DNA from: Candidatus Nealsonbacteria bacterium
GTDB taxonomy: Bacteria; Patescibacteriota; Minisyncoccia; Minisyncoccales; MHMH01
Direction of reading: 5' to 3'
Assembly (NCBI GenBank): GCA_016188865.1
Contig: JACPGX010000005.1
Location: 179,317 to 243,316 of the forward strand
DNA length: 64,000 bases
The notes beneath the pieces were generated by a model. It had not been told where the DNA came from. It searched no databases and was given only the letters and a program-made list of their open reading frames with translations. The position numbers and the translations under genes are program-made. Of this stretch, positions 1-64,000 are shown one piece after another. Positions within the stretch are counted from its first letter, which is position 1; each line of letters starts with the position of its first letter.

Positions 1-1
1 C

Positions 2-178
2 TGCGCTGCGGCTTCGATTATTGCTAAAGTAACTAGAGACAGAATAATGATGCGCTATCATAAAAAATACCCCGAGTATAGACTTGACTTGCATAAGGGC
101 TACGGCACAAAATTGCATTATGAGATGTTGAAGTTGTACGGCCCTTGCCAAATCCACAGGAAAAGCTTTAATATATAA
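2..178 (+). CDS. rnhB: Ribonuclease HII, C-terminal fragment (5' part upstream of window)
   Basis: Frame open from window edge to TAA 176-178. Translation [56 protein letters not shown] matches the conserved RNase HII C-terminus (KGYGT, HRxSF). Confidence 0.8.
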
Positions 179-182
179 ACAT

Positions 183-422
183 ATGGGTGGAGTGCCAAAA
201 CAGCGTAAAACTAAATCTCGCCAGGCAAATAGAAGAATGCATCTTTTTATAAAAGGAGCGGCTTTAACTAAGTGTCCAAAATGCGCGAAACCAGTCTTGC
301 CGCACACTGTTTGCCAAAATTGCGGCTATTACAAGGGAACTTTGATAATTGATGTGATGAAAAAATTGACTAAGAAAGAAAGAAAACAAAAAGAAAAGGA
401 GATTAAACCTCATGGCGAGTAG
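183..422 (+). CDS. rpmF: 50S ribosomal protein L32 with basic C-terminal extension
   Basis: [19 protein letters not shown]-terminus and a CPKC...CQNC zinc ribbon are the bL32 signature. Confidence 0.9.
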
Positions 423-888
423 ACATCTTTCAAGATCAATCGTAATGCAATCTTTATATGAATGGGACTTTAACGGCAAGAAGCCCGATTCTTTGGATAA
501 AATTGTGGAAAAGAATATCCAAGAATTTGGTCCCGGCCTGGAAGACCTCACTTTTGTTTGGCAAATAATTAAAGGGGTCATGGAGCATATGCCGCAGATC
601 GATAAAATTATTGAGAAATCTGCTCCGGAGTGGCCTTTGGAACAAATAACTATTGTTGATAGAAATGTTTTAAGAATAGGCCTTTATGAACTTTTATATG
701 CCAACAAAGAAGAGGTTCCTCCAAAGGTGGCCATTAACGAAGCCATTGAATTGGCTAAGACATTCGGCGGAGAGAGCTCTGGAAAATTCATAAATGGCGT
801 TTTAGGTACGGTTTATAAAGAAGTTAATCCCGAAGCCGCGTCAACGCCTGGTGTTGACGGAGAAACACCGGGCGTTAAAGATAAATGA
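412..888 (+). CDS. nusB: Transcription antitermination factor NusB
   Basis: 158 aa. [18 protein letters not shown] N-terminus, NEAIELAK and FINGVLG motifs typical of NusB. Overlaps rpmF by 11 nt. Confidence 0.85.
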
Positions 889-1574
889 AAAATTTCGAAC
901 TTTTAGAAAAAAAATTCAAGATTAAGTTTAAAAATAAGGGATTATTGACTCAAGCTTTCACCCACAGGTCTTATCTGAATGAGAATCCGAAGTTTGCGTA
1001 TTTCCACAATGAGAGATTGGAGTTTCTCGGCGATGCTGTTATAGAGCTTGCCGTAACAGAATATCTTTTTAAAGAATATCCCAAAAAACCAGAAGGAGAG
1101 CTGACGTCGTGGCGCGCGGCCTTAGTTAATGCTAAAATTCTTTCTAGAATCGCCCAAGATTTAGAATTTAATGATTTCCTTTTATTAAGCAGAGGCGAAG
1201 CTAAAGAAACAGGAAAAGCCCGCCAGTTTATTTTAGCCAATACTTTTGAGGCGTTTGTGGGCAGTTTATATCTTGATCAGGGCTATTCAGTTTGTCAGAA
1301 ATTTATTAAAAAGTATGTGATAAGTGAGTTGCCATCGATTATTGAGAGTCAGGTATATAAAGATGCAAAATCGCGTTTTCAGGAAGAAGCCCAGGAAAAA
1401 GTCGGCATTACCCCAACTTACAAAGTTTTAAAAGAGTGGGGGCCCGATCACGCCAGACATTTTACTATCGGTGTTTTTTTGGGACAAGAGCTGGTGGCAG
1501 ACGGAGAAGGTTCTTCCAAGCAAGAAGCAGAAGAAGATGCGGCAAAAAGAGCCCTTGAAATAAAAAAGTGGTAG
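885..1574 (+). CDS. rnc: Ribonuclease III
   Basis: 229 aa. RNase III signature [11 protein letters not shown] plus a C-terminal dsRBD ([18 protein letters not shown]). ATGA overlap with nusB. Confidence 0.95.
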
Positions 1575-1596
1575 GTGTATAATATTCTATATTATT

Positions 1597-2013
1597 ATGT
1601 TGATAATAAGATTTTTTAGAGTAGGCAAAAAAAATCAGCCGTCTTTTAAGATAGTTGTCACGGATAAAAGAAGACCGCCCAGAGCCGGCCGTTTTACGGA
1701 GCAGGTTGGTTTTTATAATCCAGTAACCAAAGAGAGGAATTTAAATAAAGAAAGAATACAATACTGGGTGTCCAAAGGAGCTCAGCCGTCTCTCACGGCT
1801 TATAACCTATTCGTAAAAGAAGGGATTTTACAAGGCAAAAAAATCGCTGTCCATAAAAAGTCAAAAAAGCCGACAGAGGCCCCTGCTTCTGCTGTTTCTG
1901 TCGCAGCCGTCGCTCCTGCAACTCCAGCGGCGACTTCTCCAGCCGAACAACCAGCCGCCGCAGCATCAACCGCTCCAATTACTGAAACTCCAAAAGAAGG
2001 GCCCGTAGCTTAG
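1597..2013 (+). CDS. rpsP: 30S ribosomal protein S16 with Ala/Pro-rich C-terminal tail
   Basis: MLIIRFFRVGKKNQPSFKIVVTD...GFYNP is bS16, followed by a ~55-aa low-complexity A/P/T tail. Stop TAG 2011-2013 lies inside the D-arm of the downstream tRNA-like gene. Confidence 0.9.
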   Translation: MLIIRFFRVGKKNQPSFKIVVTDKRRPPRAGRFTEQVGFYNPVTKERNLNKERIQYWVSKGAQPSLTAYNLFVKEGILQGKKIAVHKKSKKPTEAPASAVSVAAVAPATPAATSPAEQPAAAASTAPITETPKEGPVA

Positions 2014-2033
2014 CTGGTAGAGCGCTTCATTTG

Positions 2034-2168
2034 TTCCGATTCCGACTTCGGTCGGAATCGAGAATCCTCGATAATTTTGGTGGGCCAATAGCTCAGCGGC
2101 AGAGCACCTCATTTGCAATGAGGGGGTCGTGGGTTCGAATCCCGCTTGGTCCACCAAAAATATCGGGA
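2034..2168 (+). other. 135-nt insertion/intron-like segment inside the outer tRNA anticodon loop; carries a complete tRNA-Ala
   Basis: Termini TTCCGAT...ATCGGGA are inverted and extend the anticodon stem (with the native TG/CA this makes a 9-bp helix, 2032-2040 with 2162-2170). Interior has a 10-bp hairpin with a TTCG loop (2037-2060), an alternative ATCGAG/CTCGAT hairpin (2057-2072), and a tRNA whose acceptor helix is extended by GGT/ACC (2079-2081 with 2153-2155). Confidence 0.55.
2082..2156 (+). tRNA. tRNA-Ala (anticodon TGC), CCA encoded
   Basis: GGGCCAA TA GCTC AGCGGCA GAGC A CCTCA TTTGCAA TGAGG GGGTC GTGGG TTCGAAT CCCGC TTGGTCC A CCA. Canonical cloverleaf with G3:U70 and A73 alanine identity elements. 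Confidence 0.9.
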
Positions 2169-2218
2169 CAATGAAGAGGTCAGCGGTCCGAATCCGCTCG
2201 GGTCCATCAGAATTCAGA

Positions 2219-2248
2219 ATACACCGGTTCAACCGGTGTATTTTTTTT
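2219..2248 (+). terminator. Rho-independent terminator after the tRNA locus
   Basis: ATACACCGG TTCAA CCGGTGTAT followed by T8. Confidence 0.85.
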
Positions 2249-2264
2249 GAAAACAATAAACGAT

Positions 2265-2287
2265 TGTTAGACGTCGGACGTCTAACA
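2265..2287. repeat. Perfect 23-nt palindrome TGTTAGACGTC-G-GACGTCTAACA
   Basis: 11-nt arms are exact reverse complements. The same TGTTAGAC...GTCTAACA arms recur at 25540-25564. Confidence 0.8.
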
Positions 2288-2349
2288 GTTCCCGACAAGA
2301 TAAGGGAAAGAAAATCAAAAATTTTAGCTACTCCGAAAATTTTTGGATG

Positions 2350-2370
2350 TTGCACCACCTGGTGGTGCAA
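2350..2370. repeat. Perfect 21-nt palindrome TTGCACCACC-T-GGTGGTGCAA
   Basis: 10-nt arms are exact reverse complements. A third hairpin, TAATGGG(AGTCCGACA)CCCATTA, follows at 2386-2408. Confidence 0.75.
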
Positions 2371-2465
2371 CAGATATCAGCCGCGTAATGGGAGTCCGAC
2401 ACCCATTAATACTTAGCTACCTAAACGAATTTGCCGCCGAAAGTAAAATCTGATATATTTTAATT

Positions 2466-3416
2466 ATGGTTAAAAAAGTAATTGCGAAAAATTTGCCGAA
2501 AGATGTTTTTTTGCATCTTTTGAATATCCTGACTTTTTATTTAAGCATTGTTAGTTTTATTAATCTTTATATCCAATATATAAGCGCTCTTTTTCCGGAC
2601 CAGCTTAGTTTTTATTATGCGGGAACAGCTAATGCCGTCAGAACGTTTACTTCTATACTCATAATAGCTTTCCCCGCATATTTATTGACTTCGTGGCTAT
2701 TAGGAAAAGACCTTAAAGAAAATCCGGCAAAGCGCGAATTCAGATTAAGGAAATGGCTTGTTTATTTTACTCTTTTTATATCGGCAATAACCATTATTGT
2801 CGACCTTATTATTTTCGTTAACCGTTTCTTGGGGGGAGAGCTGACCCCGCCTTTTCTCTCGAAAGTTTTAGTCGTGCTGCTGGTGGGCTTAGCGGTTTTC
2901 GGATACCACATTTGGGACTCTAAAAGAAAGGACGCTGAAAAATCAAGAACTCCCAAAAAACTTTCTTTTGCAGCTTCTTTCATTGTTTTAGCAAGCATTG
3001 CCGCGGGTTTTTTCATAATGGGAACTCCTGCGGAACAAAGAAGAATAAAATTTGACGAGCAAAGGATAAGCCATCTCCAAATATTGCAGAGCCAGATTAT
3101 AAATTACTGGGTCATGAAAGAATCCCTTCCCCAAGAATTGAATGGCTTGGAAGATAGCATTTCCGGGTTTATTGCGCCCAAGGATCCCGAGTCGAATATA
3201 GCGTATGAGTACAATATTATTGGCAATCTTTCATTTGAGCTATGCGCCGCATTTAAAACTTTAAGCAGGGGCAGGGGAGCGGCATACTATAATCCCCGCG
3301 ATTCATTTCAGCAAAATTGGGAGCACGAAGCCGAAAGAACCTGCTTTAAAAGAATAATTGACCCGGAATTGTATAAAAATACTAGCCAGCCCAAAGAAAT
3401 CGTTCCGCTGCGATAA
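2466..3416 (+). CDS. Hypothetical integral membrane protein (several N-terminal TM helices, soluble C-terminal domain)
   Basis: 316-aa ORF with hydrophobic segments (LNILTFYLSIVSFINLYI, ILIIAFPAYLLTSWLL, LFISAITIIVDLIIFV, VLVVLLVGLAVFGY, FIVLASIAAGFFIMG). No family recognised with certainty. Confidence 0.6.
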   Translation: MVKKVIAKNLPKDVFLHLLNILTFYLSIVSFINLYIQYISALFPDQLSFYYAGTANAVRTFTSILIIAFPAYLLTSWLLGKDLKENPAKREFRLRKWLVYFTLFISAITIIVDLIIFVNRFLGGELTPPFLSKVLVVLLVGLAVFGYHIWDSKRKDAEKSRTPKKLSFAASFIVLASIAAGFFIMGTPAEQRRIKFDEQRISHLQILQSQIINYWVMKESLPQELNGLEDSISGFIAPKDPESNIAYEYNIIGNLSFELCAAFKTLSRGRGAAYYNPRDSFQQNWEHEAERTCFKRIIDPELYKNTSQPKEIVPLR

Positions 3417-3474
3417 AGAGGTGCTTGCAGGGTACAGTCTTGTACCCTGTGGATAACTGCCTAATTCTGGGGGC

Positions 3475-3502
3475 TTGACGACATTGTTTGGCGGATTAAA
3501 AT
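3475..3502 (+). promoter_or_regulatory. Sigma70-type promoter for the downstream structured RNA
   Basis: TTGACG (3475-3480), 16-nt spacer, TAAAAT (3497-3502). Confidence 0.5.
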
Positions 3503-3509
3503 AATACTT

Positions 3510-3730
3510 GGGTGCGCACAGCGCAAAGACAGAAGGGAGTGAGTGTCGAGATACGACAGAGATCTCTCATTTCATTTTTCTTCCTTGAGCATATATTCTA
3601 AGATAAGCGAAGGGTTTCCCTAAGCTTGTCAAAGAGTTAGCGATAGGATTAAATCCAAGCTTGGTGGAAAAACGAAGTGGGCTCAAATGCATAAGTATTT
3701 CACGACATTCATTTCCTTCTGTCTTTTGTA
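3510..3730 (+). ncRNA. Structured ncRNA candidate with 6S-RNA-like rod architecture (identity unproven)
   Basis: 24-bp closing helix 3525-3548 with 3703-3726 (21 Watson-Crick pairs, 3 G-U). Second helix 3566-3584 with 3663-3681. The two are separated by a 17/21-nt internal bubble. Apical AAGCTT-containing helix 3622-3628 with 3656-3662. Six non-Watson-Crick positions are G-U on the + strand versus one A-C. Own promoter and terminator; no credible ORF. Confidence 0.55.
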
Positions 3731-3734
3731 TTTT

Positions 3735-3776
3735 GAGGTCCGACCTCCCGACAAATATGACGGGAGATCGGACCTC
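3735..3776. repeat. GAGGTCCGAC-family hairpin (copy A), acting as terminator of the upstream RNA
   Basis: GAGGTCCGACCTCCCG, loop ACAAATATGA, CGGGAGATCGGACCTC, then TTTCGTTTTAGTTTTT. Confidence 0.75.
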
Positions 3777-3793
3777 TTTCGTTTTAGTTTTTG

Positions 3794-3802
3794 TGCTATA
3801 AT
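3794..3802 (+). promoter_or_regulatory. Extended -10 promoter (TGcTATAAT)
   Basis: TG at 3794-3795 and TATAAT at 3797-3802. Confidence 0.5.
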
Positions 3803-3808
3803 AAACTT

Positions 3809-3899
3809 AGCGGGGGAAAAGGCGATGCTCAAAATCCTATCGCCGCCTTATCTCTCGCTTTGCCCGCCGAAGCCTGAAAGGGTGGAGGCGAGCTTTTTT
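3809..3899 (+). ncRNA. Small RNA candidate (~90 nt) ending in a GC-rich terminator
   Basis: Hairpin GGCGAT(3821-3826)/ATCGCC(3839-3844). GC-rich terminal hairpin with GAAA tetraloop (CTCGC 3854-3858 pairs with GCGAG 3888-3892), then T6 at 3894-3899. No known class recognised. Confidence 0.4.
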
Positions 3900-3957
3900 G
3901 TGAATAAAATGTGCATAATTAAGGCAGTTTACTCATATTTTTAATAAAAATAGCAAA

Positions 3958-3985
3958 TTGACCTAACTGCTGGTTTTGCTATTCT
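3958..3985 (+). promoter_or_regulatory. Possible promoter immediately upstream of a long terminator hairpin
   Basis: TTGACC (3958-3963), 16-nt spacer, TATTCT (3980-3985). Confidence 0.35.
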
Positions 3986-3996
3986 AAAGATAGAAG

Positions 3997-4041
3997 AGCA
4001 TCGTAAAGGCGATAGGGGTATCGTCTTTGCGATGCTTTTTT
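3997..4041 (+). terminator. Strong intrinsic terminator/attenuator hairpin
   Basis: Continuous 18-bp helix (3997-4014 with 4019-4036, 2 G-U), GGGG loop, then T6. It contains the first ATG (4032) of the tracked ORF. Confidence 0.8.
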
Positions 4042-4124
4042 ATACCAATATGAAAAAACGTAAAAAAAACCTGCCTGCCGGCAGGCGGGGAAAAATTCAT
4101 TTCGCAGATTTACAGGAAAAAGCG

Positions 4125-4343
4125 ATGAACTGGCTTTGGGTAGTTTTGCTTATTACGGCCATTATGTTTTTGAGGGGGCTTTTAAGCGACATGAATACCC
4201 AGACCAATAGATTGTCTGAAGAACGAAAGAAGTTTCAAGATGAGCTAACCGAAGAAAGAGAAAAGAGCCAAAATCTTTATCTGGAGTTTTACGCTGAATT
4301 AGACAAAAGCATTAAGAAAGCAATTGAAGCTCTCAATAAATGA
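4125..4343 (+). CDS. Small membrane-anchored coiled-coil protein (hypothetical)
   Basis: The tracked ORF starts at 4032 inside the terminator stem. The in-frame ATG at 4125 (MNWLWVVLLITAIMFL, a TM helix) is preceded by AGGAAAAAGCG. ATGA overlap with the next gene. Confidence 0.5.
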   Translation: MNWLWVVLLITAIMFLRGLLSDMNTQTNRLSEERKKFQDELTEEREKSQNLYLEFYAELDKSIKKAIEALNK

Positions 4344-5359
4344 AAAAATATACAATTATCATCGGATTGGCAATTGCCGCAGCTTTGCTTGCAGGCGCTA
4401 TTTTATGGTTGCTGCTCCGAAAGACTAAAGAAATTTCCTACACCGGCCCAATTGAGAAGATATCTTTAGGCGCAGAACTAAATATGCGGACTTCCGCGGT
4501 TTGGATAGCTGAAAACCAGGGTTATTTTAAAGAACAGGGGCTCGATGTGCAAATACAGGGGTTTGCTTCTGGGCGAACTGCCCTGATGGCAATGCTGGAA
4601 GAAGGTAATCTTAATATGGTTACAGTTACCCAAACGCCATTGATGTTCACCAGTTTTAGCAGGAATGATTATGCGATTATAGCCGGAATAACACATTCTT
4701 ACTCCAGCATTAATATTTTAGGCCGCAGAGACCGCGGGATAGAAACACCCGCGGATTTAAAAAATAAAAAGGTGGGGGTTCCCAAAGGCACAACCGCGCA
4801 TTTCTTTTTAGACATATTTTTAACTCAAAATGGTATTCCAAATTCAGATATTGAAGTGGTTGATTTTGCGATAGATAAGTTAGTCCAAGGCCTAATAGAG
4901 GGAAAAGTCGATGCGATTTCCGCTTGGGAGCCGCATATTTTTAACGCTAGAGAAGTCTTGGGCCAAAATGCCACCTTGTTGCCTAATCCCGGTTTGTTGC
5001 GAGAGGATCTTTATTTTGTTGCCAGAAATGATTTTACAAGCAGCCACCCCGATGCCTTAAAAAAGTTTTTGAAAGCAATTGATAAGGCAAACGCATTTAT
5101 AGGGGAAAACAAAGAAACAGCTATAAGCATCGTATCAGAGCGCACAAAATTCGACAGGAGGACGGTTGCTGCTATTTGGGATGCTTATACTCTTCGATTA
5201 TTTTTAGACCAGAATACTTTAATTATTTTAGATGAAGAAGCCAAATGGGCAAGGGCAAAAGGATTAATAGACGGGAAGGTAATTCCTGATTATTTTGATT
5301 ATCTTTACTTAGATGCCCTAGAGGCAGTAAAACCGGAAGCGCTGCAGGTTATTCATTAA
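4340..5359 (+). CDS. NMT1/THI5-like (SsuA/TauA-type) substrate-binding protein, N-terminally anchored
   Basis: 339 aa. N-terminal TM/signal helix, then the pattern IAENQGYFKEQGLDVQIQGFASGRTALMAMLEEGNLNM typical of ABC-type nitrate/sulfonate/bicarbonate binding proteins. Confidence 0.65.
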   Translation: MKKYTIIIGLAIAAALLAGAILWLLLRKTKEISYTGPIEKISLGAELNMRTSAVWIAENQGYFKEQGLDVQIQGFASGRTALMAMLEEGNLNMVTVTQTPLMFTSFSRNDYAIIAGITHSYSSINILGRRDRGIETPADLKNKKVGVPKGTTAHFFLDIFLTQNGIPNSDIEVVDFAIDKLVQGLIEGKVDAISAWEPHIFNAREVLGQNATLLPNPGLLREDLYFVARNDFTSSHPDALKKFLKAIDKANAFIGENKETAISIVSERTKFDRRTVAAIWDAYTLRLFLDQNTLIILDEEAKWARAKGLIDGKVIPDYFDYLYLDALEAVKPEALQVIH

Positions 5360-5363
5360 ACCT

Positions 5364-6647
5364 ATGAAAATAAAAATACAGAAAATTATATTTTTTTTGA
5401 ATATTTTTATTATTTCCTCCATATTTATCGCAGGAACACTTTTGGTATCAGAAGCTTTTATGTTGGGTCAAGCTTATGGAAGATATAACGCAATTAGTGA
5501 ATTGCGCAGCCTATTGGTTAAAGATCGTTTTTTGATCAATGAATTTATATTCAATCCTACGCGGCGAAGTTTGAATCAGCACGAAATTATCCAGTCGCAT
5601 ATTTTAGCCAGCATAAACCAGCAGCTTGTTTCAAACACAAATTCAAAAACGCAAGAAAAATTTAGGATGATCAGCGCAAAAACTATAGAAATTCAAAAAT
5701 ACCTTGATATATTGCAGTCGCAGTTTAGTAATGGAACTGCACCAAACATTATTTCTGAAAAAAATCGCCAAATAGCGCAATTTATTACTCTGCGCATGAA
5801 CGAGCGGGATGGCTTTATCGAAGAATTAAACTCGTCTGCTCTTACCAGAGTAAGATCAATTGTCGCCAATCACCAAGGAATCGAGTTGGCTGTGTTTGCA
5901 ATTTTATTGGGCTTAGTTTTATTTTTTAATGTCATAGAGTTTTATTTTAATGAACGATTAGAAGATATCGATAAGGCAAAGAGCGAGTTTATTTCACTGG
6001 CTTCCCACCAGTTGCGGTCTCCGATCGTTGCCATACAATGGACGCTCGAGGATTTTTTTAAAAAAGTGAAGATCACCCAAGAAGAAAAAAAATATTTTAA
6101 TAATGTTTTCCGCGCTGCCAAGCATTTGGACGAGTTGACAAAATTACTTCTTTCAATTTCGCGCATTGAATCCGGGGCATTTAAAATATCCACGGAATCT
6201 TTTGATTTGGTAGAATTCATCGAAGGTTACATAGATGGAATGCAATCGGTTTGCAAAAAGAAAATAATAACTCTCGATTTTACAAATCATCCAGAATCAT
6301 TAGAATTCAAAACAGATAAAAATGCCTTTGAGAATATTTTGCGAAGTTTGGCGAGCAATGCTTTAGATTATACCAAGCCCGGAGGAGAGGTTGCAATACA
6401 GCTGGAAAAGAAAGATAATTCCATAATTTTAACGGTTAAAGATAACGGTATTGGCATTCCCAAGGAAGAGCAGAGCCGCATTTTTAAAAAATTTGCCAGA
6501 GCGTCAAATGCAGTTAATTTTAGACCTGCCGGCACCGGCTTAGGCTTGTATATCGTTAGAGAAATGGTGAAATTACTCAATGGGAAAATTTGGTTCGAGT
6601 CAGAAGAAAATAGGGGTTCTGTATTTTATGTTGAACTTCCCGCATAG
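5364..6647 (+). CDS. Sensor histidine kinase
   Basis: H-box FISLASHQLRSPI. HATPase_c motifs NALDYT, DNGIGIP and GTGLGLYIVREMV. Two TM segments. Confidence 0.9.
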   Translation: MKIKIQKIIFFLNIFIISSIFIAGTLLVSEAFMLGQAYGRYNAISELRSLLVKDRFLINEFIFNPTRRSLNQHEIIQSHILASINQQLVSNTNSKTQEKFRMISAKTIEIQKYLDILQSQFSNGTAPNIISEKNRQIAQFITLRMNERDGFIEELNSSALTRVRSIVANHQGIELAVFAILLGLVLFFNVIEFYFNERLEDIDKAKSEFISLASHQLRSPIVAIQWTLEDFFKKVKITQEEKKYFNNVFRAAKHLDELTKLLLSISRIESGAFKISTESFDLVEFIEGYIDGMQSVCKKKIITLDFTNHPESLEFKTDKNAFENILRSLASNALDYTKPGGEVAIQLEKKDNSIILTVKDNGIGIPKEEQSRIFKKFARASNAVNFRPAGTGLGLYIVREMVKLLNGKIWFESEENRGSVFYVELPA

Positions 6648-6665
6648 CTTTGCTACAATAGGGGA

Positions 6666-7892
6666 ATGGCGCACTCTATTAGAAAATTTCTCTTAGTCAT
6701 TTTTTTTGTTTTAATTCTTTCTCTTGTTTTTGGAATAGGATTTTATTTTGGCAAAAGTCAAATTCCTGTTACAGCTCCCGATGGCATACTCAATGAAGAT
6801 TTTGGCAAACCAGAAAGGCTTGACTTTTCGTTATTTTGGGAAGCGTGGCGCAAGCTTGAAGAAAAATATGTTGATTCTTCAGAGATTGATTATAAAAAAA
6901 TGCTCTATGGGGCCATATCCGGGCTGACTGCTTCATTAAAAGACGATTACACTTTATTTTTTCCACCGGCAGAAACAAAAATTTTCAAAGAAGATGTTTC
7001 CGGAGAGTTTCAGGGCGTAGGCATGGAAATAGGCATAAAGGATAGAGTATTAACAATTATTGCTCCGCTAGAAGGGACGCCGGCAGAAAGAGCTGGTTTG
7101 AAACCCGGAGATAAAATTATAAAAATCGACGGCAAAAATACTACCGGCATGTCTACCGAAGAAGCTGTAAAATTAATTCGAGGGCCCAAAGGCAAGGAAG
7201 TTAATTTAACGATTTTGAGAGACGGCTGGGATGAAGTAAAGGATTTTAAAATTATTAGGGATGTTATTGAAGTGCCTTCATTAAAATTGGAAATTAAAGA
7301 TGGACCCGAAATCGGATACCCCATTGCTTATATCAAACTGTATCAATTTTCCGAAGCGGCCCGTTATGCATTTAACAAAGCTAGTTTGGAGATTTTAAGG
7401 AGTCCCTCTCAAAAAATAATTTTAGATTTAAGAAATAATCCCGGAGGCTATTTAGAAGTGGCGCAAGATATTGCCGGTTGGTTTTTAAAAGAAGGCCAAA
7501 TTGTTACTATTGAAGATTTCGGAGGCAAAGAGCCGAATGAGGAATATAAGGCGGGGGGGCCGGCTGATTTATTTTCTTATCCTGTTGTGGTTTTAATAAA
7601 TAAAGGGTCGGCTTCTGCTTCAGAAATTTTAGCCGGCGCTTTGCGCGATAATCGCGGCATAAAATTAATTGGAGAAAAATCATTCGGCAAGGGTTCTGTC
7701 CAGGAATTATTAGAATTAAAAGAGGGTTCTCTGAAGGTAACTGTTGCCAGATGGCTGACCCCGAATGGTTCGGCAATTAATGGCGAAGGTTTGATTCCCG
7801 ATATTGAGGTAAAAATGACAGACGAAGATTTTGAAAAAAAGCTGGATCCGCAGCTGGATAAAGCCATTGAAGTAATAAAAGAGATAAGATAA
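6666..7892 (+). CDS. ctpA: Carboxy-terminal processing peptidase (S41 family) with PDZ domain
   Basis: 408 aa. PDZ region (GLKPGDKIIKIDG) and S41 motifs GSASASEILAGAL and GEKSFGKGSVQ. Confidence 0.85.
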   Translation: MAHSIRKFLLVIFFVLILSLVFGIGFYFGKSQIPVTAPDGILNEDFGKPERLDFSLFWEAWRKLEEKYVDSSEIDYKKMLYGAISGLTASLKDDYTLFFPPAETKIFKEDVSGEFQGVGMEIGIKDRVLTIIAPLEGTPAERAGLKPGDKIIKIDGKNTTGMSTEEAVKLIRGPKGKEVNLTILRDGWDEVKDFKIIRDVIEVPSLKLEIKDGPEIGYPIAYIKLYQFSEAARYAFNKASLEILRSPSQKIILDLRNNPGGYLEVAQDIAGWFLKEGQIVTIEDFGGKEPNEEYKAGGPADLFSYPVVVLINKGSASASEILAGALRDNRGIKLIGEKSFGKGSVQELLELKEGSLKVTVARWLTPNGSAINGEGLIPDIEVKMTDEDFEKKLDPQLDKAIEVIKEIR

Positions 7893-7902
7893 AATACAGC
7901 AT

Positions 7903-8349
7903 ATGAAGGTAATTTTGCTCAAAGATGTAGATAAAATCGGGAAAAAATATGAAGTTAAAAATGTCTCCGACGGCCACGCCAGAAATCTTTTGATTCCCAA
8001 GGGCTTGGTAAAACCTGCCACCGACGAGGCTTTGGAATGGCTGGAAATACAAAAAGAAATTTTAAGGAAAAAAGCGGAGGATGATTTGAAAAAAACCGAA
8101 GGAGATGTTTCGGCTATTGACGGCATGGAAGTGGTGATTTTAGTCAAGGTTGGAGATGAGGGCCAATTGTTTGAATCAATAAATTCTCAAAAAATTTCTG
8201 AAAGATTGAAAGAATTGGGTTTTGATATTAAGAAAACTCAAATTACCCTGGAAAATCCGATTAAAGAGATTGGCGAATTCCCGGTAAAACTTCATTTCGA
8301 ACATAATTTAGAAGCCGAAATAAAAGTTATAGTAACTGAAGAGAAATAA
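7903..8349 (+). CDS. rplI: 50S ribosomal protein L9
   Basis: MKVILLKDVDKIGKKYEVKNVSDGHARNLLIPKGL is the bL9 N-terminal signature. Confidence 0.95.
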   Translation: MKVILLKDVDKIGKKYEVKNVSDGHARNLLIPKGLVKPATDEALEWLEIQKEILRKKAEDDLKKTEGDVSAIDGMEVVILVKVGDEGQLFESINSQKISERLKELGFDIKKTQITLENPIKEIGEFPVKLHFEHNLEAEIKVIVTEEK

Positions 8350-9995
8350 TGCCAAAATATATTTTCGTAGCTGGCGGAGTAATGTCGGGCATTGGCAAGG
8401 GCGTGGCTACAGCATCTATTGCTAAAATTCTGCAGAGCAAAGGCTTTAAGGTTACGGCCGTTAAAATCGACCCCTATGTCAATGTTGATGCCGGCACTAT
8501 GAACCCCATAGAGCATGGAGAAGTTTTCGTAACTTCAGATGGAACAGAATGCGACCAAGACGTGGGCAATTATGAAAGATTTATCAATCAGGATTTAACA
8601 ACTAATAATTATATCACAACAGGCCGTGTTTATCAGGCAGTAATAAACCGCGAAAGAAATTTGGAATACTGCGGAAAATGCGTTGAAGTTGTTCCTCATA
8701 TTCCGGAAGAAGTCATTTCAAGAATAAAAAAGGCGGCGAGGCTAGCCCGAGCCGATTTTGTTTTGACTGAAATCGGCGGGACAGTCGGGGAGTATCAGAA
8801 CTCCCTTTTTTTGGAAGCCGCCAGAATGATGAGATTGAATAATCCCAAGGATGTTCTTTTTGTTTTAATAAGTTATTTACCGGTGCCAAGCATTATCGGA
8901 GAAATGAAATCAAAACCCACGCAGCAGGCAGTCAGGTGGCTGAATATGGCAGGCATTCAGCCTGATATTATTATTGCCAGATCGGTTATAGCAATTGACG
9001 GCCCCAGAAAGAAAAAAATATCAATTTTTTGCAATGTTTCTGAAAAGGATGTTATTGCCGCGCCGGATGTAAAATCAATTTATGAAGTTCCCCTTAATTT
9101 TGAAAAAGACAGGCTGGGAGATAGAATTTTAAAAAAGTTTGGCTTGAGGCCGAAAAAAGGAGCCGACTTTAAAGATTGGCATAGGCTGGTAAAAATTTTT
9201 AAGACAGTTAAGAAACCCGTCAAGATTGGCATAGTCGGCAAATATTTTGAAACAGGCAATTTTGTTTTGACCGACTCCTACATTTCCGTTATTGAAGCTG
9301 TAAAGCATGCTGCTTGGTTTTACAAAAGAAAGCCGGAAATCCACTGGCTTTCCTCGGAACAATTCGAGAACGTTTCTCGCCGGAGCGAGAAGCGTTCTCG
9401 CGCAATTAATGAGTTGAAAAATTACGACGGCATTATTGTGCCCGGAGGTTTTGGCAGCAGGGGAGTTGAGGGCAAAATTAAAGCAATCGAATTTTGCCGA
9501 AAGAAAAAGATTCCTTATCTGGGACTATGCTTCGGCTTGCAGTTAGCCGTAATTGAATTTGCCAGAAATGTTTGTAAAATGAAAGGTGCCCATACGACAG
9601 AAATTGCCAAAAATTCAAAATACCCCGTTATAGATGTAATGTCCGAGCAAAAAGTTTTGCTGTCTGAAAAGAAATATGGAGGGACTATGCGTCTGGGAGA
9701 TTATAAATGCCGAATAATGCCCCATACTATTGCCGTTAAAGCTTATGGCGTTACCTCTACTCTTGAGCGCCACCGCCATCGCTACGAGGTAAATAATGAA
9801 TTTAGAGATAAGCTTGAAAAAAAAGGGTTAATTGTGTCAGGTCTTAACCCAGAAAGAAATTTAGTGGAAATTATTGAACTTAAAAACCATCCATTTTTTG
9901 CAGCCTGCCAATTTCATCCCGAATTTAAATCGAGGCCTCTTAGCCCCCACCCCTTATTTAGAGAATTTATTAAAGCAGCTGCTAAACGACGTTAA
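8349..9995 (+). CDS. pyrG: CTP synthase
   Basis: [18 protein letters not shown], the GATase motif LGLCFGLQ, and HPEF. Confidence 0.95.
9365..9400. repeat. Intragenic palindromic element, copy 1 (inside pyrG)
   Basis: CGAGAACGTTTCTCG-CCGGAG-CGAGAAGCGTTCTCG. Encodes [12 protein letters not shown] in the linker before the GATase domain. Confidence 0.8.
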
Positions 9996-10257
9996 CAATT
10001 TTAATCAATCTTTGGGAGTTATCAAAACGTCTTTTGCGTTTTACGGTAAATTTGATTACGCCTTCTTTCATGGCGTAAAGAGTATCGTCGCTTCCGCGCT
10101 TGACGTTTTTGCCGGGAAATAATTTTGTGCCGCGCTGTCTAACGATAATTATTCCGGGTTTTGCCTTCTGGCCTTCAGATAATTTAATTCCCAAATATTT
10201 TGGCTGGGAGTCTCTTCCCAATCTTTTCGTTGAACTTGCGCTTTTAGTTTTTGCCAT
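9982..10257 (-). CDS. rpmA: 50S ribosomal protein L27
   Basis: [39 protein letters not shown] is the bL27 signature. 3' end overlaps pyrG by 14 nt (convergent). Confidence 0.95.
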
Positions 10258-10265
10258 ATGCCATT

Positions 10266-10388
10266 ATGTTAGCAAATATCAAAAACTTTATCAAGTCTCG
10301 TCAAGTCGATATTATACTGGTTATCGGAGTTATTTTAATTTCCCTGCTTTCTTTCGCCATGGGATATATTGCCGGTAAGCTGATTTGA
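10266..10388 (+). CDS. Possible 40-aa single-TM micropeptide
   Basis: ATG 10266 to TGA 10386-10388. MLANIKNFIKSRQVDIILVIGVILISLLSFAMGYIAGKLI. Below the ORF-track cutoff and no clear RBS. Confidence 0.3.
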   Translation: MLANIKNFIKSRQVDIILVIGVILISLLSFAMGYIAGKLI

Positions 10389-10413
10389 CAAATTTGAAAT
10401 TTTGATATATAAT
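10385..10413 (+). promoter_or_regulatory. Consensus sigma70-type promoter
   Basis: TTGACA (10385-10390), 17-nt spacer, TATAAT (10408-10413), upstream of the RNase J-like gene. Confidence 0.7.
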
Positions 10414-10477
10414 TACATAGATTATATAAAAGTTGTTCTTAATATAGGAAATAGGGAAATACGAAAGGAGGTTTTTG

Positions 10478-11815
10478 ATGACTGTAAAAATTACTCCGCT
10501 TGGCGGAGTAGGAGGCGTAGGAAAGAATTCTTTCTTATTTGAAACAGGGAAAACCGGAATCTTAGTTGATTGCGGATTGGATCCGGCGGTTTTTGCGAAA
10601 GGAGATAATTCCATTATTCCTCCGGAAAGACTTGATATTCTTGACGATGCCATGAGGCGCGGAGTGGATATTTATTCTTTGCTAACCCACTATCATTTTG
10701 ACCACATCGGAGCTATAGCAGAACTTTTTGCCCGCGGAATCAAAAATGAACGCATAATAATGTCCTCATGGACATCGAGCTTCTTATATTTGAGGCAAGA
10801 TAGCCTCGGGATTCAATTGGGTGACAACCCACCATGGAAGATTATAAATGAACGGAATCGTTCTCGTGAATCTACATTATCGCTTGGCGATTTCAGGGTT
10901 ACTCCGATTCCGTTGAATCACTCCGCTTACGGAGCTTTCGCTCCATTAATGATCGGCGGAGGCAGAAAGATTCTTCATTTGACTGATTTTAAGTTCTGGG
11001 GATTTCTTAGAACTGTGCGAGATAACGGAATTATGAGAGACGGCAGAGATTGGTTTGAAGATATCTTAAGGAAGGTAAGGGGCAAGAACCCCGTTGACTG
11101 TCTTTTGCTTGATGCTCTCAATTCAGATTTGGCTGGATTTACGCCTCCCGAAGAAGAGGTGGTGAAGAGTCTGGAGGGGATTATTCGGGAAGCGCCGGGC
11201 AGAGTTTTTATATCATGCATTTCCTCAAACCTTCAGAGGATTGAGGAAATCATCAAAATGCTCACGCGGCTTGGCAAAACTTATGCTATGGTGGGCAGCA
11301 GTATGAGGGGTAGTTTTTCCATGCTGAAACGCCGCCTTAATAAAGCCGGCGCCGGTTTCCCGGTACGTGATTACAATGAAGCAGATGTCATTTTTATCAC
11401 AGGTTCGCAAGGCGAAGAAAATGCCGCTATCCAGAAGATGCTGGATGGCGGAGAGGAGAGACTTCCCGAGTTTTTAAGCGATGACTGGTTTGTCTCATCA
11501 AGCCGGGTTATACCGGGCAATGAAGAGCAGGTTAGACGGTCGATTATTGGAATTTCTCGCAGAGTAGCTAAGGTGATTATTCATTTTGGTGAAATAGCGA
11601 AAATCGGCTTGCCCGTTGGCGTGGCAGAGGAGCGCTTTACTCATGTTTCAGGCCATGACCAGCTTGGCGGACTGGGCAAGGTGCTGGAGATTCTTGAACC
11701 AAGACTGGTTGTTCCGATTCATGCCCCCTGGGACAGAGTGGCGATGTTTGAGAAGGCATTCGGGTCGTCGTATAATATCCGGCGGCTCCAAGTAGGCGAA
11801 ACGCTCGAAATTTGA
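10478..11815 (+). CDS. Metallo-beta-lactamase fold hydrolase, RNase J-like
   Basis: HxHxDH motif (THYHFDHIGA). AAAGGAGG Shine-Dalgarno sequence 6 nt upstream of ATG 10478 (the track start 10475 is TTG). Confidence 0.65.
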   Translation: MTVKITPLGGVGGVGKNSFLFETGKTGILVDCGLDPAVFAKGDNSIIPPERLDILDDAMRRGVDIYSLLTHYHFDHIGAIAELFARGIKNERIIMSSWTSSFLYLRQDSLGIQLGDNPPWKIINERNRSRESTLSLGDFRVTPIPLNHSAYGAFAPLMIGGGRKILHLTDFKFWGFLRTVRDNGIMRDGRDWFEDILRKVRGKNPVDCLLLDALNSDLAGFTPPEEEVVKSLEGIIREAPGRVFISCISSNLQRIEEIIKMLTRLGKTYAMVGSSMRGSFSMLKRRLNKAGAGFPVRDYNEADVIFITGSQGEENAAIQKMLDGGEERLPEFLSDDWFVSSSRVIPGNEEQVRRSIIGISRRVAKVIIHFGEIAKIGLPVGVAEERFTHVSGHDQLGGLGKVLEILEPRLVVPIHAPWDRVAMFEKAFGSSYNIRRLQVGETLEI

Positions 11816-11820
11816 ATAAT

Positions 11821-11853
11821 AACGCCGAAGCTTTAGCTTCGGCGTTTTCTGTT
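11821..11853 (+). terminator. Rho-independent terminator
   Basis: AACGCCGAAGC TTTA GCTTCGGCGTT followed by a T-rich tract. Confidence 0.8.
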
Positions 11854-11868
11854 ATATAATAAATATCA

Positions 11869-12837
11869 ATGAGAATAGCTATCATCGGAGCCGGCATTAA
11901 TGGACTTTATTTAGCTTGGAAACTTTCAGAAAAAGGCCACGATGTAACAGTTTTTGAAAAGAGAAATGCAATAGGCAAAGAAGCGTGTTCCGGGCTTTTT
12001 TCTGAAAGAATTTTGGATTTTATTCCTCAAGCTAGAACTTTGGTTGAAAATGAGATAAATTTTGCTTTGATTCATTTTCCCAAGAAAACTATTCGAGTTA
12101 ATTTTGTCCGGAAATTTTTTGTGATGAGCCACGCGGAGTTGGACAGGCTGGTCGCCCAATATACTCTGAGAACCGTTCTCGAGTCTAAAAATGTCTCGAG
12201 AACGGTTCTCGAGACACTAGAGAAAGAGTTTGACAAGATTATCGGCTGCGATGGGGCGCAGTCTGAAGTTAGAAAATATTTAGGATTGCCCGAACCGAAT
12301 TATCGTTTGGGCATTCTAGGGTTTGTTGCTTGCCCTGAGCGAGCGAAGCGAGTCGAATGGGTTGAGACTTGGCCGGTGAAAAATGGTTTTATTTGGAAGA
12401 TTCCCCGAAGAAACGAGCTGGAATACGGAATAATTGCCAATTTAAATGAGGCAAGAAAATTTTTTGATGATTTTTGTCTAAAAAAAAATCTCCAGCTTCA
12501 GAATATAAAATCAGCCTTAATACCGCAAGGGTTTTTAATTCCAAGAAATAATAAAGTCACCCTTTGCGGCGATGCCGCCGGGCTTACTAAGCCTTGGTCT
12601 GGTGGGGGAGTGGTTTGGGGACTGACGGCAGCTGATTTCCTCTTGAAAAATTTCCCGGATTTGCTAAAGTATCGTCAGACAGTGGGGAGATTTTTTCTGC
12701 CCCAGATCGTTCTTTCAAAAATAATTTTAAAGTTCGTCTATTTTCTGGGATTTAATTTCCCATGGGTTTTGTCTAAAAGAATGAAAATGGAGGGGGATTT
12801 TCTGCGATGGAAAAAACTGTTCAGCATCTTGGGATAA
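11869..12837 (+). CDS. FAD-dependent oxidoreductase (geranylgeranyl-reductase-like)
   Basis: N-terminal Rossmann motif MRIAIIGAGINGLYLAWKLSEKGHDVTVFEKR and GDAAG near the C-terminal third. Confidence 0.7.
   Translation: MRIAIIGAGINGLYLAWKLSEKGHDVTVFEKRNAIGKEACSGLFSERILDFIPQARTLVENEINFALIHFPKKTIRVNFVRKFFVMSHAELDRLVAQYTLRTVLESKNVSRTVLETLEKEFDKIIGCDGAQSEVRKYLGLPEPNYRLGILGFVACPERAKRVEWVETWPVKNGFIWKIPRRNELEYGIIANLNEARKFFDDFCLKKNLQLQNIKSALIPQGFLIPRNNKVTLCGDAAGLTKPWSGGGVVWGLTAADFLLKNFPDLLKYRQTVGRFFLPQIVLSKIILKFVYFLGFNFPWVLSKRMKMEGDFLRWKKLFSILG
12168..12213. repeat. Intragenic palindromic element, copy 2 (inside the FAD oxidoreductase gene)
   Basis: GAGAACCGTTCTCGAG (12168-12183), 11-nt spacer, CTCGAGAACGGTTCTC (12195-12210): exact 16-nt inverted repeat. 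Encodes LRTVLESKNVSRTVLE. Confidence 0.85.
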
Positions 12838-13502
12838 TCATGGACGGCAACCGAAGATGGGCTAAAGGTAGGGAACTGCCAAGTTTTGAGGGTCACAAGA
12901 AAGGTGCCAAAAAAGTTAAAGAAGTTGCTAGGTGGTGTGCCAACCGTGGAGTCAAAGTATTAACTTTATACGCTTTTTCTGCTGAAAACTGGGATCGCTC
13001 CGAGGGAGAAGTAAGTTTTTTGATGAAGCTATTCGATTCATATTTAGCTAAAGAAGCTGGGGAGCTGCATAAAGAGGGAGTTAAACTGCGAGTCATTGGC
13101 CAGAAAGAAAGATTGCCCATCCATATGCAGAAAAAAATAAAAGAAGCTGAAGATTTAACTAGGGATAACGACGGCTTGATTTTGATTACGGCCATTTCTT
13201 ACAGCGGAAGGGATGAAATCGTTCAAGCTGCAAACCAGGCTCTAAAACTTTGCCTAAGAGAGGGCCTTCCCGAGATTATCACCGAGGACTTGTTGAGCCG
13301 CTGCTTATATACTGCCGGTTTGCCAGACCCAGATTTAATCATTAGGACTTCTGGCGAAATGAGAACATCCGGTTTTCTAATGTGGCAAGCAACGTATTCC
13401 GAACTTTATTTTGCCGATAAATACTGGCCGGATTTTTCAGAGGAAGATTTAGACGAAGCTTTAGCCGAATATAGCAGACGCCAACGGAGATTCGGCAAAT
13501 AA
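12807..13502 (+). CDS. uppS: Undecaprenyl diphosphate synthase (isoprenyl transferase)
   Basis: GIIMDGNRRWA and RTSGEMRTSGFLMWQ motifs. Overlaps the upstream gene by 31 nt. Confidence 0.95.
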   Translation: MEKTVQHLGIIMDGNRRWAKGRELPSFEGHKKGAKKVKEVARWCANRGVKVLTLYAFSAENWDRSEGEVSFLMKLFDSYLAKEAGELHKEGVKLRVIGQKERLPIHMQKKIKEAEDLTRDNDGLILITAISYSGRDEIVQAANQALKLCLREGLPEIITEDLLSRCLYTAGLPDPDLIIRTSGEMRTSGFLMWQATYSELYFADKYWPDFSEEDLDEALAEYSRRQRRFGK

Positions 13503-13527
13503 CCCTTCGGCGGGCTCAGGGTAAACA

Positions 13528-13562
13528 AAAGCAGCAATCAATCGATTGCTGCTTTATTTTTT
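13528..13562 (+). terminator. Rho-independent terminator after uppS
   Basis: AAAGCAGCAATC AATC GATTGCTGCTTT followed by a T-rich run. Confidence 0.8.
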
Positions 13563-13590
13563 ATTTTTAATATGATATATAAAAAATAGT

Positions 13591-13920
13591 ATGCTGAAAA
13601 ATTTGCTTGTTATTATTGGCTTATCTATTTTTATATTCATTACTGTTTTTGGCGTTGGCAGCATGAGTTATTGTATTTTTGACAGCAATGCTGCTTTTTG
13701 CCACATGAATATTTTGGAACATATCGCTTTATGGCAGGGTATATTTATAGCTTTAGTGGTTTTGTTGCCAATTATATTTTTCTTTGTTGCCACCGTTGTT
13801 TTTTCTTCAGTAAAAGACAATTTTTTAAAGATTTGCCTTAAAGAACATCTTAGCGTTTTCTTTTTTAATTCCATAAAACAAGCTTTATCTCAAGGGATTA
13901 TCAACCCGAAAATTCACTAA
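13591..13920 (+). CDS. Hypothetical membrane protein
   Basis: 109 aa with two or three hydrophobic helices. Confidence 0.5.
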   Translation: MLKNLLVIIGLSIFIFITVFGVGSMSYCIFDSNAAFCHMNILEHIALWQGIFIALVVLLPIIFFFVATVVFSSVKDNFLKICLKEHLSVFFFNSIKQALSQGIINPKIH

Positions 13921-13999
13921 TGTAACCGGTACGACCCGTTACATGAGGAGGATTGACGGGTATTTTTGTTTTGAATTAAAATTAAGTTAATACAAAATA

Positions 14000-14482
14000 A
14001 TGAAAACCATTCTAATCGTTATCGTAATTATCTTGTTTGCGGGAGGAATAATCTGGCTCGTGGCATTCCAGAAAAATATTTTATCTCAAGCCAATCTTAC
14101 TCAAGCTTTAGCCGTGGTGGAATTCGATAAGACAGTTCAAGACTTGGGCAATATGAAAGTATCGGAAGAGCGTACTGCTGAATTTGAGATTCGCAACGCT
14201 GGTTCGCAGCCACTTGTCATGTCTGGCCTACAGACTTCCTGCATGTGCACATTCGGCCAAATAATTATCGGAGAAAACAAAAGTCCGATTTTCGGCATGG
14301 CTATGCACGGCAATCCGAAGTGGCAGGGGAGCTTGGAGCCGGGGCAAACTGCCGTTGCTAAAGTAATCTATCGTCCTTATTTAATGCCGGTGCAGGGGCC
14401 GGTTGAGCGAATTTTCACTTTTGAAACGAATGATCCACTTAATCAGAAAGTTAATCTTGTAATTAAGGCATTTGTTGAATAA
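14000..14482 (+). CDS. DUF1573-like secreted/anchored protein
   Basis: N-terminal anchor, then the pattern FEIRNAGSQPLVMSGLQTSCMCT characteristic of DUF1573. Confidence 0.6.
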   Translation: MKTILIVIVIILFAGGIIWLVAFQKNILSQANLTQALAVVEFDKTVQDLGNMKVSEERTAEFEIRNAGSQPLVMSGLQTSCMCTFGQIIIGENKSPIFGMAMHGNPKWQGSLEPGQTAVAKVIYRPYLMPVQGPVERIFTFETNDPLNQKVNLVIKAFVE

Positions 14483-14484
14483 TT

Positions 14485-15321
14485 ATGGGAACAGAACAAG
14501 TTCTTTTTGGCGCCTCGGTAATTGTGGCATTCTTGAGCGGCATAGTTGCCCTCTTCGCTCCCTGCTGTATTACTTTTTTGCTGCCAGCTTACATCGGACA
14601 GATTCTCCGCGCTAGAGTAAAAATTCTTTTGGGAACAGTTATTTTTGGACTTGGGATAGCTACCATAATGCTCCCCATTGCTTTAGGTTTTCGGACTCTT
14701 GTCAATATATTTTCAGAATTCCACACCGCAACTTACGTTGTCGGCGGCTTGATGATGATATTTTTCGGAGTTTGGACATTGCTCGGCAAAAAAATGAATC
14801 TTCCATTGAACCATTCATCTAGGTTATCTGGCAAAATTGACAAGGGATCGCTTTACACTCTAGGGATTTTCAGCGGAATTACCAGCGCTTGCTGCGCGCC
14901 TGTTTTAGCCGGCGCTTTAATGCTGGCTGGATTTTCGGCAACGCTTTTAAAAACGATTGCTGTGGGATTTTCCTATGTTGCCGGCATGGTTTTTCCTCTT
15001 TTTGTCGGAGCTCTTCTTTGGGAATCAAATCCGTTAATGCCCGTGCGCTCATTTTTGGCAAAATCTATCAAACCGGACATACAATTGGGAAATTTAATAT
15101 CGGGAATTGCTTTTACGGCTTTCGGTTTGCTGCTGGCAATATTAGCTTTAACGGGAAAAATTGCTATGCCCGAAGGCGGCAGCCGCACAGGCGCAGCGAT
15201 AGGCAGCATTGTTATAAAAATTGGAGGATTTCTGAAAAATTATGGTTTTGTTGAGTACGCATTTCTTGCAATACTTATTGTTGTTGCTATTCTTCTTGTC
15301 AGAAAATTAAAACGGAGTTAA
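14485..15321 (+). CDS. CcdA/DsbD-like polytopic membrane protein (thiol-disulfide transfer family)
   Basis: 278 aa, about 6-8 TM segments, paired cysteines in TM segments (LFAPCCITFLLPAY, ITSACCAPVLAG). Confidence 0.5.
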   Translation: MGTEQVLFGASVIVAFLSGIVALFAPCCITFLLPAYIGQILRARVKILLGTVIFGLGIATIMLPIALGFRTLVNIFSEFHTATYVVGGLMMIFFGVWTLLGKKMNLPLNHSSRLSGKIDKGSLYTLGIFSGITSACCAPVLAGALMLAGFSATLLKTIAVGFSYVAGMVFPLFVGALLWESNPLMPVRSFLAKSIKPDIQLGNLISGIAFTAFGLLLAILALTGKIAMPEGGSRTGAAIGSIVIKIGGFLKNYGFVEYAFLAILIVVAILLVRKLKRS

Positions 15322-15330
15322 AATTGAAAT

Positions 15331-16743
15331 ATGGAAAAATTGTTATTCGTGTTCAAAAAAGTATTTAGCGATGCCGTTTATACAGCCATTGCCTTGAGCG
15401 TTGCCATTAATGCGCTTTTGATTCAGTATTTTATTTTTCTAAAGAGTACCACTTTGGCCGTATTTTTGCAGTCGAATATTGTTACATATAATATTCTTTC
15501 CATCAGTTCGGCTATATTGATTAGTATTTTAATCGGAGCGGCTGTCAGTTTTTTAGTCTATCATCTTAAATTAAGGCAGGCCTCTAAGGCAGGCGCAGGA
15601 AGGAGCATTCTTGGAGGAATATTCGGCGCAATGTCTACAGGATGTCCGGTTTGTGGAACTTGGGTTTTGTCTATCTTGGGAATCGGCGGCGGATTAGCAG
15701 CATTTCCCTTTCAGGGTCTGGAGTTAAAAGGCTTGGGTTTGTTTTTTGTAGGATGGTCTGTGTATTCAAGCGCTAGCGCTATTTACAATTATGAAAAGGC
15801 ACTTTGCGGCTGTTCTGCCGTGAAAGCATGGCGTAAAAATTTGCCTTTTTTTGCCGGCATGTTTGCTATTTTTCTGGTTTTAAGCTTGCCGATTTTTGCG
15901 GTAAAATATAATTTTAGATTTTTTTTCCAGCCGGAAAAAGAACATTTTCACGCCAGCGTCGGCAGTTCTCTTACCGACGCCTTGCTCCCGGAGAAAGGAT
16001 ATACGGTTAATGCTGTTTATGGCAATATCGGGCCCGAAATGATTAAGGCCGGAGTAATTGATTTGGAAAAATTTAAATCAGTTTATGAAAATTCTGGCTA
16101 TCCTTTAACCGAGGAACAGCTTAATATTTTAACCAAAGGTTCTAATGAAAAAATAACAATTAACCAAGAGAACTCTTATTTTCTGCTTAATTTCTTCTGG
16201 GCTTTCGGATTGATAAATAAAAATCCCATTTTGGATGAGGGGCCATTAATGAAATACGACGGATTGACCGGCGCAGGAAGATTCGCTTCTACCGGCGGTT
16301 GGACTTTGGCTAAATCGGGAGCAATGGATTATTATTCTAAAGAAGCTGTTTTGGCCTTAAGCCAAGAGCAGCAAAAAGAATTGGAAGATTTTGCCAATAA
16401 TTCCTATCGGCCCTGCTGCAATAATTCCGTTGCTTTTTCCGATTGCAATCATGGCATGGCTCTTCTGGGCCTGGGGCAGGTTATGGCCTCACAGGGTGCT
16501 ACTGCCCAAGAGATGTTTGAAGCTGGAAAATATTTCAATTCTTTTTGGTTTCCCCAGCAATACTTTGAACTGGCAGCATATTTTAAGGCAAATGAAGGTA
16601 AGGATTGGCAAAAAGTCGATGCTAGGACTATTATGAGTAAAGATTATTCTTCAGCTTCGGGCTGGTCGCGCGTTCACAGCTGGCTGCAGTCAAACGGCCT
16701 TTTGGAGCAGGCTCCGTCTAGCGGCGGCGGCTGCGGAGTATGA
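15331..16743 (+). CDS. Hypothetical Cys-rich membrane protein (CPVC motif) with large extracytoplasmic domain
   Basis: 470 aa. TM region with STGCPVCG. C-terminal domain with RPCCNNSVAFSDCNHG. Ends in SSGGGCGV. Confidence 0.6.
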   Translation: MEKLLFVFKKVFSDAVYTAIALSVAINALLIQYFIFLKSTTLAVFLQSNIVTYNILSISSAILISILIGAAVSFLVYHLKLRQASKAGAGRSILGGIFGAMSTGCPVCGTWVLSILGIGGGLAAFPFQGLELKGLGLFFVGWSVYSSASAIYNYEKALCGCSAVKAWRKNLPFFAGMFAIFLVLSLPIFAVKYNFRFFFQPEKEHFHASVGSSLTDALLPEKGYTVNAVYGNIGPEMIKAGVIDLEKFKSVYENSGYPLTEEQLNILTKGSNEKITINQENSYFLLNFFWAFGLINKNPILDEGPLMKYDGLTGAGRFASTGGWTLAKSGAMDYYSKEAVLALSQEQQKELEDFANNSYRPCCNNSVAFSDCNHGMALLGLGQVMASQGATAQEMFEAGKYFNSFWFPQQYFELAAYFKANEGKDWQKVDARTIMSKDYSSASGWSRVHSWLQSNGLLEQAPSSGGGCGV

Positions 16744-16766
16744 AAATAAACGGCGGCCGAATGTCT

Positions 16767-16807
16767 GGAGGTCCGACCCCGCACAACTTTTGCGGGGTCG
16801 GATCTCC
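16767..16807. repeat. GAGGTCCGAC-family hairpin (copy B)
   Basis: GGAGGTCCGACCCCGCA, loop CAACTTT, TGCGGGGTCGGATCTCC: 17 bp with one G-U. Confidence 0.75.
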
Positions 16808-16816
16808 ACAAATATC

Positions 16817-17233
16817 ATGAGTAAAATTACTACAATTTTAATTATCATTATCGGAGTCTTGATTGCTGGCTGGTTTTTGGTTTCCAGGCTTTCTCTCTCC
16901 GATTCATCGAAAATCGTGGCAAGATCCGGCCTCCACTGGCACGCTACTTTAAACATTAAAGCAGCAGGTGAACCCGTGATCATTCCGGGCGGCATTGGCC
17001 TTGAAGGGCTTACCCATAATCCAATGCACACGCACGACATTGATAATGTTATCCATATGGAATATAATGGTTTAGTCAAGGAAAACGACTTGAAGTTAGG
17101 GAAATTCTTTGAAATTTGGGGCAGGAAATTTGAGGAGGATAGGAAAATGCTGGTTAACGGCAAAGAAAATTTAGAATTCGAAAATTACATAATGCGCGAT
17201 AGCGACAAGATTGAAATAATTTATGGCAAATGA
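16817..17233 (+). CDS. Hypothetical His-rich anchored protein
   Basis: The tracked ORF starts (TTG 16790) inside the hairpin. ATG 16817 gives MSKITTILIIIIGVLIAGWFLV (TM helix), then HWHATLNI...HNPMHTHDIDNVIHMEY. Confidence 0.55.
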   Translation: MSKITTILIIIIGVLIAGWFLVSRLSLSDSSKIVARSGLHWHATLNIKAAGEPVIIPGGIGLEGLTHNPMHTHDIDNVIHMEYNGLVKENDLKLGKFFEIWGRKFEEDRKMLVNGKENLEFENYIMRDSDKIEIIYGK

Positions 17234-18419
17234 ATCATGGCTTAGAGATATTCAAATAAGGACAAAAGGCGTGCCTGTTTCTGGAGGCAGATCCAATAAA
17301 CTAGGCAAAATCACTTTTGATGATTTGGTTTTTGTGCCGGCTCAATTATCAAAAAGACCGGTGGATTATTTTAAAGAGAAAATCAGTTCGAGAACACTTC
17401 TCGGACGATTGAGCAAAAAACCGATTGAAATCGAAACGCCCATAGTAATCGGCGCCATGTCTTTTGGCGCCTTATCGCGGGAATCAAAAATCGCTTTAGC
17501 TAAGGCCTCAACTTTAGCGGGCAGCATAGAAAATACCGGAGAAGGCGGCATGCTGCCCGAAGAAAGAGAATTTTCAAAAAAACTGATTATCCAATACTCA
17601 ACTGGCAGATTCGGCATTTCAGAAGAAGTTTTAAAAAAAGCAGACGCCATAGAAATTAAAATCGGTCAAGGAGCAAAGCCCGGCCAAGGCGGCTTGCTAA
17701 AAAAAGAGAAAGTGACCGAAGAGATCGCCCGGATTAGAAAAGTTCCTATGGGCGAAGATGTTCATTCGCCGGCTTACCATCCCGATATTAAAGATATTGA
17801 TGATTTAAAAAAGAGAATTGATTGGTTGAGGGAATTAACCGGTGGAGTGCCTATTATTTTAAAATTGGGGGCAGGAGATGTTGAAAACGATATTAAACTG
17901 GCTATCAAAGCCAATCCGGACATTATCGCTGTTGACGGAATGGAAGGCGGAACCGGGGCTGCTCCGGAAATAATGCTCAATGAAGTGGGCATTCCTGCGG
18001 TGGCTGCCTTAGTCAGAGCAAGGCGAGTTTTAGATGAATTAAAAGCTCCACAAGAGTTTTGGATAGGCGGCGGTTTTAATCACGGCGGAGATTTTGCAAA
18101 AGCTTTGGCCTTAGGAGCTGATGCGGCTTTTATTTCCTTTTCTTTATTGGTGGCGATGGGCTGCAATTACTGCAAACTATGCTATTTAGGCAAATGTCCG
18201 AAAGGTTTGACTACGCAAGATCCGATACTTAGAGAAAAATTAAACATCGAAGAAGCATCTCAAAATGCTGCCAATTACATAAAAAACTGCACTGAAGAAA
18301 TCAAAATGGCTGCCGGCGCCTGCGGAAAAAGCGATATCCATGATTTATCCAAAGAAGACTTAAGGGCGATGACTTTGGAGATGGCAAGAACGACCGGAGC
18401 TAAGTTAATCTCAGATTAA
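17223..18419 (+). CDS. Glutamate synthase (GltB FMN-domain)-related protein
   Basis: KIGQGAKPGQGGLL signature of the GltS FMN-binding domain; C-terminal Cys cluster. Confidence 0.8.
   Translation: MANESWLRDIQIRTKGVPVSGGRSNKLGKITFDDLVFVPAQLSKRPVDYFKEKISSRTLLGRLSKKPIEIETPIVIGAMSFGALSRESKIALAKASTLAGSIENTGEGGMLPEEREFSKKLIIQYSTGRFGISEEVLKKADAIEIKIGQGAKPGQGGLLKKEKVTEEIARIRKVPMGEDVHSPAYHPDIKDIDDLKKRIDWLRELTGGVPIILKLGAGDVENDIKLAIKANPDIIAVDGMEGGTGAAPEIMLNEVGIPAVAALVRARRVLDELKAPQEFWIGGGFNHGGDFAKALALGADAAFISFSLLVAMGCNYCKLCYLGKCPKGLTTQDPILREKLNIEEASQNAANYIKNCTEEIKMAAGACGKSDIHDLSKEDLRAMTLEMARTTGAKLISD
17389..17403. repeat. Possible single-unit or relic copy of the intragenic palindrome
   Basis: CGAGAA-CAC-TTCTCG inside the GltS-related gene (encodes SRTLLG). 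Only one unit, so it could be chance. Confidence 0.3.
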
Positions 18420-18457
18420 TAAAAAAATTCTAAAATATTTTTGTATTTTTGGGCGAG

Positions 18458-20917
18458 ATGAGAAAGGAAGTATTTAAAATTTACAGGATGCACTGCGCTT
18501 CCTGCGCTCGCATTATAGAACGAGCGGTCTCTAATTTGGGCGGAGTAAAGTCGGCTCAAGTTAACTTTGGGGCAGAAACTTTGCTGGTGGAATATAATGA
18601 GGAAGAAATTAATCCTCAAAGTATGGCTAAAGCCGTAAAAGAAGTGGGGTATGAGCTTTTAGTTCCCGAAAAATCATCCATGGCTAAAACTGGGACGGCC
18701 AAAGACAAAGAATTTTTAGCTTTTAGAGTTTTGGGTATGGATTCCCCCCATTGCGCTATGGTAGTTGAAAAGGCCATTAAGACTCTGCCCGGCATAGAAA
18801 AAGCGGAATTGGATTTTAACAATACGAGAGCTAAAATTATTTTTGACCCGGGAAAAGTTACTGAAGATCAAATAAAAAATGTTATTGATAATTCAGGATA
18901 CGAGGCAATCAGGGAAACTTCCGAGGCTCAAAATGTTTTGGAGAAAGAAAAGCAGGAGCGTGAGAAACAGCTTTTCGGTATAAAGAAAAAATTAATTGTC
19001 GGAATATTTTTTTCCGCAGTCATATTTTTGGGCAGTTTTCCCGAATGGTTTCCCTTTGCGCCGAAAATTTTAAACAGCCATTTGGTTTTATTTTTATTAA
19101 CAACGCCCGTTCAATTTTGGGTTGGAGCTAAGTTTTATCGCGGCTTAGTGGTGCTTTTTAAATATAAGACAGCTGATATGAATACTTTGATCGCCATTGG
19201 CACTTTGGCGGCGTATATTTATAGCTCAATAGCAACATTTTTTCCTGAGTTTTTTGCGAAGGGATCTTTGTTTATGCCGCAGGTTTATTTTGACACATCG
19301 GCAATCATTATTACTTTGATTTTACTCGGCAAATATTTTGAAATAATAGCCAGGGGCAGGGCTTCCGAAGCTATTAAGAAATTAATGAAACTGGGAGCTA
19401 AAACAGCCAGAGTTATTGAGAATGGCAAAGAAAAAGAAATTGAAGTTGGAAAAGTGCAAGTCGGGGATGTTATTTTGGTAAGGCCGGGTGAAAAAATTCC
19501 GGTTGACGGAGAAGTTTTAGATGGCAGATCTTCGGTTGACGAATCTCTGGTAACCGGAGAATCAATGCCCGTAACCAAAGAAGCTGGCTCTAGGGTGATC
19601 GGTTCTACAATCAATCTTTCGGGAGCTATAAAATTTAAGGCTACCAAGGTCGGCGAGGAAACTTTGCTGGCCCAAATAATTAAAATGGTTGAGCAGGCTC
19701 AAGCGTCTAAGGCCCCGATTCAGAGATTAGCTGATTTAATATCCGGCTACTTTGTCCCCGTTGTTATTATAATCGCTATTTTAACTTTTATTGTTTGGCT
19801 AATTTTTGGACCTACACCTGCTTTTGTTTTTGCTTTAGTTAATTTTGTATCGGTTTTGATTATCGCTTGTCCTTGCGCCCTGGGATTGGCTACGCCTTTG
19901 GCAATTATGGTGGGCACGGGCAGCGCGGCTCAAAAGGGAATTTTGATTAAAGACGCCGAGGCCTTGGAAATTGCCCATAAGGTTAAAGTAATTATCTTGG
20001 ATAAAACCGGCACCCTAACCAAGGGCAAGCCTAAATTAACCGATACTTTAGTTTATAACGGAGATAAGAATAAAATTTTACAAATAGCCGCTTCGCTTGA
20101 GCAGTATTCCGAGCACCATTTGGCAAAACCAATTATCGAAGAAGCCCGAAAAGAAAATTTACAATTACTTGAAGTAAAAAATTTTCAAGCAATGCCGGGC
20201 AAAGGAGTGACAGCTAATTTAGGAGCCATAGGCAATAGGGGATTAATGCGAGATTTAGGCGTATCTTTGGCAGATATTGAGCAAGATATAGTAAGACTGG
20301 AAGAGGAAGCCAAAACAGCAGTTATTCTGGCTGTCGATAAAAAACCGTTGGGAATTTTAGCAATTGCCGATACTCTTAAAGAAGAGGCCGAAGAAGTGGT
20401 AAGTCGGCTTAGGAAAAGCGGTTTAGATGTTTGGATGATTACGGGCGACAATGAAAAAGTCGCTAAAGCTATCGGCAGGCAAGTCGGCATAGAAAATATT
20501 ATGGCTCAGGTTTTGCCTCAAGATAAAGCTGAAAAAGTTAGGGAGCTTCAAAAAACAGGAAAACTCGTGGCGATGGCTGGCGACGGTATCAATGATGCGC
20601 CAGCTTTGGCCCAAGCTGAATTAGGCATTGCCATGGGAGAAGGCACCGATATTGCCATGGAATCTGCTGAAATTACTTTAATGAGAGGAGACTTAACTTT
20701 AATTCCCGAAATCATTTCTCTTTCCAGAAAAACTTTAAAAATAATCAAACAAAATTTATTCTGGGCATTTTTCTATAACGTAGCTTTTATTCCAGTAGCG
20801 GCCGGAGCTTTGTATCCCTTCTTCGGCGTTCTTCTCAATCCGATCTTTGCCGCCGCCGCTATGGCGTTTTCGTCGTTATCGGTAGTACTTAATTCTTTAC
20901 GATTAAAACGAGCATAA
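18458..20917 (+). CDS. copA: Copper-translocating P-type ATPase
   Basis: HMA domain with CASC, the TM motif CPC, DKTGTLT, and GDGINDAP. Track start 18449 is TTG; first ATG is at 18458. Confidence 0.9.
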
Positions 20918-20952
20918 AATTGTGTAATTATTTGTCTGTGGATAAGTCGCTG

Positions 20953-20982
20953 TTGACACCCGACCATTCGGTCGGTTATTAT
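20953..20982 (+). promoter_or_regulatory. Promoter of the lexA-methyltransferase gene with a palindrome in the spacer
   Basis: TTGACA (20953-20958), TATTAT (20977-20982, 18-nt spacer), and TATAAT at 20985-20990 abutting ATG 20991. Inverted repeat CCGACC-ATTC-GGTCGG at 20960-20975. Confidence 0.5.
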
Positions 20983-20990
20983 TTTATAAT

Positions 20991-22484
20991 ATGCAAAAAG
21001 AAACAGTGACAAAAAGACAAAAACAAGTTTTGAAAATCATTTATAATAGTTTGGTTAATGCTGGTTTTCCGCCTTCTTTCAGCGAACTTAAAAAAAAATT
21101 AAAAATTTCCTCTAACCAATCGCTTTTAGATATTTTTTCAATTTTAGAGAGAAAAAATTTAATAAAAAGGGAAGAGGGCTCTGCTCGTGGTATCAAAATT
21201 TTAAAAGCCGGGTATGAGGCCATTTCAGCTCCGCCCTTAGCGCCAATGGTGGGCATCACTTCAGCTGGCAGCTTTACCGAAGCCATAGAAGAAATTGACG
21301 CTTGGCAGCCATTATCAAAAGACGTTGAAACTATTGCCGAGGATGTGATGATCGTACGTGTTATTGGAGACTCCATGATTAATGCAGATATTAAAGATGG
21401 AGATTTTATTTTATTTAAAAAAACAAATGATTTTTCTTCTGGAGATATAGTTTTAGCTCAAACACCAGACGGGACAACCGTAAAAAGATTTATTTCCCAA
21501 GATAAGCCGCCTTATGCTTTTTTGAAACCGGAGAATCAGAAGTATTCCAACATTCCATTTACTGAAGATATGCGATTAATCGCCAAAATGGTTAGGAAGA
21601 ATAATATGGCTCAGGAAGCAAGCAAGAAAGATACCAAGGCGTTAGAGCCGTATTACGATAAGCCTAAATTTAAGCTTTATCAGGCGGATTGCTTAGATAT
21701 CCTTGTAAATATTCCCGAGAATTCGGTTGATATGGTTTTTGCCGATCCACCCTATCTTTTATCTAACGGAGGTTTTTCCGTCCACGCAGGGCGGCGAGTG
21801 AGCGTCAACAAAGGCGAATGGGATAAAAGTAATGGATTAAAAAAAGATTTTATATTTCACCTTGATTGGATAAGGGCCGCAAAACGCGTTTTAAAACCAG
21901 GCGGTACAATTTGGATTAGCGGTACCTATCACTCGATATATCAATGCGGTTTTGCGCTTCAGGCCGCTGGATTCCATATCCTTAATGACATTTCATGGTT
22001 CAAACCGAACGCTTCGCCTAATTTAAGTTGTCGCTTCTTTACCGCCAGCCATGAAACTTTAATATGGGCCAGAAAAGACAAAAAAGCAAAACATACTTTC
22101 AATTATGATTTGATGAAAAATGGTAATTGGCCAGAGGATTTTATAAAAAAACCTAATTTACAAATGCGTTCGGTATGGGCTATGGGATCGGAAAATCCAG
22201 AGATGGGCGCGATTTGGACTATGGGAACACCAAAAACAATAGAAAAAAGATTCGGTAAGCATCCGACTCAAAAACCGGAGGATTTGCTAAAACGTATAGT
22301 GCTTGCTAGTACGAATAAAGGCGACTTGGTCGTAGATCCTTTCACGGGGAGCTCGACTACTGGTATCGCCGCCTATCTTTTGGGCCGGAATTTTATCGGC
22401 ATTGATACAGACAAAAATTACCTAGATTTATCGATAAAAAGATTTGAGGAGTTGTATAAAAATATTAAAAGTAAATTATTATAA
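20991..22484 (+). CDS. In-frame fusion: full LexA-like repressor (wHTH + S24 peptidase) with a beta-class N6A/N4C DNA methyltransferase
   Basis: Residues ~1-205 align to LexA: KRQKQVLKIIY...SARGIKIL, cleavage-site-like VGITSAGSF, catalytic GDSM Ser and TVKRF Lys. Residues ~206-497 carry DPPY (motif IV) followed later by VVDPFTGSSTTG (motif I). No stop between the two parts; internal Met at the junction (NNMAQEASK). Confidence 0.8.
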   Translation: MQKETVTKRQKQVLKIIYNSLVNAGFPPSFSELKKKLKISSNQSLLDIFSILERKNLIKREEGSARGIKILKAGYEAISAPPLAPMVGITSAGSFTEAIEEIDAWQPLSKDVETIAEDVMIVRVIGDSMINADIKDGDFILFKKTNDFSSGDIVLAQTPDGTTVKRFISQDKPPYAFLKPENQKYSNIPFTEDMRLIAKMVRKNNMAQEASKKDTKALEPYYDKPKFKLYQADCLDILVNIPENSVDMVFADPPYLLSNGGFSVHAGRRVSVNKGEWDKSNGLKKDFIFHLDWIRAAKRVLKPGGTIWISGTYHSIYQCGFALQAAGFHILNDISWFKPNASPNLSCRFFTASHETLIWARKDKKAKHTFNYDLMKNGNWPEDFIKKPNLQMRSVWAMGSENPEMGAIWTMGTPKTIEKRFGKHPTQKPEDLLKRIVLASTNKGDLVVDPFTGSSTTGIAAYLLGRNFIGIDTDKNYLDLSIKRFEELYKNIKSKLL

Positions 22485-22489
22485 AATAT

Positions 22490-23020
22490 ATGAAAAAGGG
22501 AGGAATCGGTGGAGCTAATACAAAAACAGGATTATATTTTGAGGGTAAGGTAGATTTTTTGTCTTTCATTAAAAAACAGAAGAATTATACTGTTAAGGGA
22601 AATGAAATATTTTATAACAAAGAAAGCGTTGCCCTCTCATTCAAAAAGAATAGTCTATACGAGTATTTGACAAAGAGGGGGATAAATTATAAGAAGTTTA
22701 TTTCGAAAAAGTTATTACCCGACGATGCGGTTTTCGTTATTATAAATAACACTTTTTTTATTATCGAAATAAAATTTCAGAGAGTGGCGGGTTCAACCGA
22801 CGAAAAATTGCAAACTTGCGATTTTAAAATTAAACAATACAGAAAACTCCTATCGGAATTAAATGTGGAAGTGAAATTCATTTACATCCTTAGTTATTGG
22901 TTTAAAAAACTGGAATATAAAGACGTGCTTGATTACATCATTTCCGTAGAGGGTTGTTCATATTACTTTAATTATTTACCTTTGAAAAAACTTGGTCTGC
23001 CGGTACCGGAAAATAATTAA
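22490..23020 (+). CDS. Putative type II restriction endonuclease (PD-(D/E)xK)
   Basis: 176 aa, 5 nt downstream of the methyltransferase. Motif PDDAVFVIINNTFFIIEIKFQ fits D...ExK. Confidence 0.55.
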   Translation: MKKGGIGGANTKTGLYFEGKVDFLSFIKKQKNYTVKGNEIFYNKESVALSFKKNSLYEYLTKRGINYKKFISKKLLPDDAVFVIINNTFFIIEIKFQRVAGSTDEKLQTCDFKIKQYRKLLSELNVEVKFIYILSYWFKKLEYKDVLDYIISVEGCSYYFNYLPLKKLGLPVPENN

Positions 23021-23031
23021 TAAAATAAATT

Positions 23032-23199
23032 ATGGAAACAACAAACAAAAAGGAGTGTCCAAAATGTAAAAATGATAATATTCGCGATACGGGGGTCAGA
23101 ATGGGTGCCGCAGTTGCCGTATTGCCTGGCAGGGAGACGCCAGAACCCGCACAGCCTCTTTATGAATGTGAGGATTGCAGGGGGAGCAATTTTTTATGA
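23032..23199 (+). CDS. 55-aa zinc-ribbon protein (hypothetical)
   Basis: ATG 23032 to TGA 23197-23199. METTNKKECPKCKND...YECEDCRGSNFL has CxxC...CxxC. Below the ORF-track cutoff. Confidence 0.45.
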   Translation: METTNKKECPKCKNDNIRDTGVRMGAAVAVLPGRETPEPAQPLYECEDCRGSNFL

Positions 23200-23244
23200 A
23201 TAAGGGAAAAAATAAAATTTAGGCTATGGTTAAGAAACAAACCT

Positions 23245-23904
23245 ATGTACAAGCTAAGCCCGTCGGATTTTGCTTTTCTCTACGAGGAATGCAAACTCTG
23301 TTATTGCCTGAAAATTAAACATGGAATTTATCAGCCGAGTATGCCGATGCCCGGAGTTTTTTCGGCTATAAATACCAGACTGCAGGGAAGTTTAATCGGT
23401 AAAAATTTAAAAGTTTTGTCTGAAAACTTGCCGGAAGGCGAAGTTATAAGCCAGGAAGGCTGGGTTGAATCCATACCGGTTCCGGAGACTTCCCTTTATA
23501 TCAAAGGAAAATACGACCTTTTGGCAAAAAATCATGACGGCACTAGCACTTTAGTAGATTTAAAAATCAGCCAGGCGGCGGAAGATAAAATAGAAAAATA
23601 CAAAACCCAGCTTGCGGCATATAAATTTGCGTTAGAAAATCCAATAGCTGGGGAGCCGATAAAGATCGCCAGACTTGGCCTTTTGCTTTTTTATCCGGAC
23701 ACGGTTTCCTTTGAAGGCGGAGTGGCTAAATTTAATTTTCCTCCAAAATGGCTGGAAGTTCCTATTAATGAGAGCAATTTTTTAAGCTTTATAAAAGACA
23801 TTGATAAACTTTTATCCGGTCCTATGCCGGAAGAAGGTAAAACTTGCAAATGGTGCCAATATCGGCATGTCGGGGAAAATCTCGTCCACGATCAAAAGAA
23901 ATAA
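23245..23904 (+). CDS. PD-(D/E)xK nuclease, Cas4/RecB-like with Cys cluster
   Basis: N-terminal CKLCYC, core GKYDLL...LVDLKISQ...YKTQLAAY, C-terminal CKWCQY. Confidence 0.65.
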   Translation: MYKLSPSDFAFLYEECKLCYCLKIKHGIYQPSMPMPGVFSAINTRLQGSLIGKNLKVLSENLPEGEVISQEGWVESIPVPETSLYIKGKYDLLAKNHDGTSTLVDLKISQAAEDKIEKYKTQLAAYKFALENPIAGEPIKIARLGLLLFYPDTVSFEGGVAKFNFPPKWLEVPINESNFLSFIKDIDKLLSGPMPEEGKTCKWCQYRHVGENLVHDQKK

Positions 23905-23922
23905 ATTTTAATCATTAAATTT

Positions 23923-24762
23923 ATGAAAAAACAAGCGAGAAACAAGGCGATAGCGATCTTTGGTGGCAAGCAAATTCGCCGTCATTGGGACGAGAAAAAT
24001 GAGCTTTGGTATTTTTCGGTGGTAGATGTGGTTGGGGCGTTGAGTGCGAGCGATGATCCTAGAAATTATTGGAAGGTGCTGAAAAATCGTTTGAAGCAAG
24101 AGGGGAGCGAGGTGGTTACAAAATGTAACCAACTGAAAATGCCGGCTTCCGACGGCAAATACTATCTTACTGATGTTGCCGATACTGAAATCATACTTCG
24201 GCTTATACAATCAATTCCTTCGCCTAATGCCGAGCCATTTAAGCTTTGGCTGGCGCGAGTAGGATATGAAAGAATAGAAGAAACCGAAGATCCAGAAAAA
24301 GCTATTCGGCGGGCACTAGCTACCTATTTAAAGAAAGGTTATTCTAAGGAATGGGTTAATTTGCGCCTCAAAAGTATTGAAATCAGAAAGGATTTAACCA
24401 ATGAATGGCAGGAAAGAGGCGTTAAGACAAATGATGAATTTGCCATTTTGACGGATGACATTTCTTTTGCATGGGCCGGCTTAAAGACTAAGGATTATAA
24501 AAAGCATAAAGATTTAAAAAAAGAAAATCTGAGGGATAATATGACAAATTTGGAATTGGTTTTAAATATGTTGGCGGAAACGGCGACAACGGAAATTTCC
24601 AAAAAACGCGAACCAAAAACATTTCCGCAAAATCGAAAAGTGGCTCGTGAAGGCGGCGGTATAGCCGGTAACGCCCGAAAACAAATTGAAGCAAAGACGG
24701 GCAAGCCGGTGGTAAGCGGGTTAAACTTCAAAAAAATTCAGGAGCAGAAAAAATTAAAATGA
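23923..24762 (+). CDS. Bro-N domain / DinD-like DNA-damage-inducible protein
   Basis: N-terminus IRRHWDEKNELWYFSVVDVVGAL...RNYWKVLKNRL (Bro-N-like). C-terminal half resembles E. coli DinD (from memory). Confidence 0.55.
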   Translation: MKKQARNKAIAIFGGKQIRRHWDEKNELWYFSVVDVVGALSASDDPRNYWKVLKNRLKQEGSEVVTKCNQLKMPASDGKYYLTDVADTEIILRLIQSIPSPNAEPFKLWLARVGYERIEETEDPEKAIRRALATYLKKGYSKEWVNLRLKSIEIRKDLTNEWQERGVKTNDEFAILTDDISFAWAGLKTKDYKKHKDLKKENLRDNMTNLELVLNMLAETATTEISKKREPKTFPQNRKVAREGGGIAGNARKQIEAKTGKPVVSGLNFKKIQEQKKLK

Positions 24763-24763
24763 T

Positions 24764-25051
24764 ATGGAGAACATAGAAGCGGTAAAAAATAAATTACAGA
24801 AATTAATAAATCAATATAATCTTGATGGCACCACAATAATTGATAGGGTGGAAGATTTAGTTTGGAATGAGGAAGGCGATAAAGCTTTTAGTAATTTTAT
24901 CCAAGAAGCCTTTAAGAATTTTGAAGATGTAAAAGATATAGAGGAGTTGAATAGAATTATGCAAGTTTTTAACGATGCGTGGAATTATTTACCGCACAAA
25001 TGTTTAAATGGAAAATCCCCAGCGGAATTTTTAAGAGATAGTAAAAAATAA
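24764..25051 (+). CDS. Hypothetical protein
   Basis: 95-aa ORF starting 2 nt after the upstream stop. No family recognised. Confidence 0.5.
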   Translation: MENIEAVKNKLQKLINQYNLDGTTIIDRVEDLVWNEEGDKAFSNFIQEAFKNFEDVKDIEELNRIMQVFNDAWNYLPHKCLNGKSPAEFLRDSKK

Positions 25052-25066
25052 TTAAAATATAAATTT

Positions 25067-25525
25067 ATGGATAAAAAAGAACTGTTAAATTTTTTATTAA
25101 AAGCTAGGACTAAGACTTATGCTGGAGACGGCGGCAGTGTTACTCCGGCCCTGAAAGGATCAAAGCAATTGGAATATAAGGAGGAGAATTGGTTATATAG
25201 AGATGTCTATTATTTCGGGAAAGGTATTTTCACCGGATTGGAGGCAATCTATTATCAAGATAAGCCGGTTTGGTCCATGTCTTATTACGGAAACTTCAAG
25301 AAGATGACCGAAGAAGAGATAGACAAAATTTTACGCAAAGCGCTTAGGGAAAACAGCAAAACTGCAAGAACTTGGAAGCTAGTTAAATGGCAGAAAGACG
25401 GCTACGAGTATGTCTGCCGGTCCGATTTCGGTAAGTCGGTAGATGACTTCGGCGGATCCGAGAAGGTATCTAAAAGCGGGAAAGATGTTTATTCTTTCTT
25501 TTACGCCGCCGGTCTTATCGTATAA
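25067..25525 (+). CDS. DUF5680-like protein
   Basis: KARTKTYAGDGG...WLYRDVYYFG...KPVWSMSYYG pattern recalled from DUF5680. Confidence 0.45.
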   Translation: MDKKELLNFLLKARTKTYAGDGGSVTPALKGSKQLEYKEENWLYRDVYYFGKGIFTGLEAIYYQDKPVWSMSYYGNFKKMTEEEIDKILRKALRENSKTARTWKLVKWQKDGYEYVCRSDFGKSVDDFGGSEKVSKSGKDVYSFFYAAGLIV

Positions 25526-25539
25526 AGTCATCATGACGC

Positions 25540-25564
25540 ATGTTAGACATTCAATGTCTAACAT
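25540..25564. repeat. Perfect 25-nt palindrome ATGTTAGACATT-C-AATGTCTAACAT upstream of recQ
   Basis: 12-nt exact arms, sharing TGTTAGAC/GTCTAACA with the palindrome at 2265-2287. Confidence 0.8.
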
Positions 25565-25617
25565 AATTTTTCACTGGAGTCCGGGAGGACTAAAATCAGG
25601 CTATAAATAAGATAAAC

Positions 25618-26871
25618 ATGATACGTAATTTACTCAAACGCTATTACAAATTCAATGCATTTTGGCCGGGGCAGGAAGAAATTATTCAAAGCATCTTAGA
25701 TGGCCGCGATACTTTGGCCGTTATGCCCACGGGCGGCGGTAAATCGCTCTGCTATCAGCTGCCTGCCTTGGTTTTGGAAGGAATAACGCTGGTGATCTCG
25801 CCCTTAATTGCGCTTATGAAAGACCAGGTGGATGTGCTTAAAAAACGGGGAGTGGCCGCCGCGTTTATCAATTCATCGCTTACGGAAAAAGAGGTGAAAA
25901 AGAGAACCAATGAGGCGTTAAAGGGAAAAATAAAAGTTCTGTATATTGCCCCGGAGCGCTTAAACAGCGCTTTTAGTTCGGTTTTACGGGAAATTCCCAT
26001 AAGTTTAGCGGCCATTGATGAAGCGCATTGCGTCTCAACCTGGGGCCACGATTTTCGTCCGGATTACCGCGTCATTAAAGAATGCATTGATTCTTTGCCA
26101 AAACGTCCCATTGTGGCTGGTTTTACCGCCACTGCCACGCCCGAAGTGAGACAAGATATCGTGGAGCGTTTAGGACTCAAAAAGCCGCAGATTTTTGTCA
26201 GGGGATTTGATCGGCCTAATTTGCGTTTTTTTACTTCGGGATGGCTGGATGAATTTACGCGCGACTCGGAAGTTTTGCGTCTGGCAAAGTCCTTGCCGAA
26301 ACCGGGCATTGTGTATGTGGGCAAGCGCGATAAAGCGGAAGAACTCGCCGCTTATCTAACGGAAAGCGGAGTTTCTTCAATCTCATACCACGCCGGACTG
26401 AAAGCGGGGGATAGGACGGATATCCAAGAGGCATTTATGGGGGGCAAAGTATCGGTGATTGTCGCCACGGTCGCCTTTGGCATGGGGATAGACAAGGCCG
26501 ATGTGCGTTTTGTCATACACGCGGGCATGCCCGGAACTCTGGAAAGATATTATCAGGAAGCCGGACGCGCGGGCCGCGACTCTAAACCGGCCACCTGCGT
26601 TTTACTGCATAGCGGCCAAGACAGCGCGCTTCAGAACTATTTTATTAACAAGAGTTATGAGGATTCAATAGAGCGCGGTAAGCCGGAAGATGAGGCCGCG
26701 GCAGTACGCGATTTGAAATACCAAAAGCTTAAACAAATGGAAAAATATGTTATGGCAAATTCCTGCAAAAGAAGGATAATCCTGGATTATTTTGGGGATG
26801 AAAAGACGCGCAAAGAAGAAAATTGTCACGGTTGCGATTACTGTCTTGGTTTACAGGGTATGGTACAATAA
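25618..26871 (+). CDS. recQ: RecQ-family DNA helicase (short form: helicase core + Zn-binding, no HRDC)
   Basis: FWPGQEEIIQSILDGRDTLAVMPTGGGKSLCYQLPA, DEAHC, and C-terminal CxxxxC...CHGCDYC. Confidence 0.9.
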   Translation: MIRNLLKRYYKFNAFWPGQEEIIQSILDGRDTLAVMPTGGGKSLCYQLPALVLEGITLVISPLIALMKDQVDVLKKRGVAAAFINSSLTEKEVKKRTNEALKGKIKVLYIAPERLNSAFSSVLREIPISLAAIDEAHCVSTWGHDFRPDYRVIKECIDSLPKRPIVAGFTATATPEVRQDIVERLGLKKPQIFVRGFDRPNLRFFTSGWLDEFTRDSEVLRLAKSLPKPGIVYVGKRDKAEELAAYLTESGVSSISYHAGLKAGDRTDIQEAFMGGKVSVIVATVAFGMGIDKADVRFVIHAGMPGTLERYYQEAGRAGRDSKPATCVLLHSGQDSALQNYFINKSYEDSIERGKPEDEAAAVRDLKYQKLKQMEKYVMANSCKRRIILDYFGDEKTRKEENCHGCDYCLGLQGMVQ

Positions 26872-26890
26872 AAAATAAGAGCTATAGCAA

Positions 26891-27241
26891 ATGAGGTGGT
26901 TTTTAAGGTCAAAAATTCATAAGGCAACGGTTACCGACCAAAACTTAAATTATGTCGGGAGCATAGGCATAGATAAGGCGCTTATAAAAAAAGCCGGTTT
27001 TTTACCTGGAGAAAAAGTTTTGGTGGTTGATAATACCAATGGGGCGAGATTAGAAACTTATGTTATTGAAGAAAAAGAAAATTCGGGGAAAATAGCCGTC
27101 TACGGAGCCGCCTGTCATTTAATTAAAAAAGGTAATATAATTATTATTATGGGATTCGAATTAGGCCAGAAACCCATTGAGCCCAAAATTGTATTTGTCG
27201 ATAAAAATAACAGTCCTTTAAAAAAGCCACCCAAAAAATAA
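26891..27241 (+). CDS. panD: Aspartate 1-decarboxylase
   Basis: LRSKIHKATVTDQNLNYVGSIGID (the YVGS processing-site region) and NGARLETYVI. Confidence 0.9.
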   Translation: MRWFLRSKIHKATVTDQNLNYVGSIGIDKALIKKAGFLPGEKVLVVDNTNGARLETYVIEEKENSGKIAVYGAACHLIKKGNIIIIMGFELGQKPIEPKIVFVDKNNSPLKKPPKK

Positions 27242-27252
27242 GGAGGCGGCAA

Positions 27253-27690
27253 ATGTCAGAAGAAAAAGAAAAGAAAAACATTTTCAAAGAGTTTATTGAG
27301 CAGCTTGACCAGATAGATGATTTAGCTAAGGATCGCGACGTCCAAAATGTTGACGAGGCCCTAACTAAGTGGATTCAAACGAATTATCCCAAAGGATTTG
27401 AATTTGATTATAACAGGAGAGATTTGATGATTAAAATGATCAAAAAATCTGCTGAAATAAGTGATTTGATAATGAAGTCTAAACTCCGGACCTACCTTGA
27501 TGCCATTATTGCAATGAGGTGGCAGCAAATTGCTGATGAAGAAACAGAGAGAGCTAAAAGGGCGGGCAGGACGCTAAATCAATATAATGTTCTTATGAAG
27601 TTTGCAAGAGAAATTTTCGTTTTAGGTTATTGCTTAAGAAGTCTGGAGAAAGAAATAGAAAAAGACCAGCAGGATAAAGACAAAAAATAA
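27253..27690 (+). CDS. Hypothetical protein
   Basis: 145-aa ORF with GGAGG upstream. Charged/coiled-coil composition. Confidence 0.5.
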   Translation: MSEEKEKKNIFKEFIEQLDQIDDLAKDRDVQNVDEALTKWIQTNYPKGFEFDYNRRDLMIKMIKKSAEISDLIMKSKLRTYLDAIIAMRWQQIADEETERAKRAGRTLNQYNVLMKFAREIFVLGYCLRSLEKEIEKDQQDKDKK

Positions 27691-27751
27691 TAAAAAATGC
27701 CGAACAGAGATGCTTGGCATTTTCGTTTGGTTTAGAGTATAATATTTTTAT

Positions 27752-28435
27752 ATGGAAATTTTACCAGCTATCACAACGATTTTTGACTGGCAGAGCAAAG
27801 TTGAGGAAATAAAAAAAATAGGCCTGGAAGAAGTGGCCCTTTTTCCAACTTGTCTCAACCCCCGGGAAAGGGGAAAACTTTACGATTTACTGAAGGGAAC
27901 TAAAATTAAAAAAATTCCTTTCGTTCACTTAAGGTCCGATATGGCAAAAGACGAAATTTATTATTTGATTAAAAATTACCATACCCGAGTTTTTAATATG
28001 CACACTAAAAGGGAATATCCCTATCCTCCGGACTGTCAAGAATATAGGGATATGATTTACATCGAGAATACTTATGACCCTTTTGACGAAAAGGAAATTC
28101 AGGAGTTTGCCGGGATATGCTTAGATTTCGCTCATCTTGCAAACAGTAAAATATTTAAGTCTGATATGTACTCGCACAATATCAAGCTAATAGAAAAATA
28201 TGGATGTGGCTGTAATCATGTTGCCCCAGCTAAAAATTATTCCATTTTTGAAAAAGAAGTAAAACTTTCCGAGGGTCAGCATGCACATATTTTAGATAAT
28301 TTGTCGGAATTGGATTACTTAAAGGAATTTCCTAAAAAGTATTTTGGAAAATTTGTCGCTCTTGAGCTGGAAAACAGCATTAAAGAGCAGCTGGAAGCAA
28401 AAAATTATATAAGTGGTATAATAAAAATAGCATGA
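27752..28435 (+). CDS. Hypothetical protein
   Basis: 227-aa ORF. No family recognised. Confidence 0.5.
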   Translation: MEILPAITTIFDWQSKVEEIKKIGLEEVALFPTCLNPRERGKLYDLLKGTKIKKIPFVHLRSDMAKDEIYYLIKNYHTRVFNMHTKREYPYPPDCQEYRDMIYIENTYDPFDEKEIQEFAGICLDFAHLANSKIFKSDMYSHNIKLIEKYGCGCNHVAPAKNYSIFEKEVKLSEGQHAHILDNLSELDYLKEFPKKYFGKFVALELENSIKEQLEAKNYISGIIKIA

Positions 28436-28836
28436 CTTATCAAGCATTACTTTTTACCTTAGCTGCCATAGGAATTTCAGAAACCGTATATTTGCTTCGC
28501 AAGAGACTGGCTAAAGAAAAACCAGTTTGCTTTATTGGCGGAGAATGCCACAAAGTTTTAGAGAGCAAATATAATAGATTATTCGTTGTTCCCAACGAAG
28601 CTGCCGGCTTGGCTTTATATATTATTATAGCTTTTGTCGCTGCGTTTTCGCTTCTTGAAATAGAACCTGTTTTATGGTGGAACCAGTTATTAAAAATGCT
28701 GGTTTTTGCAGGGGCTGTTATTTCCTTCGGCCTCATTTTTCTCCAATGGCGGGTGATTAAAGCCTGGTGTTTTTGGTGTCTATTGTCAGCTACTACAATT
28801 TTTTTAATGGCAATTATTGCATTAGCATTAAAATAA
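28432..28836 (+). CDS. Vitamin K epoxide reductase (VKOR) family membrane protein
   Basis: 4 TM segments, loop cysteines (KPVCFIGGEC) and the CxxC motif in TM4 (CFWC). Confidence 0.7.
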   Translation: MTYQALLFTLAAIGISETVYLLRKRLAKEKPVCFIGGECHKVLESKYNRLFVVPNEAAGLALYIIIAFVAAFSLLEIEPVLWWNQLLKMLVFAGAVISFGLIFLQWRVIKAWCFWCLLSATTIFLMAIIALALK

Positions 28837-28840
28837 ATAC

Positions 28841-29212
28841 ATGAAAACAGCATCTTTTCACATTCTTAGAGTAGGCATGGCCGTTACTTTTTTGTGGATA
28901 GGCATTTTGATTTTAAAAGAGCCGGAGGCATGGGGAGATTTTATTCAGCCATGGGCGGCAGATATCCTGCCCGTTTCTTTAAAAACTGCTATGCTAGGGA
29001 GTGCTATTTTAGATATTTCAGTCGGATTCCTGCTTTTAATAGGCTATTTTACCTGGCAAGCCTCTTTATTGGCTAGTTTTCACCTTATTACCGTCCTAGC
29101 GGTGGCCGGGATTAATGCCATAACCATAAGAGATCTTGGACTTTTAGCTGCAAGCTTAGCTCTTTTAGTCAGTTCTTTCCCCATTAAAGGTCGTTTTAAT
29201 ATTAATAATTAA
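28841..29212 (+). CDS. Small polytopic membrane protein (DoxX-like?)
   Basis: 123 aa, 4 hydrophobic helices. Confidence 0.45.
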   Translation: MKTASFHILRVGMAVTFLWIGILILKEPEAWGDFIQPWAADILPVSLKTAMLGSAILDISVGFLLLIGYFTWQASLLASFHLITVLAVAGINAITIRDLGLLAASLALLVSSFPIKGRFNINN

Positions 29213-29223
29213 TTTTTAAATTT

Positions 29224-29589
29224 ATGATTTTTCCTCAATTAATTCAATATAGCGATTTTGGTATTTTCCTTTTGCGTTTAGCAGTTGGTTTGATATTTTT
29301 GATCCATGGAACTCAAAAATTAGCAATGTGGAAGATGAAACCGTCTCCAGAAATGCCTTCCAAAATGATAAATATAATGAGGGCGCTTTCTGTAGTCGAA
29401 CCAGTAAGCAGTTTGGTTTTAATTTCAGGCATTTTTACCCAACTGGCAGCTGGAGCCTTGGCCTTGGTCATGGTGGGGGCGATTTACTTCAAGGCAGTGG
29501 TTTGGAAAAAGAAATTTAGCGAACCGGGTGGCTGGGAATTTGACTTTATTTTGCTGGCAGCCAATTTAGCTATCATATTAAACGGCTAG
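29224..29589 (+). CDS. DoxX family membrane protein
   Basis: FLLRLAVGLIFLIHGTQKL is a typical DoxX N-terminus. Confidence 0.6.
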   Translation: MIFPQLIQYSDFGIFLLRLAVGLIFLIHGTQKLAMWKMKPSPEMPSKMINIMRALSVVEPVSSLVLISGIFTQLAAGALALVMVGAIYFKAVVWKKKFSEPGGWEFDFILLAANLAIILNG

Positions 29590-29604
29590 GAATTGATAAA
29601 TTAC

Positions 29605-30201
29605 ATGAAAAACTACGGTGAAATTAAAAATTTGCCTTTTAAAGAATTAAAAGGTATTTCTCAAAAGACGATTGATATTCACTGGGGCAAGCTTTATCAG
29701 GGATATGTTAAGAAATGGCAGGAAATCATGGAGAAATTGGAGAAAATTGACCTAACCCAAGCCAATGCCACTTACTCCGAAGCAAGAGAATTGAAAGTAG
29801 AACAAACATTCGCCGCTAATGCCGTGCTTTTGCACGAAGCTTATTTTGACATATTGGGGGGAGATGGGAAACCCGGAACGGAAAAAATTATTGAAACTAT
29901 TGCCAGAGATTACGATTCTTTTGACAATTGGCTGACTCATTTTAAGGCTTTGGGAATGGCCTCTCGCGGCTGGGTAGTTTTAGCTTATGATTTTAACGAT
30001 GGAAAATTAAGAAATTACATAGCCGATGCCCATAATCTTTACGGCATTTGGGGAGCGGCCCCTATTGTTGTTTTAGATATGTACGAGCATGCTTATTTTA
30101 TAGACTTTGGCTCTGATAAAAAAGCTTACATCGAGGCCTACTTTCAAAATCTCAACTGGCAGAAAATAGGGGATAAGTATAATAAAATTGTAGGTAAATA
30201 A
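29605..30201 (+). CDS. Fe/Mn superoxide dismutase
   Basis: HWGKLYQGYV and DMYEHAYFIDFG motifs. Track start 29593 is TTG; first ATG is at 29605. Confidence 0.85.
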   Translation: MKNYGEIKNLPFKELKGISQKTIDIHWGKLYQGYVKKWQEIMEKLEKIDLTQANATYSEARELKVEQTFAANAVLLHEAYFDILGGDGKPGTEKIIETIARDYDSFDNWLTHFKALGMASRGWVVLAYDFNDGKLRNYIADAHNLYGIWGAAPIVVLDMYEHAYFIDFGSDKKAYIEAYFQNLNWQKIGDKYNKIVGK

Positions 30202-30355
30202 AATGAAAGGCGGTAAAAAATCATCTCAAAAAGTAATCTTTATAAAAAAAGATTTTCAATTGCCCAAAACGACAGTTAAATTTCGTTCGAGCAATGCAGC
30301 CCCGCGCTTAGAGCACCGCAGGGTAGGGGAATAGGCTATTAATATTGTGCGACAT

Positions 30356-31312
30356 TTAGTCTTTGAGATTTTTACCGCTATGATACTGGCGGTGAACATC
30401 TCTTAGGTGTTTGTTGGTTACGTGAGTATAAATTTGGGTGCTGGTGATGCTACGGTGCCCCAAGAATTCTTGAATAGTTCTTAAATCAACTCCTTGTTCC
30501 AATAAATCGGTTGCCATGCTGTGTCTAAGTGTGTGGGGAGTGGTAAAAATGGGTATTCCGGACAGAATATCATATTTTTTAAGCAATCTTTCTATTGATC
30601 TGGGAGTCAAACGTCTGTCAGATCCTTTTTGGGTTTTATAGTTTATAAACAAGGGTTTTTCTTTATCTTGGCGGGCGATTAAGTATTTTTTTATCCATAA
30701 AAGAGCTCTTTCGGAAAAATAAACCGTTCGGGGATAACTGCCTTTGCCGATTATGCCCAGCTCCAAGTCTTTTTTATCTTTTATATTAGCAAACTGTTCC
30801 TTATTAAGGTTGGTTAATTCAGCTATTCTCAAGCCGGTAGAAAAAAGAGATTCCAAAATGGCCCTGTCGCGCAAGCCATCGGGCTTTCTGGTATCGGGAG
30901 CCAATAAGAGCTTCTCGATCTGTTCTATAGTAAGGAATTTAACAGTTTTTTGGGCTCTGGCATCCTTTGGGAGGGCTATTTTCTCCGGAGGCAGTGAAAC
31001 TATGTCTTTAGCTATAAAATAGCCCAAAATGGCCCTTAAAGCGATAAGATAGTAGCTTTGAGTACTCTTCTTTAAGGGAAGGCCTTTCTTGGCCTGGGAA
31101 CGGGATAAGTGCAGCCTGTAAGCCCAAACATCCTCGGAAGATAGCTCATGCGGCTTAAGGCTGGTTTTTTGAGTGGATTTTAACCAATATACTAATTTAT
31201 CGAGATATCTTTTGTAGTTCTCTTGTGTTTTATCCGACAAGCCTTTTTCCACTTCGCAGTAATCCAAAAAGTCGGGGATATGATTTATTATTGATTTTTC
31301 CGAATGACTCAT
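30356..31312 (-). CDS. xerC: Tyrosine recombinase, XerC/XerD family
   Basis: C-terminal HTLRHSMATDLLEQGVDLRTIQEFLGHRSITSTQIYTHV (R..HxxR..Y catalytic pattern) and an N-terminal SAM-like domain. Confidence 0.85.
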   Translation of the reverse strand: MSHSEKSIINHIPDFLDYCEVEKGLSDKTQENYKRYLDKLVYWLKSTQKTSLKPHELSSEDVWAYRLHLSRSQAKKGLPLKKSTQSYYLIALRAILGYFIAKDIVSLPPEKIALPKDARAQKTVKFLTIEQIEKLLLAPDTRKPDGLRDRAILESLFSTGLRIAELTNLNKEQFANIKDKKDLELGIIGKGSYPRTVYFSERALLWIKKYLIARQDKEKPLFINYKTQKGSDRRLTPRSIERLLKKYDILSGIPIFTTPHTLRHSMATDLLEQGVDLRTIQEFLGHRSITSTQIYTHVTNKHLRDVHRQYHSGKNLKD

Positions 31313-31447
31313 AAATTTTACTAATATTAGGGGAGTAAGTAAGCCCCTTCCACAGTGTCTCTTTATCGCTATTATGCGACGCTACTTATATTCATAATAA
31401 CAGGCCCGAAAGGGCCGTCAAGTACCTCCCCTATGATAATGAGGGGG

Positions 31448-31843
31448 CTATTTTAATAAATCCTTAAACCTTTGCCAAAGGTCATCTTGCATCTCTTTGC
31501 TTTCTTCCTGAAACTGCCGTTCAAGAGCCGGCCGTCTTTTTCCAATTTCTTTATTAAGCCACGGCTCAACTATTGGCCCCAAAGTGCCGTTCCAGAGGCC
31601 TAAAAACCAAGCCCACATATTTCTCCAAAAAGGCATAGCTTCGCCTTCCCAAACCCTTTTTGCGGCCTCTGGCAGCTTCTGAAGTATCCCTAGCGCGAGC
31701 GAGCCTGCCTCCCCTACAGTCTGTGGTACTTCTACTCCCAATTCTTCATGAATTTCCCCCCCATGAGCCAACCCAAAACTCGGCAGAGCCAGACTAATGG
31801 CTATCAGAATATTAACTATTATTTTATATCTCGAGTTTTGCAT
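31448..31843 (-). CDS. Hypothetical secreted protein
   Basis: 131 aa with signal-peptide-like N-terminus IIVNILIAISLALPSFGLAHG. Confidence 0.5.
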   Translation of the reverse strand: MQNSRYKIIVNILIAISLALPSFGLAHGGEIHEELGVEVPQTVGEAGSLALGILQKLPEAAKRVWEGEAMPFWRNMWAWFLGLWNGTLGPIVEPWLNKEIGKRRPALERQFQEESKEMQDDLWQRFKDLLK

Positions 31844-33215
31844 TTTGAATTCTTTTTAGAGTCCTTTTTTTACCAAGCGCCTCTGCTACCTCAAAGGGTC
31901 CAGCCGAGGCTTTCTTGCCCGTAAGAGCTACTCTTAGGGGCCATAACAAAGTGCCCCTATCTTCCATTCTCTCTGCTTCAGGCATTAAAATTTTCTCTAA
32001 ATTTTCTTTTTTCCATTCCTTTTCAGAAATGTCGCACAATATTTTGTTAAGATTATCTAAAACTTTTTTCATTTCCCCATCGGTCATATCTTTCCACTTT
32101 AAAAGTTCTTTATCGTATTCTAACACATCTTTAAATAAAAAGTCAGTCAATTCGGCAATTTCAGAAAGTTTTTTTAGACGATCTTGATATAAGGAGACGG
32201 CTTTTTCAAGGTCTTCCTTATCGGCTTTGGGTAAATATAGTCGACAAAGCTCAGCTAATTCTTCAATGGATTTTTGCCGGATATAAACTCCGTTTAAATA
32301 ATTCAGCCGCTGAATGTTAAATATCGCTCCCCCTTTCTGAACTTTATCCAAAGAAAAATCTTCTATTAATTCTTCCATTGAATAAATTTCTTTTTCTCCT
32401 CCGGGATTCCAGCCCAAAAATGCCATAAAATTAATTATCGCCTCCGGTAAATAGCCTTCTTTTCTGTATTCGGTAACAGAAGTTGCTCCATGGCGTTTGC
32501 TTAATTTACTGCGGTCTGGTCCCAAGATTAAAGGCAAGTGGCCGAATTGCGGCTGGGGAAAATTCAAAGCTTCTTCCAGAAGTATTTGTTTTGGAGTATT
32601 GGAAAGATGATCTTCCCCTCTGATTACATGAGAAATTTCCATTTCAAAGTCATCAATCACTACGGCAAAATTATAAAGGGGCGTGGTTATGTCCTTAGCG
32701 ATTGAGAAGTCCCCTATTAAAGAAGAGTCAAACTCGACTTTACCCCTGATTAGGTCTTTAAATGCGACTTTTTTTATGGGCGATTTGAATCTAATAATCG
32801 ATTTTTTGCCTTCGGCCAGATTTTTTTTGATTTCCTCATCAGAAAGGTCGCGGCATTTGCCGCTGTAAATTTGGGGCACTCCCCCGTCTATTTGCTTTTG
32901 CGGGCAAAAACAGCGATAGGCCTCCCCTTCATTTAAAAGTTTTTCCAAATATTTAGCGTAAGTTTCAATTCTTTCCGATTGTCTGTAAAATTCATCCCAT
33001 TCAATGCCCAGCCATTTTAGATTATCTATAATATCTTTTTCAAATTTTTTATCAGACCTTTCCAAATCGGTATCTTCAATTCTTAAGATAAATTTTCCCT
33101 TATTTTTTTTGGCAAACAAATAATTAAAAAGCGCGGACCTGGCAGTTCCGATATGCAAATACCCCGTGGGCGACGGCGCTATCCTGACTCTGATTTGTTT
33201 TAATTCTTTCGTCAT
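31824..33215 (-). CDS. gltX: Glutamate--tRNA ligase
   Basis: RVRIAPSPTGYLHIGTARSALFNYL (HIGH region) and KLSKRHG (KMSKS). Confidence 0.95.
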   Translation of the reverse strand: MTKELKQIRVRIAPSPTGYLHIGTARSALFNYLFAKKNKGKFILRIEDTDLERSDKKFEKDIIDNLKWLGIEWDEFYRQSERIETYAKYLEKLLNEGEAYRCFCPQKQIDGGVPQIYSGKCRDLSDEEIKKNLAEGKKSIIRFKSPIKKVAFKDLIRGKVEFDSSLIGDFSIAKDITTPLYNFAVVIDDFEMEISHVIRGEDHLSNTPKQILLEEALNFPQPQFGHLPLILGPDRSKLSKRHGATSVTEYRKEGYLPEAIINFMAFLGWNPGGEKEIYSMEELIEDFSLDKVQKGGAIFNIQRLNYLNGVYIRQKSIEELAELCRLYLPKADKEDLEKAVSLYQDRLKKLSEIAELTDFLFKDVLEYDKELLKWKDMTDGEMKKVLDNLNKILCDISEKEWKKENLEKILMPEAERMEDRGTLLWPLRVALTGKKASAGPFEVAEALGKKRTLKRIQNAKLEI

Positions 33216-34342
33216 AATTTTTTGAAATAGTTCATTATGTATTCGGCGATTAAACGGCTTGACTCGGGTTTGGCGAATGATTTGGCGGCATTGGACATTT
33301 TTTCCAGCTCGCCCGGAATGGCGAACAAGTACTTTATTTTTTCTAAAAGAAAATGGGGCGTTAAGTTCGCTTCCTCAATAACAACAGTAGCTCCCCTTGC
33401 GATGCCGGCGTAAACATAAGCATTTTTGGCTTGATGATCTTGAGCGGCATTGGCCAGGGGAATTAAAATGCTTGGTTTGCCTAAAGCCGCAATTTCAAAA
33501 ATAGCCCCAGAGCCTGCTCTACTTAAGACGAGCTCAGCTGCGGCATAGGCTTCCCTTAATTCTATTTCTTTCAAAAAGCCGATTGGATGATAATATTTTT
33601 CCAGCTCCTTACTGATAACAACCTTAGATTCTTTTTGAACCTGCTCAAAGTTTTTCTCGCCCGTTTGATGAATTATTTCAAACTCAGATAAAATTTGAGG
33701 TAAAATTTCAAGGAGCGTATCGTTAATAATTTGAGCTCCCTGGGAGCCGCCCATTATCAATATAACAGGTTTTCCGCTCATTAAATTAAAAATTTTTTGG
33801 GTATTTTCCTTAGAACCGCGTAATAATTCTATTCTTACGGGATTCCCAAGGGAGACCATTTTTTTCTCAGAAAAATACTCTGTTTGGGATATCGGAAAAG
33901 AAACTAAAATTTTTGAGACTAATTTACTTAAAAATCGATTTGTTAAACCGGGCGCGACATCAGCTTCGTGGAGAACTATGGGAATTTGTAAAAACCAGCC
34001 GGAGAGAACCGGAGCCAAAGATCCAAAACCGCCTTTACTGAAAATGAAATCCGGGGCGAGGAAAAAAATATAGAAAAAAGACTGCAAAAAACCGAAGGGA
34101 ATTTTGAAAGCATCAAAAAGATTTTGCAAAATGCCCGAAATGGTAAAATATCTTCTTATTTTGCCCGCTAAAACGGTTTTTATTTTTATATCTTCCTGAG
34201 AAAGCAAAATTGAGGCAAAATCATCTTTAGGGCCGATATAATAAAACTGCCAATCCAAACCAAGCCGTCTTAGTTCTCTGGCTACGGCAATAATCGGAAA
34301 AATATGTCCGGCGCTGCCGCCGCCGATAAAAAGTATTTTCAT
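33212..34342 (-). CDS. murG: UDP-GlcNAc:undecaprenyl-PP-MurNAc-pentapeptide GlcNAc transferase
   Basis: KILFIGGGSAGHIFPIIAVAREL N-terminus, in dcw context. Confidence 0.9.
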   Translation of the reverse strand: MKILFIGGGSAGHIFPIIAVARELRRLGLDWQFYYIGPKDDFASILLSQEDIKIKTVLAGKIRRYFTISGILQNLFDAFKIPFGFLQSFFYIFFLAPDFIFSKGGFGSLAPVLSGWFLQIPIVLHEADVAPGLTNRFLSKLVSKILVSFPISQTEYFSEKKMVSLGNPVRIELLRGSKENTQKIFNLMSGKPVILIMGGSQGAQIINDTLLEILPQILSEFEIIHQTGEKNFEQVQKESKVVISKELEKYYHPIGFLKEIELREAYAAAELVLSRAGSGAIFEIAALGKPSILIPLANAAQDHQAKNAYVYAGIARGATVVIEEANLTPHFLLEKIKYLFAIPGELEKMSNAAKSFAKPESSRLIAEYIMNYFKKL

Positions 34343-34348
34343 TTTAAT

Positions 34349-35452
34349 TTAAGTATAATTTCTGGATATATTTAATAATATGCCCACTCCGATTAATTCA
34401 GCTATTATAGCAGACCCGCCGTAACTTATAAATGGCATAGGTATGCCGGTAAGCGGCGTAATGGCTAGCATGGCGCCGATATTGACGAATGCCTGAATTA
34501 TTATCCAGCAGGTAATTCCGAAAGAGGCTAATTTGCAAAAGCCAATTGTTTCTTTAGCAATTTTCATGCCTCGATAAGTAAAAATTAAAAAAAGCAAAAT
34601 AAGGACAAGAGCGCCCATGAACCCAGTTTCTTCAGAAAAAACAGCAAAAATTGAATCTGCCATAGGTTCCGGTAAAAATCCCAATTTTTGAATGCTCATT
34701 CCCAATCCTCTGCCCCAAAAACCGCCCGAACCTACGGCGATTAAGGCTTGTTTTATTTGGTAACTCATTCCCATGGGATCTGTGTCGGGGCGAAGAAAAA
34801 CTAAAATTCTTTCAAATCTGTATGGCGCGATTTTAATTAAAACAGCTAGAACAGCTAAAGCGCCGGAAAATATCATTAAATTATATTTCCATGGGCTACC
34901 CGAGAGAAAATATATTAAAATTCCGCAAGCTGCGATAATTCCTAAAGTGCTGACATTCGGTTGTAAAATTAAAAGCAAAGCGACTAGCCCCAAAATTACC
35001 AGAAAGGCTGTTAAAATCTTAGAGTAATTCTTTTTATTTTTTTGGGCCGTTTGCGGGAGCCAAGCGGCTAAATAAAGAATAAAGGTTAATTTTAAGAATT
35101 CCGATGGCTGCAAAGAAGTGAATCCCAAGTTCAGCCAACGACTGGCTCCCCCAAGCGTTATGCCGATTTTAGGAAAGAAAACTAATGCCGTCAAAAATAA
35201 GCTTATTAATAAAAAAAATGGGGCTCGTTTTTCCCAAAAAGCCAAAGGAACTTTATAGGCTATGAATCCCAATAGAATACCCGGCGCTAGCCCGACTAAG
35301 AGGTGTCTAATCAGATAAAAGTAGGGGGAGCCGAATTTTTGTTGAGAAATGGCAGTAGAAACGCTTGCAAGGACAATGATGCCCAGCAAAAGTAAAATCG
35401 TTGTTATTAGCGCCAAAATATAATCTGGGCGGCCATTCTTTGTTCCCCTCAT
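34349..35452 (-). CDS. ftsW: SEDS-family peptidoglycan polymerase FtsW
   Basis: Polytopic 367 aa with LQPSEF, GLGMS and PFISYGGSA motifs. Lies between murD and murG. Confidence 0.85.
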   Translation of the reverse strand: MRGTKNGRPDYILALITTILLLLGIIVLASVSTAISQQKFGSPYFYLIRHLLVGLAPGILLGFIAYKVPLAFWEKRAPFFLLISLFLTALVFFPKIGITLGGASRWLNLGFTSLQPSEFLKLTFILYLAAWLPQTAQKNKKNYSKILTAFLVILGLVALLLILQPNVSTLGIIAACGILIYFLSGSPWKYNLMIFSGALAVLAVLIKIAPYRFERILVFLRPDTDPMGMSYQIKQALIAVGSGGFWGRGLGMSIQKLGFLPEPMADSIFAVFSEETGFMGALVLILLFLIFTYRGMKIAKETIGFCKLASFGITCWIIIQAFVNIGAMLAITPLTGIPMPFISYGGSAIIAELIGVGILLNISRNYT

Positions 35453-35461
35453 ACTGCTATT

Positions 35462-36658
35462 TTACATCGCACCGTACTTTTTCACAAATTTCTTAAATAG
35501 ATCACCTCTTTCAGCATAATCTTTAAAAATTCCGAAACTTGGCGAAGCCGGTGAAAGCAGGCATATTTTTCCTTTCCCGGTATATTTATAAGCCGACTTA
35601 ATCGCTTCTTTCATATTATCCGTAAAAACATACGAGAACCGTTCTCGTATGTTTTGCGGTACGGTTTGCCAGATGCGCTGGCCGGTGGTTGGGAATAAAA
35701 TTAAATTTTTGACTTTGCTTTTTGCGATTCTTTCAGCCAATTTTTTAAAGTTTAATCCTCTGTCATAACCGCCCAAAATAAGTGTTTCGACTTTATCTCC
35801 CAAAAAATCTAAGGCCTCAATAGCAGTTTCTGGCACCGTTGAAAGAGAGTCATTATAAAATTCGATTCCTTTGAATTTACCCGTATATTCCAATCTGTGC
35901 GGCAGGGTTTTTAGTCTTTTTGGCATTGGCAACTTAAATATTTTGGCTACAGCCTCTGCGGCAGCCTTGTTCAGTTCATAATACTTGCCAGTGATTGGAA
36001 TTTTTTTAGCTTTTGATTTTTCGGCAATCTTCCTGACTAAAAGATCTTCGCTGTTATAGATTAAATAATCTTTTTTAGTTTGGTATTTAGTAATATTGGC
36101 TTTAGCTCCGACATATTCCTCAAAGCTCTTATAATAATCCAAATGTTCGGGATAAATATTTAAAAGTACTGCAATATGCGGCGATTTTTTCAAGTTATAA
36201 AGCTGGTGGGACGATAGTTCATAAACAAAAATATCATCCTTTTTAGCTTTTAGTAAAGAAGTTAATGCGGGTTTTCCGATATTGCCCACCAAATGAGCTT
36301 TCAATCCCCCGCTCTTGAGAGTTTGATAAATCCAATAAGAAGTCGTGCTTTTTCCCTTAGTGCCAGTGATTCCTATAATTTTTCCCGGACAATTTTCAAA
36401 AAAAATCTTCGTCTGCGTCGTAATCTTCCATAGGTGAAACCTATGGATTTTTTTGAATGAGATGCCGGGAGACTTAATGATAATATCGTAATCTTTAAGC
36501 TTCTTGAGATAGTGCTTATCAAATTTTTGGTCGGCAATATCTATTTTCTTTTTAGGGAATATTTTTTTAAAAAATCTTAAAGTATCCTGTCCTTCCCTGC
36601 CGAATCCAAGAATTGCTATTTTCTTATTTTTATATTTTTTAAAACTATTGACAAACAT
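35462..36658 (-). CDS. murD: UDP-N-acetylmuramoylalanine--D-glutamate ligase (MurD-type)
   Basis: True start taken at ATG 36658 (MFVNSFKKYKNKKIAILGFGREG). GITGTKGKSTT P-loop. The 103 extra N-terminal codons in the tracked ORF run through a stop-poor G+C-rich island. Confidence 0.85.
   Translation of the reverse strand: MFVNSFKKYKNKKIAILGFGREGQDTLRFFKKIFPKKKIDIADQKFDKHYLKKLKDYDIIIKSPGISFKKIHRFHLWKITTQTKIFFENCPGKIIGITGTKGKSTTSYWIYQTLKSGGLKAHLVGNIGKPALTSLLKAKKDDIFVYELSSHQLYNLKKSPHIAVLLNIYPEHLDYYKSFEEYVGAKANITKYQTKKDYLIYNSEDLLVRKIAEKSKAKKIPITGKYYELNKAAAEAVAKIFKLPMPKRLKTLPHRLEYTGKFKGIEFYNDSLSTVPETAIEALDFLGDKVETLILGGYDRGLNFKKLAERIAKSKVKNLILFPTTGQRIWQTVPQNIRERFSYVFTDNMKEAIKSAYKYTGKGKICLLSPASPSFGIFKDYAERGDLFKKFVKKYGAM
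35625..35655. repeat. Intragenic palindromic element, copy 3 (single unit, inside murD)
   Basis: AAAACATACGAGAAC-C-GTTCTCGTATGTTTT with exact 15-nt arms. Encodes QNIRERFSYVF. Confidence 0.8.
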
Positions 36659-36676
36659 AATATTATATGTTATGAT
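36648..36676 (+). promoter_or_regulatory. Near-consensus promoter driving the G+C-rich orphan gene
   Basis: TTGACA (36648-36653), 17-nt spacer, TATGAT (36671-36676). Overlaps the murD start codon region on the other strand. Confidence 0.65.
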
Positions 36677-36733
36677 GTATTTGTCGAACTGGGGCCATCT
36701 GCTTCGGCAAATATTTCTAAAGGAGGTATTAAA

Positions 36734-37090
36734 ATGGCCATCGAAAAAGGAACATTGGTAATGGTGGAGGGGGCGGTGGTTCATATTACAACTATGAACC
36801 GAGAGGGTCGCCTCTATGAGCGCGACAAGCGTGTTCCTCCGGGGCGGCCCATCTTCGGTACCGTAGAAGGAACCTACGAGGTTCAGAAAGCGGTATTCGG
36901 GGAGAACGAAGAAATCGTCAAACCGGCCAAGTTCGTTGCTTTCGTTCAGTGGGACGGACCCAAGCATCGGACATCCATCCTTCCGTTAGAGAAACTCCAG
37001 CCGGCAATCAACGACGTTCTCAACCCCGCGCCGCTCGTGGAGGCGCCGAAAAAATCACCCCGCCGGCGAAAAACCACGAAAAAGCAGTAA
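36734..37090 (+). CDS. G+C-rich orphan protein (118 aa, basic C-terminal tail), antisense insertion in the dcw cluster
   Basis: AAGGAGG Shine-Dalgarno sequence 7 nt upstream of the ATG. Hand counts: 36781-36840 is 31/60 G+C and 36841-36900 is 35/60, versus 17/60 for 36541-36600 in murD. Ends KKSPRRRKTTKKQ. Confidence 0.65.
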   Translation: MAIEKGTLVMVEGAVVHITTMNREGRLYERDKRVPPGRPIFGTVEGTYEVQKAVFGENEEIVKPAKFVAFVQWDGPKHRTSILPLEKLQPAINDVLNPAPLVEAPKKSPRRRKTTKKQ

Positions 37091-37101
37091 ATCTGCGATC
37101 C

Positions 37102-37130
37102 AAGGCTCTGACCATTATGGTCAGAGCCTT
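37102..37130. terminator. Bidirectional hairpin terminator
   Basis: AAGGCTCTGACC ATTAT GGTCAGAGCCTT (12 bp, perfect). Contains the stop codon of the convergent minus-strand gene. Confidence 0.7.
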
Positions 37131-38383
37131 ACCTGTTTTAAAAGATACGGTATTTTGCCTAATTTTCTTGCTTCTTCAAAAGATAGCAAAGCCGCTTCTC
37201 TGCTTTCTTGGTAAGTACCCACACACTCAAAGGGCTTGTGTATTCCCTCCCCTATCAAAGATTTCATAAGAGGTAATAATTTTTTATCTTGCAATAAATC
37301 TTTTCCGAAAATTTTTAGCAAATCTTTATTTCTTAACAAGGGATACAAGCTTATATACACAAAAAGGCATTTAGGGCATTTGCCGCACCAGCGCTCTCCT
37401 ATTTTAGAACCAAGATTGCAGCTGGAGAATACGGAAAAATATTTTGGATATTTAGCAAACATTTTAGAAATTTCCAATTCGCCGTATTTTCTTAAATAAC
37501 TGAAATAATTGATATTTTTTGCCAGATATTTTTTGCAGTAATATTTAAACATTTTTTCAAATTCTGAACTTTTGGCCCATTGATGGTTTATAATCCTTCC
37601 GAGATATTTAACGTTTCCCTCATTGGCGCTTTTTTCATTTGAAAAAGCGATATTTTTATAGCCGAATAATACAGCGCAGAAAACAGACAAAAATGACAGA
37701 AGCGCGGTAAACGGCGTATGGCCGTTTAGCAAAGCACCCTCTTTATTTAATTCCAATAGTTTCGGATCAATTTTTCTCTCAACGATAATGGGATTTTTTA
37801 TTCCAGCTACCCTTAAAACATCTTTCGCGGCCTTCGTGGGATTAACCGTAAAGGCATTTATTTTTTTTCTGGCCCTTCTTAGTTTCTCTAGTGTAACAAT
37901 AGAATCTCTCCCTCCTCCCATCGGCACCAAATGTTTATTTTTTAGCTTAATGTCGGTACGCCTTAATTCAACCATGGGATAATTAAGGCGATTAGAGGCA
38001 ATGGTCAAAAAATTTGATTTACGCCAGTTTATTTTATTTTCGTAGAAAAACTGTCCCATGCCCTTAATTATTAAATTTTTCCACCAGCTAATTTGTTCTT
38101 TATTCAAATAGCCAGCTTCAATAATAATTTTCGGCGAACAAGTTGCTTTCCAGTAACTAAGCATTTCTATCAATCCCACATGAAATATTAAATTATCGAG
38201 AACGTTTCTCGTAGGGACGAGATGCGTTCTCGATAATTTTTTAATGATAATTTGCGGCCGAAAACTGATACCGGGCGGTATCTCGAAAAAGAAGGAGATT
38301 TTTAAATCTCCACCCTTTATTTCGTAGCCGTAATTTCTATATATAAACCTAGGATATTTTTTTCTTAAAATTTTTGATTTCAT
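37121..38383 (-). CDS. PP-loop-like ATPase family protein; candidate MurL-type UDP-MurNAc-L-Ala-L-Glu epimerase (hypothesis)
   Basis: Start taken at ATG 38383 (ATGA overlap with the mraY stop). VPMGGGRDS resembles the SGGxDS PP-loop. C-terminal CGKCPKC. Position between mraY and murD. Confidence 0.4.
   Translation of the reverse strand: MKSKILRKKYPRFIYRNYGYEIKGGDLKISFFFEIPPGISFRPQIIIKKLSRTHLVPTRNVLDNLIFHVGLIEMLSYWKATCSPKIIIEAGYLNKEQISWWKNLIIKGMGQFFYENKINWRKSNFLTIASNRLNYPMVELRRTDIKLKNKHLVPMGGGRDSIVTLEKLRRARKKINAFTVNPTKAAKDVLRVAGIKNPIIVERKIDPKLLELNKEGALLNGHTPFTALLSFLSVFCAVLFGYKNIAFSNEKSANEGNVKYLGRIINHQWAKSSEFEKMFKYYCKKYLAKNINYFSYLRKYGELEISKMFAKYPKYFSVFSSCNLGSKIGERWCGKCPKCLFVYISLYPLLRNKDLLKIFGKDLLQDKKLLPLMKSLIGEGIHKPFECVGTYQESREAALLSFEEARKLGKIPYLLKQVRL
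38190..38239. repeat. Intragenic palindromic element, copy 4
   Basis: AAATTAT-CGAGAACGTTTCTCG-TAGGGA-CGAGATGCGTTCTCG-ATAATTT. Encodes KLSRTHLVPTRNVLDNL on the minus strand. Confidence 0.85.
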
Positions 38384-39450
38384 CCCAGTAATCTTATGGC
38401 TATTCCCATAATAGCTGCAATAACCCCGATAATCCAAAATCTCATGGTTACTTTATAATGCGGCCAACCCTTGGCTTCAAAGTGGTGGTGGATCGGCGAA
38501 GCTAAAAAAACTTTTTTATGGCGGAATTTTTTGGAAAGCAACTGCAAAATAACCGAGCCAGATTCTATGACTAATAAAAATCCGATAATTGGCAATACTA
38601 AAACAGAATCCGTCAGGAAAGACACTACCGTTAAGGTTGCCGTCAGGCCCATAATGCCGGTTTCTCCCATATAGAAACGGGCGGGAGGTATGTTATACCA
38701 CAAGAAAGCTAAAATAGCGCCTAATATTGCTGCGCAAAAAGCCGCTAAATTCACTTGTCCTAAAAATAAAGAAATTACCGCAAATGCCCCAAAAATTGAA
38801 GCAAAAACGCCCCCCGCTAATCCGTCTAGTCCGTCTATCACCCCTCCGGAATAAGTCGCCATAGTCACTAAAATAAATAAGGGAATATATAAATATCCTA
38901 TTTCCATGTCTCCGATGCCCGGGATATGCAGGGTGGATGTTTCTAATTTTGCAAAAAACCACCAAGCCCCAATAAGCCCGATTAGGGCCATAATTATTAA
39001 TCTTTTTTTAAGCCCCAATCCCCCGCCGATGTACTTACCCTTGCCCCTTACCTGAAGGATATCATCAATTAACCCCAAAAAAGCTGCGGAAATTAAAGCA
39101 AAAAATGGCAGCCAGGTTTGCGATCTTGAAAGGAAGTTCAATTTTTGAAGCCACCACACGTCGGTTGTTTTTGCCAGAATGAAAAGCGGAACGGCTAAAA
39201 TCGAAGGGACCAGCCAAATTAAAAGTCCTCCGAATCTGGGAACTTGAGTTTCTCCTGTTGAATGGAATTTCTGAAAATACCAAAGTGTCTTGCCATCTAT
39301 CGCCTTTTGCCTGACTTCTTTGCGCCAGAGTTTATATTTGTATAAATAACGAGTCAATAAGGGCGTTAAACTAAAAGCAATCAAGAAACTGAAAGTTCCT
39401 ATGGCAAAAATTTTTATAGCGTCAATGGCTGCATTGGGAAGATAGAACAT
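38380..39450 (-). CDS. mraY: Phospho-N-acetylmuramoyl-pentapeptide transferase
   Basis: Polytopic 356 aa with DDxxxxxG and SPIHHHFE motifs, in dcw context. Confidence 0.9.
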   Translation of the reverse strand: MFYLPNAAIDAIKIFAIGTFSFLIAFSLTPLLTRYLYKYKLWRKEVRQKAIDGKTLWYFQKFHSTGETQVPRFGGLLIWLVPSILAVPLFILAKTTDVWWLQKLNFLSRSQTWLPFFALISAAFLGLIDDILQVRGKGKYIGGGLGLKKRLIIMALIGLIGAWWFFAKLETSTLHIPGIGDMEIGYLYIPLFILVTMATYSGGVIDGLDGLAGGVFASIFGAFAVISLFLGQVNLAAFCAAILGAILAFLWYNIPPARFYMGETGIMGLTATLTVVSFLTDSVLVLPIIGFLLVIESGSVILQLLSKKFRHKKVFLASPIHHHFEAKGWPHYKVTMRFWIIGVIAAIMGIAIRLLG

Positions 39451-39456
39451 AATTTT

Positions 39457-40416
39457 TTACCACGAATAAGCTATATCTAGCCAATTTGCCAGTTTTTTCA
39501 TTTCTGAAAATCTATTATTAGTTCCCAAAATAACATTAATGATATATCCTCTTCCCCTGGGAGCTTCTAAAACTAAAATAAAACATCCTTGAGCTTTTTC
39601 AGTGTATCCCGTTTTTCCTCCGGCTATTCTTGGCAATTCTCCGAGAAGTTCATTGGTGTTCACTAATTCTGGTCCATAGCTGTTGAATTTTGGGGTATTG
39701 AGAATTTCCCACAGCAATTTGTCGTCGAAAGTTGATGCAACTAATTTAGCTAAATCTAATGCCGTAGAATAATTAAATGGCTTGGCAGCATCTTCCGGAT
39801 CGAGTCCGGTTGGATTAAAAAAATGCGTGTTTTGCAGTTTAAAATTACCGGCTTTTTCATTCATCATCCGCAAAAAATCTTTTTCTGTCATGCCTTCATA
39901 ATTATTAGCCAGGGCATAAGCCGCATCATTGCTCGACTCTATTAAAAGTGGATAAAGCAGATATTTTACCGTATGAACCTCGCCCAAAGATAGTTTTCCG
40001 AGATTTTCTTCCTGATTTATAGCTTCTTTCGAAATTTTAATTTCTTTTAGAAGGTCATAATTATCTAAAACAACTTTTGCCGTCATCAATTTAGTAAGGC
40101 TGGCTATGGGGAGCAAAGTATTCTTATCTTTTTCAAAAAGAATCCGTTTTTCGCCGCGATTATTTATCAGCAAAGAAATAGCCGATTTTGCCGCGATTTC
40201 TATGTTAGGAATATCTTCATCGCGCAAAGGTTTTAAGCTCATCATTTGCTGCTGAAAAGCTAATTGGTTCGCCTCGGCAGCCAGCAAACGAGGGTCATTA
40301 GCTAACTCCAGTCCATAAAAAAAAGTTTTGGAGTCCTCACTTAAAACGTTGGCTCCCCACCAAAAAAAAATGCTCAACAGAAGCGGAATTAAAAAATATT
40401 TTAAATTTCTGCTCAT
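39457..40416 (-). CDS. D-alanyl-D-alanine carboxypeptidase (S11, PBP5-like)
   Basis: SxxK (ASLTKLM), SxN (SSND) and KTG (KTGYT) motifs, with an N-terminal anchor. Confidence 0.8.
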   Translation of the reverse strand: MSRNLKYFLIPLLLSIFFWWGANVLSEDSKTFFYGLELANDPRLLAAEANQLAFQQQMMSLKPLRDEDIPNIEIAAKSAISLLINNRGEKRILFEKDKNTLLPIASLTKLMTAKVVLDNYDLLKEIKISKEAINQEENLGKLSLGEVHTVKYLLYPLLIESSNDAAYALANNYEGMTEKDFLRMMNEKAGNFKLQNTHFFNPTGLDPEDAAKPFNYSTALDLAKLVASTFDDKLLWEILNTPKFNSYGPELVNTNELLGELPRIAGGKTGYTEKAQGCFILVLEAPRGRGYIINVILGTNNRFSEMKKLANWLDIAYSW

Positions 40417-41726
40417 GGCGTTAATCGTTTCACCCCCCTGTAGATATAAGTCACTTCTCTGACATTATTAATATTGAAAATTTTCATCAGCATGCGGCTG
40501 GGGCCTAAGCCGAATCCGCCGTGTGGCGGACAAGCGTATTTAAAAAAATTAAGATAATGCTTAAGAGTTTCCGGTTTTAATCCCTTCTCTTTTACTTGCT
40601 TAAGCAGAATTTCATATCTATGTTCTCTTTGAGCGCCGGTGGTGATTTCAAGACCCGACCACAAAAGATCAAAACTTTTTGTCAAACCAGAATTATTTTC
40701 TAAGCGCATATGGTAAAAGGGACGAACTCCTTTCGGGTATTCCGTGACAAAAACAAACTCATGTCCTTTTTCCTTTAGAATCCACTCGCTTAATTTTCTT
40801 TCTTCCTCCGGAGTTAAATCGCCATCTTGTTCGCTTTTCACTTTTAATTCGGATAAGATTTTTTTAGCCTCAAGCATGGTAATTTGCGGAAAAGGAATCC
40901 GGGGAACGATTAATTTTCTTCCATAGTTTTTTTCAATTTCCTCCCCATATCTTTCTTCAACTTTAGCCAGAGCGAAAACTAAAGCTTCTTCTTCTGCGCG
41001 GATAATATCTTGATGGGAAGCAATGAACGAAATTTCGATGTCATAACCTGTAAATTCAGTATCATGCCTTGATGTAAAAGAAGGATTCGCCCTGAAAACC
41101 GGCCCCACTTCAAAAACTTTCTCAAAACCTGAAGCCATGGCCATTTGTTTATAAAATTGGGGGGATTGGGCAAGGTAAGCTTTTCCTTTAAAATATTTAA
41201 CTTCAAACAATTCCGCTCCGGATTCGCTTGGAGCCGACATTAGTTTCGGAGAGTGTATTTCGATATAGCCATGATTCAGCCAGTATTCTCTAAAGCCTTG
41301 CTCCATCAGAGTCCAAACCTTAAAAATCAATTGCTTTTGCGGTTTTCTTAAATCAAGCCATCGCCAGTTCATTCTTTTTTCAAGAGTGGATTCCCCTTCC
41401 TCTTTTTCAAGAACGTGAATAGGCGGTGTTTTAGCTTTAGATAAAATTTCTAAATTTTGCGCTTCAATTTCAATTCTCCCGGTTTCCAGGTTTGGATTAA
41501 CCATCTTTTCCGGCCTTTCTTTGACCAGACCCTCTAAAGAAATTACCCACTCCGGCTTGATGTCTTGAGCCAGCTCCGGCTTCATAACGATTTGTACTAT
41601 GCCTGAAATGTCTCTTAAGTCAATAAAAACAATGCTTCCGTGGTCGCGTCTTGTGTTAACCCAGCCCGAAAGTTTGACTTTTTCATTCAAATGTTCAGTT
41701 GTTTCTTTGATTAAGATTCTTTCCAT
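40413..41726 (-). CDS. aspS: Aspartate--tRNA ligase, archaeal/type-2 form
   Basis: Class IIb OB fold (VKLSGWVNTRRDHGSIVFIDLRD), motif 2 FRAN..TSRH.TEF, motif 3 PPHGGFGLG, C-terminal RLTP. Confidence 0.7.
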   Translation of the reverse strand: MERILIKETTEHLNEKVKLSGWVNTRRDHGSIVFIDLRDISGIVQIVMKPELAQDIKPEWVISLEGLVKERPEKMVNPNLETGRIEIEAQNLEILSKAKTPPIHVLEKEEGESTLEKRMNWRWLDLRKPQKQLIFKVWTLMEQGFREYWLNHGYIEIHSPKLMSAPSESGAELFEVKYFKGKAYLAQSPQFYKQMAMASGFEKVFEVGPVFRANPSFTSRHDTEFTGYDIEISFIASHQDIIRAEEEALVFALAKVEERYGEEIEKNYGRKLIVPRIPFPQITMLEAKKILSELKVKSEQDGDLTPEEERKLSEWILKEKGHEFVFVTEYPKGVRPFYHMRLENNSGLTKSFDLLWSGLEITTGAQREHRYEILLKQVKEKGLKPETLKHYLNFFKYACPPHGGFGLGPSRMLMKIFNINNVREVTYIYRGVKRLTP

Positions 41727-41754
41727 ATTAAGACCATAATAACAAATTCCATAA

Positions 41755-43350
41755 TTATCTCAATGGCAGTTCTATGTAAAAAGTTGAGCCCTTGTCCTTA
41801 CCTTCGCTTTCTGCCCAGATTTTGCCATTTTGCATTTCCACGAATCTTTTTGCCACATAAAGTCCCAAGCCCGTTCCTCCAGTCCAGATTTTTGTTCCGG
41901 TTTTCCCCCTCGCAAAACTTTTAAAAATACCGGAAATTTCTTCCGAATCCATGCCAACTCCAGTATCCTTTATTTTTAATCTAAGAATTCCATTAAAAAC
42001 TTCGTGGTTTATTTCTATTCCCCCCATTTCCGTGTATTTGATGGCATTATCGATAATGTTGAATATAGCTTCTCTGATTTTATCTTTATCGGTATAAATT
42101 TTTGGCAAAGGAATTTTTGGCCTATCCCATTTCAAATAAAGATTTTTCTTTTTAATCTCAATCTCCAATTCTTTTATAATATCATAAATAATATCCTCAA
42201 TTTGGAGGATTTCGTAATTCAATTCTATTTTTCCAGACTCAATGCGGGAAATATTCAAAAGATCGTTAATCAATTCTATCAATCGTTCATTGGAGTTATA
42301 AACTCTGCTTAGAATTTCTTTCATTTTATCATTTAATTTACCGTAAATTTCCTCAAGAACCAAAGAAACGTAGCCCTTAACAGCGGTAAGGGGCGTTCTT
42401 AATTGATGCGAAGCTATAGAAAGAAATTCTGTTTTTGCCTTGCTAAGCCTGTCTATTTCCAGGTTGGTTTTTCTTAAATTTTCCGCTAAATTTTCTATTT
42501 TTTCCCTGCTGGCTATTTCTTTCAAAACAGCCTTCAGAAGCAAAATGGACAAAATGCCCATTATGATAAGAATGACCGCATTAAAAATAATGTCTCCCAT
42601 ATCGGGAGAGAAGAGTGTTCTGACTAATAAGAAAAACAAAATGCCAGCCGTGAATAATTCTGCAGCAATAATCTTAATGTCAAAAAGATGATGTTTAACA
42701 ATGGCATAAGCCGAAAGGATAATAAAAGGAAGCGTAAAAATCGGCCCGAATCTTACAAGCCCGGTTTTATGGAATATAACCACTGCTAAAAACTGTGAAC
42801 TGATGAGCAGCAAAAACATAATGATAAAACCAGTAAAAATGTACCGCCACTGAACCTTTTCAATATCCCTGGATTTACGGTAATTTTTAAAAATAAAATA
42901 AGCCGAAAGGCCCCAAAAAAGGAAAATAGTGAAAGCGAATAAGGGCATTAAAGGGCCCGGCACCGGTAGGATTTCTCCATTTTTTTCTTCCAATTCCGGG
43001 TATAAAAATTGAGAAAGAGCCGATAGGGCAGTTAAAGCGGTGATGAGAGCCAATAAAAATAGTTTCCATTTTGGCATTGAAATTTTATTCTGCGGAAAAA
43101 CCGCGACGAATAAAAAGAATATAAATTGCAGTAAAACAGCAAAAAACATAACCATCCTGATCCAGAGGAGATCTCCTAAAAAGACGGGGTGCACTGAAAA
43201 ATAATTAGCCGATGCCCAAAAAATAATCGTTAAGCATAAAACGCCAAAAACCTTATTGCTTAAATTATCGCGATTTTTGGCATAAACCATCCATCCTAAA
43301 ACAGAACTTGCGATAATGGGAGTTAAAATTATAAAAAAGTCAGCGTTCAT
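41755..43350 (-). CDS. Polytopic sensor histidine kinase
   Basis: About 7 N-terminal TM helices. H-box FLSIASHQLRTPL. GTGLGLYVAKRFV. Confidence 0.9.
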   Translation of the reverse strand: MNADFFIILTPIIASSVLGWMVYAKNRDNLSNKVFGVLCLTIIFWASANYFSVHPVFLGDLLWIRMVMFFAVLLQFIFFLFVAVFPQNKISMPKWKLFLLALITALTALSALSQFLYPELEEKNGEILPVPGPLMPLFAFTIFLFWGLSAYFIFKNYRKSRDIEKVQWRYIFTGFIIMFLLLISSQFLAVVIFHKTGLVRFGPIFTLPFIILSAYAIVKHHLFDIKIIAAELFTAGILFFLLVRTLFSPDMGDIIFNAVILIIMGILSILLLKAVLKEIASREKIENLAENLRKTNLEIDRLSKAKTEFLSIASHQLRTPLTAVKGYVSLVLEEIYGKLNDKMKEILSRVYNSNERLIELINDLLNISRIESGKIELNYEILQIEDIIYDIIKELEIEIKKKNLYLKWDRPKIPLPKIYTDKDKIREAIFNIIDNAIKYTEMGGIEINHEVFNGILRLKIKDTGVGMDSEEISGIFKSFARGKTGTKIWTGGTGLGLYVAKRFVEMQNGKIWAESEGKDKGSTFYIELPLR

Positions 43351-44372
43351 TGTTGTTTGAATGCCTTGTCAATATTTAAAAAGTATCTTCCCGAAGCAAT
43401 TTTTTGCCGGTTAGCTATCGCCCTTATTAAATAAACTACGGCTGACCCTGCTATAAGAGCCGTAGGAGCAATTTGCGGAACAGCAGCTATTTTTTTTCCT
43501 ATATCTGAAATTGTTTTTTTCATTCTTGCATTTAGATTTTCCATACCCACTATTTTATTAGCTAATTGAACCCATTTGGGGAAAGGCGGATTTTTTAATT
43601 CTTCTTCCTTCATATTGCCAAAAAAGCCGTGAAGAATTGGCCTATTTTTTTCCAAATCGAATCTTTCCACGTCTAAAATAACGTTGTTTCCCACATTAGT
43701 AACCATAATTAATGGAATCCCCCGTTTTCTGGCGATTTTTCTGCTTAGGAATTTGAGATAGAGATTGTCTATTTCATCAATGAGCAAATCTAGCCCAGAA
43801 ATAAATTTTTCTATATTTTTTTCTGTGACATATTCTGCCCAGCAGTCTAATTCTATAAAAGGGTCCATTTCGTAAATCTTTTTTGCCATAAATTCAGCCT
43901 TGTTTTCGCCAAGGGCGCTTAGGGGAGCCAGCATTCTATTTAGATTGGAAATTTCTATTGTGTCTGCGTCGGCAATCCTTAAAAATTCTGAACCGCCGGA
44001 AGCTATTAATGGCCAAACAATATTTGAACCTATAGAAAGGCCCATAATGCCGAGTTTAAATTTGCGATAGTTATTTTGTTCTTCTTTTGTGATAATATTT
44101 TTATTTCTGGCAGTTTTTATCTCAAAGAAAATGTTTTTTTCCGGGCAATGCACGGCCTTATTGATCCACGGGTAATATATCCAAACCGACTTAATGGCAT
44201 TTTTTTTTTGGATGAATTCAAGCAAGGGTTTTTTTGCTTCCGGCATTTGCTTTTTATACCTGGGATTTCTGATAAAAAACAATTCTTCAAGACAGCCATT
44301 AAATGCTTCAATGATTTCAACGCCTTTTGGAATGGCATTTTTTTTGTAATAAATAATTGGTTTTTGAGTCAT
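43347..44372 (-). CDS. ThiF/E1-like adenylyltransferase family protein (Rv1355c-type N-terminal region)
   Basis: WIYYPWINKAVHCPEKNIFFEIKTARNKNIITKEEQ followed by KLGIMGLSIGSNIV (Rossmann-like). Overlaps the HK gene by 4 nt. Confidence 0.5.
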   Translation of the reverse strand: MTQKPIIYYKKNAIPKGVEIIEAFNGCLEELFFIRNPRYKKQMPEAKKPLLEFIQKKNAIKSVWIYYPWINKAVHCPEKNIFFEIKTARNKNIITKEEQNNYRKFKLGIMGLSIGSNIVWPLIASGGSEFLRIADADTIEISNLNRMLAPLSALGENKAEFMAKKIYEMDPFIELDCWAEYVTEKNIEKFISGLDLLIDEIDNLYLKFLSRKIARKRGIPLIMVTNVGNNVILDVERFDLEKNRPILHGFFGNMKEEELKNPPFPKWVQLANKIVGMENLNARMKKTISDIGKKIAAVPQIAPTALIAGSAVVYLIRAIANRQKIASGRYFLNIDKAFKQQ

Positions 44373-44388
44373 TTATCTAATTCTATCA

Positions 44389-45891
44389 CTAATTAATTTT
44401 CCATCTATGCTTTATGGCGTTTGGGTCAAAATATCGCCTATAGTTGTTGGGCTGTAGAATAATAATTGGTTTTGCTTTTTCTTGGATTGATTGGTAAAGC
44501 CGGTTGTATTCCAAGTTATATTTTTTAAGCGCGCCAATTATTTTCTTTTGAATATCGTCCTTCAGGGAAAGGAGACCCTTAACATTCTTTCTCATTTCAA
44601 TATGAATCGCTAAATACTGATCTTGATTATTTTTATATTTTCTCTCTAAAACAAATTTACCGGTAATAAATTTTAATAAAGCATTATTGCCCGATAAAAC
44701 CGCCTTTATATGTTCGGGGTAAATCTTTACTCCGTAAAGGGAGGTGGTTTGCCCGCTTTTGCCCAATACCCGCAGAAAGGGCAGTTTCCAATCTGATTTA
44801 GATGGCGCTTGAGCCATTTTTTCATAACTGTAAACATTGCCTCTATCACCGATGTTATACCTAATCAAAGGAATGCCGCCGTAAGCTGAAAAAACCAGCT
44901 CTTCGCCAGCTTCTTCATAATATTTCAGTAAAGGATTGTATTGAACTAAAGTATAATCTAACAGGCGGTCGTCTTTGCGCCTGATTTTTATGCTTAGAGG
45001 AGTTTCGTGGCCTAAAATGCCGGCATCTGCAGAGCCATAAATATTGCAGGAAGTTTTTAAGGCATCTTTGGCCCCAACTTTTTTCAAAATAAAATCACGC
45101 CAAGATTCGCTAAAACTTTCTGTGGCGAATAAAAACTTAATTTTTATTTTTTCCCAATCGATTCCTTCGTCTCTCCCCCTTTCTATAATATCTTTAATAA
45201 ATGGCGGATATCCGGCAATGATTGTTTGGGAAAATTTAGGGCTCATTTCCCCGACAATCCTTAAGGTTTCATCTATATTTATGCCCGGAGCAATACAGGT
45301 TACAGGATATGATTTTTGGGCCGTTCTCAAGACAGAGTTTAAAGTGATGACGCCTGCAATATAAATTCCCATTGAAAAGGTGATAATAAATAAGGTGCTA
45401 CGCTCATCTGCCTCAAAAATGTCTTTTAACATAAGCTCATGCAGAATGCTGGTTTCCAATTCCAAATTATTGCCTCTTGGCCAAAAAAAAGGCTTTCCCG
45501 AAGAGCCGGAGCTTACAGATAAAAGCGTATTTTTTTCCAGAACTCCATCCCAGCATAACTCCTGCAAGGGGTAAAATTTCAAATAATTTTCTTTATTAGT
45601 CTGCGGAACTTTGCTAAAATCGCCGATATTTTTTATTTTATCCGTATTTATTTTGTTTTTCTTGAGAAAATCTTTATAAGCTGGCACCTTGGTTGAAGCT
45701 GCCTTAAACAAACTAAGGGCCATTTCCTCGCCCTTTTTTTGCCAAAAATCAGGATTTTTTGAAACCAAAATTTTAGAACAATAATCAGCGTCAAAAATAT
45801 CAAAATCGCTGATATTGCCCCTTAATTTAACCCCGCTTTTGTAGAAAAATTTAAAATAAGGATTCAGCATGATATTTTCATATAATAACAA
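44389..45891 (-). CDS. Adenylate-forming enzyme, phenylacetate-CoA ligase / F390 synthetase-like
   Basis: VSSGSSGKPFFWPR resembles the (T/S)SG(T/S)xGKP AMP-binding motif of PaaK/CapK-like enzymes. Confidence 0.5.
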   Translation of the reverse strand: MLLYENIMLNPYFKFFYKSGVKLRGNISDFDIFDADYCSKILVSKNPDFWQKKGEEMALSLFKAASTKVPAYKDFLKKNKINTDKIKNIGDFSKVPQTNKENYLKFYPLQELCWDGVLEKNTLLSVSSGSSGKPFFWPRGNNLELETSILHELMLKDIFEADERSTLFIITFSMGIYIAGVITLNSVLRTAQKSYPVTCIAPGINIDETLRIVGEMSPKFSQTIIAGYPPFIKDIIERGRDEGIDWEKIKIKFLFATESFSESWRDFILKKVGAKDALKTSCNIYGSADAGILGHETPLSIKIRRKDDRLLDYTLVQYNPLLKYYEEAGEELVFSAYGGIPLIRYNIGDRGNVYSYEKMAQAPSKSDWKLPFLRVLGKSGQTTSLYGVKIYPEHIKAVLSGNNALLKFITGKFVLERKYKNNQDQYLAIHIEMRKNVKGLLSLKDDIQKKIIGALKKYNLEYNRLYQSIQEKAKPIIILQPNNYRRYFDPNAIKHRWKIN

Positions 45892-45925
45892 AATAAAATG
45901 AAAAATGCACTGGCTGGCAGCGCAT

Positions 45926-46876
45926 TTAACTTATAATAAAATCTTCTATTTTTCTTCTAGGGCTGTGAGGAGCTTCTTTTTCGGCGTAACCCAAGCCAAA
46001 GAGCATTTGCGGTAAAAAACCTTTAAGGTTAAGGGCATTCTTCAGTTTCTCCCTAGCTTCCTGATTTTCTATTGCAGCTACGCGAATCGCGCTGTCTATG
46101 CCTCTTGATTGAGCAGCCAGCAAAATCATTTCAAGGAGCTCCCCTGTTTTTAGCCAGCTTGCGGGATTATTTTCTTTAGAGCTGATAATGCCTACTGCCG
46201 GGAAATTCATAATTCTCTTTTTCTCTTTTTTCGCTTCCACTTTCGACACATTAACATGCCTTAGAATGAAGGGAGCGATAAAAGAAACCAGCAAAGATAT
46301 TCCGTGGCCATTCCCGGGCATGCCATCTTTTTTCATGGTTAAGTTGGTTCTAAGCCAAGAAGCAAGCTCTCGGCGAAAATTACGATTTGACATGGCCTGT
46401 CCCATCGCCTGGCTTGAAATTTCGGCAATCTTTGATTTTAATTCCTGGCCGGTAATAAAATTTATTCTTAAGCTTTTCTCGCAATTAAGGTTTTCCAACT
46501 CCTTAAGGTTTGGCTCGGGTATTAACATGTCTTTATATCTATTCCTGTTAGAGCGCCTTTCTGCAATTGCTTTAAAATATTTTTCTGATTTTTCTTTTTC
46601 GCCTCGGAAATTCATTATAGCCGCTAAACCGGTAGGTTCTGAAAGATAATTAAAATCATAAGCTAAGCCAAGGTAGTCAGCGGCAATCTTCAGGTTTGTT
46701 ATAAGACACCCTAAGCTTACAAATAACATTCTACCGTCTTTATCGCCTTCCTTCAGTTTTCTCTTGAAATCAGCGTAAATTTCTAAATTATTTTCTCCAA
46801 TTTTAAAAGCCCATGGCTGGGAATTATGGCTTGAGGGGGCAAGAACACCATAATGAAGTAGTGATTTTATTTCCAT
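45926..46876 (-). CDS. Two-domain nitroreductase family protein (Acg-like)
   Basis: SSHNSQPW motif. Start taken at the internal ATG 46876 (MEIKSLLHYG) abutting the yjbQ-like stop; the tracked start 46954 would overlap by 79 nt. Confidence 0.6.
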   Translation of the reverse strand: MEIKSLLHYGVLAPSSHNSQPWAFKIGENNLEIYADFKRKLKEGDKDGRMLFVSLGCLITNLKIAADYLGLAYDFNYLSEPTGLAAIMNFRGEKEKSEKYFKAIAERRSNRNRYKDMLIPEPNLKELENLNCEKSLRINFITGQELKSKIAEISSQAMGQAMSNRNFRRELASWLRTNLTMKKDGMPGNGHGISLLVSFIAPFILRHVNVSKVEAKKEKKRIMNFPAVGIISSKENNPASWLKTGELLEMILLAAQSRGIDSAIRVAAIENQEAREKLKNALNLKGFLPQMLFGLGYAEKEAPHSPRRKIEDFIIS

Positions 46877-47322
46877 TATTCTTCTCCTATTATCTGAATT
46901 TGCACCTGCCTTTGCCTGGGTTTGTCTAATTCTACCAAAAAAATTCTTTGCCACTGTCCCATTTGTAATTTTCCATCCATTATATTCAAAGTTAAATTTG
47001 ATGGAAAGTGCAGGGCCAGGCAGTGAGAATGGCCATTTTTACATTCGTCTTGGCAGATATTTACAGTCCTTATAGTAAAATCGTTATGCCTATAGGGTAA
47101 GTCTTTGGGTGACAATTGAGCTAAATGATTTTTAAAATCATCCAATAAAAGCGGTTCGTTTTCATTCAAAACCAAGGGAGCGGTAGTATGCATAGTTTGA
47201 ATATTTAAAAAACCGTTTTGTATGCCGGTTTCTGCGAGAAATGCCTCAACTGCCTTAGTGAGATCGATAAATTCAAACTCTTCTTTGGTATTTAATTGAA
47301 TGACTTTATTAAGTATTTTCAT
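46876..47322 (-). CDS. YjbQ/UPF0047 family protein
   Basis: TTAPLVLNENEP...DF..HL...NGHSHC...LNIMDGKLQMGQWQRIFLVELD matches the YjbQ family pattern. Confidence 0.7.
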   Translation of the reverse strand: MKILNKVIQLNTKEEFEFIDLTKAVEAFLAETGIQNGFLNIQTMHTTAPLVLNENEPLLLDDFKNHLAQLSPKDLPYRHNDFTIRTVNICQDECKNGHSHCLALHFPSNLTLNIMDGKLQMGQWQRIFLVELDKPRQRQVQIQIIGEE

Positions 47323-47378
47323 TTTTTAGCACTAATTTCAATATTACGCATGATACTTTGATAGTCAAGGGCAAAACC

Positions 47379-47403
47379 AAAAGCCCCCTTAGGGGGCTTT
47401 TTT
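47379..47403. terminator. Bidirectional terminator hairpin
   Basis: AAAAGCCCCC TTA GGGGGCTTTTTT. Confidence 0.8.
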
Positions 47404-47472
47404 CCTTCTGCCGAGAATGTAAGCTAGTACTCCGACCGCGGATATGATTAAAATTAAATAAAAAAGCGTCAT
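47389..47472 (-). CDS. Possible 27-aa hydrophobic micropeptide downstream of murC
   Basis: ATG 47472 lies 2 nt after the murC stop. MTLFYLILIISAVGVLAYILGRRKKAP. The stop lies in the terminator loop. Confidence 0.35.
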   Translation of the reverse strand: MTLFYLILIISAVGVLAYILGRRKKAP

Positions 47473-47474
47473 AT

Positions 47475-48728
47475 TTATATTTTCATTTTTTCTAATTCAT
47501 CGGTCAATAGGTAGATATCCCCAGCCCCCATAATGATAATAATTTGGCCGCTTTGCATGTTAGCCTGCAAGTAATTAATGATTTTATCTTTCGGCAAATA
47601 AATAACCTTCTTTTTATTTATCGCTTGAACTAATTTTTGAGAATTTATTTGTTTTTTGGTTGCAGTTTCTTCTCTGCCTGCAACATCATATATGTCGGTA
47701 ATTATAATTCTGTTAACTGGAGCAGTTTTAAATGCCTTTACAAAATCATCGAACAAATAATAAGTTCTCTGATATTGATGGGGCTGATAGACGCACCAGA
47801 TTTCTTTTTTAGGCCATTTTTCTCTAGCCGCTTTCAGGGCAGCCATTACTTTTTGGGGATTATGCCCGTAATCGGAAACTAAAATAAATGGTTTTGTTTT
47901 AATAATTTCAAATCTTCGCCACGCGCCTTTGTATTTAGACAGCGCTTTAAGAGAAATTTTATCAGTAATTTTCAGAGCCCTAGCAGCCGTCAAAGCCAAA
48001 GAAGCATCATAAACATTGTGTCCACCGGGAACTTTTAGTATTTTTTTTAATTTTAAATTATCATTTTGATTTTTGATATTTGAATTTTGAATTAAGATGC
48101 CACCTTTTGGCAGGTGGCCAATAAATTTTTTAAATGATTTTTTAACGTTTTTAAGATTTTTATAATAATCTAAATGATCGGCTTCGATATTTGTTACAAT
48201 AATCATCTCCGGCCAATAGTTTAAAAATGATCCAAAATGCTCATCTGCTTCAATAACGAGAACGTTTCTCCCGCGGAGAAGCGTTCTCGCGACATTACGT
48301 TTAGGTTCGCCGCCCGCCCTAAAATTACCATTACCAAACTCTTTAAGTTTGGTGCCAATTATTACAGTCGGATCAAAACCAGCCTTAATCAGAATTAGAG
48401 AGAGCATGGCAGTTGTCGTGCTTTTGCCGTGTGTTCCGCAAACAGCTATTGTAAAATGCTGTTTGGTTAGCTCCCCCAGCGCCTCCGGATAGCTCATCGT
48501 GTGCACCCCGCGGGGGTGCACAGTTACTGCGGGACTATAAATGGTTAAATTAGCGTCTTTCTTCGCTACATTCTTGCCGATAGTGATTTTGGCCCCTCTC
48601 TTTTTAAGGAGATTGGTAATTTCTGAAAAAACCAAATCAGAGCCGCTGACTTTGTGGCCTTTTGCAAGATAATATTGGGCTAAAGCTGAAACTCCTATCC
48701 CGCCTATGCCGAGAAAGTGAACCTTCAT
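47475..48728 (-). CDS. murC: UDP-N-acetylmuramate--L-alanine ligase
   Basis: KVHFLGIGGIGVSALAQYYLAKGHKVSGSD, GTHGKSTTT, and NIEADHLDYY. Confidence 0.95.
   Translation of the reverse strand: MKVHFLGIGGIGVSALAQYYLAKGHKVSGSDLVFSEITNLLKKRGAKITIGKNVAKKDANLTIYSPAVTVHPRGVHTMSYPEALGELTKQHFTIAVCGTHGKSTTTAMLSLILIKAGFDPTVIIGTKLKEFGNGNFRAGGEPKRNVARTLLRGRNVLVIEADEHFGSFLNYWPEMIIVTNIEADHLDYYKNLKNVKKSFKKFIGHLPKGGILIQNSNIKNQNDNLKLKKILKVPGGHNVYDASLALTAARALKITDKISLKALSKYKGAWRRFEIIKTKPFILVSDYGHNPQKVMAALKAAREKWPKKEIWCVYQPHQYQRTYYLFDDFVKAFKTAPVNRIIITDIYDVAGREETATKKQINSQKLVQAINKKKVIYLPKDKIINYLQANMQSGQIIIIMGAGDIYLLTDELEKMKI
48257..48289. repeat. Intragenic palindromic element, copy 5 (inside murC)
   Basis: CGAGAACGTTTCTC-CCGCGG-AGAAGCGTTCTCG. 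Encodes ARTLLRGRNVLV just before the conserved IEADE. Confidence 0.85.
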
Positions 48729-49219
48729 TTCAATAAAAATGATTCTAAAATAGTATATTGAGGACCGCCGCGTTTCAATTCGCTTTCCATTAATTCTATG
48801 GAATTTACATCAAAACTTAAATTAATCTCCTCATTTACCTCCGGTCTTTCTTCTGGTTCAATCTGCTTCCAGGCCCAAGTTTTAATTCTAGCCAAGGTAA
48901 TGTGAGGAATAAAATTAAATTCCTCATTTTTTCTGCCAACAGCCCAAATCATTCTTGGGGGCATTTTATCCGGCGGGCCGTAGCATATTTTATTGAGATT
49001 GATAGTGAAAGATTCATGTTTTAAGGCTAGCTCTTTTGTGTTTTGGAGGATCGTTAAAATTTCATCGTCAGTAATATAACCCAAAAATTCCAAAGTAATA
49101 TGAAGATTTTCAGGCCTTGTCCAACGGCAGGGCAATTCAGGCCATTTTAATTGGTAGCCAGCAAGCTCTTTTCTTATATCTTCCGGTAAATTTATTGCAA
49201 TAAAAATCCTATGCCTCAT
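48725..49219 (-). CDS. thpR: RNA 2',3'-cyclic phosphodiesterase (2H family, LigT/ThpR)
   Basis: Two HxTx motifs (LHITLEFLG and PHITLARI). Confidence 0.8.
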   Translation of the reverse strand: MRHRIFIAINLPEDIRKELAGYQLKWPELPCRWTRPENLHITLEFLGYITDDEILTILQNTKELALKHESFTINLNKICYGPPDKMPPRMIWAVGRKNEEFNFIPHITLARIKTWAWKQIEPEERPEVNEEINLSFDVNSIELMESELKRGGPQYTILESFLLK

Positions 49220-49301
49220 ATAAAAATACTATAGCACACGAAAAAGCATTTAAAGAGAGAGCTTAAGACTCTCTCTTTTTTTGTTTGTTGGAAAGAAGAT
49301 T

Positions 49302-49913
49302 TTAAATTTCCCCTATTTCAGCCTTTCTGATGCCGCATAAGAATAATTTTATTAAGAAAAAAATATCCGGAAGATAAGAGTCATTCAAGCCCAGGAACCT
49401 GCTCATTTCACATACCTGATCCGGCCACAAAGCATGGAATAATCTCATTTCTCCTTTTATCCCATCAATTTCTGCCTGACTGGCAGAAAAATATTTCCTT
49501 TCTTCGGTAATTTCTGCAGAAATCAGAAAAGGAAATTGCGAGTCATTGGATAAAAAGATTGGATAGAGAGCCACAAGGGCAAGATTTATAAATTTTGGGA
49601 GTTGGTCTATTTCCCATTTGGCTTGAGCCGCCATGGGAGATGAATTGCTCTCCTCCATTTTCAAGGCCAAGTAAGTATGCATTTTTCTGGCAGTATCGCA
49701 GATTCTTAAAAACTCTCCGTAAAAAGCCGGGGAATCAGATTCGAAAGATTGTCTGAAAAAAATAATATACTGGCAATGCCCCCAGCACTCTTTGGGGATA
49801 TTTTCCCTGCTGCTAAAAATACAAAGATGTGTTTGGTCGCAGCTTCTTTCGCCCGCTAGTTCTGCTAGTATTATATTTTTTCCTTTTTCCAGATCACCGC
49901 TCGAAATAACCAT
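49302..49913 (-). CDS. Hypothetical protein
   Basis: 203-aa ORF. No family recognised. Confidence 0.45.
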   Translation of the reverse strand: MVISSGDLEKGKNIILAELAGERSCDQTHLCIFSSRENIPKECWGHCQYIIFFRQSFESDSPAFYGEFLRICDTARKMHTYLALKMEESNSSPMAAQAKWEIDQLPKFINLALVALYPIFLSNDSQFPFLISAEITEERKYFSASQAEIDGIKGEMRLFHALWPDQVCEMSRFLGLNDSYLPDIFFLIKLFLCGIRKAEIGEI

Positions 49914-50038
49914 TCTTCCGCCGCCTCATATTTTGTTTTTATATGTATTGTATATGTACTGAAAATAATTATATTACTTTAAATAAAATTTGTCAAATCG
50001 ATTTAATCTGGAGTATACTATAAGTAGTTAAAAAAATT

Positions 50039-50473
50039 ATGGATAAAAGGCAAAAAATAAAAGAAACGGAAATTCAGGAAATCGTTAATCATTATTTTTA
50101 CGGCAAGGGATTAACTTTAGGGCAGATAAAAGAGGATGCCAGGAAAAAAAGGATAATTTACTCCAGATTCACCAGGCCGGCAAAACAGCTGCTAGAGCTA
50201 GCCGGTTCTGTCAAAAAAGCTAAAGAAGCTATAGACAAGGTGGCAGAATGGGCGAAATCACGGAATTTAGATTACGCCATTGAAACAGTTTTCAAAAAAT
50301 GGCTGGAATTGGACAGATTAAAGCCCAAAGAAGTGGTAAAGAAGCCTTATTATCAAGGCAATCCAATGGTTTGGTCGGAAACCAAAAGGAAGTGGTATGT
50401 AGTTGATGAAGCCGGCCAGTGGCTTGAGTTCGACGCTAAGGAATCAGAAATCGAATGGAAAATAATAAAATAA
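50039..50473 (+). CDS. Hypothetical protein
   Basis: 144-aa ORF with a possible promoter TTGTCA...TATACT upstream. Confidence 0.5.
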   Translation: MDKRQKIKETEIQEIVNHYFYGKGLTLGQIKEDARKKRIIYSRFTRPAKQLLELAGSVKKAKEAIDKVAEWAKSRNLDYAIETVFKKWLELDRLKPKEVVKKPYYQGNPMVWSETKRKWYVVDEAGQWLEFDAKESEIEWKIIK

Positions 50474-51330
50474 AAATAGTCTTTATAGGCACGCCGGAGT
50501 TTGGGGCAGTTATTTTGGAAAAATTATGCCAGGCGAATATGGCGCCTATTTTAGTTATTACAGAAATCGACAAACCCGTCGGCAGAAAGCAGATTATTAC
50601 TTCTTCGCCGGTAAAAATTATGGCCGAAAGCTATAAAATTCCAGTATTGCAGCCGGAGAAAATTATAAATTCGGCATTAGAAATTAAAAATTTCAGTCCG
50701 AAACTCATCGTGGTTGCTTCTTATGGGCAGATTTTGCCCAAAGAAATATTAGATATTCCTAAATATGGAAGCTTGAATGTCCACCCATCTTTATTGCCTA
50801 AATATCGCGGCCCTTCGCCTATTCAGTCCGCCATTTTAAAGGGTGAAATCAAAACAGGCGTAACTATTATGTTAGTGGACGAGCAAATGGATCATGGCCC
50901 GATTTTGGCTCAAAAACAAACAACTATCGGGCTTAATGAAACAGCAAAACAGCTTCATGACAGACTGGCTATTTTGGGAGCGGAAGTTTTAATAGATACG
51001 ATTCCAGACTGGCTGGCAGGTAGGATAAAAGCGCGTTTACAGGATGGGAAAAAAGCTACTTACACTAAAATTTTAATCAGAGAGGCCGGATTAATTGATT
51101 GGCAGAAATCTCCGCAAGAAATAGAACGCCAAATTCGCGCTTTTAATCCCTGGCCGGGAACTTACGCTATGCACAAAGGAAAAAGAATTAAAATTTTGCA
51201 AGCAAGATTGGAAAATGGTAAACTGATAATCGAAAGGGTTCAACCCGAAGGCAAAAAACCGATGAACCTTAAGGAATTTCTTCGGGGTAACCCAGATTCA
51301 CCATTAAAACATTATGTTAACACACACTGA
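50455..51330 (+). CDS. fmt: Methionyl-tRNA formyltransferase
   Basis: KIVFIGTPEFG, SLNVHPSLLPKYRGPSPIQ. Confidence 0.9.
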   Translation: MENNKIKIVFIGTPEFGAVILEKLCQANMAPILVITEIDKPVGRKQIITSSPVKIMAESYKIPVLQPEKIINSALEIKNFSPKLIVVASYGQILPKEILDIPKYGSLNVHPSLLPKYRGPSPIQSAILKGEIKTGVTIMLVDEQMDHGPILAQKQTTIGLNETAKQLHDRLAILGAEVLIDTIPDWLAGRIKARLQDGKKATYTKILIREAGLIDWQKSPQEIERQIRAFNPWPGTYAMHKGKRIKILQARLENGKLIIERVQPEGKKPMNLKEFLRGNPDSPLKHYVNTH

Positions 51331-51877
51331 TTTAAAAAAGGGAGTAAGAATTATTTTAGACGGCCAGCCATGTGAGATTTTGGAAGCCAACTCCATGAAA
51401 AAAGCCCAGCGCCGGCCGGTTGTCCAGTCAAAAATAAAAAATTTGATTACCGGCAATGTATTGGAAAGAAATTTTCAGCAAGGCGAGGTTTTTGAAGAAG
51501 CCGAGCTTTTAAAATTAAAAGCGAAATTTCTTTATTCCCACAGAGAACATTATTTTTTTTGCGAAGAAGAAAATCCCTCAAAAAGGTTTGATTTAGTTTT
51601 GGAGCAAATTGGCGAGCAGGCAAAATTTTTAAGGCCGAATCTGCCGGTTGAAGCGTTGATTTTTGAGGAAAAAATCATTAGTATCATTTTACCGATTAAA
51701 ATTGAGATGAAGGTTACCGAAGCTCCTCCGGGAGTACAAGGCGATAGGGCTCAAGGCGGCACTAAGGCTGTAACGGTAGAAAGCGGAGCTATCGTAAACG
51801 TTCCCCTATTTGTTGAAGAAGGCGATATAATAGAAATCAATACTGATACCGGCGAATACGTCAAACGAGTAGAATAA
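51314..51877 (+). CDS. efp: Elongation factor P
   Basis: DLKKGVRIILDGQPCEILE, and KAQRRPVVQSKIKNLITG in the KOW region. Confidence 0.9.
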   Translation: MLTHTDLKKGVRIILDGQPCEILEANSMKKAQRRPVVQSKIKNLITGNVLERNFQQGEVFEEAELLKLKAKFLYSHREHYFFCEEENPSKRFDLVLEQIGEQAKFLRPNLPVEALIFEEKIISIILPIKIEMKVTEAPPGVQGDRAQGGTKAVTVESGAIVNVPLFVEEGDIIEINTDTGEYVKRVE

Positions 51878-51882
51878 CAAAG

Positions 51883-51915
51883 AAGCTCTCTCTTGAAAAG
51901 GAGGGAGCTTTTTGT
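51883..51915 (+). terminator. Rho-independent terminator after efp
   Basis: AAGCTCTCTC TTGAAAAG GAGGGAGCTT followed by TTTG. Confidence 0.7.
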
Positions 51916-51932
51916 TGTGGTATAATAAAATC

Positions 51933-52871
51933 ATGCAGGCGTTTGAGTTTCATTTTAACCCGAGAAGAGGAGACAACGTAGTCTTTGATAGTTTTGTTTT
52001 TGATAATTTATGCATGGCAGGAGAATTAATCCATGCCATGCCGCAAAATAAAAATTTCATAGAAACTCTTTCAAATATCATAAAGGATGGTTTTTACGCT
52101 AAAATAGATTTTGCCGAATCGCTAAGGGGAGCTAATAATTTTTTAGATAAAGAGACAAAATCGGGCAATGTCGGCTGGCTGGGAAATTTAAATTTCGCCG
52201 CAATTAACGTGCAAAATTCTGTTCTGAATTTTACTAAAGTTGGAAATATAAAAATTTTATTGCTAAGAGAGGGCGAGGTTCTTGATATCAGCCAAAACCT
52301 GGAACTTCAAGATACGGAGCCCTATCCCATGAAAGTATTCAGCAATACGGCTTCAGGAAAATTATCTTCAGAAGACAAAATTCTTATTTTAACTAAAGAT
52401 ATTTTTTCTATTATCTCTAAAAATGAAGTTTTTTTAAATCAATTAGGCCAAGCAGTCAACGATAAGGCGGTAAGGAAAATTTTTCAATCGCAAAAAAGCG
52501 CTATTTCTGAAATTTCCGGAATGTGTCTGCTGATTACTGATGTTAACGCCGTTTCTATGGCGCCTGCAATCAAAATACCTGCAATCAAAATACCTAAAAA
52601 ATTTATTTTAATCGGCGGGTTGATTCTGATTCTGATAATATCTTTTTTCTTATTTTCCGGAGAAAAAACAGAACAAGAGCAAAAATCGCTGCAATACCAA
52701 AAAGAATTAGATGAAGCTCGCTCTAAAATAATGATGGCGGAAAATTTCATTATTCTTAGAAAAAACGAAAAAGCCCAAGCTTCATATCAAGAAGCCTGGG
52801 ACATTCTCCAGCCAATTCAGACAAAAGAAGCTATGTCTCTTAAAGAATCGATAGAAAAATATATAAAATAA
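51933..52871 (+). CDS. Hypothetical protein with C-terminal TM helix and coiled coil
   Basis: Start moved to ATG 51933 because TGgTATAAT (51918-51926) lies inside the tracked N-terminus. Contains the tandem PAIKIPAIKIP. Confidence 0.5.
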   Translation: MQAFEFHFNPRRGDNVVFDSFVFDNLCMAGELIHAMPQNKNFIETLSNIIKDGFYAKIDFAESLRGANNFLDKETKSGNVGWLGNLNFAAINVQNSVLNFTKVGNIKILLLREGEVLDISQNLELQDTEPYPMKVFSNTASGKLSSEDKILILTKDIFSIISKNEVFLNQLGQAVNDKAVRKIFQSQKSAISEISGMCLLITDVNAVSMAPAIKIPAIKIPKKFILIGGLILILIISFFLFSGEKTEQEQKSLQYQKELDEARSKIMMAENFIILRKNEKAQASYQEAWDILQPIQTKEAMSLKESIEKYIK

Positions 52872-52886
52872 ACAGCTTGAAATTAA

Positions 52887-52928
52887 GAGGTCCGACCTCC
52901 TCTCAAATTTGAGTGGAGGTCGGACCTC
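52887..52928. repeat. GAGGTCCGAC-family hairpin (copy C) between convergent genes
   Basis: GAGGTCCGACCTCCTCTCAAA / TTTGAGTGGAGGTCGGACCTC, a 42-nt near-perfect palindrome, then AAAATAT. Confidence 0.8.
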
Positions 52929-52952
52929 AAAATATCGTATTCGGTTAGTCGG

Positions 52953-53348
52953 TTATTTCAACTCTACTGTCGCGCCGGCTGCTTCAAATTTCTTCTTCAT
53001 TTCTTCCGCTTCTTCTTTCTTGGCATTCTCTTTTACCATTTGGGGAGCAGAAGCCGCGGCATCAACCAAATCTTTGGCTTCTTTGAGGCCCTTGCCGGTA
53101 ACATCTCTGACGACCTTAATCACCTCAATTTTTTTCTCGCCAACAGCCTTTAATTCCACATTAAAGGATGTTTTTTCTTCCTTGACCGCCGAAGCTTCAG
53201 CGGAAGAGGTCGCTGGAGCAGCCCCCACTGCTACGGGCGCCTGAACTTTTATTCCATATTTCTCTTCCAGCACCTTCATGGCGCTGTTTAGTTCCATGAC
53301 TGACGCATTGGCGATTTCTTCGGCTAATTTTTCTGGATCAATTGCCAT
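52953..53348 (-). CDS. rplL: 50S ribosomal protein L7/L12
   Basis: Start at ATG 53348 (MAIDPEKLAEEIANASVMELN). Ala-rich hinge. C-terminal KVVRDVTGKGLKEAKDLVD. Confidence 0.95.
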   Translation of the reverse strand: MAIDPEKLAEEIANASVMELNSAMKVLEEKYGIKVQAPVAVGAAPATSSAEASAVKEEKTSFNVELKAVGEKKIEVIKVVRDVTGKGLKEAKDLVDAAASAPQMVKENAKKEEAEEMKKKFEAAGATVELK

Positions 53349-53355
53349 AGTATTT

Positions 53356-53853
53356 TTAATGATTAATATTAATAATTGATATTGACCTTTGCAAAATGTT
53401 GAATATGCTGAAAATCGGAACCTTCGGAGCAAAAAGAAGTTTTGCCACTAACTCTTCCCTCGTAGGCATTTTAGCCAGTTCGATTGACTTTTCGCTGTCA
53501 TAGAATTCTTTGCCAATCAATCCGCCCAAAATTTTTAATTTATCGTTTCCTTTAGAAAAATCGTAAAGAAGTTTAAATGGCGAAACTTCATCTTTGTAAC
53601 CAAAGCCTAAAGCTAATTCACCTTTTAATTGTTTAGCATCTAATGCGATATTCTTTTCTTTTAAGGCGAGTGAAATCAATGTTTTTTTGGCTACTTTCAA
53701 TTCGCCATTTTCCTCTTTTATCTTTTTCCTTAAATTAGATAAATCTTTAACTTTTATTCCAGTGAAATCAGTAAAAACAATTGATTTTTGCTTATCAATT
53801 TTTTCTTTTAATTCCTCAAGCGCTTTTTGTTTTTCTTCTTTAGTTAACGGCAT
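53356..53853 (-). CDS. rplJ: 50S ribosomal protein L10
   Basis: MPLTKEEKQKALEELKEKIDKQKSIVFTDFTGIKVKDLSNLRKK, immediately upstream of rplL. Confidence 0.9.
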   Translation of the reverse strand: MPLTKEEKQKALEELKEKIDKQKSIVFTDFTGIKVKDLSNLRKKIKEENGELKVAKKTLISLALKEKNIALDAKQLKGELALGFGYKDEVSPFKLLYDFSKGNDKLKILGGLIGKEFYDSEKSIELAKMPTREELVAKLLFAPKVPIFSIFNILQRSISIININH

Positions 53854-54000
53854 GTTTTTATAAAAAAATCTGTGGTTATCCCACAGACCAAGAGAACGTA
53901 CAGACTCCCGATGTCTGTATGTTTTTCCTCGGTGGGTCTTAGATTGATGCCCACTGTCTGCGGATGTTTTAATGTTATCAAGCGCTTATATTTGTGTCAA
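53854..54000 (-). promoter_or_regulatory. rplJ promoter plus ~110-nt L10-leader-like 5' UTR with terminator/attenuator
   Basis: On the minus strand: TTGACA (54000-53995), 17-nt spacer, TAACAT (53977-53972). The structured leader ends in the hairpin TCTGTGG GATAA CCACAGA plus T7 (53887-53862), 8 nt before the ATG. Confidence 0.6.
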
Positions 54001-54031
54001 TACCTCCTCAATAAATTAAAAGCCGGAAGGT

Positions 54032-54565
54032 TTAACTTTCCGGCTTTGTTCCGCGAGGGGTTACTACAATTATTAACCTTACAATAAATGCATTCTTATC
54101 TTTCGGATAGTCGCCGGGATAATCAAACCAAACCTTTAAGAACATTTCTAGGGGCATTTTCTTTATTTTTAAAAAACTGGGATCCCTAAAAATGATATTC
54201 TTTTTATCCATGCCGATGACAACTCCGTAGTGGCCATCATCTTCCCAGAACCAATCGACAATCACCGGAATTTTTTGATCCAGGTAATTACGCAGGTCAT
54301 CTAGGGAGCAGTCTTCCTTCATAAAAGCAGCGAGTCCAAAATACTCCGCTGCTTTCACTAGGCCCTTAGCCGATGCGCCTTCTTTTGTTGTGGCGCCGGC
54401 TATTCTGGCAATCTCTTTTTCAGAAACTGAAACCCCATAGTAATCTAATACTATTTTAAGGGAAGCTGGTCCGCAGTAGTACTTTATTTCGCGGCGGTAT
54501 GGTTTTAATTTTAACAGGTTATTGTTGCTCATATCTTCTTCAATTCTATCAAAATCGGAAGCCAT
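54032..54565 (-). CDS. C39-like (papain-fold) cysteine peptidase domain protein
   Basis: KYYCGPASLKIVLDYYG (catalytic Cys context) and DDGHYGVVIG (His). Terminator hairpin AAAGCCGGAA...TTCCGGCTTT spans the stop codon (54019-54048). Confidence 0.6.
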   Translation of the reverse strand: MASDFDRIEEDMSNNNLLKLKPYRREIKYYCGPASLKIVLDYYGVSVSEKEIARIAGATTKEGASAKGLVKAAEYFGLAAFMKEDCSLDDLRNYLDQKIPVIVDWFWEDDGHYGVVIGMDKKNIIFRDPSFLKIKKMPLEMFLKVWFDYPGDYPKDKNAFIVRLIIVVTPRGTKPES

Positions 54566-54605
54566 ATGCCACCCCCGAACTCAATTTTTAAGGTTCTATT
54601 TCATC

Positions 54606-55445
54606 TTACTTAAGATATTTTGCTTTGGCAATATTATGTTCGTCTAGGGTTTTTGTGAATATAGTTTCTCCACTAGGCTTCGAAAGATAATACCAATAAG
54701 AACTATCTTTAGGATAAAGAGCGGCCAGAATACTCTCCAGCCCCGGGTTGGAAATTGGCTTTTCGGGGAGACCATAATGTTCGTAGGTCCACATGGCAGC
54801 ATCCACCTGCAGAGGCATGCCGACTTTCAGTCTCTTCCAAAGAACGCCCGAGACTAATGCTTTTTCTTCTTTGGTTTTTACCTCTTTTTCTAAAATAGAA
54901 GCCGCAATGACTATTTCCGGGGTTATTTTAAGGTCAGCTGTTTTTTTATCAAAATTATCTGTCATCATTTTAATTATTTCTGCTTCGTTTGCTCCGTAAT
55001 TAATCTCGTAAGTATCCGGGAATAAATAACCTTCGTACTCTCTAAATAGGTCGAGAACCGTTCTCGACTCAATTGAGTCGAGAACGGTTCTCGACAGTGT
55101 TTGAACAATTTGTTCGGAGGTGAAACCCTCGGGGATTGTGATTTTAGCTTTTGCAATATCTCCGGAAGATAATTTTCCAGCTATCTGCGGAATGTTCATA
55201 GATGGGGAAAGAAAGTAGCCGCCTGCCTGAAGCTTGTGAGCTGTACCCGAAATTAAAACATAAAAATTAAAAAAAGGCCCCCACCAAACTAACCCATCTT
55301 TTTGTAAGTTTGACGCTATTTCTTTAGATCCCTCCCCTTTCTCTGCGCGAAAAACAACTTGTTTTTCCAAACCAAAATTACGAGGCAAAAATATGCCTCC
55401 GGCTAAAACAGCTATTAGAATTAGTATAATAAAATATTTTTTCAT
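54606..55445 (-). CDS. mltG: Endolytic murein transglycosylase MltG (YceG-like)
   Basis: N-terminal anchor, EGYLFPDTYE, and ASILEKE. Confidence 0.85.
   Translation of the reverse strand: MKKYFIILILIAVLAGGIFLPRNFGLEKQVVFRAEKGEGSKEIASNLQKDGLVWWGPFFNFYVLISGTAHKLQAGGYFLSPSMNIPQIAGKLSSGDIAKAKITIPEGFTSEQIVQTLSRTVLDSIESRTVLDLFREYEGYLFPDTYEINYGANEAEIIKMMTDNFDKKTADLKITPEIVIAASILEKEVKTKEEKALVSGVLWKRLKVGMPLQVDAAMWTYEHYGLPEKPISNPGLESILAALYPKDSSYWYYLSKPSGETIFTKTLDEHNIAKAKYLK
55050..55095. repeat. Intragenic palindromic element, copy 6 (inside mltG): perfect 46-nt palindrome
   Basis: GTCGAGAACCGTTCTCGAC-TCAATTGA-GTCGAGAACGGTTCTCGAC. Encodes SRTVLDSIESRTVLD on the minus strand. Confidence 0.9.
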
Positions 55446-56050
55446 TTTTCCACTAATGGCACGAAGGCGAAGCCGGGATATTCTGTTTCTTTAAATTCAG
55501 TTTTGCTTCTTTTCACTAATAACCAAATTGAGGAGCGAATCGACGTGACAATTCTTCCCCCGATTTTTAACTGTTTTTTCCAATCTTTGGGTATTTCGTT
55601 TTGGACGGCGGCAGAGGATAAAATTTTATCAAAAGGAGCCTCTTTTTCGTAACCCTTGGAACCATCGCCTAAGATAAAATGCACCTGTCCCCTATTATAT
55701 TTTTCCGCATTTTTTTCTCCGAATTCCTTTAATTCAGGCACCAGCTCAATAGCAATTACCTTTCCCCTTTGTCCGACAATTTCGCCCAGCAAAGCCGAAG
55801 TCCAGCCCGAACCGAAACCTACATCTAAAACCTTATCTCCAACTTGCGGCTGCAATTGTTCCAGCATAAAAGCAACGGTTAATGGCTGGGAGATCGTCTG
55901 ACCATAACCAATCGGTAAAGCCTCGTCTAATTCCGCTAAATTTTTCATGCCCTCGGGAATAAAATCTGCTCTTTTTACCATTTTAAAAGCCTCAACGATT
56001 CCAGGAGTTTTTAGCCAACCATCTTTGATTAAATTTTCTATTAAATCCAT
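55442..56050 (-). CDS. pcm: Protein-L-isoaspartate O-methyltransferase
   Basis: QTISQPLTVAFMLEQL and VLDVGFGSGW (SAM motif I). Confidence 0.85.
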   Translation of the reverse strand: MDLIENLIKDGWLKTPGIVEAFKMVKRADFIPEGMKNLAELDEALPIGYGQTISQPLTVAFMLEQLQPQVGDKVLDVGFGSGWTSALLGEIVGQRGKVIAIELVPELKEFGEKNAEKYNRGQVHFILGDGSKGYEKEAPFDKILSSAAVQNEIPKDWKKQLKIGGRIVTSIRSSIWLLVKRSKTEFKETEYPGFAFVPLVEK

Positions 56051-56102
56051 ATCTTTATTATCATAAAAAACAAAAGGGTTGGCAACATCGCCAACCCTAA
56101 AA

Positions 56103-57500
56103 TTACATTTTAAGGGGTTTTAAAAAATTTTCCAAATAATCATCCAGAAATTTGTCGATGTCCTTATGGTAAAAACTCTCCATATTGCTCATTTCGAACC
56201 TTATCTCGGCTTTGCCTGCAGGCCTTTCTTGTCTGGCGATTACCGTATAGCCATCTTTTTCTTTATTAAATTGAATATCAAGCAGGATATTATCGCCTAT
56301 TACAAGCTCGCCAGTTAGAATTTTTTCGGCAATTGGCACCCTAACGTATTTATCAATAACATTGCGAAGAGCTCTTGCCCCGAATACCGGAGAAACTCCT
56401 TCTTCAATAAGGAAATCTTTAAAGCCTTGAGTGTAAGATATGGACAATAAGTTATTGCCTTCTTTATCGATAAAAAAATCCATAAAATCCTGGAGCTGCA
56501 AATCAAGAATTTTCTGGTAATCCCGGTAACTCAAGACATTAAAAACAATTATGCCTTGTTTTCCGATTCTGCCAAGAAGTTCCGGCTTAAAATACCTCTT
56601 CTTTTTATCCAAAATTTCTTCTAAAACTCTGCGGTAAATTTTCTGATTTAAATTTCTGACAGCCGTATCTTTTTCCTCTTTATCTGGCACAGAAAATCCT
56701 ATCTTTTTTTCATCAAGATGCTCTGCTAAAATTTGTTCTGTCCCAACGTTAGTAGTCAGAATAATAATTGAGGCGCGGAAATCTATAACTCTGCCATTGA
56801 GAAGAGTTAATCCCCCTTCATCAAGAATGCTTAAAAGCTGCGACTGGATGTTCATATCAGCTTTTTCAATTTCATCAAATAAGACAACCGAACGGAAAGG
56901 GCCATACTTATTTTCCAGATCATCTTCGTATTGATTTCTATAATTTTCTAGTTGATATCTTAGTATATTAATCAATTCCCTGATATGGTCCTGATTAGCA
57001 GTGTGCTCCTTTAAGCGTTCCTGGGCTTTTTTGATTATTTCTTTAATTTTTTTGTCTAATCTTTCGAGCCCTCTTTTTTGCTTGTCATATTCGCCAACTT
57101 GCTCTAAGCCAACCCTTTCACCATATCCGACATAACCGGGCGGAGAGCCAGTCAAAGAAGCTACGGTGTGCTCCAAAGATAAAGATCCGCAGTCAATTGT
57201 TACCAAGGGAGACAAACCTTCTTCGTTTGGTTCGCCTATTAAAGCATAAGCCAATTCTTGCGCAAAGTAAGTTTTGCCGCTTCCCGAAGGGCCGGCAAAT
57301 AAGAAAACGCCAATCGGCCTATTCGGGTCATTAAGCCCTGCATAAAAAGTGGTGATTCCCCGCATCAGGCGCCTTATGGGAAGGGGCTGGCCGATAACTC
57401 TCGCTTCTAGTTTTTCCCTAACATCCCTCAAAGATAAAGGCAGATCAGAATCGGGGGGAAGAGCGATCATGTATTGGGAATAGTCAATTTCTGGAGTCAT
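56103..57500 (-). CDS. Single-ring Clp/Hsp100-type AAA+ ATPase (ClpB NBD2-like) with inserted coiled coil
   Basis: VIGQ...AGLNDPNRPIGVFLFAGPSGSGKTYFAQELA (Walker A), VVLFDEIEKA (Walker B), GARALRNVI (sensor 2). A ~65-aa charged insertion lies between Walker A and B. Confidence 0.75.
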   Translation of the reverse strand: MTPEIDYSQYMIALPPDSDLPLSLRDVREKLEARVIGQPLPIRRLMRGITTFYAGLNDPNRPIGVFLFAGPSGSGKTYFAQELAYALIGEPNEEGLSPLVTIDCGSLSLEHTVASLTGSPPGYVGYGERVGLEQVGEYDKQKRGLERLDKKIKEIIKKAQERLKEHTANQDHIRELINILRYQLENYRNQYEDDLENKYGPFRSVVLFDEIEKADMNIQSQLLSILDEGGLTLLNGRVIDFRASIIILTTNVGTEQILAEHLDEKKIGFSVPDKEEKDTAVRNLNQKIYRRVLEEILDKKKRYFKPELLGRIGKQGIIVFNVLSYRDYQKILDLQLQDFMDFFIDKEGNNLLSISYTQGFKDFLIEEGVSPVFGARALRNVIDKYVRVPIAEKILTGELVIGDNILLDIQFNKEKDGYTVIARQERPAGKAEIRFEMSNMESFYHKDIDKFLDDYLENFLKPLKM

Positions 57501-57544
57501 TGCATACCTCCTTTTTAATTTTCAATGAGCCATCTTTACACAAT

Positions 57545-57574
57545 AACAAAAAGAGGACTTTTCTCAAGTCCTCT
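57545..57574 (-). terminator. Intrinsic terminator between the HNH-like gene and the AAA+ gene
   Basis: Minus strand: AGAGGACTT GAGAA AAGTCCTCT then TTTTGTTATTG. The loop contains the upstream stop codon. Confidence 0.6.
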
Positions 57575-57974
57575 CTATTTTTATCATTTTTACTCCGTGA
57601 AAAGTCCAATCTTTTTCAATTATTTTTATAATCTCATCTGAAGGAAGAGCTGATTTGCCAAACAGCATTTTCCAAGCCCTCAGCCTTCTCGGAACATTTG
57701 TTATCTTATCTTGAAATTTTTCGTGATCAATAATCCACTCTTTAACTGTTTCTATCGCCTCTTCGGGAATTTTATTTTGAAAAACATCGTGCCAGGCAGT
57801 ATGCAAATCGGGATTCTTTTTTATTTTAAAGCGGCTGGTTGGGTAAACATGGTGCCAATTGGTGTGTCTTTTGAATGCTTCAGAACGATGCTTTGGTTTC
57901 TGATTTTTCTTCCGGCCGTCAGTTTTATTACCCATTAGCAGCCGCACCGCCTTTTTTATTTCCGCGCGGTTCAA
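57564..57974 (-). CDS. Small HNH-like (beta-beta-alpha-Me) protein
   Basis: NWHHVYPTSRFKIKKNPDLHTAWHDVF fits the HH..P.S...N...H..(W)H..F pattern of minimal HNH nucleases. Overlaps the upstream gene (alternative start 57935 gives an 8-nt overlap). Confidence 0.5.
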   Translation of the reverse strand: MNRAEIKKAVRLLMGNKTDGRKKNQKPKHRSEAFKRHTNWHHVYPTSRFKIKKNPDLHTAWHDVFQNKIPEEAIETVKEWIIDHEKFQDKITNVPRRLRAWKMLFGKSALPSDEIIKIIEKDWTFHGVKMIKIERT

Positions 57975-60204
57975 AAGGATAATATTTCAGAATCACCCTG
58001 GTAATGTTGTTATGGTCGTCGGCAAATACTTCACTTACCCAGAAGCCCACCCAAGGAATAAGGCCCTTGGCCGCCAGATATTGGGTCTGGTCTTCCAAAC
58101 AAGGAACAAACAGGCAAACCATGCCTTTGTGCTGCATAAAAACAGCGATGTGCAAGTGGCCGATTTTCAGAACTTGAGCCGGGAAATTTTCATCCACCGT
58201 GGGTATCAGCTTTTCCACGCCTATCTGACCGCGATAAGTCAGGCCTATCGGAATACCGCCAGAAGGATGATAAAGCAGATTTCCAATACCGTTTATTTCC
58301 CTGATTCCCCGGAGCCAAATCTCATCTTCGCCGATATAGTCTATTTTATTCAGTCCTTTGAGAGTAACGAGTTCAGCAAATGTTTTGGTAAAATTATGTC
58401 CCCCTAATTCCAGATATTCCAAATCATGAGAAGAACCCGAAATCATTTTGGTAATAATTTTTGATTTAGGCCAAACGGATAAGGCAAGGTCTCTCTGCCT
58501 GTCAATGCCGGCTGCATCTAATTCTCCCTTAATAAGCTGTTTATGGTTGATGCCCGGGCCGTCAACTATGTCGCCGCAGAAATGAACCTCGTCAACTTTT
58601 TCTTCTTCAGCCGTTCTGTAAACTTCCGGAAGTAAATCCCAGCGCGATTTTTTATTGCCGATATGGACATCGCTGCAATCCGCAGTTTTTTGATGTTTAA
58701 CATACATTTTATCCATGGATACGGGCTTGAATTCCATCTTCATCGACTTCTCTAGTTTGTATCTTTTTTCAGCATCGCTAAAAATAATGGAATAGCCTTC
58801 TTTTTTCAATCCCTCAATCAATTCTTCGACATATGGCTTGTCTTTATGCAAGATCCGACAAAAGTCGCCCTTAGTTTTATTATCTTCCCTCAACAGCTCA
58901 AGGACCTTTAGCTGTTCTTTCGATAAGCTCTGCTTCATTTCCGGCTCTTCAAGGTAGTCTTCTCGTTTTTGGTAAGCCGTCAGATCTCTGGCATCATAAA
59001 TAACGTCTTTAAGATTTCCTTCTTTATCTAATTTAAAGGTTAATATCCAGCAGCCCAGAACCGGAGACCCGCCCCTTCTCCTTCTTCCTCTTTGAGTTGG
59101 AGTCATTCCATAAAGCGAAGGGATGTTAATCCGGCCAATATCGCGTTTTCTATTGCTGGAAAACGGGAAATACGGGGGAATCGCGACGGAAGAATGAGTG
59201 CCGCCGATTAAAACGAATTTTGGCGGATAATTGTTTGCCAAAACTCTCTCGGTCAATTCCTGGTAATTTTCGGTGACTATCTGCAGGGGAAGACTTTTGG
59301 TATAACCGGTATCGGCTTCCAAATGAACTACGGCGACTCTGGTATTCTTTCCTACCAAAAAAATCGCTTCTTTATCCCCGCGATAATACAAATCCGATCT
59401 TTCTTGAGCGATGGCATAACCCATATTCTGACCTTTGTCGGTTTTAAACGTCAAATCGTTAGGGCCGGTGATGAAATGGGTTTTAAAAGGAACATTGGGC
59501 CAGCGAGAAACGATATAGTCTTTCTGCTCTTCAAAAGTTCTTAAAAAATATTCGCCCAGTCTTTTGGGGGTAGGCTTTCCGGCAGAAATGTTGCCAGCCA
59601 CAATGGCAATATAAACTTCTTCTTTCTTGCCGATTTCATAGGCTGTGGCCAATAAATCTCCCTGCTGAGTTCTTAAACCAAGGCAGGGATCGGAAATGAC
59701 CAGAATTTTCACCTCGTTTTTAGTAATGGGAGCTAATCTGTAAATCTGGCCGGGAATAGGTTCTTTCCTTAAAAAAACTTGCCTTTCGCCATTAGCTTCC
59801 GCCGCTACCTCGACATCGTATCCCTTGGCACGCAGCTTATCAACTAAAGGAAAGACATCTTCATGGGCTATCCCAAAAATAGTGGAAATTTCTTTTAGGG
59901 TTTTAGGCGCTTTTTGAAGGCTCTTAATGAGTTCTGTTTCCTTATCGGAGAGTTCCGCTAAATCCGGCACTGATTCTGAATTAGTTTTTGCTGTTTTTTT
60001 AGGATTATTACCGTTTCCATTTTTGAAATGCGCTGTCCAATCTTTATGGCGTTCAACTTGATTAAAAACGCTTGGCCAAGATCGGCCGGGAAATTCTTCT
60101 CCAAGCCTCAATTTTAATTCCCTTAGAGAATTTACTTTACCGCAGAGCTCGCGCAATTTTGTTAATTCTTCCGGCATCCAATGTCTTTTCATTCTCGCCT
60201 CCAT
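57928..60204 (-). CDS. 758-aa protein: Myb/SANT-like N-terminus followed by two (wHTH + calcineurin-like metallophosphoesterase) modules
   Basis: Second module keeps the MPE motifs SDVHIGN, CGDIVDG, SGSSHD and IGHLH. First module is degenerate (SDPCLG, AGNISAG, GPND, GGTHS). Each is preceded by a winged-helix-like segment. Confidence 0.6.
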   Translation of the reverse strand: MEARMKRHWMPEELTKLRELCGKVNSLRELKLRLGEEFPGRSWPSVFNQVERHKDWTAHFKNGNGNNPKKTAKTNSESVPDLAELSDKETELIKSLQKAPKTLKEISTIFGIAHEDVFPLVDKLRAKGYDVEVAAEANGERQVFLRKEPIPGQIYRLAPITKNEVKILVISDPCLGLRTQQGDLLATAYEIGKKEEVYIAIVAGNISAGKPTPKRLGEYFLRTFEEQKDYIVSRWPNVPFKTHFITGPNDLTFKTDKGQNMGYAIAQERSDLYYRGDKEAIFLVGKNTRVAVVHLEADTGYTKSLPLQIVTENYQELTERVLANNYPPKFVLIGGTHSSVAIPPYFPFSSNRKRDIGRINIPSLYGMTPTQRGRRRRGGSPVLGCWILTFKLDKEGNLKDVIYDARDLTAYQKREDYLEEPEMKQSLSKEQLKVLELLREDNKTKGDFCRILHKDKPYVEELIEGLKKEGYSIIFSDAEKRYKLEKSMKMEFKPVSMDKMYVKHQKTADCSDVHIGNKKSRWDLLPEVYRTAEEEKVDEVHFCGDIVDGPGINHKQLIKGELDAAGIDRQRDLALSVWPKSKIITKMISGSSHDLEYLELGGHNFTKTFAELVTLKGLNKIDYIGEDEIWLRGIREINGIGNLLYHPSGGIPIGLTYRGQIGVEKLIPTVDENFPAQVLKIGHLHIAVFMQHKGMVCLFVPCLEDQTQYLAAKGLIPWVGFWVSEVFADDHNNITRVILKYYPFEPRGNKKGGAAANG

Positions 60205-60256
60205 ATTTAAATTTCAATGTGCCTCTTATTCAAATTAACTTAATGGAAAAGCGGTG

Positions 60257-61600
60257 TCAATTGCGACACCGCTTTAAAATAGCTTGAGCGGCAACAATGC
60301 CCGAAATGGAAGCGTGCATAATGCCTCTGGTAATACCTGCTCCGTCTCCGACGGCAAACAAACCTTCTATTTTTGTTTCTAAATCTTGAGACGATTCTAC
60401 TCTATTGGAATAAAATTTCGCCTCGGGAGCATAAAGCAGAGTGTGATCCGACGAAATTCCCGGAACCATGTTATTCAGTCTTTCCAGCATTTCCAAAATG
60501 CTCCTCATCGGCCTGTACGGAATAAAATGTCCAATATCTCCCGGAAACGCTGTTTTTAACGTAGGTACGATAAAATCTTTTATCTCTTCTATTCTTTCGG
60601 GGTAAGACCTTCTCTCTTGTGGAGCCGTAAGATCACCCAATCTTTGGACTAAAACCTTTCCTTCCACAGCCAAATAATTGCCTAGCATGGAAAGATTCCT
60701 GGCAAATTCAAACGGTTTATCAAAGCCTTGTTTCAAAACTGTGCTTACCAGAATAGCAAAATTTGTGTTATTGGTTTTCCTGGATGAATCTTTTTCAAAG
60801 CTATGTCCGTTCACCAGCGTTAAACCACTTTCTGTTTCAGTAATAACTTGCCCCTTTGGGCAAACACAAAAAGTTCTAACTTTATCTCCAGTACATTTGG
60901 TTTTATAAATGACGAACTTGGGGTCGTAAAGATAATCGGTAACTGGCTTGAAGACGTATTCCGGGACTTCTACCCTTACTCCAAAATCATAAGTATCGGC
61001 CTTGATGGTGTTCAAGCCAAGATTCTTAGCTAGTTCGACCCACCAGCCAGTCCTGTCTCTTCCTGTCGCTACAATAACGTAATCCGACTCAAACTCCTTG
61101 GGATCTTTCCCGCCGGTTTTAACTAGGAATACTTTATCTTTCTTTTCGACTGACTCCACCGGAGTATTAAGATATATTTTAACTCCTCGTTTTTCCAGTT
61201 CTTCTTTAATATTTTTTACTATTTCCGGAGCATTATCAGAACCGAAATGGCGGGTTTTTGTCGGAATAAGGTGCATATCGAAGGAAGCGGCTGTTTCAAC
61301 AAGCTTTTTGATTTTTCTATAATTTTTTTCGTAAATTTTTTGTTCCCCGCCAAAACGCGTAAAAGTCCTGTCAACCACACCCATCAATTGATGAAATCTA
61401 TCTTGACCGATGATTCCGGGCATTTCTCCGCCAACTTCTCCCGATAAGACTAATTTGCCATCGGAGTTTGTTCCAGCGCCGCCGCAACGCGACTTCTTTT
61501 CAAATATGCAAACTTCAATTCCCGAATCTCGGGATAATTCCAAAGCCCCAAATAATCCGGCCGGCCCCGAGCCGACGATTATCACTCTTTTTTTCATCAT
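60257..61600 (-). CDS. FAD-dependent dehydrogenase (COG2509-like)
   Basis: KKRVIIVGSGPAGLFGALELS Rossmann motif and C-terminal GDGAGITRG. Confidence 0.7.
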   Translation of the reverse strand: MMKKRVIIVGSGPAGLFGALELSRDSGIEVCIFEKKSRCGGAGTNSDGKLVLSGEVGGEMPGIIGQDRFHQLMGVVDRTFTRFGGEQKIYEKNYRKIKKLVETAASFDMHLIPTKTRHFGSDNAPEIVKNIKEELEKRGVKIYLNTPVESVEKKDKVFLVKTGGKDPKEFESDYVIVATGRDRTGWWVELAKNLGLNTIKADTYDFGVRVEVPEYVFKPVTDYLYDPKFVIYKTKCTGDKVRTFCVCPKGQVITETESGLTLVNGHSFEKDSSRKTNNTNFAILVSTVLKQGFDKPFEFARNLSMLGNYLAVEGKVLVQRLGDLTAPQERRSYPERIEEIKDFIVPTLKTAFPGDIGHFIPYRPMRSILEMLERLNNMVPGISSDHTLLYAPEAKFYSNRVESSQDLETKIEGLFAVGDGAGITRGIMHASISGIVAAQAILKRCRN

Positions 61601-61602
61601 TT

Positions 61603-62052
61603 TTAAAGAACCTCCTTGTCCCTTATCAAAATGCCGTCTAAATGGTCAATTTCATGCTGTAAAATTCTGGCATATAGGCCTTCCGCTTTAGTTTTGATTT
61701 TTTTTCCGTTTATGTCAAGCCCCTTCAACTCTACTTTCTTTACTCGCTTAACTTTTAACCAAACTCCCGGTAAAGAAAGGCATCCTTCTTCCATGATTTC
61801 AGTTTCTCTGCTTTTCTTTTTTAGTTGCGGATTAATAAAAACACGCGGCCCTTCAGCCGTTTGAGCCACGAACATTCTCTTTGAAACGCCAACTTGAGGA
61901 GCCGCTATACCCACGCCTTCCGGCTCTGTCTTTAGCATCGTTTCCATCATATCTTCAGACAATTTCTTTATTTCTGGAGTTATTTCCTTAATTTTTTCCG
62001 CTTTTTTCATTAAAACAGGCTCCGGATATTTTTTGATTTCTAGTATAGCCAT
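61603..62052 (-). CDS. def: Peptide deformylase
   Basis: GIAAPQVG, EGCLSLPG and HEIDHLDG motifs. Confidence 0.95.
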   Translation of the reverse strand: MAILEIKKYPEPVLMKKAEKIKEITPEIKKLSEDMMETMLKTEPEGVGIAAPQVGVSKRMFVAQTAEGPRVFINPQLKKKSRETEIMEEGCLSLPGVWLKVKRVKKVELKGLDINGKKIKTKAEGLYARILQHEIDHLDGILIRDKEVL

Positions 62053-62095
62053 ATCTTCGTTATTCTACCGTATTTTTGCAAAAAATCAAATAAAA

Positions 62096-62137
62096 GAGGT
62101 CCGATCTTCACTCAAATTTGAGAGGAGATCGGACCTC
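62096..62137. repeat. GAGGTCCGAC-family hairpin (copy D), terminator for the minus-strand upstream gene
   Basis: GAGGTCCGATCTTCACTCAAA / TTTGAGAGGAGATCGGACCTC then AAAATAT. On the minus strand it is followed by TTTTATTT. Confidence 0.8.
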
Positions 62138-62144
62138 AAAATAT

Positions 62145-62609
62145 TTAATCGTATTCTTCAATATACGGATCTTTAAGAATACCCGCTTTTCGTTCTGCTC
62201 CTAGAGCAATTTGATGAGCCTCTCCATATGGCATGCCTTTTTCCATCAGCTTAAACTCAGTTATTTCATGAATAACCGAACTTTCGAAATTCTTCTCTGA
62301 TATTCTGCGATCTTCCCTTACATTTTTACACGCGCAGCCATTGAAATGTTGAGCGCCAATCCAAATATGATTCATGGGTATTAAAAGATGAACAAAACCG
62401 TGGCCAGCATGCTCAAAATCTGCTATAAGATTATTTCTGATAAATTCCGTGTCAACTCTGTAAATTTCAAAGCCGTCTTGCTCTCTGATAAATGCAAGCA
62501 CCTTCCGTATTTCCAGGAATTTAGCTAAAGATGCAAGAAAATGCCCATCTTTATTTTTTGCCTTTTGCTGAATTTGCAATTCCCATATCGCCCATTCTTT
62601 CATTCTCAT
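62145..62609 (-). CDS. Hypothetical protein
   Basis: 154-aa ORF. His-rich segments (HAGHGFVHLL, VIHEITEF). No family recognised. Confidence 0.5.
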   Translation of the reverse strand: MRMKEWAIWELQIQQKAKNKDGHFLASLAKFLEIRKVLAFIREQDGFEIYRVDTEFIRNNLIADFEHAGHGFVHLLIPMNHIWIGAQHFNGCACKNVREDRRISEKNFESSVIHEITEFKLMEKGMPYGEAHQIALGAERKAGILKDPYIEEYD

Positions 62610-62610
62610 T

Positions 62611-63990
62611 TTACCTTAACTCCTCCACTTCTTTTTTAACGTACTTTTTGATTTTTCCCAAAACTTCTTTCATTTTACCGATAAAAACCAAAGATTCCTC
62701 CTGCATAGTCGGATCAATGTCTTTTGTGATAGGATTAATAAACTTTTCAAGGCTTCTTAAGTTTTCCTCTAATTTTATTAAATTATTTTCTAGAAGATTA
62801 TGCATTTTTTCAACATCACGAGCTATTATAATGGCATAAGATTCTCTTTTTTTCTTCAGTCCAAAATAATACCAGCCGTAAAAACCGGCTCCGGCAAAAA
62901 TCATCAAAATAATGATTATGAAAATTTCGAAGTAGCCGAAATCAACCGGCCCTATGGATAAAATAGTCCTTGGCCTGATTTTAAATTCCTCTGGCGCAGA
63001 AGGAAAACTTAAAGCGCCCCTCTCATCGCGGCTGGTAGCTGTAATCGTATAATCGCCTATTAATAAAGGTTCTTTCAGGGATAAGCCCCATTTGCCCGAA
63101 GTGTCTGTTTGGGCTGTTTGTTTTAAAACTTCCGCGGCTTTTGTATAAACCCTTAGGTCAACAAATGCACTGGGAAGAGCAGCGCCCGAAATAAACACTG
63201 CTTCATCCCGCGAAACTCTTTTGGTGACAAATTCAATAATCGGCGTAGGCAGAGCCAATATTTCAAATTCTAAATCATCCTCTACGCTGTTGCCGGCTAA
63301 ATCGAAAAAGCGAACCTTAAGTAATTTTTTGCCCGGCGGCTGAAGAGGAAGAATTAAGGATGTTTTTTTTGTTTCTATCGGTTCTTGATTGTCAACGTAA
63401 ATTAAGGCGCGAGACACTCCGGAAAGACTGTCAAATGTTTCAAAAAATATTTTCGGCGCAGGATTATCGTTTACTTCTTCGTCAACGCCCGCTTCGAAGG
63501 CCAAGGGAGGAGTAGTATCAATTGATATTTTATAATGAGTTTCGGGACCCCAGCCGATATTATTTTTAAACTGAACGTGAATATACCATACCCCTTCTGA
63601 AAGCTGGCCAAAAGATTTGCCGGTGAATAAATCAGTTTCGACATTTTCAGGCGATGTGCTCGGGATATGGTCAATGGCCGTGGCTATTTTTATAACATCG
63701 TCGGGAACATCCCAAAAAGTAACCACTTCGCCTAAATGGTTGTACCATCTTGATTCATCGGGGTACAAAGGAACGCGCAATTTCGGCTGGCTTGGCAAAC
63801 CAGCAGCTGGAACTGCTTCCCTCTCAATCGGTTGAGGCTGTTCAATTTGCGGCTGCTCCGCTGAAGGAGCTGCGGCTTCGGGAGCTTTTGGAGTAATAGC
63901 TTCTGGGCTTACCGCAATATTTGTTCCCTGAATCATAGAGAGCACGTTTGTTCCCCTGCCGTCATTAGCGGTAATTACCGCGTCATTCAT
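62611..63990 (-). CDS. Hypothetical surface protein with C-terminal TM anchor; possibly 5'-truncated by the window edge
   Basis: 459-aa ORF with a Pro/Ala/Gln-rich linker, beta-rich repeats, a TM helix (FEIFIIIILMIFAGAGFYGWYYF) and a coiled-coil tail. The frame stays open upstream of ATG 63990 to the window end. Confidence 0.6.
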   Translation of the reverse strand: MNDAVITANDGRGTNVLSMIQGTNIAVSPEAITPKAPEAAAPSAEQPQIEQPQPIEREAVPAAGLPSQPKLRVPLYPDESRWYNHLGEVVTFWDVPDDVIKIATAIDHIPSTSPENVETDLFTGKSFGQLSEGVWYIHVQFKNNIGWGPETHYKISIDTTPPLAFEAGVDEEVNDNPAPKIFFETFDSLSGVSRALIYVDNQEPIETKKTSLILPLQPPGKKLLKVRFFDLAGNSVEDDLEFEILALPTPIIEFVTKRVSRDEAVFISGAALPSAFVDLRVYTKAAEVLKQTAQTDTSGKWGLSLKEPLLIGDYTITATSRDERGALSFPSAPEEFKIRPRTILSIGPVDFGYFEIFIIIILMIFAGAGFYGWYYFGLKKKRESYAIIIARDVEKMHNLLENNLIKLEENLRSLEKFINPITKDIDPTMQEESLVFIGKMKEVLGKIKKYVKKEVEELR

Positions 63991-64000
63991 CGAAATTTCA

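What the first reader, a model, noticed from the sequence alone, without database searches (positions are those of the whole stretch)
1999..2206. A complete tRNA-Ala(UGC) nested inside the anticodon loop of a second tRNA-Ala-like gene
Seen in sequence. Positions 1999-2033 and 2169-2206 form the two halves of a cloverleaf with a 7-bp acceptor stem (G3:U70, discriminator A), a D-arm, a 5-bp anticodon stem CTTCA/TGAAG, and a T-arm. The halves are separated by 135 nt that contain an intact, canonical tRNA-Ala (2082-2156; anticodon TGC, G3:U70, A73, encoded CCA). Joining the halves at TTG|CAA recreates the loop TTTGCAA, identical to the inner tRNA loop, so the insertion sits at the dyad centre of the TTGCAA palindrome. 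The insert termini (TTCCGAT...ATCGGGA) are inverted repeats that prolong the anticodon stem into a 9-bp helix. The two tRNAs differ by paired, compensatory stem changes (CTTCA/TGAAG vs CCTCA/TGAGG; AGCGG/CCGCT vs GTGGG/CCCGC; GGGCCCG/CGGGTCC vs GGGCCAA/TTGGTCC), so the outer copy is not a recent duplicate. Inference: one possibility is an intron-like arrangement in which RNase P/Z release of the inner tRNA leaves two base-paired halves, giving a split or spliced tRNA. The other is a tiny self-complementing insertion that destroyed a tRNA-Ala gene while delivering a replacement. The outer T-loop reads TCCGAAT (C at position 55) and lacks CCA, which favours decay. I know of no bacterial precedent; group I tRNA introns are much larger and do not carry tRNAs. 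The junction is ambiguous by microhomology (TGT-Thr or GAC/TAC-Val joins are formally possible), but the identity elements favour Ala.
Basis: partly seen in the sequence, partly recalled or inferred. Interest (0 to 1): 0.85.

Follow-up and report, generated by a model that had tools for sequence, protein, structure and literature searches.

The report
Mobile tRNA cassette splits tRNA-Ala gene
The resident alanine-tRNA gene of this ultra-small (Patescibacteria) bacterium has been cut in two by a 135-bp stripped-down copy of a previously undescribed mobile element that brings its own replacement alanine tRNA, so the host now probably depends on the invader's copy.

Summary
Window 1999-2033 plus 2169-2206 are the two halves of a tRNA-Ala(UGC) gene. 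They are separated by 135 bp that hold a complete tRNA-Ala(UGC) at 2082-2156. Three related genomes carry the uninterrupted gene at the same rpsP-adjacent locus. It equals the joined halves except for one T-loop base, which fixes the insertion between nucleotides 35 and 36. Both junctions recur in independent assemblies.

The insert is not unique. A metagenome scan and protein look-ups found about 20 related copies in Nealsonbacteria, Kerfeldbacteria, Yanofskybacteria and other Parcubacteria. All share one plan: exon 1, hairpin 1, hairpin 2, exon 2. Full-length copies (about 380-400 bp) hold an 82-aa GIY-YIG nuclease (UPF0213/SLX1-like) in hairpin 1 and a tRNA-Ala in hairpin 2. The window copy has no nuclease gene.

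The cargo isoacceptor matches the target (UGC into UGC, CGC into CGC). Outer halves are intact, mismatched, truncated or deleted in different genomes, and nested re-invasions occur. No Rfam intron or ribozyme family matches.

Best reading: a selfish element that disrupts tRNA-Ala and supplies the replacement, not an intron. How it moves is unresolved. I found no description of it in the searchable literature.

The parts
1555..1583 (+). Sigma-70-like promoter upstream of rpsP (TTGAAA-17-TATAAT). It is the likely driver of an rpsP-tRNA transcript.
   Evidence: Consensus scan gives 11 of 12 matches. Function is inferred.
1597..2013 (+). rpsP (ribosomal protein S16). Its last codons (GGG CCC GTA GCT TAG) are the first 15 nt of the outer tRNA-Ala.
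   Evidence: ORF list and Pfam PF00886 on the identical protein. The same ...GPVA* ending occurs in relatives with an intact tRNA.
1999..2033 (+). Outer (resident) tRNA-Ala(UGC), 5' half, nt 1-35.
   Evidence: nhmmer places it at profile positions 1-35, E = 1.6e-7. It is identical to nt 1-35 of the intact genes in L089 and L135.
2034..2064 (+). Hairpin 1 of the insert: TTCCGATTCCGAC-TTCG-GTCGGAATCG(A)GAA. In full-length relatives this position holds the GIY-YIG ORF. Here it is a bare stem-loop.
   Evidence: MFE fold. Covariation of the basal stem across 15 copies. No nuclease homologue anywhere in the window.
2065..2081 (+). Hairpin 2, 5' strand: conserved TCC(T)CGATA plus the leader ATTTTGGT. 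The leader pairs with ACCA plus the trailer.
2082..2156 (+). Cargo tRNA-Ala(UGC), intact: G3:U70, A73, encoded CCA, canonical T-loop.
   Evidence: ARAGORN. Rfam 69.8 bits. It is 93% identical to the sole rpsP-linked tRNA-Ala of L003 and 79% identical to its own outer gene.
2157..2168 (+). Hairpin 2, 3' strand: trailer AAAA plus the conserved terminus TATCGGGA.
   Evidence: The terminus plus the start of the 3' half recurs in 16 tRNA-Ala-context metagenome loci.
2169..2206 (+). Outer (resident) tRNA-Ala(UGC), 3' half, nt 36-73. It has C55 in the T-loop and no encoded CCA.
   Evidence: nhmmer places it at profile positions 36-73, E = 2.1e-7. It matches L091 exactly over the readable part, C55 included.
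2220..2248 (+). Intrinsic terminator of the resident tRNA gene: palindrome TACACCGGTT/AACCGGTGTA followed by T8.
   Evidence: Read directly from the sequence. The consensus scan did not list it. I assume the predicted loop is too short for its rule, but I did not check that.

Best explanation
SHOWN. The tRNA-Ala(UGC) gene that overlaps the end of rpsP was interrupted exactly between nucleotides 35 and 36 by a 135-bp insert. The insert is a nuclease-less miniature of a family of small cassettes found in Patescibacteria. The family plan is exon 1, hairpin 1, hairpin 2, exon 2. Each hairpin has a conserved 7-8 bp base with a one-nucleotide bulge. Hairpin 1 encloses either a simple loop or an 82-aa GIY-YIG nuclease gene. 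Hairpin 2 encloses a complete tRNA-Ala of the same isoacceptor as the target.

INFERRED. The chimeric locus is transcribed from the host promoter through to the host terminator. The cargo tRNA sits on top of a leader/trailer helix and is released by ordinary pre-tRNA processing (RNase P and 3' trimming, possibly after RNase III cuts the long stems). It then serves as the cell's tRNA-Ala(UGC). The two outer halves are not rejoined and are dead DNA. Over time they are lost, by mutation and by recombination between the directly repeated tRNA segments, so the cargo becomes the new resident gene. It can then be invaded again.

INFERRED, LESS SECURE. Spread is initiated by the GIY-YIG nuclease of full-length copies. 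The nuclease would break uninterrupted tRNA-Ala genes, and repair from an occupied allele would copy the cassette in. Nuclease-less copies such as the window's would be inherited passively or mobilised in trans. Because the disrupted gene is essential, the host becomes dependent on the element, as in a cleave-and-rescue system.
For: Empty site. L089, L090 and L135 have an intact tRNA-Ala at the same rpsP-overlapping position. It equals the joined halves apart from one base.

Both junctions recur in independent assemblies.

Family. 19 metagenome hits to the 3' junction, 16 of them in a tRNA-Ala context. Every half-tRNA breaks at profile position 35/36.

Nuclease. Eight distinct full-length copies (L097, L100, L103, L105, L111, L125, L128, L129) carry an ORF that matches Pfam GIY-YIG at E = 3e-14 to 5e-18. 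All eight have a tRNA-Ala directly downstream.

Isoacceptor matching. L128 and L129 sit in tRNA-Ala(CGC) and carry tRNA-Ala(CGC).

State of the outer genes: perfect in the window and L103; two mismatches in L097; G3:U70 lost in L104; dead in L105; no 5' half in L111, L003, L096, L101 or L108; no 3' half in L129. Cargo tRNAs always score 49-78 bits.

L003, a related genome whose S16 is 69% identical over the aligned stretch, keeps only the cargo-type tRNA. It is followed by TATCGGGA and a decayed 3' half homologous to the L085-type gene and its flank.

Nested re-invasions occur in L094 and L100.

The five tRNA-less two-hairpin copies all lie in already disrupted tRNA fragments.

No Rfam intron or ribozyme family matches.

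The two-hairpin fold is the MFE structure (z = -6.0). It is supported by covariation: 98.9% of cells paired, six pairs with double changes, 0 of 500 shuffles as good.
Against: There are no transcript data. 'Cargo functional, outer halves dead' is therefore inferred from comparative decay only. Decay of a redundant outer gene would occur even if some RNA-level rejoining existed.

The window copy has no nuclease, and none is present in the 64 kb.

The nuclease is a bare 82-aa catalytic domain. Its closest solved relatives are UPF0213 proteins and SLX1, a structure-specific endonuclease. It scores 18-20 bits against a cutoff of 56 on the group I intron endonuclease model. Sequence-specific homing is therefore unproven.

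The cargo has the same anticodon loop as the target and does get re-invaded, so how it escapes its own nuclease is unexplained.

Long covarying stems that close both cargos, and that sequester the nuclease start codon, are what one expects of RNA-level elements such as introns or rRNA intervening sequences.

tRNA-less copies sit at several different D-arm positions. Simple homing into one site does not explain this.

My sample of family members is biased. It was retrieved through the 3' junction and through the nuclease.
Confidence: 0.78

Rival explanations
1. A new kind of intron, or a split tRNA. The two-hairpin insert is removed at the RNA level. For example, RNase P/Z release the cargo tRNA, or RNase III or another nuclease cuts at the hairpin bases. 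The outer halves are then ligated, or work as a base-paired pair, so the locus yields two tRNA-Ala molecules.
For: The predicted RNA fold is a clean three-way junction that keeps the outer cloverleaf intact. Both cargos are closed by covarying stems, as in ORF-bearing introns. Position 35/36 is where Patescibacteria group I tRNA introns insert (PMC13011429). The outer halves are still perfect in the window and in L103.
Against: No Rfam intron or ribozyme family matches. The non-tRNA part is only 60 nt. The 5' exon ends in G and the insert ends in A, not the U and G usual for group I introns. The junction has no 3-nt bulges separated by a 4-bp helix.

All eight nuclease-bearing copies carry a same-isoacceptor tRNA, which an efficiently spliced intron would not need. 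Outer halves are mismatched, truncated or missing in L097, L104, L105, L111, L129 and L003 while the element persists. tRNA-less copies are seen only in dead fragments.
Confidence: 0.07
2. The anatomy and consequences are as in the best explanation, but the element moves by structure-directed transposition rather than homing. The SLX1/UPF0213-type GIY-YIG nuclease would cut at hairpin or branch structures formed by the element and by tRNA-gene stem-loops. It would then insert or excise the two-hairpin unit without a target-site duplication.
For: The nuclease is a bare catalytic domain, and SLX1, a structure-specific endonuclease, is among its closest solved relatives. Both ends are conserved bulged hairpins with covariation. 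tRNA-less copies occur at different D-arm positions and within an anticodon stem. In CPR rRNA genes, GIY-YIG proteins are reported only in non-intron insertions, with low sequence conservation at their insertion sites (PMC11270868).
Against: No GIY-YIG transposase of this kind is known. All cargo-bearing copies sit at exactly 35/36 in the same orientation, which descent plus homologous recombination also explains. Within the roughly 135 fetched loci the motif occurred only in tRNA-Ala contexts, apart from evident chance matches.
Confidence: 0.13
3. Not a mobile element. The arrangement would be a local rearrangement (tandem tRNA-Ala copies with deletions), the scar of an integrase-type island, or an assembly chimera.
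For: tRNA-Ala loci here are rearrangement hot spots. L100 has a large serine recombinase gene between the cargo and the relic halves. Contigs from the Logan assemblies break inside the cargo tRNA.
Against: The break is exact at 35/36, with the halves equal to an intact orthologue. The same conserved termini and internal motif flank the cargo in many unrelated genomic contexts. The insert has no integrase and is not flanked by a direct repeat. Both junctions recur in several independent assemblies, and the contigs from the two sides overlap by 30 nt.
Confidence: 0.02

Closest known systems
Free-standing and intron-borne GIY-YIG homing endonuclease genes, such as phage T4 SegB in the tRNA gene cluster (PMC2330249) and I-TevI in the td intron (from my own knowledge)
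   Same: A small selfish cassette that encodes a GIY-YIG nuclease. Occupied and empty alleles exist at a precise site. It is linked to tRNA genes, and nuclease-less derivatives occur.
   Different: The nuclease is an 82-aa UPF0213/SLX1-like domain with no DNA-binding domain. The cassette sits inside the tRNA and is apparently not spliced. It carries a complete replacement for the gene it disrupts. It has a conserved two-hairpin frame.
Group I introns at position 35/36 of Patescibacteria tRNA-Asn and tRNA-Asp (PMC13011429)
   Same: Same phylum, same unusual insertion position in the anticodon loop, and also missed by standard tRNA finders.
   Different: No group I core (Rfam negative). The non-tRNA part is only 60 nt. 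The splice-site nucleotides are wrong. It carries a tRNA, and its host exons decay.
GIY-YIG-encoding insertion sequences in CPR rRNA genes that are neither group I nor group II introns (PMC11270868), and RNase III-excised rRNA intervening sequences (from my own knowledge)
   Same: Non-intron insertions with GIY-YIG ORFs in structured RNA genes of the same bacteria. Most of the rRNA insertions in that study lie at the top or base of stem-loops. The inserts here are closed by hairpins.
   Different: Those are in rRNA, where fragmentation is tolerated. A cut anticodon loop is not tolerated, which fits the presence of a rescue tRNA here. I could not test whether the rRNA elements share the two-hairpin frame.
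Integrase-driven islands and prophages that integrate into tRNA genes and carry a copy of the displaced 3' segment (from my own knowledge)
   Same: They target a tRNA gene, often at the anticodon loop, and preserve tRNA function by bringing tRNA sequence with them. They leave relic tRNA fragments.
   Different: There is no integrase and there are no att direct repeats. A whole tRNA gene is supplied rather than the missing part. The element is 135-400 bp rather than kilobases.
Dada DNA transposons of fish that insert into tRNA genes (including tRNA-Ala) and snRNA genes (PMC8869645)
   Same: Sequence-specific insertion inside tRNA genes, with the anticodon arm and the start of the D arm as preferred regions.
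   Different: Eukaryotic. They encode a transposase and make 6-7 bp target-site duplications. They rely on hundreds of redundant target copies and carry no rescue gene.
Synthetic cleave-and-rescue gene drives, and split or permuted tRNA genes of Nanoarchaeota and red algae (from my own knowledge)
   Same: Cleave-and-rescue: a nuclease against an essential gene plus a linked rescue copy. Split tRNAs: tRNA halves encoded apart.
   Different: Cleave-and-rescue is engineered and its rescue copy is recoded to resist cutting. Here the cargo keeps the target loop. Split tRNAs are rejoined by the archaeal splicing machinery at a bulge-helix-bulge motif, which is absent here.

Membership tests
Group I intron in a tRNA gene | Match to the group I intron covariance model (conserved P3-P9 core) | tested here: not met
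   Rfam found only tRNA, at the gathering threshold on the window and at E <= 1 on four family members.
Group I intron in a tRNA gene | 5' exon ends in U (U-G pair in P1) and the intron ends in G | tested here: not met
   The exon ends in G35 and the insert ends in A (TATCGGGA) in the window and in the cargo-bearing copies whose 3' end is preserved.
Group I intron in a tRNA gene | Host exons kept functional, because the gene depends on splicing | tested here: not met
   Outer halves are mismatched, truncated or absent in L097, L104, L105, L111, L129 and L003.
Archaeal-type intron or split tRNA | Bulge-helix-bulge motif at the exon-intron junctions | tested here: not met
   The fold gives a three-way junction with no unpaired junction nucleotides and single-nucleotide bulges inside the hairpins.
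Archaeal-type intron or split tRNA | Splicing endonuclease and ligase present, and a ligated product observed | not testable with these tools
   The whole genome and RNA data are not available here.
Homing-endonuclease element | Encodes a homing-endonuclease-family protein | tested here: met
   PF01541 GIY-YIG at E = 3e-14 to 5e-18 in full-length relatives. The window copy itself has none.
Homing-endonuclease element | Precise occupied and empty alleles of the same locus | tested here: met
   The window is occupied. L089, L090, L091 and L135 are empty at the rpsP-overlapping tRNA-Ala.
Homing-endonuclease element | The nuclease cleaves the empty allele near the insertion site | not testable with these tools
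   This needs biochemistry. The protein lacks a DNA-binding domain. Its nearest solved relatives are UPF0213 and SLX1, and it scores below the cutoff on TIGR01453.
Miniature non-autonomous derivative (MITE-like) | Shares termini and internal frame with a longer protein-coding element but lacks the ORF | tested here: met
   The window, L094, L098, L100m and L104 keep TYCCGA...TCG(N)GRR|TCC(N)CGATA, and the TATCGGGA terminus wherever the 3' end is preserved. Hairpin 1 is reduced to a stem-loop.
Miniature non-autonomous derivative (MITE-like) | Target-site duplication | tested here: not met
   Comparison with the empty site shows an exact insertion at TTTG|CAA with no duplicated bases.
Integrase-mediated tRNA-targeting island | Integrase gene, and att direct repeats made of duplicated tRNA 3' sequence | tested here: not met
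   The 135 bp contain no ORF. The 5' half is followed directly by the element, not by a restored 3' half.
IS200/IS605-type single-strand transposon | Y1 HUH transposase (TnpA) | tested here: not met
   The only ORF in the five full-length copies submitted to Pfam is GIY-YIG. Hairpin ends and the lack of a duplication are resemblances only.

The most novel reading that the evidence does not exclude
These cassettes are a previously unrecognised class of bacterial selfish element: a natural cleave-and-rescue system. A two-hairpin unit carries an SLX1/UPF0213-type GIY-YIG nuclease and a rescue tRNA. It knocks out the host's tRNA-Ala gene at nucleotide 35/36 and makes the host depend on the cargo. 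It moves by a structure-directed mechanism distinct from classical homing, transposition or splicing. The result is serial replacement of tRNA-Ala genes across Patescibacteria. The same frame may underlie the non-intron GIY-YIG insertions in their rRNA genes.
Probability: 0.3. Interest if true: 0.9.

Novelty: new variant of a known kind. Interest (0 to 1): 0.8.

Why it matters
Four points would matter if the model holds.

1. It would be a natural example of a mobile element that solves the problem of inserting into an essential single-copy gene by carrying a full replacement. Engineered cleave-and-rescue gene drives use the same logic. Here it fits in 135-400 bp.

2. It implies that tRNA-Ala genes in these reduced genomes are repeatedly replaced by horizontally moving copies. 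Halves pile up as molecular fossils. This affects tRNA-based phylogeny, annotation and genome-completeness estimates. Standard finders see only the inner gene and can miss nested or broken ones.

3. It gives the abundant, functionally unassigned stand-alone GIY-YIG (UPF0213/SLX1-like) proteins a concrete and testable role.

4. It may explain the non-intron GIY-YIG insertions reported in CPR rRNA genes.

Tried and rejected
ARAGORN intron modes (-i, -i0,200, lowered thresholds) on the native region never reported the outer gene. Only in-silico joining did.

Rfam at permissive E-values on four family members gave only tRNA and sub-threshold tmRNA-like noise on the half-tRNAs.

Two viral-contig scans were run. 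The internal motif gave 13 loci, all chance matches with no tRNA context. The 3' junction gave none. A phage GenBank search with the insert gave only generic tRNA similarity of 79% or less. I therefore found no sign of a phage vector.

No nuclease homologue, no second copy of the hairpin and no other tRNA-Ala fragment occurs in the 64-kb window.

I looked for the tRNA-Val(CAC) that lies 1-1.6 kb downstream of tRNA-Ala in L001-L003 and L014. It is not in the window.

It is no better than shuffled columns: 89.9% paired, with 272 of 500 shuffles as good.

Seven literature searches found no description of a tRNA nested in a tRNA or of GIY-YIG/tRNA cassettes. The terms combined tRNA intron, GIY-YIG, homing endonuclease, nested or disrupted tRNA, and CPR, Patescibacteria or Parcubacteria.

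Full report
1. IS IT THERE?

ARAGORN and Rfam report one tRNA in the whole 64 kb: tRNA-Ala(tgc) at 2082-2156, 69.8 bits. Joining 1999-2033 to 2169-2206 in silico gives a 73-nt sequence that ARAGORN calls tRNA-Ala(tgc). It has a perfect cloverleaf, G3:U70 and A73. ARAGORN's intron options do not find the arrangement in the native sequence.

I built a tRNA-Ala profile from relatives. It hits the two halves at profile positions 1-35 and 36-73, with E = 1.6e-7 and 2.1e-7. It hits nothing else in the window.

2. WHICH ORGANISM AND WHICH LOCUS?

The upstream genes are nusB, rnc and rpsP. I read the ORF at 183-422 as rpmF from its sequence. The S16 protein is annotated Candidatus Nealsonbacteria. Its closest species-level genomes are Nealsonbacteria and other Patescibacteria.

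The rpsP reading frame ends ...GPVA*. Its last five codons, GGG CCC GTA GCT TAG, are the start of the outer tRNA. Several S16 homologues end the same way. That pointed to orthologous loci.

3. THE EMPTY SITE

Contigs carrying those S16 homologues have an uninterrupted tRNA-Ala in the same overlapping position. These are L089, L090 and L135, whose S16 is about 80% identical over the aligned part. The gene reads GGGCCCGTAGCTTAGCTGGTAGAGCGCTTCATTTGCAATGAAGAGGTCAGCGGTTCGAATCCGCTCGGGTCCACC and scores 72.5 bits. It equals the joined window halves except for T-loop position 55.

L091 has the window's TCCGAAT T-loop in an uninterrupted gene. L085 has TCCGAGT and scores 70.6 bits. C55 is therefore a lineage polymorphism, not decay.

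Against the empty site, the insertion is exactly 135 bp between G35 and C36. There is no duplication, and the junction cannot be shifted. The exon ends ...TTTG and the insert ends ...GGGA. The insert starts TTCC and the 3' exon starts CAAT.

4. THE ASSEMBLY

Four independent Logan assemblies from different runs contain rpsP, the 5' half, the insert and the first part of the inner tRNA (L081-L084). Two contain the rest of the inner tRNA, the 3' junction, the 3' half and the downstream DUF5671 gene (L133, L134). The two sets overlap at 2100-2129. Neither junction is an assembly artefact.

The break inside the cargo tRNA suggests that this 30-mer occurs in more than one context in those samples.

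5. IT IS A FAMILY

L003 is another Nealsonbacteria genome. Its rpsP stop abuts a tRNA-Ala that is 93% identical to the window's inner tRNA. That tRNA is followed by ...TATCGGGA and a decayed 3' half. The decayed half and its flank align to the L085-type resident gene and terminator.

It gave 19 loci, 16 of them in a tRNA-Ala context. Profile searches show that every tRNA half in these loci ends at 35 or starts at 36.

The copies fall into five groups.
- Nested like the window: L094 (a double nest), L098, L104.
- Full-length copies of 379-399 bp: L097 (= L107), L103, L105, L111, plus L100, whose 3' end is not preserved.
- Cargo plus one or more relic 3' halves, with no 5' half: L096, L101, L108, L003.
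- Relic halves alone: L095, L099.
- Arrays of successive 3' halves: L096, L100, L104, L108. These are what repeated invasion would leave.

6. THE PROTEIN

Full-length copies encode 82-89 aa proteins that match Pfam GIY-YIG at E = 3e-14 to 5e-18. Their closest solved structures are UPF0213 proteins (1ywl, 1zg2, E about 1e-4) and the structure-specific endonuclease SLX1 (E = 0.014). They score only 18-20 bits on the group I intron endonuclease model, whose cutoff is 56. They have no room for a DNA-binding domain.

A protein search found 25 clusters, annotated as Kerfeldbacteria, Yanofskybacteria, Parcubacteria and Patescibacteria. I looked up the genomic context of four, and all four lie next to a tRNA-Ala.
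- L125 is a full-length copy at GGTTTG|CATCC.
- L128 and L129 are inserted in tRNA-Ala(CGC) at ATTCG|CAT and carry a tRNA-Ala(CGC). The cargo therefore matches the target isoacceptor. L129 has lost the 3' junction and the 3' half.
- L126 has the nuclease gene between a relic 5' fragment and an intact tRNA-Ala.

Two further homologues (P0131, P0134) have called ORFs that read through a 5' junction. This can be seen in their N-terminal residues.

The window has no homologue of the nuclease.

7. ANATOMY

All copies share TYCCGAT ... ATCG(N)GRR | TCC(N)CGATA ... TATCGGGA.

I hand-built an alignment of the four conserved segments from 15 copies. The model of two adjacent hairpins, each with a one-nucleotide bulge three pairs from its base, gives 98.9% paired cells and six pairs with changes on both sides. 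None of 500 shuffles does as well. That equals the shuffled mean, and 272 of 500 shuffles do as well.

Above the conserved base, hairpin 1 has a variable stem that covaries. Cognate strands average -11.8 kcal/mol and non-cognate strands -3.2. The stem encloses the nuclease ORF and includes its ATG.

Hairpin 2 continues as a leader/trailer helix. Either the leader pairs with the ACCA end plus the trailer, or the trailer contains a second, perfect complement of the leader plus the first acceptor bases.

The window RNA folds into exactly this shape: outer cloverleaf, hairpin 1, hairpin 2 and inner cloverleaf (-100.7 kcal/mol, z = -6.0). Single-stranded DNA gives a similar picture, with z = -8.8.

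In window coordinates:
- hairpin 1: 2034-2064
- hairpin 2, 5' strand: 2065-2081
- cargo tRNA: 2082-2156
- hairpin 2, 3' strand: 2157-2168

8. INTRON OR REPLACEMENT?

Several lines argue against an intron.
- No Rfam intron or ribozyme family matches.
- Only 60 nt of the insert are not tRNA.
- The splice-site nucleotides are wrong for group I.
- There is no bulge-helix-bulge motif.
- All eight nuclease-bearing anticodon-loop copies carry a same-isoacceptor tRNA.
- Cargo tRNAs are always intact (49-78 bits), whereas outer genes range from perfect to absent. They are perfect in the window and L103. L097 has two mismatches. L104 has lost G3:U70. L105 is dead. One half is missing in L111, L129, L003, L096, L101 and L108.
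- The five tRNA-less two-hairpin copies all sit in tRNA fragments that are already disrupted (L098, L100 twice, L105, L126).

This fits an element that is not removed from the RNA and is therefore tolerated in a live tRNA gene only if it brings a substitute.

The caveat is that a redundant outer gene would decay even if some rejoining occurred. There are no RNA data.

The one-sided configurations are what recombination between the directly repeated outer and cargo halves would produce. Repair that starts from the cargo's own tRNA homology would give the same result. Both are inferences.

Five of six cargo tRNAs are closer to cargo tRNAs elsewhere than to their own outer gene. Outer genes in turn resemble cargos elsewhere at 79-91%. 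This is expected if yesterday's cargo becomes today's resident.

9. HOW IT MOVES

This is not settled.

Homing by the nuclease is the conventional reading. It explains the invariant site and orientation. But the enzyme is a bare SLX1/UPF0213-like domain, and the cargo keeps the target loop and is re-invaded (L094, L100). tRNA-less copies also sit at different D-arm positions.

A structure-directed mechanism is therefore a live alternative. In CPR rRNA genes, GIY-YIG proteins were reported only in insertions that are neither group I nor group II introns (PMC11270868). Those may be related elements.

10. EXPRESSION IN THE WINDOW (INFERRED)

A strong promoter-like site lies before rpsP at 1555-1583. 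The resident terminator follows the 3' half at 2220-2248. The cargo is therefore probably co-transcribed and then cut out. That rnc is the neighbouring gene is conserved synteny, not evidence of a link.

11. COMPARISON AND NOVELTY

The closest known things are listed here.
- GIY-YIG homing endonuclease genes, including T4 SegB in a tRNA cluster (PMC2330249).
- Group I introns at 35/36 in the same phylum (PMC13011429).
- The non-intron GIY-YIG rRNA insertions (PMC11270868).
- Integrase islands that restore the tRNA they target.
- Dada transposons in fish tRNA genes (PMC8869645).
- Synthetic cleave-and-rescue drives.

None combines a two-hairpin frame, a bare GIY-YIG domain and a complete rescue tRNA inserted at 35/36. 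Seven literature searches found no description of it.

I file it as a new variant of a known kind: a nuclease-associated selfish insertion with a non-autonomous miniature. It may prove to be a new class.

12. VERDICT

The replacement reading is supported and the intron reading is unlikely. The window copy is a recent, nuclease-less member of a recurrent family. Interest is high at 0.8. The element is unreported, small enough to test directly, and implies serial replacement of an essential tRNA gene.

Noticed in passing
window 1999-2013; also L085, L089, L135: The rpsP reading frame runs 15 nt into tRNA-Ala, and its stop codon TAG lies in the D arm. Many Nealsonbacteria S16 proteins therefore end ...GPVA* or ...GP*. 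This gene/tRNA overlap is conserved across relatives.
   Followed up: partly
L001 4514-4585; L091, directly after the tRNA-Ala 3' end: A different conserved two-hairpin module follows intact tRNA-Ala genes in two genomes: AACGTAyAAAAT..AGATTTTTACGTT plus GGAACGTAGAA..TTCGTACGTTCC. Its loop motif AAAATCAGAGATTTT recurs in the tRNA-less hairpin 2 loops of L098 and L105. It may be a second small element family.
   Followed up: no
L001 4784-5020; L104 (oriented) 4213-4437: Free-standing GIY-YIG ORFs of the same family lie next to tRNA-Ala but outside any 35/36 insertion: 270 nt downstream in L001, and between tRNA-Ile and the outer 5' half in L104.
   Followed up: no
L126 about 1395-1480; L098 (oriented) about 7085-7160; L100 (oriented) about 2270-2400; L105 about 825-905: tRNA-less two-hairpin copies of about 75-95 nt are inserted at different D-arm or anticodon-stem positions of tRNA-Ala fragments that are already broken. 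The insertion sites are not identical, which simple homing does not explain.
   Followed up: partly
L128 and L129: A sub-family of the cassette targets tRNA-Ala(CGC) and carries a tRNA-Ala(CGC). The internal palindrome is ATCGAGGATCCGCGAT in L128 and ATCGCGGATCCGCGAT in L129.
   Followed up: partly
L100, original coordinates 2162-3658 and 2-664: A 498-aa ORF sits between the cargo tRNA and the relic 3' halves. From its sequence I read it as a large serine recombinase; I ran no family search on it. A partial second copy and a possible methyltransferase ORF are nearby. A shared sequence (CTTCGGAAAAGTCAAGG) follows tRNA-Ala in L090, L100 and L103. tRNA-Ala may also be an integration site for larger islands.
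   Followed up: no
window 2100-2129: All the short-read Logan contigs I retrieved from five runs end or begin within this 30-nt stretch of the cargo tRNA. This implies that the same 30-mer occurs in a second context, such as another allele or genome, in those samples.
   Followed up: no
window about 30000: GC skew changes sign: positive over 1-30 kb and mostly negative afterwards, with cumulative skew peaking near 30 kb. This could be a replication landmark or only a switch in gene orientation.
   Followed up: no
window 3417-4032: About 600 bp downstream of the DUF5671 gene have no convincing ORF. Relatives L001-L003 and L014 have a tRNA-Val(CAC) 1-1.6 kb after tRNA-Ala, but the window has none.
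   Followed up: partly

Follow-up and report, generated by a model that had tools for sequence, protein, structure and literature searches.

The locus belongs to a metagenome-assembled genome of Candidatus Nealsonbacteria (Patescibacteria, candidate phyla radiation (CPR)) and lies within the 64,000-nucleotide stretch of DNA that we analysed, hereafter the window. Genes run in the order nusB, rnc, rpsP, tRNA-Ala, DUF5671, a spacer, p98, an NMT1-like binding protein, a histidine kinase, an S41 protease, L9 and pyrG. The genome around the spacer is densely packed with genes, and the spacer itself (3417–4031, 615 nt) is the largest non-coding stretch within the 64 kb. It houses, on the + strand, a promoter, a rod-shaped RNA and a terminator, which together make up the rod gene (3475–3793). 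The DUF5671 protein encoded next to it (2466–3416) matches the NCBI entry of locus tag HYV47_03855 at 100% identity, and the same organism carries an RNase III gene at 885–1574. Coordinates of the rod gene, of the two units that follow it (units 2 and 3) and of related hairpins are collected in Table 1.

In the longer of 80 related loci, homologues of the window genes at 53–62 kb were found inverted, within 3–8 kb after rpsP, and therefore a large rearrangement has taken place in the window genome. One rearrangement breakpoint lies near tRNA-Ala, DUF5671 and the rod (window ~2.1–4 kb). The NMT1-like binding protein and histidine kinase pair (window 4340–6647) was missing from the homologous module of one relative (L099), and the best homologues of the binding protein were at most 57% identical, some of them labelled Deltaproteobacteria or Thermodesulfobacteriota; the pair looks like an inserted signalling cassette. 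Three relatives carried hairpin-rich, mostly non-coding sequence with strong promoters 3′ of rpsP (L072 2430–4700, L034 12736–13204 and L035 4726–5194), and several kb of mostly non-coding sequence lie downstream of rpsP in such relatives. A 472-nt block was 94% identical between L072 and L034/L035, in surroundings that were far less conserved. Elsewhere in the window, a 520-nt gap in the map of open reading frames (ORFs) at 46955–47474 looks like − strand coding sequence that starts near 47322; a frameshifted gene or a run of short ORFs is the probable explanation, and a second RNA locus is not.

Table 1 Features of the rod locus and copies of two hairpin families (window coordinates unless a contig is named)
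Feature	Position	Strand	Remarks
DnaA-box 9-mer TGTGGATAA (putative)	3448–3456	+	exact complement of consensus TTATCCACA; 18 bp 5′ of −35
Sigma-70-type promoter TTGACG, 16 nt, TAAAAT	3475–3502 (−35, 3475–3480; −10, 3497–3502)	+	10/12 consensus matches
Predicted transcription start	near 3509–3511	+	
Small 5′ hairpin UGCGC ACA GCGCA	3513–3525	+	variable accessory
Closing stem P1, 5′ arm, purine-rich	3526–3554	+	core AGAAGGGAGUGAGUGUCG invariant; pairs with 3695–3725
Central bubble, 5′ strand GACAGAGAUCU	3555–3565 (11 nt)	+	nearly invariant; RNAalifold, four lineages
Inner stem P2, 5′ arm	3566–3590	+	21 pairs with 3659–3681
Apical hairpin, variable	3595–3637	+	~20 to 43 nt across lineages
Apical motif GCGAUAGGA and 4-bp hairpin (3646–3656)	3640–3656	+	complementary to unit 2 3833–3843
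Inner stem P2, 3′ arm	3659–3681	+	
Central bubble, 3′ strand CUCAAAUGCAUAA	3682–3694 (13 nt)	+	essentially invariant; RNAalifold, four lineages
Closing stem P1, 3′ arm, pyrimidine-rich	3695–3726	+	CGACAUUCAUUUCCUUCUG invariant
Putative intrinsic terminator	3735–3793	+	GAGGTCCGACC-family hairpin (3735–3776, −30 kcal/mol) and U-rich tail
Unit 2	3794–3892 (RNA 3809–3892)		TGCTATAAT extended −10 promoter, small hairpin RNA, U tract
Unit 3	3958–4343	+	TTGACC/TATTCT promoter; 22–25-bp hairpin at 3990–4043, four mismatches, all G·U
GAGGTCCGAYC hairpin copies	3735–3776, 16768–16806, 52887–52928, 62096–62137		
GAGGYCAGAGGYGCUCUCG family copies	L042 2744–2873, L072 6012–6110, L043 5925–6021, L062 13609–13706, L039 5201–5290		

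Homologues and flanking signals of the rod gene

Homologous loci were reached by synteny anchored on the S41 protease gene downstream, and two covariance models were used, R1 built from the window sequence alone and R2 built from four lineages. R1 matched L099 (169 bits), L102 (158 bits) and the eight contigs L106–L113, which represent a fourth lineage (104 bits). The rod and S41-L9-pyrG share a strand in all four Nealsonbacteria lineages, with the rod on the upstream side. The genes between the rod and S41 comprise units 2 and 3, p98, the binding protein and the kinase in the window; units 2 and 3 and p98 in L099; and a histidine kinase, a response regulator, units 2 and 3 and a p98 homologue in L102; in L107 there is no gene between them.

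Searches of relatives beyond these lineages, which covered ~1 Mb of partial contigs, returned no further rods. R2 gave no added members over ~840 kb of other relatives and, with filters off, nothing at the rod-less S41 loci L101, L114, L115 and L120; no rod was found upstream of S41 in L101 and L114–L120. Synteny based on DUF5671 (contig scan and homologue search) led to relatives 50–71% identical, with unrelated neighbours and no rod, and this family is an unstable synteny anchor. Relatives of the substrate-binding protein stood in other signalling operons without the RNA. Eighty metagenomic RNase III loci, in which nusB-rnc-rpsP was kept and the gene order diverged beyond it, held no rod by blastn, nhmmer or covariance models, and four rod/hairpin patterns had no match in viral contigs. 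A scan for long helices in the intergenic gaps and upstream regions of relatives returned unrelated hairpin families and no diverged rod. One other conserved hairpin family of 100–130 nt (GAGGYCAGAGGYGCUCUCG ... GGGAGCACCUCUG) is intergenic in relatives, lacks an Rfam match and bears no relation to the rod.

The TTGACG/TAAAAT promoter proposed in an initial annotation of the window, made from its letters alone, is present, and TTGAC(G/T), 16–17 nt and TAAAAT precede the rod in all four lineages, with promoters called also in L099, L102 and L107. The 9-mer TGTGGATAA is found 17–18 bp 5′ of the −35 in 4/4 lineages (window 3448–3456, L099 6251, L102 240, L107 5700), with differing adjoining bases, and the L099 copy shares bases with the stop codon of the preceding gene. 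Perfect DnaA boxes number two in the 64 kb, that of the rod included, and one-mismatch boxes occur at 3899–3907 and 3910–3918. A conserved DnaA-box 9-mer at an sRNA promoter is unusual in itself. A replication-origin reading was rejected, as the spacer holds merely three DnaA-type boxes and there is no GC skew switch here.

At the other end, a hairpin and U tract stand just 3′ of the rod in each lineage, with unrelated sequences. The terminator-like hairpins of L102 (−4.6 kcal/mol) and L107 (−12.4 kcal/mol) are weak, and a consensus terminator scan made no + strand call after the rod in L099, L102 and L107. For the window, the initial annotation had described a hairpin of a sequence family with a T-rich tail, and the description holds: the GAGGTCCGAC hairpin belongs to a repeat family with four hairpins and 13 pattern matches in 64 kb (1.06 expected), its palindrome (GAGGTCCGAYC...GRTCGGACCTC) being dispersed and located at gene ends. 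The GAGGTCCGAYC motif was also seen in relatives (L024 3647, L052 6540, L072 3566). Logan contigs from the same organism traverse the rod, and those reaching 3735–3776 end within that hairpin; therefore the rod is single-copy and the terminator hairpin is a repeat.

Structure, covariation and coding status

The + strand from 3505 to 3790 had a minimum free energy (MFE) of −116.7 kcal/mol (z = −8.9), and 0/200 shuffles were as stable. Over 3510–3730, the + strand reached −86.7 kcal/mol and the − strand −66.6 kcal/mol. The − strand also folds well by z-score (z = −9.1); it is ~20 kcal/mol weaker because 10 pairs of the + strand MFE are G·U, which agrees with the G-U bias towards a + strand RNA that had been noticed in the window sequence.

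The RNAalifold consensus of the four lineages consists, in order, of P1 (~29 bp), an 11/13-nt bubble, a 21-bp P2, a variable hairpin and an AUAGGA hairpin, in rods 175–203 nt long. P1 comprises 22 contiguous pairs (3526–3547/3704–3725), a 2-nt bulge and 7 further pairs (3548–3554/3695–3701); its middle is invariant, including three conserved G·U pairs, and its base and top covary. In P2, which contains single-nucleotide bulges, 98% of cells are paired and the one-sided changes are all wobble-compatible. The basal pairs of the variable apical hairpin change compensatorily between lineages, and AUAGGA of the small apical hairpin is invariant in 4/4 lineages. The small 5′ hairpin is non-homologous between lineages, with different ones in L099 and L102 and none in L107. 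Folded as a single sequence, the window rod has a branched apex with a three-way junction, and its thermodynamic fold partly closes the bubble, unlike the consensus.

Much of this architecture had been sketched in the initial annotation. The closing helix exists, and its length, given as 24 bp, was underestimated; the bubble is real, and its 17/21 nt are reduced to 11/13 nt in the four-lineage consensus. The second helix, put at ~19 positions, is present with 21 pairs, and the branched apical region is represented by the two apical hairpins.

The rod core was 86–94% identical between lineages, compared with 48–56% at S41 third codon positions, which are near saturation. This comparison shows a rod under far stronger purifying selection than the neighbouring protein gene S41. 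A palindrome without constraint would have decayed at such divergence. In the model-fitted alignment, 94% of cells pair, and 15 pairs changed on both sides, compared with 5.8 ± 1.7 after shuffling (0/500 reached 15) and 2–4 with slid partners. The helix conservation and covariation in relatives that the initial annotation had asked of a genuine RNA were thus found, across four lineages. The both-sided changes sit in the P1 base and top, the apical hairpin and the 5′ hairpin, where the L107 columns are unreliable, being aligned to promoter sequence. A structure-blind MAFFT alignment of the core left just two compensatory pairs, because the P1 middle and all of P2 never vary; these invariant parts are neutral evidence on structure, neither way. 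Pair positions with G·U in at least one lineage numbered 17, compared with 3 for A·C (binomial P = 0.0013), a count that is partly biased since the alignment was fitted to the + strand. All four homologues (4/4) fold as rods, with a + strand advantage of 7–20 kcal/mol over the − strand.

The ORF that begins with ATG 3687, already dismissed as an 85-aa protein gene in the initial annotation, measures 85, 36, 13 and 26 codons across the four lineages; the changes within it are non-synonymous and coincide with compensatory RNA changes. A type I toxin–antitoxin mRNA was rejected on the same grounds, this being the sole shared ORF, and a retron non-coding RNA was rejected because no reverse transcriptase (RT) domain occurs among the neighbour genes in any lineage. 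At the level of sequence, conservation and covariation in four lineages confirm 3475–3793 as a real, strongly conserved stand-alone gene for a structured + strand sRNA of ~200 nt, as the promoter-to-terminator reading of the window had proposed.

Candidate function and rival explanations

6S RNA is bound by the housekeeping RNA polymerase holoenzyme, for which the 5′ side of its bubble serves as the template of short product RNAs. Within 6S clades the bubble sequence is the most conserved part, and in a true 6S RNA the synthesis of product RNA melts a weak 'downstream helix'. The rod may similarly act in trans as a protein-binding scaffold, and by open-promoter mimicry it would occupy the RNA polymerase holoenzyme, a mechanism that we prefer because the size and the stem–bubble–stem layout match 6S and the bubble is most conserved. 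Speculatively, the 7-bp A-U/G·U-rich covarying P1 segment beside the bubble, which a bulge separates from the rest of P1, may serve as a weak downstream helix. The DnaA box may couple rod synthesis to replication or growth state. Taken as a whole, a stand-alone rod sRNA serving as a trans scaffold, most likely through 6S-like polymerase mimicry, is the best explanation that we can offer, and we hold it tentatively, with somewhat less than even confidence.

A 6S (ssrS) design had also been suggested in the initial annotation. The stem–bubble–stem outline stood, and 6S membership as judged by Rfam models did not. Rfam returned tRNA alone and no 6S-type match for the window at the gathering threshold, and the proposed check against the 6S-type models gave no match in 246–851-nt slices of the window and L107, even at E ≤ 10. 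The missing Rfam match, the regular 22-bp segment, the branched apex and the narrow distribution all speak against 6S. In our reading, the rod makes up a new family of structured sRNAs whose architecture resembles that of 6S.

The units downstream are conserved in part of the same lineages. Unit 2 is kept in L099 (6612–6690) and L102 (2480–2550), with covariation in its outer stem, and contains CCUAUCGCC, a segment complementary to GCGAUAGG of the rod apex and unit 3. A resemblance of the unit 2 loop to boxA was treated as chance, as it is exact in L102 only and the loop varies by lineage. The U tract of unit 3 stops ~7 nt before the ATG of p98 (4050). The p98 protein has 97–98 aa, a basic N-terminus, one transmembrane helix and a coiled coil, and a Pfam search at E ≤ 5 returned nothing meaningful for it. 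The unit 3/p98 module is kept in L099 and L102, and three lineages retain TGTGCATAA upstream of the promoter of unit 3.

Such neighbours raise the possibility that the rod is a sponge in a three-RNA circuit, in which apical GCGAUAGGA would titrate unit 2 and so tune the small membrane protein p98. The rod at 3640–3650 is complementary to unit 2 at 3833–3843 in 11/11 positions, a pairing that spans 10 nt in L099 and 8 nt in L102, and unit 2 shows complementarity to the 5′ arm of the unit 3 hairpin (3990–4043) at the p98 start as well. The hairpins of units 2 and 3 are conserved and show a degree of compensatory change; in three lineages, GCGATAGG and its complement are clustered across the rod and both units; and the L107-type rod, which has no unit 2, unit 3 or p98 nearby, has a degraded motif. 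However, this circuit covers ~10 nt, and the remaining ~130 nt of the RNA are equally conserved. The complementary segments of units 2 and 3 are not colinear, a histidine kinase and a response regulator stand between rod and unit 2 in L102, and the whole-molecule duplex energy of rod and unit 2 was no better than shuffled (z = −0.4), such energies among the rod, unit 2 and unit 3 being uninformative or negative. We therefore regard the sponge as doubtful. Also at odds with parts of the data is a cis-acting 5′ leader (attenuator or processive-antitermination element) of a same-strand operon ending in S41-L9-pyrG. Consistent with a leader, the rod is invariably upstream of these genes on the same strand, a conserved domain followed by a non-conserved hairpin and U tract is a riboswitch-type leader layout, and the 3′ half of the L102 and L107 hairpins could pair with CCUUC of the rod 3′ arm. 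Riboswitches and leaders are expected to precede the same downstream gene class with no intervening promoter. Here the rod is followed directly by unit 2, a histidine kinase or S41; a promoter (TTGACA-17-TACAAT, 11/12) lies between rod and S41 in L107; and extended −10 elements were read at the matching place in L102 and the window. Such varied neighbours, which seem to have promoters of their own, disfavour the cis-leader, and with a 29-bp P1 too stable for a switch helix we consider it quite improbable.

The 22 contiguous pairs of P1 exceed the usual length requirement of RNase III, an enzyme that the organism encodes (885–1574), and both arms are invariant including their wobble pairs, as if each worked single-stranded. 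The rod might thus be a precursor cut by RNase III to yield smaller RNAs, for instance its 3′ arm or its Shine–Dalgarno-like 5′ arm, or a double-stranded RNA decoy. This would leave the equal conservation of the bubble, P2 and apex unexplained, and no complementary target was found in the window; we judge it quite improbable as well. That the locus is instead a DNA-level palindrome, a MITE-like element or a small protein gene is hardly credible, even though it contains a long inverted repeat, its − strand folds well too (z = −9.1) and an ATG-initiated ORF starts in the 3′ strand of the bubble. There is one rod copy in the 64 kb, at a syntenic site in four lineages; short-read assemblies cross the rod and break just in the terminator hairpin; and the flanking sequences (left, CAGCGC; right, TGTATT) lack a target-site duplication. 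The MITE alternative kept in the initial annotation thus fails for the rod, the terminator hairpin alone being dispersed. The excess of G·U over A·C favours a + strand RNA over a DNA element, and ORF lengths of 85/36/13/26 codons, with non-synonymous changes that are compensatory in the RNA, argue against a protein gene.

An extension of polymerase mimicry would make the rod the first 6S-type polymerase-sequestering RNA recognised in the CPR, controlled by the DnaA box and wired through its apex to the unit 2/unit 3/p98 circuit, a combination that we think unlikely. In the literature collection that was searched, nothing linked 6S RNA to the candidate phyla radiation, and nothing turned up on non-coding RNAs of CPR bacteria, Nealsonbacteria included. 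If the CPR 6S reading were true, replication status would feed global transcription in minimal, episymbiotic cells. As a 6S analogue, the rod would fill a gap in the housekeeping RNA set of reduced genomes and indicate that 6S can diverge past model recognition; if it is not 6S, it would represent a new class of RNA, with a specific partner suggested by its invariant bubble and by a helix that contains wobble pairs. The rod is a strongly constrained RNA family outside Rfam, for which promoter and ends are defined and both a consensus structure and a usable model for covariance searches exist.

Comparison with known systems

The likeness to REP-like palindromic terminator repeats, with dispersed copies at gene ends, is confined to the terminator hairpin. 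As in those repeats, the 3′ hairpin is dispersed, near-identical and GC-rich, and sits at gene ends, where it could sometimes serve both strands; unlike them, the inner part of the window hairpin differs between copies, and homologous rods use unrelated hairpins. At the 5′ end, the comparison is with the E. coli mioC and dnaA promoters, which are under DnaA-box control. A perfect 9-mer at a fixed distance just 5′ of the promoter is shared, whereas the rod has one box and a non-coding RNA as its target, the box being putative, read from sequence, and accompanied by no origin sign. The long near-perfect duplex of distant 5′ and 3′ sequences recalls RNase III processing stems, such as rRNA precursor flanks and those of phage T7, but the rod encloses a conserved 150-nt structured domain, and no rRNA similarity was detected.

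6S RNA is ~200 nt long and rod-shaped, with a central bubble between a closing and an apical stem, and its arms are described as broken by loops and bulges (PMC8876501). The outline is reproduced in the RNAalifold consensus of the four lineages, with its ~29-bp closing stem, 11/13-nt bubble and 21-bp inner stem. In the arms, P2 has single-nucleotide bulges and P1 has 22 unbroken pairs and one 2-nt bulge; the window apex forms a three-way junction, where the internal stem of 6S ends in one capping loop. The rod shares with 6S RNA (ssrS; RF00013) a length of ~200 nt, a closing stem formed by its ends, a conserved bubble of ~11/13 nt and an inner stem, and its own strong sigma-70-type promoter is likewise 6S-like. 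It differs in its lack of a covariance-model match, its unbroken 22-pair P1 and branched apex, a terminator hairpin within the transcript, and in being known from four close lineages.

A further parallel is Ms1 of Actinobacteria, a 6S-like RNA that binds the RNA polymerase core (PMC9130861). Ms1 belongs to another phylum and has no sequence similarity to the rod, which is itself without an Rfam match. Ms1 resembles the rod in having a rod-like, 6S-related structure, in being missed by 6S models and in having been traced by synteny (PMC9130861).

Follow-up and report, generated by a model that had tools for sequence, protein, structure and literature searches.

We lean, on balance, towards the view that a small gene in the dcw cluster of a Candidatus Nealsonbacteria bacterium is a long-resident coding gene that lies antisense to the cluster, is coupled with it, and has its high G+C content through selection. 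The DNA analysed (the window, 64,000 nt) comes from assembly GCA_016188865.1, contig JACPGX010000005.1, 179,317-243,316. Identical contigs occur in the runs SRR12113383, SRR12113420, SRR12113422 and SRR12113430. Within the window the dcw cluster has the order mraY-murL (minus strand), small gene (plus strand), murD-ftsW-murG (minus strand). It is unusual for the essential dcw cluster of reduced-genome CPR bacteria to contain an antisense gene with such strong signals.

The small gene, its signals and its family

The small gene (P0001) occupies 36734-37090 on the plus strand and has a G+C content of 0.549 and a GC3 of 0.630. A sequence-only reading of this DNA had described a plus-strand cassette here, made of a TTGACA-17-TATGAT promoter, an AAGGAGG 7 nt before the ATG, a 118-aa ORF and a hairpin, and we found all of these features where it had placed them. 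Compared with the closest homologue (L001, 61% identical), the gene differs at 42 of 81 synonymous and at 41 of 261 non-synonymous sites (Fisher p = 5e-10), and dN/dS is 0.20. The differences number 24, 17 and 42 at the first, second and third codon positions. All indels within the ORF are multiples of 3 and stay in frame. On this pattern of change, the ORF is almost certainly a genuine conserved protein-coding gene.

The predicted promoter (36648-36676, plus strand) is of the sigma-70 type and matches the consensus at 11/12 positions. It has the -35 hexamer TTGACA at 36648-36653, which is murD codons 2-4 read backwards, the extended -10 TG at 36668-36669 in a 17-nt spacer, and the -10 hexamer TATGAT at 36671-36676. 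This is the best consensus match within 36000-38000. The longer pattern TTGACA-N12-TATGNTATNNT occurs once in the window against 0.04 expected, and TTGACA-N12-TATGnTATnnT is kept in all carriers. From the putative start site, a 5′ leader of about 51 nt (36683-36733, plus strand) would precede the ATG. The stretch from the murD start to this ATG, which holds promoter and leader, is 84% identical to that of the closest homologue, against about 50% difference at synonymous sites.

Conserved blocks in the leader are GUCGAA, GGCCAU, GC-UUCG-GC and an anti-SD. GGCCAU is complementary to AUGGCC, the start codon with codon 2. The anti-SD AAUAUUUCU is able to pair with GGAGGUAUU; being U-rich, it could pair with GGAGG through G-U and A-U pairs. 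Formal covariation of the leader helices was not significant (81% of cells paired, compared with 79% in shuffles), and sequestration of SD and AUG was only slightly above shuffled controls. All carriers keep the Shine-Dalgarno sequence AAGGAGG (36720-36726, plus strand), which lies 7 nt upstream of the ATG at 36734. In the member L021, ATA stands in place of the ATG of the others.

A predicted intrinsic terminator follows the gene (37102-37139, plus strand). Its hairpin (37102-37130) has arms at 37102-37114 and 37118-37130 and the 3-nt loop TTA, and is followed by ACCTGTTTT with the T-run at 37136-37139. The sequence-only reading had reported a perfect 12-bp hairpin; the hairpin stands, and we count 13 pairs in its stem. 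Among 9 carriers 12 pairs are conserved, with compensatory changes in 7 of these 12. On the opposite strand, the right arm and T-run double as the final codons and stop of murL. In most carriers the U-tract is confined to the small-gene strand. The region downstream of the small gene is 85% identical to that of the closest homologue, again against about 50% difference at synonymous sites.

An exhaustive HMM search of 1.84 billion representatives gave 14 true members of the family, and three further members (P0002, P0019, P0020) were found beyond it, for a family of about 17 sequences. Three large proteins returned by the HMM search (P0003, P0004, P0017) were rejected as repeat-protein artefacts. 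Most members are basic, with lengths of roughly 100-140 aa. In these 1.84 billion representatives the family was found only in Candidatus Nealsonbacteria-like CPR bacteria, and homologues are 36-61% identical to the window protein. All 11 distinct members with readable contigs lie antisense, directly at the murD start. murL is on the far side in 9 of these 11; in the remaining two the contig breaks off at the terminator or just beyond it. The window protein had been called an orphan matching nothing recognised, and this no longer holds, relatives being present at the same site and in the same orientation in 11 distinct proteins. A scan of metagenomes with a relaxed promoter and leader pattern gave 28 matches, mostly at unrelated genes; only L028/L042 (L007 type) and L040/L054 (L018 type) were relevant, and no new lineages appeared.

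No member matched Pfam-A, NCBIfam, PHROGs, PADLOC or PDB sequences below E = 0.01. We know of no described family with the motif FGTV ... ALVRWxGxxYRTSxLPxExL. The family of the small gene is new and previously undescribed, and its natural presence/absence polymorphism could be used for testing its role. The Lys/Arg tail (residues ~105-118) is common only to the window protein and its closest homologue.

The protein is modelled as a mostly basic, six-stranded beta-barrel (pI 8.8-10.4 in 15/17 members). The AF2 model has a mean pLDDT of 76.9, with 84-93 over most of the strand core and lower values in the central stretch 51-70; a model made from only 2 sequences reached pLDDT 48 and was unusable. 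The best Foldseek match, non-significant, was nitrile hydratase beta (probability 0.9, TM 0.41), and the best sequence match, also non-significant, was NdhO (E = 1.8). Nucleic-acid binding is the most plausible guess for the activity of the protein, and a doubtful one.

Neighbouring genes and possible coupling

murD (35462-36658, minus strand) encodes a Mur ligase of 398 aa that scores 274.6 bits on TIGR01087 (cutoff 211.95). Its ATG (36658-36656) lies inside the spacer of the small-gene promoter. The overlap of promoter and murD start that had been pointed out is thus present, and antisense interference is therefore physically plausible. murL (37121-38383, minus strand), earlier called the mraY-proximal gene, has the Pfam domains MurL_N and MurL_epimerase_C; it scores 285 bits on NF041275, under the equivalog cutoff of 700. 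Its stop codon (37121-37123) lies inside the small-gene terminator. A MurL epimerase gene here stands beside a MurD-type ligase gene, the neighbourhood that marks the alternative D-Glu pathway of the MurD2/MurL type. The cassette has its promoter over the murD start codon and its terminator over the stop codon of murL, and so physically interlocks with two essential genes.

No SD was visible upstream of the murD start, and we found no convincing candidate for a minus-strand promoter of murD. A 103-codon extension of the murD frame (36659-36967, minus strand) does exist and, as had been suspected, is spurious. It would make MurD 501 aa instead of 398 aa, and the alignment with MurD homologues begins at residue 1 of the 398-aa form. 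This frame is the codon-aligned antisense frame of the GC3-rich small gene, and in all small-gene homologues no other antisense frame is as open. An antisense ORF bridging murL to murD, either for translational coupling or as a true MurD extension, was also considered. It was rejected because the open frame is always the codon-aligned antisense one and ends without consistent relation to the murD start.

In four non-carriers (L016, L014, L011 and L008) the murD ATG lies inside the last murL codons, which bears out the claim that the cassette splits normally contiguous genes. These overlaps support insertion of the cassette into a normally contiguous murL-murD junction. Carriers are scattered on the MurD+MurL tree and are not monophyletic. 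Judging from the tree, related lineages have at some time exchanged the gene or lost it repeatedly by recombination.

From the layout, our best guess is that the gene is strongly transcribed and that it and the dcw genes form an arrangement like a noncontiguous operon. Transcription of the small gene would be strong and independent. It would run head-on against dcw transcription, which in relatives would pass directly from murL to murD. If the leader of a murD mRNA exceeded about 25 nt, that mRNA would necessarily be antisense to the 5′ end of the small gene. Given head-on transcription and such an antisense leader, noncontiguous-operon or excludon-like behaviour would be expected. In the conserved leader of about 50 nt, pairing may involve the SD and start codon of the same transcript. 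Expression would be coupled reciprocally between the small protein and murD-ftsW-murG. Selection would hold the G+C high, above all at third positions, most simply for a stable, structured transcript without AT-rich signals on either strand. The antisense coupling of the small gene with the dcw genes is, as such, a serious possibility that we hold tentatively.

It is somewhat unlikely that the gene is instead a passive passenger, an accessory gene in a permissive slot, with murD served by its own promoter and no meaningful regulatory interplay. Other lineages do have unrelated small genes at the same junction (L007, L010, L013 and L015). L007 has the same promoter and leader before an 80-aa ORF that is unrelated and has a 61% homologue at a different place in another genome; at the junctions of L015, L013 and L009 there are small ORFs or consensus promoters in sense orientation, and at that of L010 there are two ORFs. 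The murL|murD junction may simply be a permissive slot. These other inserts also exceed their hosts somewhat in G+C, which could reflect a shared G+C-richer mobile gene pool rather than selection. Distribution on the tree is patchy, and non-carriers do without the gene. Persistence of a passenger would come partly from its signals, which carry the murD start and murL stop and so make clean deletion hard. However, a passenger does not readily account for one position and orientation in 11/11 placed proteins, nor for purifying selection at dN/dS 0.20 and conserved non-coding signals. Moreover, no credible murD promoter or SD was found in carriers, and with the murD ATG inside the small-gene promoter, transcript overlap is hard to avoid.

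A more elaborate form of coupling seems improbable to us. In this form the cassette would be a dedicated regulatory module of the dcw cluster, a switch that uncouples murD-ftsW-murG from mraY-murL. It would act through the strong antisense promoter on the murD start and through the unusually stable duplex of the G+C-rich transcript with dcw mRNA. The basic beta-barrel protein would bind its own conserved leader, or else the murD initiation region, and thereby close the loop; G+C would be selected at the RNA level in a dual-function mRNA and antisense regulator.

Slightly less probable again is a small protein that binds or regulates MurL or MurD, and with them the D-Glu supply to the peptidoglycan precursor. 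The strict murL-murD neighbourhood in all placed members speaks for such a partner, but equally close relatives with the same murL-murD pair lack the gene. The gene is also on the opposite strand and not co-transcribed, and the protein has no known domain or fold match. Its position may be shared by descent from one insertion, which makes neighbourhood weak evidence. Among carriers, small-protein identity did not correlate with MurL identity (Spearman 0.04), a comparison that is uninformative because the identity range is narrow and likely saturated.

Composition and age

The G+C-rich ORF noted earlier stands out clearly, with 0.549 compared with 0.351 in murD, 0.345 in murL and 0.392 in the window. 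Its G+C has z = 3.7 among 357-nt windows and is among the three G+C-richest spots of the window. GC3 is 0.63 compared with ~0.37 in the host, and for almost all amino acids codon choice is shifted to G- or C-ending codons. Host genes that are putatively highly expressed (by eye S16-, L9- and EF-P-like) have an ordinary GC3 of 0.35-0.37. The same excess was found in every lineage: ORF G+C is 0.48-0.61 against 0.27-0.47 in the flanks, and each family member is 10-23 G+C points above its own flanks. Family GC3 is 0.56-0.73, compared with 0.35-0.52 in murD and murL genes where measured.

The sequence-only reading had inferred that the gene looks recently acquired by horizontal transfer, which would mean a G+C-richer donor and a composition still undecayed. 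The absence of the gene from many relatives, in which murL and murD overlap, and the scattered carriers would fit such an event. We nevertheless regard it as very unlikely. The site, orientation and G+C excess are common to 11 diverged proteins, and dS to the closest homologue is about equal for the small gene (0.90) and the adjacent murD (0.82). That reading had itself named the same position and similar composition across the lineage as what would speak against it; the position and G+C excess in relatives, with a murD-like dS, are exactly this. No donor-like match lies outside the clade in the 1.84 billion representatives. A phage origin was rejected; tblastn gave no match in 50,697 phage records. 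For a flanking target-site duplication or terminal repeats, 8/9 carriers had no significant repeat and 1/9 had one beyond chance. The TTTTAAAA repeat that flanks the window cassette was rejected as not significant; it comes from AT-rich Lys/Leu/Phe codons. No mobility gene adjoins the small gene, and the nearest recombinase, of the Xer type, is 5.3 kb away.

From these comparisons, the small gene is very probably not a recent acquisition. It is kept at the same antisense position in at least 11 lineages, and its odd composition is thus a stable trait rather than a sign of recent foreign origin. Given so much divergence at synonymous sites, a foreign composition not under selection should by now have decayed toward that of the host. 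We consider it likely that the high G+C is held by selection. Synonymous sites of ~65% G+C in hosts of roughly 37-52% would be held by something other than history, probably by selection on the transcript.

The sense transcript has more structure than its shuffled versions (z = -4.9; 0/100 shuffles as good). Folding z-scores for the ORF by itself range from +0.2 to -5.7 and are similar for both strands. That the segment is no protein gene at all, but a structured or antisense RNA with an incidental ORF, is hardly tenable: this folding, the frequency of RNA genes among G+C-rich islands of AT-rich genomes and the exchange of the ORF behind a kept promoter and leader in L007 would suit it, but protein-level conservation with third-position variation, in-frame indels and dN/dS 0.20, a confident beta-barrel model, a strong and conserved SD and ATG, and an Rfam search of 36000-37800 without match even at E <= 1 (the whole window gave one tRNA only) speak against it.

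Comparison with known systems

The cassette resembles atypical-composition islets that are read as recent transfers, being a G+C and codon outlier with its own promoter and terminator and absent from part of the clade. Unlike such islets, it keeps its anomaly in every lineage despite synonymous divergence about equal to that of the flanking gene, it is neither restricted to a single genome nor less diverged than its flanks, and it comes without mobility genes, target-site duplication or outside donor. This is a caution for genome scans: what resembles a recent transfer, a G+C and codon island equipped with promoter and terminator, is here stable across diverged lineages.

Like the SH3-like small beta-barrel proteins (nitrile hydratase beta C-terminal domain, NdhO), the protein has about 100 aa and is modelled as an all-beta barrel of six strands, but the family has no significant sequence or structure match to them. 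Leaders that sequester the SD include fourU and ROSE RNA thermometers and the leaders of autoregulated ribosomal and cold-shock protein genes. The small-gene leader is similar in that its anti-SD can pair with GGAGG and its GGCCAU is complementary to the start region. It differs in having no Rfam match and no significant covariation.

There is also a likeness to noncontiguous operons, such as menE-menC / MW1733 of Staphylococcus aureus (Saenz-Lahoya et al. 2019, cited in PMC11034616), and to the wider excludon concept (PMC7154746). The class is defined by co-transcription across the antisense gene, which is not predictable from sequence (PMC11034616); mutual repression of operon and antisense gene, through transcriptional interference and RNase III, also belongs to it. 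Co-transcription here would fit the murL-murD overlap of non-carriers and, in most carriers, the U-tract on the plus strand only. The layout of these systems is present here: a small opposite-strand gene is flanked by co-directional, functionally linked genes that are contiguous in relatives, overlapping in our case, and its transcript would fully complement an internal untranslated stretch of the operon mRNA. In contrast to the known cases, the antisense promoter here is on the start codon of the downstream gene and the terminator on the stop codon of the upstream gene, the antisense gene has a persistent compositional anomaly, and the host belongs to the CPR bacteria. Should transcription read through, the arrangement would be one of the noncontiguous-operon type outside Firmicutes, governing cell-wall and division genes.

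A conserved small gene interlocked with murD and murL

The plus strand between murL and murD was re-examined, and the promoter, strong Shine-Dalgarno (SD) sequence, 118-aa ORF and hairpin described in the sequence-only reading were all found at 36648–37130. The promoter (36648–36676) is TTGACA-17-TATGAT with TG at the extended -10, a pattern that occurs once in the 64-kb window against 0.04 expected. AAGGAGG lies 7 nt 5′ of the ATG at 36734, the ORF covers 36734–37090, and the terminator hairpin covers 37102–37130, with a T-run after it; we count its stem as 13 bp, not 12.

The gene had been taken for an orphan, but homologues exist. A word-indexed search returned one, P0002, with 61% identity to the window protein (P0001). 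When 1.84 billion representatives were searched exhaustively with a profile, 14 true family members of 54–200 aa emerged; P0019 and P0020 came from a second indexed search. Three further profile matches were discarded as repeat-protein artefacts. P0002 is encoded on a 689-bp contig (L001) that matches the window on both sides, with the start of murD to the left and the terminator and the end of murL to the right. The window and L001 copies of the small gene differ at 42/81 synonymous and 41/261 non-synonymous sites (dN/dS 0.20, Fisher p = 5e-10), the differences by codon position are 24/17/42, and all indels within the ORF are multiples of three. The small gene codes for protein, and both it and its expression signals are conserved.

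Eleven distinct proteins (P0001, P0002, P0019, P0015, P0012, P0013, P0007, P0018, P0006, P0014 and P0010) were placed on contigs. All 11 genes run antisense to murD, immediately at its start, with murL on the other side in the 9/9 cases where the contig is long enough. The same promoter, the same leader blocks, a strong SD and a G+C-rich hairpin with T-run are present in all placed carriers, and the hairpin shows compensatory changes in 7 of 12 pairs (9 carriers). The overlap of promoter and murD start noted in the window extends to the other carriers: the murD ATG is within the small-gene promoter region, and the last murL codons are within the terminator stem and T-run, in every one. The small gene is physically interlocked with its neighbours, at the start of murD and at the stop of murL. 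The interference with cell-wall gene expression raised in the sequence-only reading stays a plausible hypothesis. In the carrier L021, ATA (3658–3660) replaces the ATG start found in all other family members, which may reflect a pseudogene, a non-canonical start or an assembly error; its database protein P0012 (200 aa) is a call extended upstream through the leader.

The window proteins carry NCBI names from Candidatus Nealsonbacteria, of the CPR/Patescibacteria group, and the order mraY-murL-murD-ftsW-murG is common to 12 related species genomes. murD scores above the TIGR01087 cutoff. murL has precomputed Pfam MurL_N and MurL_epimerase_C matches and scores 285 bits against NCBIfam NF041275, under that model's cutoff. 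A 501-aa "murD" ORF was rejected as an artefact, in agreement with the earlier suspicion of a false N-terminal extension; alignments to homologues begin at residue 1 of the 398-aa form. The added codons are the codon-aligned antisense frame of the GC3-rich small gene, and in every homologue this is the most open of the antisense frames. The MurL epimerase homologue adjoins murD (37121–38383 and 35462–36658, both minus strand) in Nealsonbacteria and related CPR genomes (L006–L017). In a 2021 review, the MurD2/MurL pathway is listed only for Gamma- and Alphaproteobacteria and for rare actinobacteria (PMC8788868); the D-Glu of CPR peptidoglycan may come from this alternative route. A Peptidase_S11 gene (D-Ala-D-Ala carboxypeptidase/endopeptidase; 39457–40416, minus strand) lies between the aspartyl-tRNA synthetase gene and mraY, and this placement is also kept in the relative L018.

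The maintained G+C excess

The ORF is G+C-rich as first reported, with G+C 0.549 and GC3 0.630, compared with G+C of 0.35 in murD and murL, 39.2% for the window and GC3 of ~0.37 in host genes. The sequence-only reading took this for a recent horizontal acquisition, which our comparisons do not support. Placed family members have the same site and a similar composition across lineages, the pattern that the sequence-only reading had itself named as refuting an acquisition: each ORF is 10–23 G+C points over its flanks (0.48–0.61 vs 0.27–0.47), with GC3 of 0.56–0.73, in hosts of ~36% to 47% G+C. Between the window and L001, dS is 0.90 in the small gene, equal to that of adjacent murD codons (0.82), and the promoter/leader and downstream regions are 84–85% identical. 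At such synonymous divergence, unselected foreign composition would be expected to drift toward the host value. Pooled family codon use favours G- or C-ending codons for nearly every amino acid (third positions, family vs host: G 0.37 vs 0.19, C 0.30 vs 0.18). GC3 is ordinary in those host genes of the window that are putatively highly expressed, and therefore ordinary translational codon bias does not explain the shift. The compositional anomaly is unexplained but clearly maintained.

Other G+C-rich genes were seen. The window's other G+C-rich protein-coding region is a truncated RecQ-family helicase gene (417 aa; 25618–26871, plus strand), with G+C 0.48 and GC3 0.50, reaching 0.56 around 26260–26640. 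A third G+C-rich spot in the window is an ORF at 1597–2013 (plus strand), whose N-terminus resembles S16 by eye and whose long C-terminal extension is G+C-rich, 5′ of the window's sole tRNA (2082–2153, plus strand). In another genome (L033, L043 4853–5074, L044 and L049), a different 73-aa ORF (MVEIYRNGDVIRVRG...) ending in an Arg-rich tail is preceded by a similar TTGACA / TATGATAT promoter and has a much higher G+C than its host (0.59 vs 0.45). Such genomes may more widely contain small G+C-rich genes with strong signals.

History of the murL-murD junction

The spacer was compared in relatives. A sensitive profile search of the 12 species representatives L006–L017 was negative for the family, and in four of them (L016, L014, L011 and L008) the murD ATG falls within the final codons of murL and the junction is tightly coupled. 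The small gene is an insertion with a patchy history. In a bootstrapped MurD+MurL tree, the window and L021 are nested with 100% support among the non-carriers L006, L014, L008, L009 and L013, and the carriers L018/L023 fall outside that clade. This scatter points either to a single origin with recombinational spread among related lineages or to repeated replacement by the uninterrupted allele. No significant repeat flanks the cassette, and no phage match was found for the small gene.

The junction is a variable slot. In L007 (5381–5715, minus strand; also L028 and L042) the promoter and leader are homologous as far as the UUCG block, and an unrelated 80-aa ORF (MFRARLFVGTPESF...) follows; here the ORF is swapped behind a conserved expression platform. 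A 61% homologue of this ORF occurs in a different context, a two-gene cassette in another Patescibacteria genome (L056, 3700–4243). Other relatives (L015 5277–5870, L013 5178–5750, L009 5270–5545 and L010 5195–6625) have other small ORFs at the junction (79 aa, membrane-like; 68 aa; 143 and 171 aa) or sense-oriented consensus promoters, in some cases TTGACA-17-TATAAT.

The protein, its leader and the operon RNA

The family core is MAxIxxGMLVKV ... ITT ... GRxYxRxK ... FLFGTV ... [variable insert] ... PAKxxALVRWxGxKYRTSxLPVExLxPA; the Lys/Arg tail is confined to the window protein and its closest relative. The family has no match in Pfam, NCBIfam, PHROGs, PADLOC or PDB sequences, the best PDB sequence match being NdhO (E = 1.8). 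An AlphaFold model from 11 family sequences (mean pLDDT 76.9) has a six-strand barrel core mostly at 84–93, a lower central 51–70 segment and a disordered C-terminal tail. Foldseek gave no significant match for the barrel in PDB or BFVD; the top match was the SH3-like C-terminal domain of nitrile hydratase beta (probability 0.9, TM 0.41). The pI is 8.8–10.4 in 15/17 members, and the modelled basic barrel hints at nucleic-acid binding.

Ten leaders were each folded. Recurrent elements were pairing of GGCCAU with AUGGCC (start codon and codon 2), a GC-UUCG-GC mini-hairpin and a U-rich anti-SD paired with GGAGGUAUU; an alternative 5′ stem, GUCGAA:UUCGGC, is possible. Variants fit the pairing in L025 (start AUGACCUC, GAGGU replacing GGCCAU) and in L001 and L024 (GCCAUC:GAUGGC). 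In formal tests, paired cells were 81% vs 79% in column shuffles and SD pairing probability was 0.75 vs 0.60 in shuffles. As these tests are weak, we treat translational gating by the leader as plausible only. For the full-length sense transcript, the predicted fold is more stable than in shuffles (z = -4.9; antisense -1.4); ORF-only z ranges from +0.2 to -5.7 across homologues, strands alike.

Cumulative GC skew peaks near 31.2 kb, where gene orientation switches (~30300–31300) and a XerC/XerD-type recombinase gene lies (30356–31312, minus strand). This region resembles a replication terminus, which would place the small gene, at a distance of 5.5 kb, head-on to replication.

We describe a new small protein family with a conserved, interlocked antisense position in the CPR dcw cluster. 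The small gene is probably strongly transcribed, with a predicted transcript start at ~36683. The murD mRNA would comprise the ATG at 36658 and some leader, so both RNAs would overlap unless that leader is shorter than ~25 nt. The overlapping junction in relatives suggests that dcw transcription may run on from murL; in that case the small gene, along its full length, would be antisense to an untranslated segment inside the operon RNA. A high G+C content would then favour a stable transcript and keep both strands free of AT-rich signals. A noncontiguous operon is defined by a gene antisense to such a segment, and transcript data are required to establish one (PMC11034616). The small gene would fit this definition if the dcw RNA spans murL-murD.
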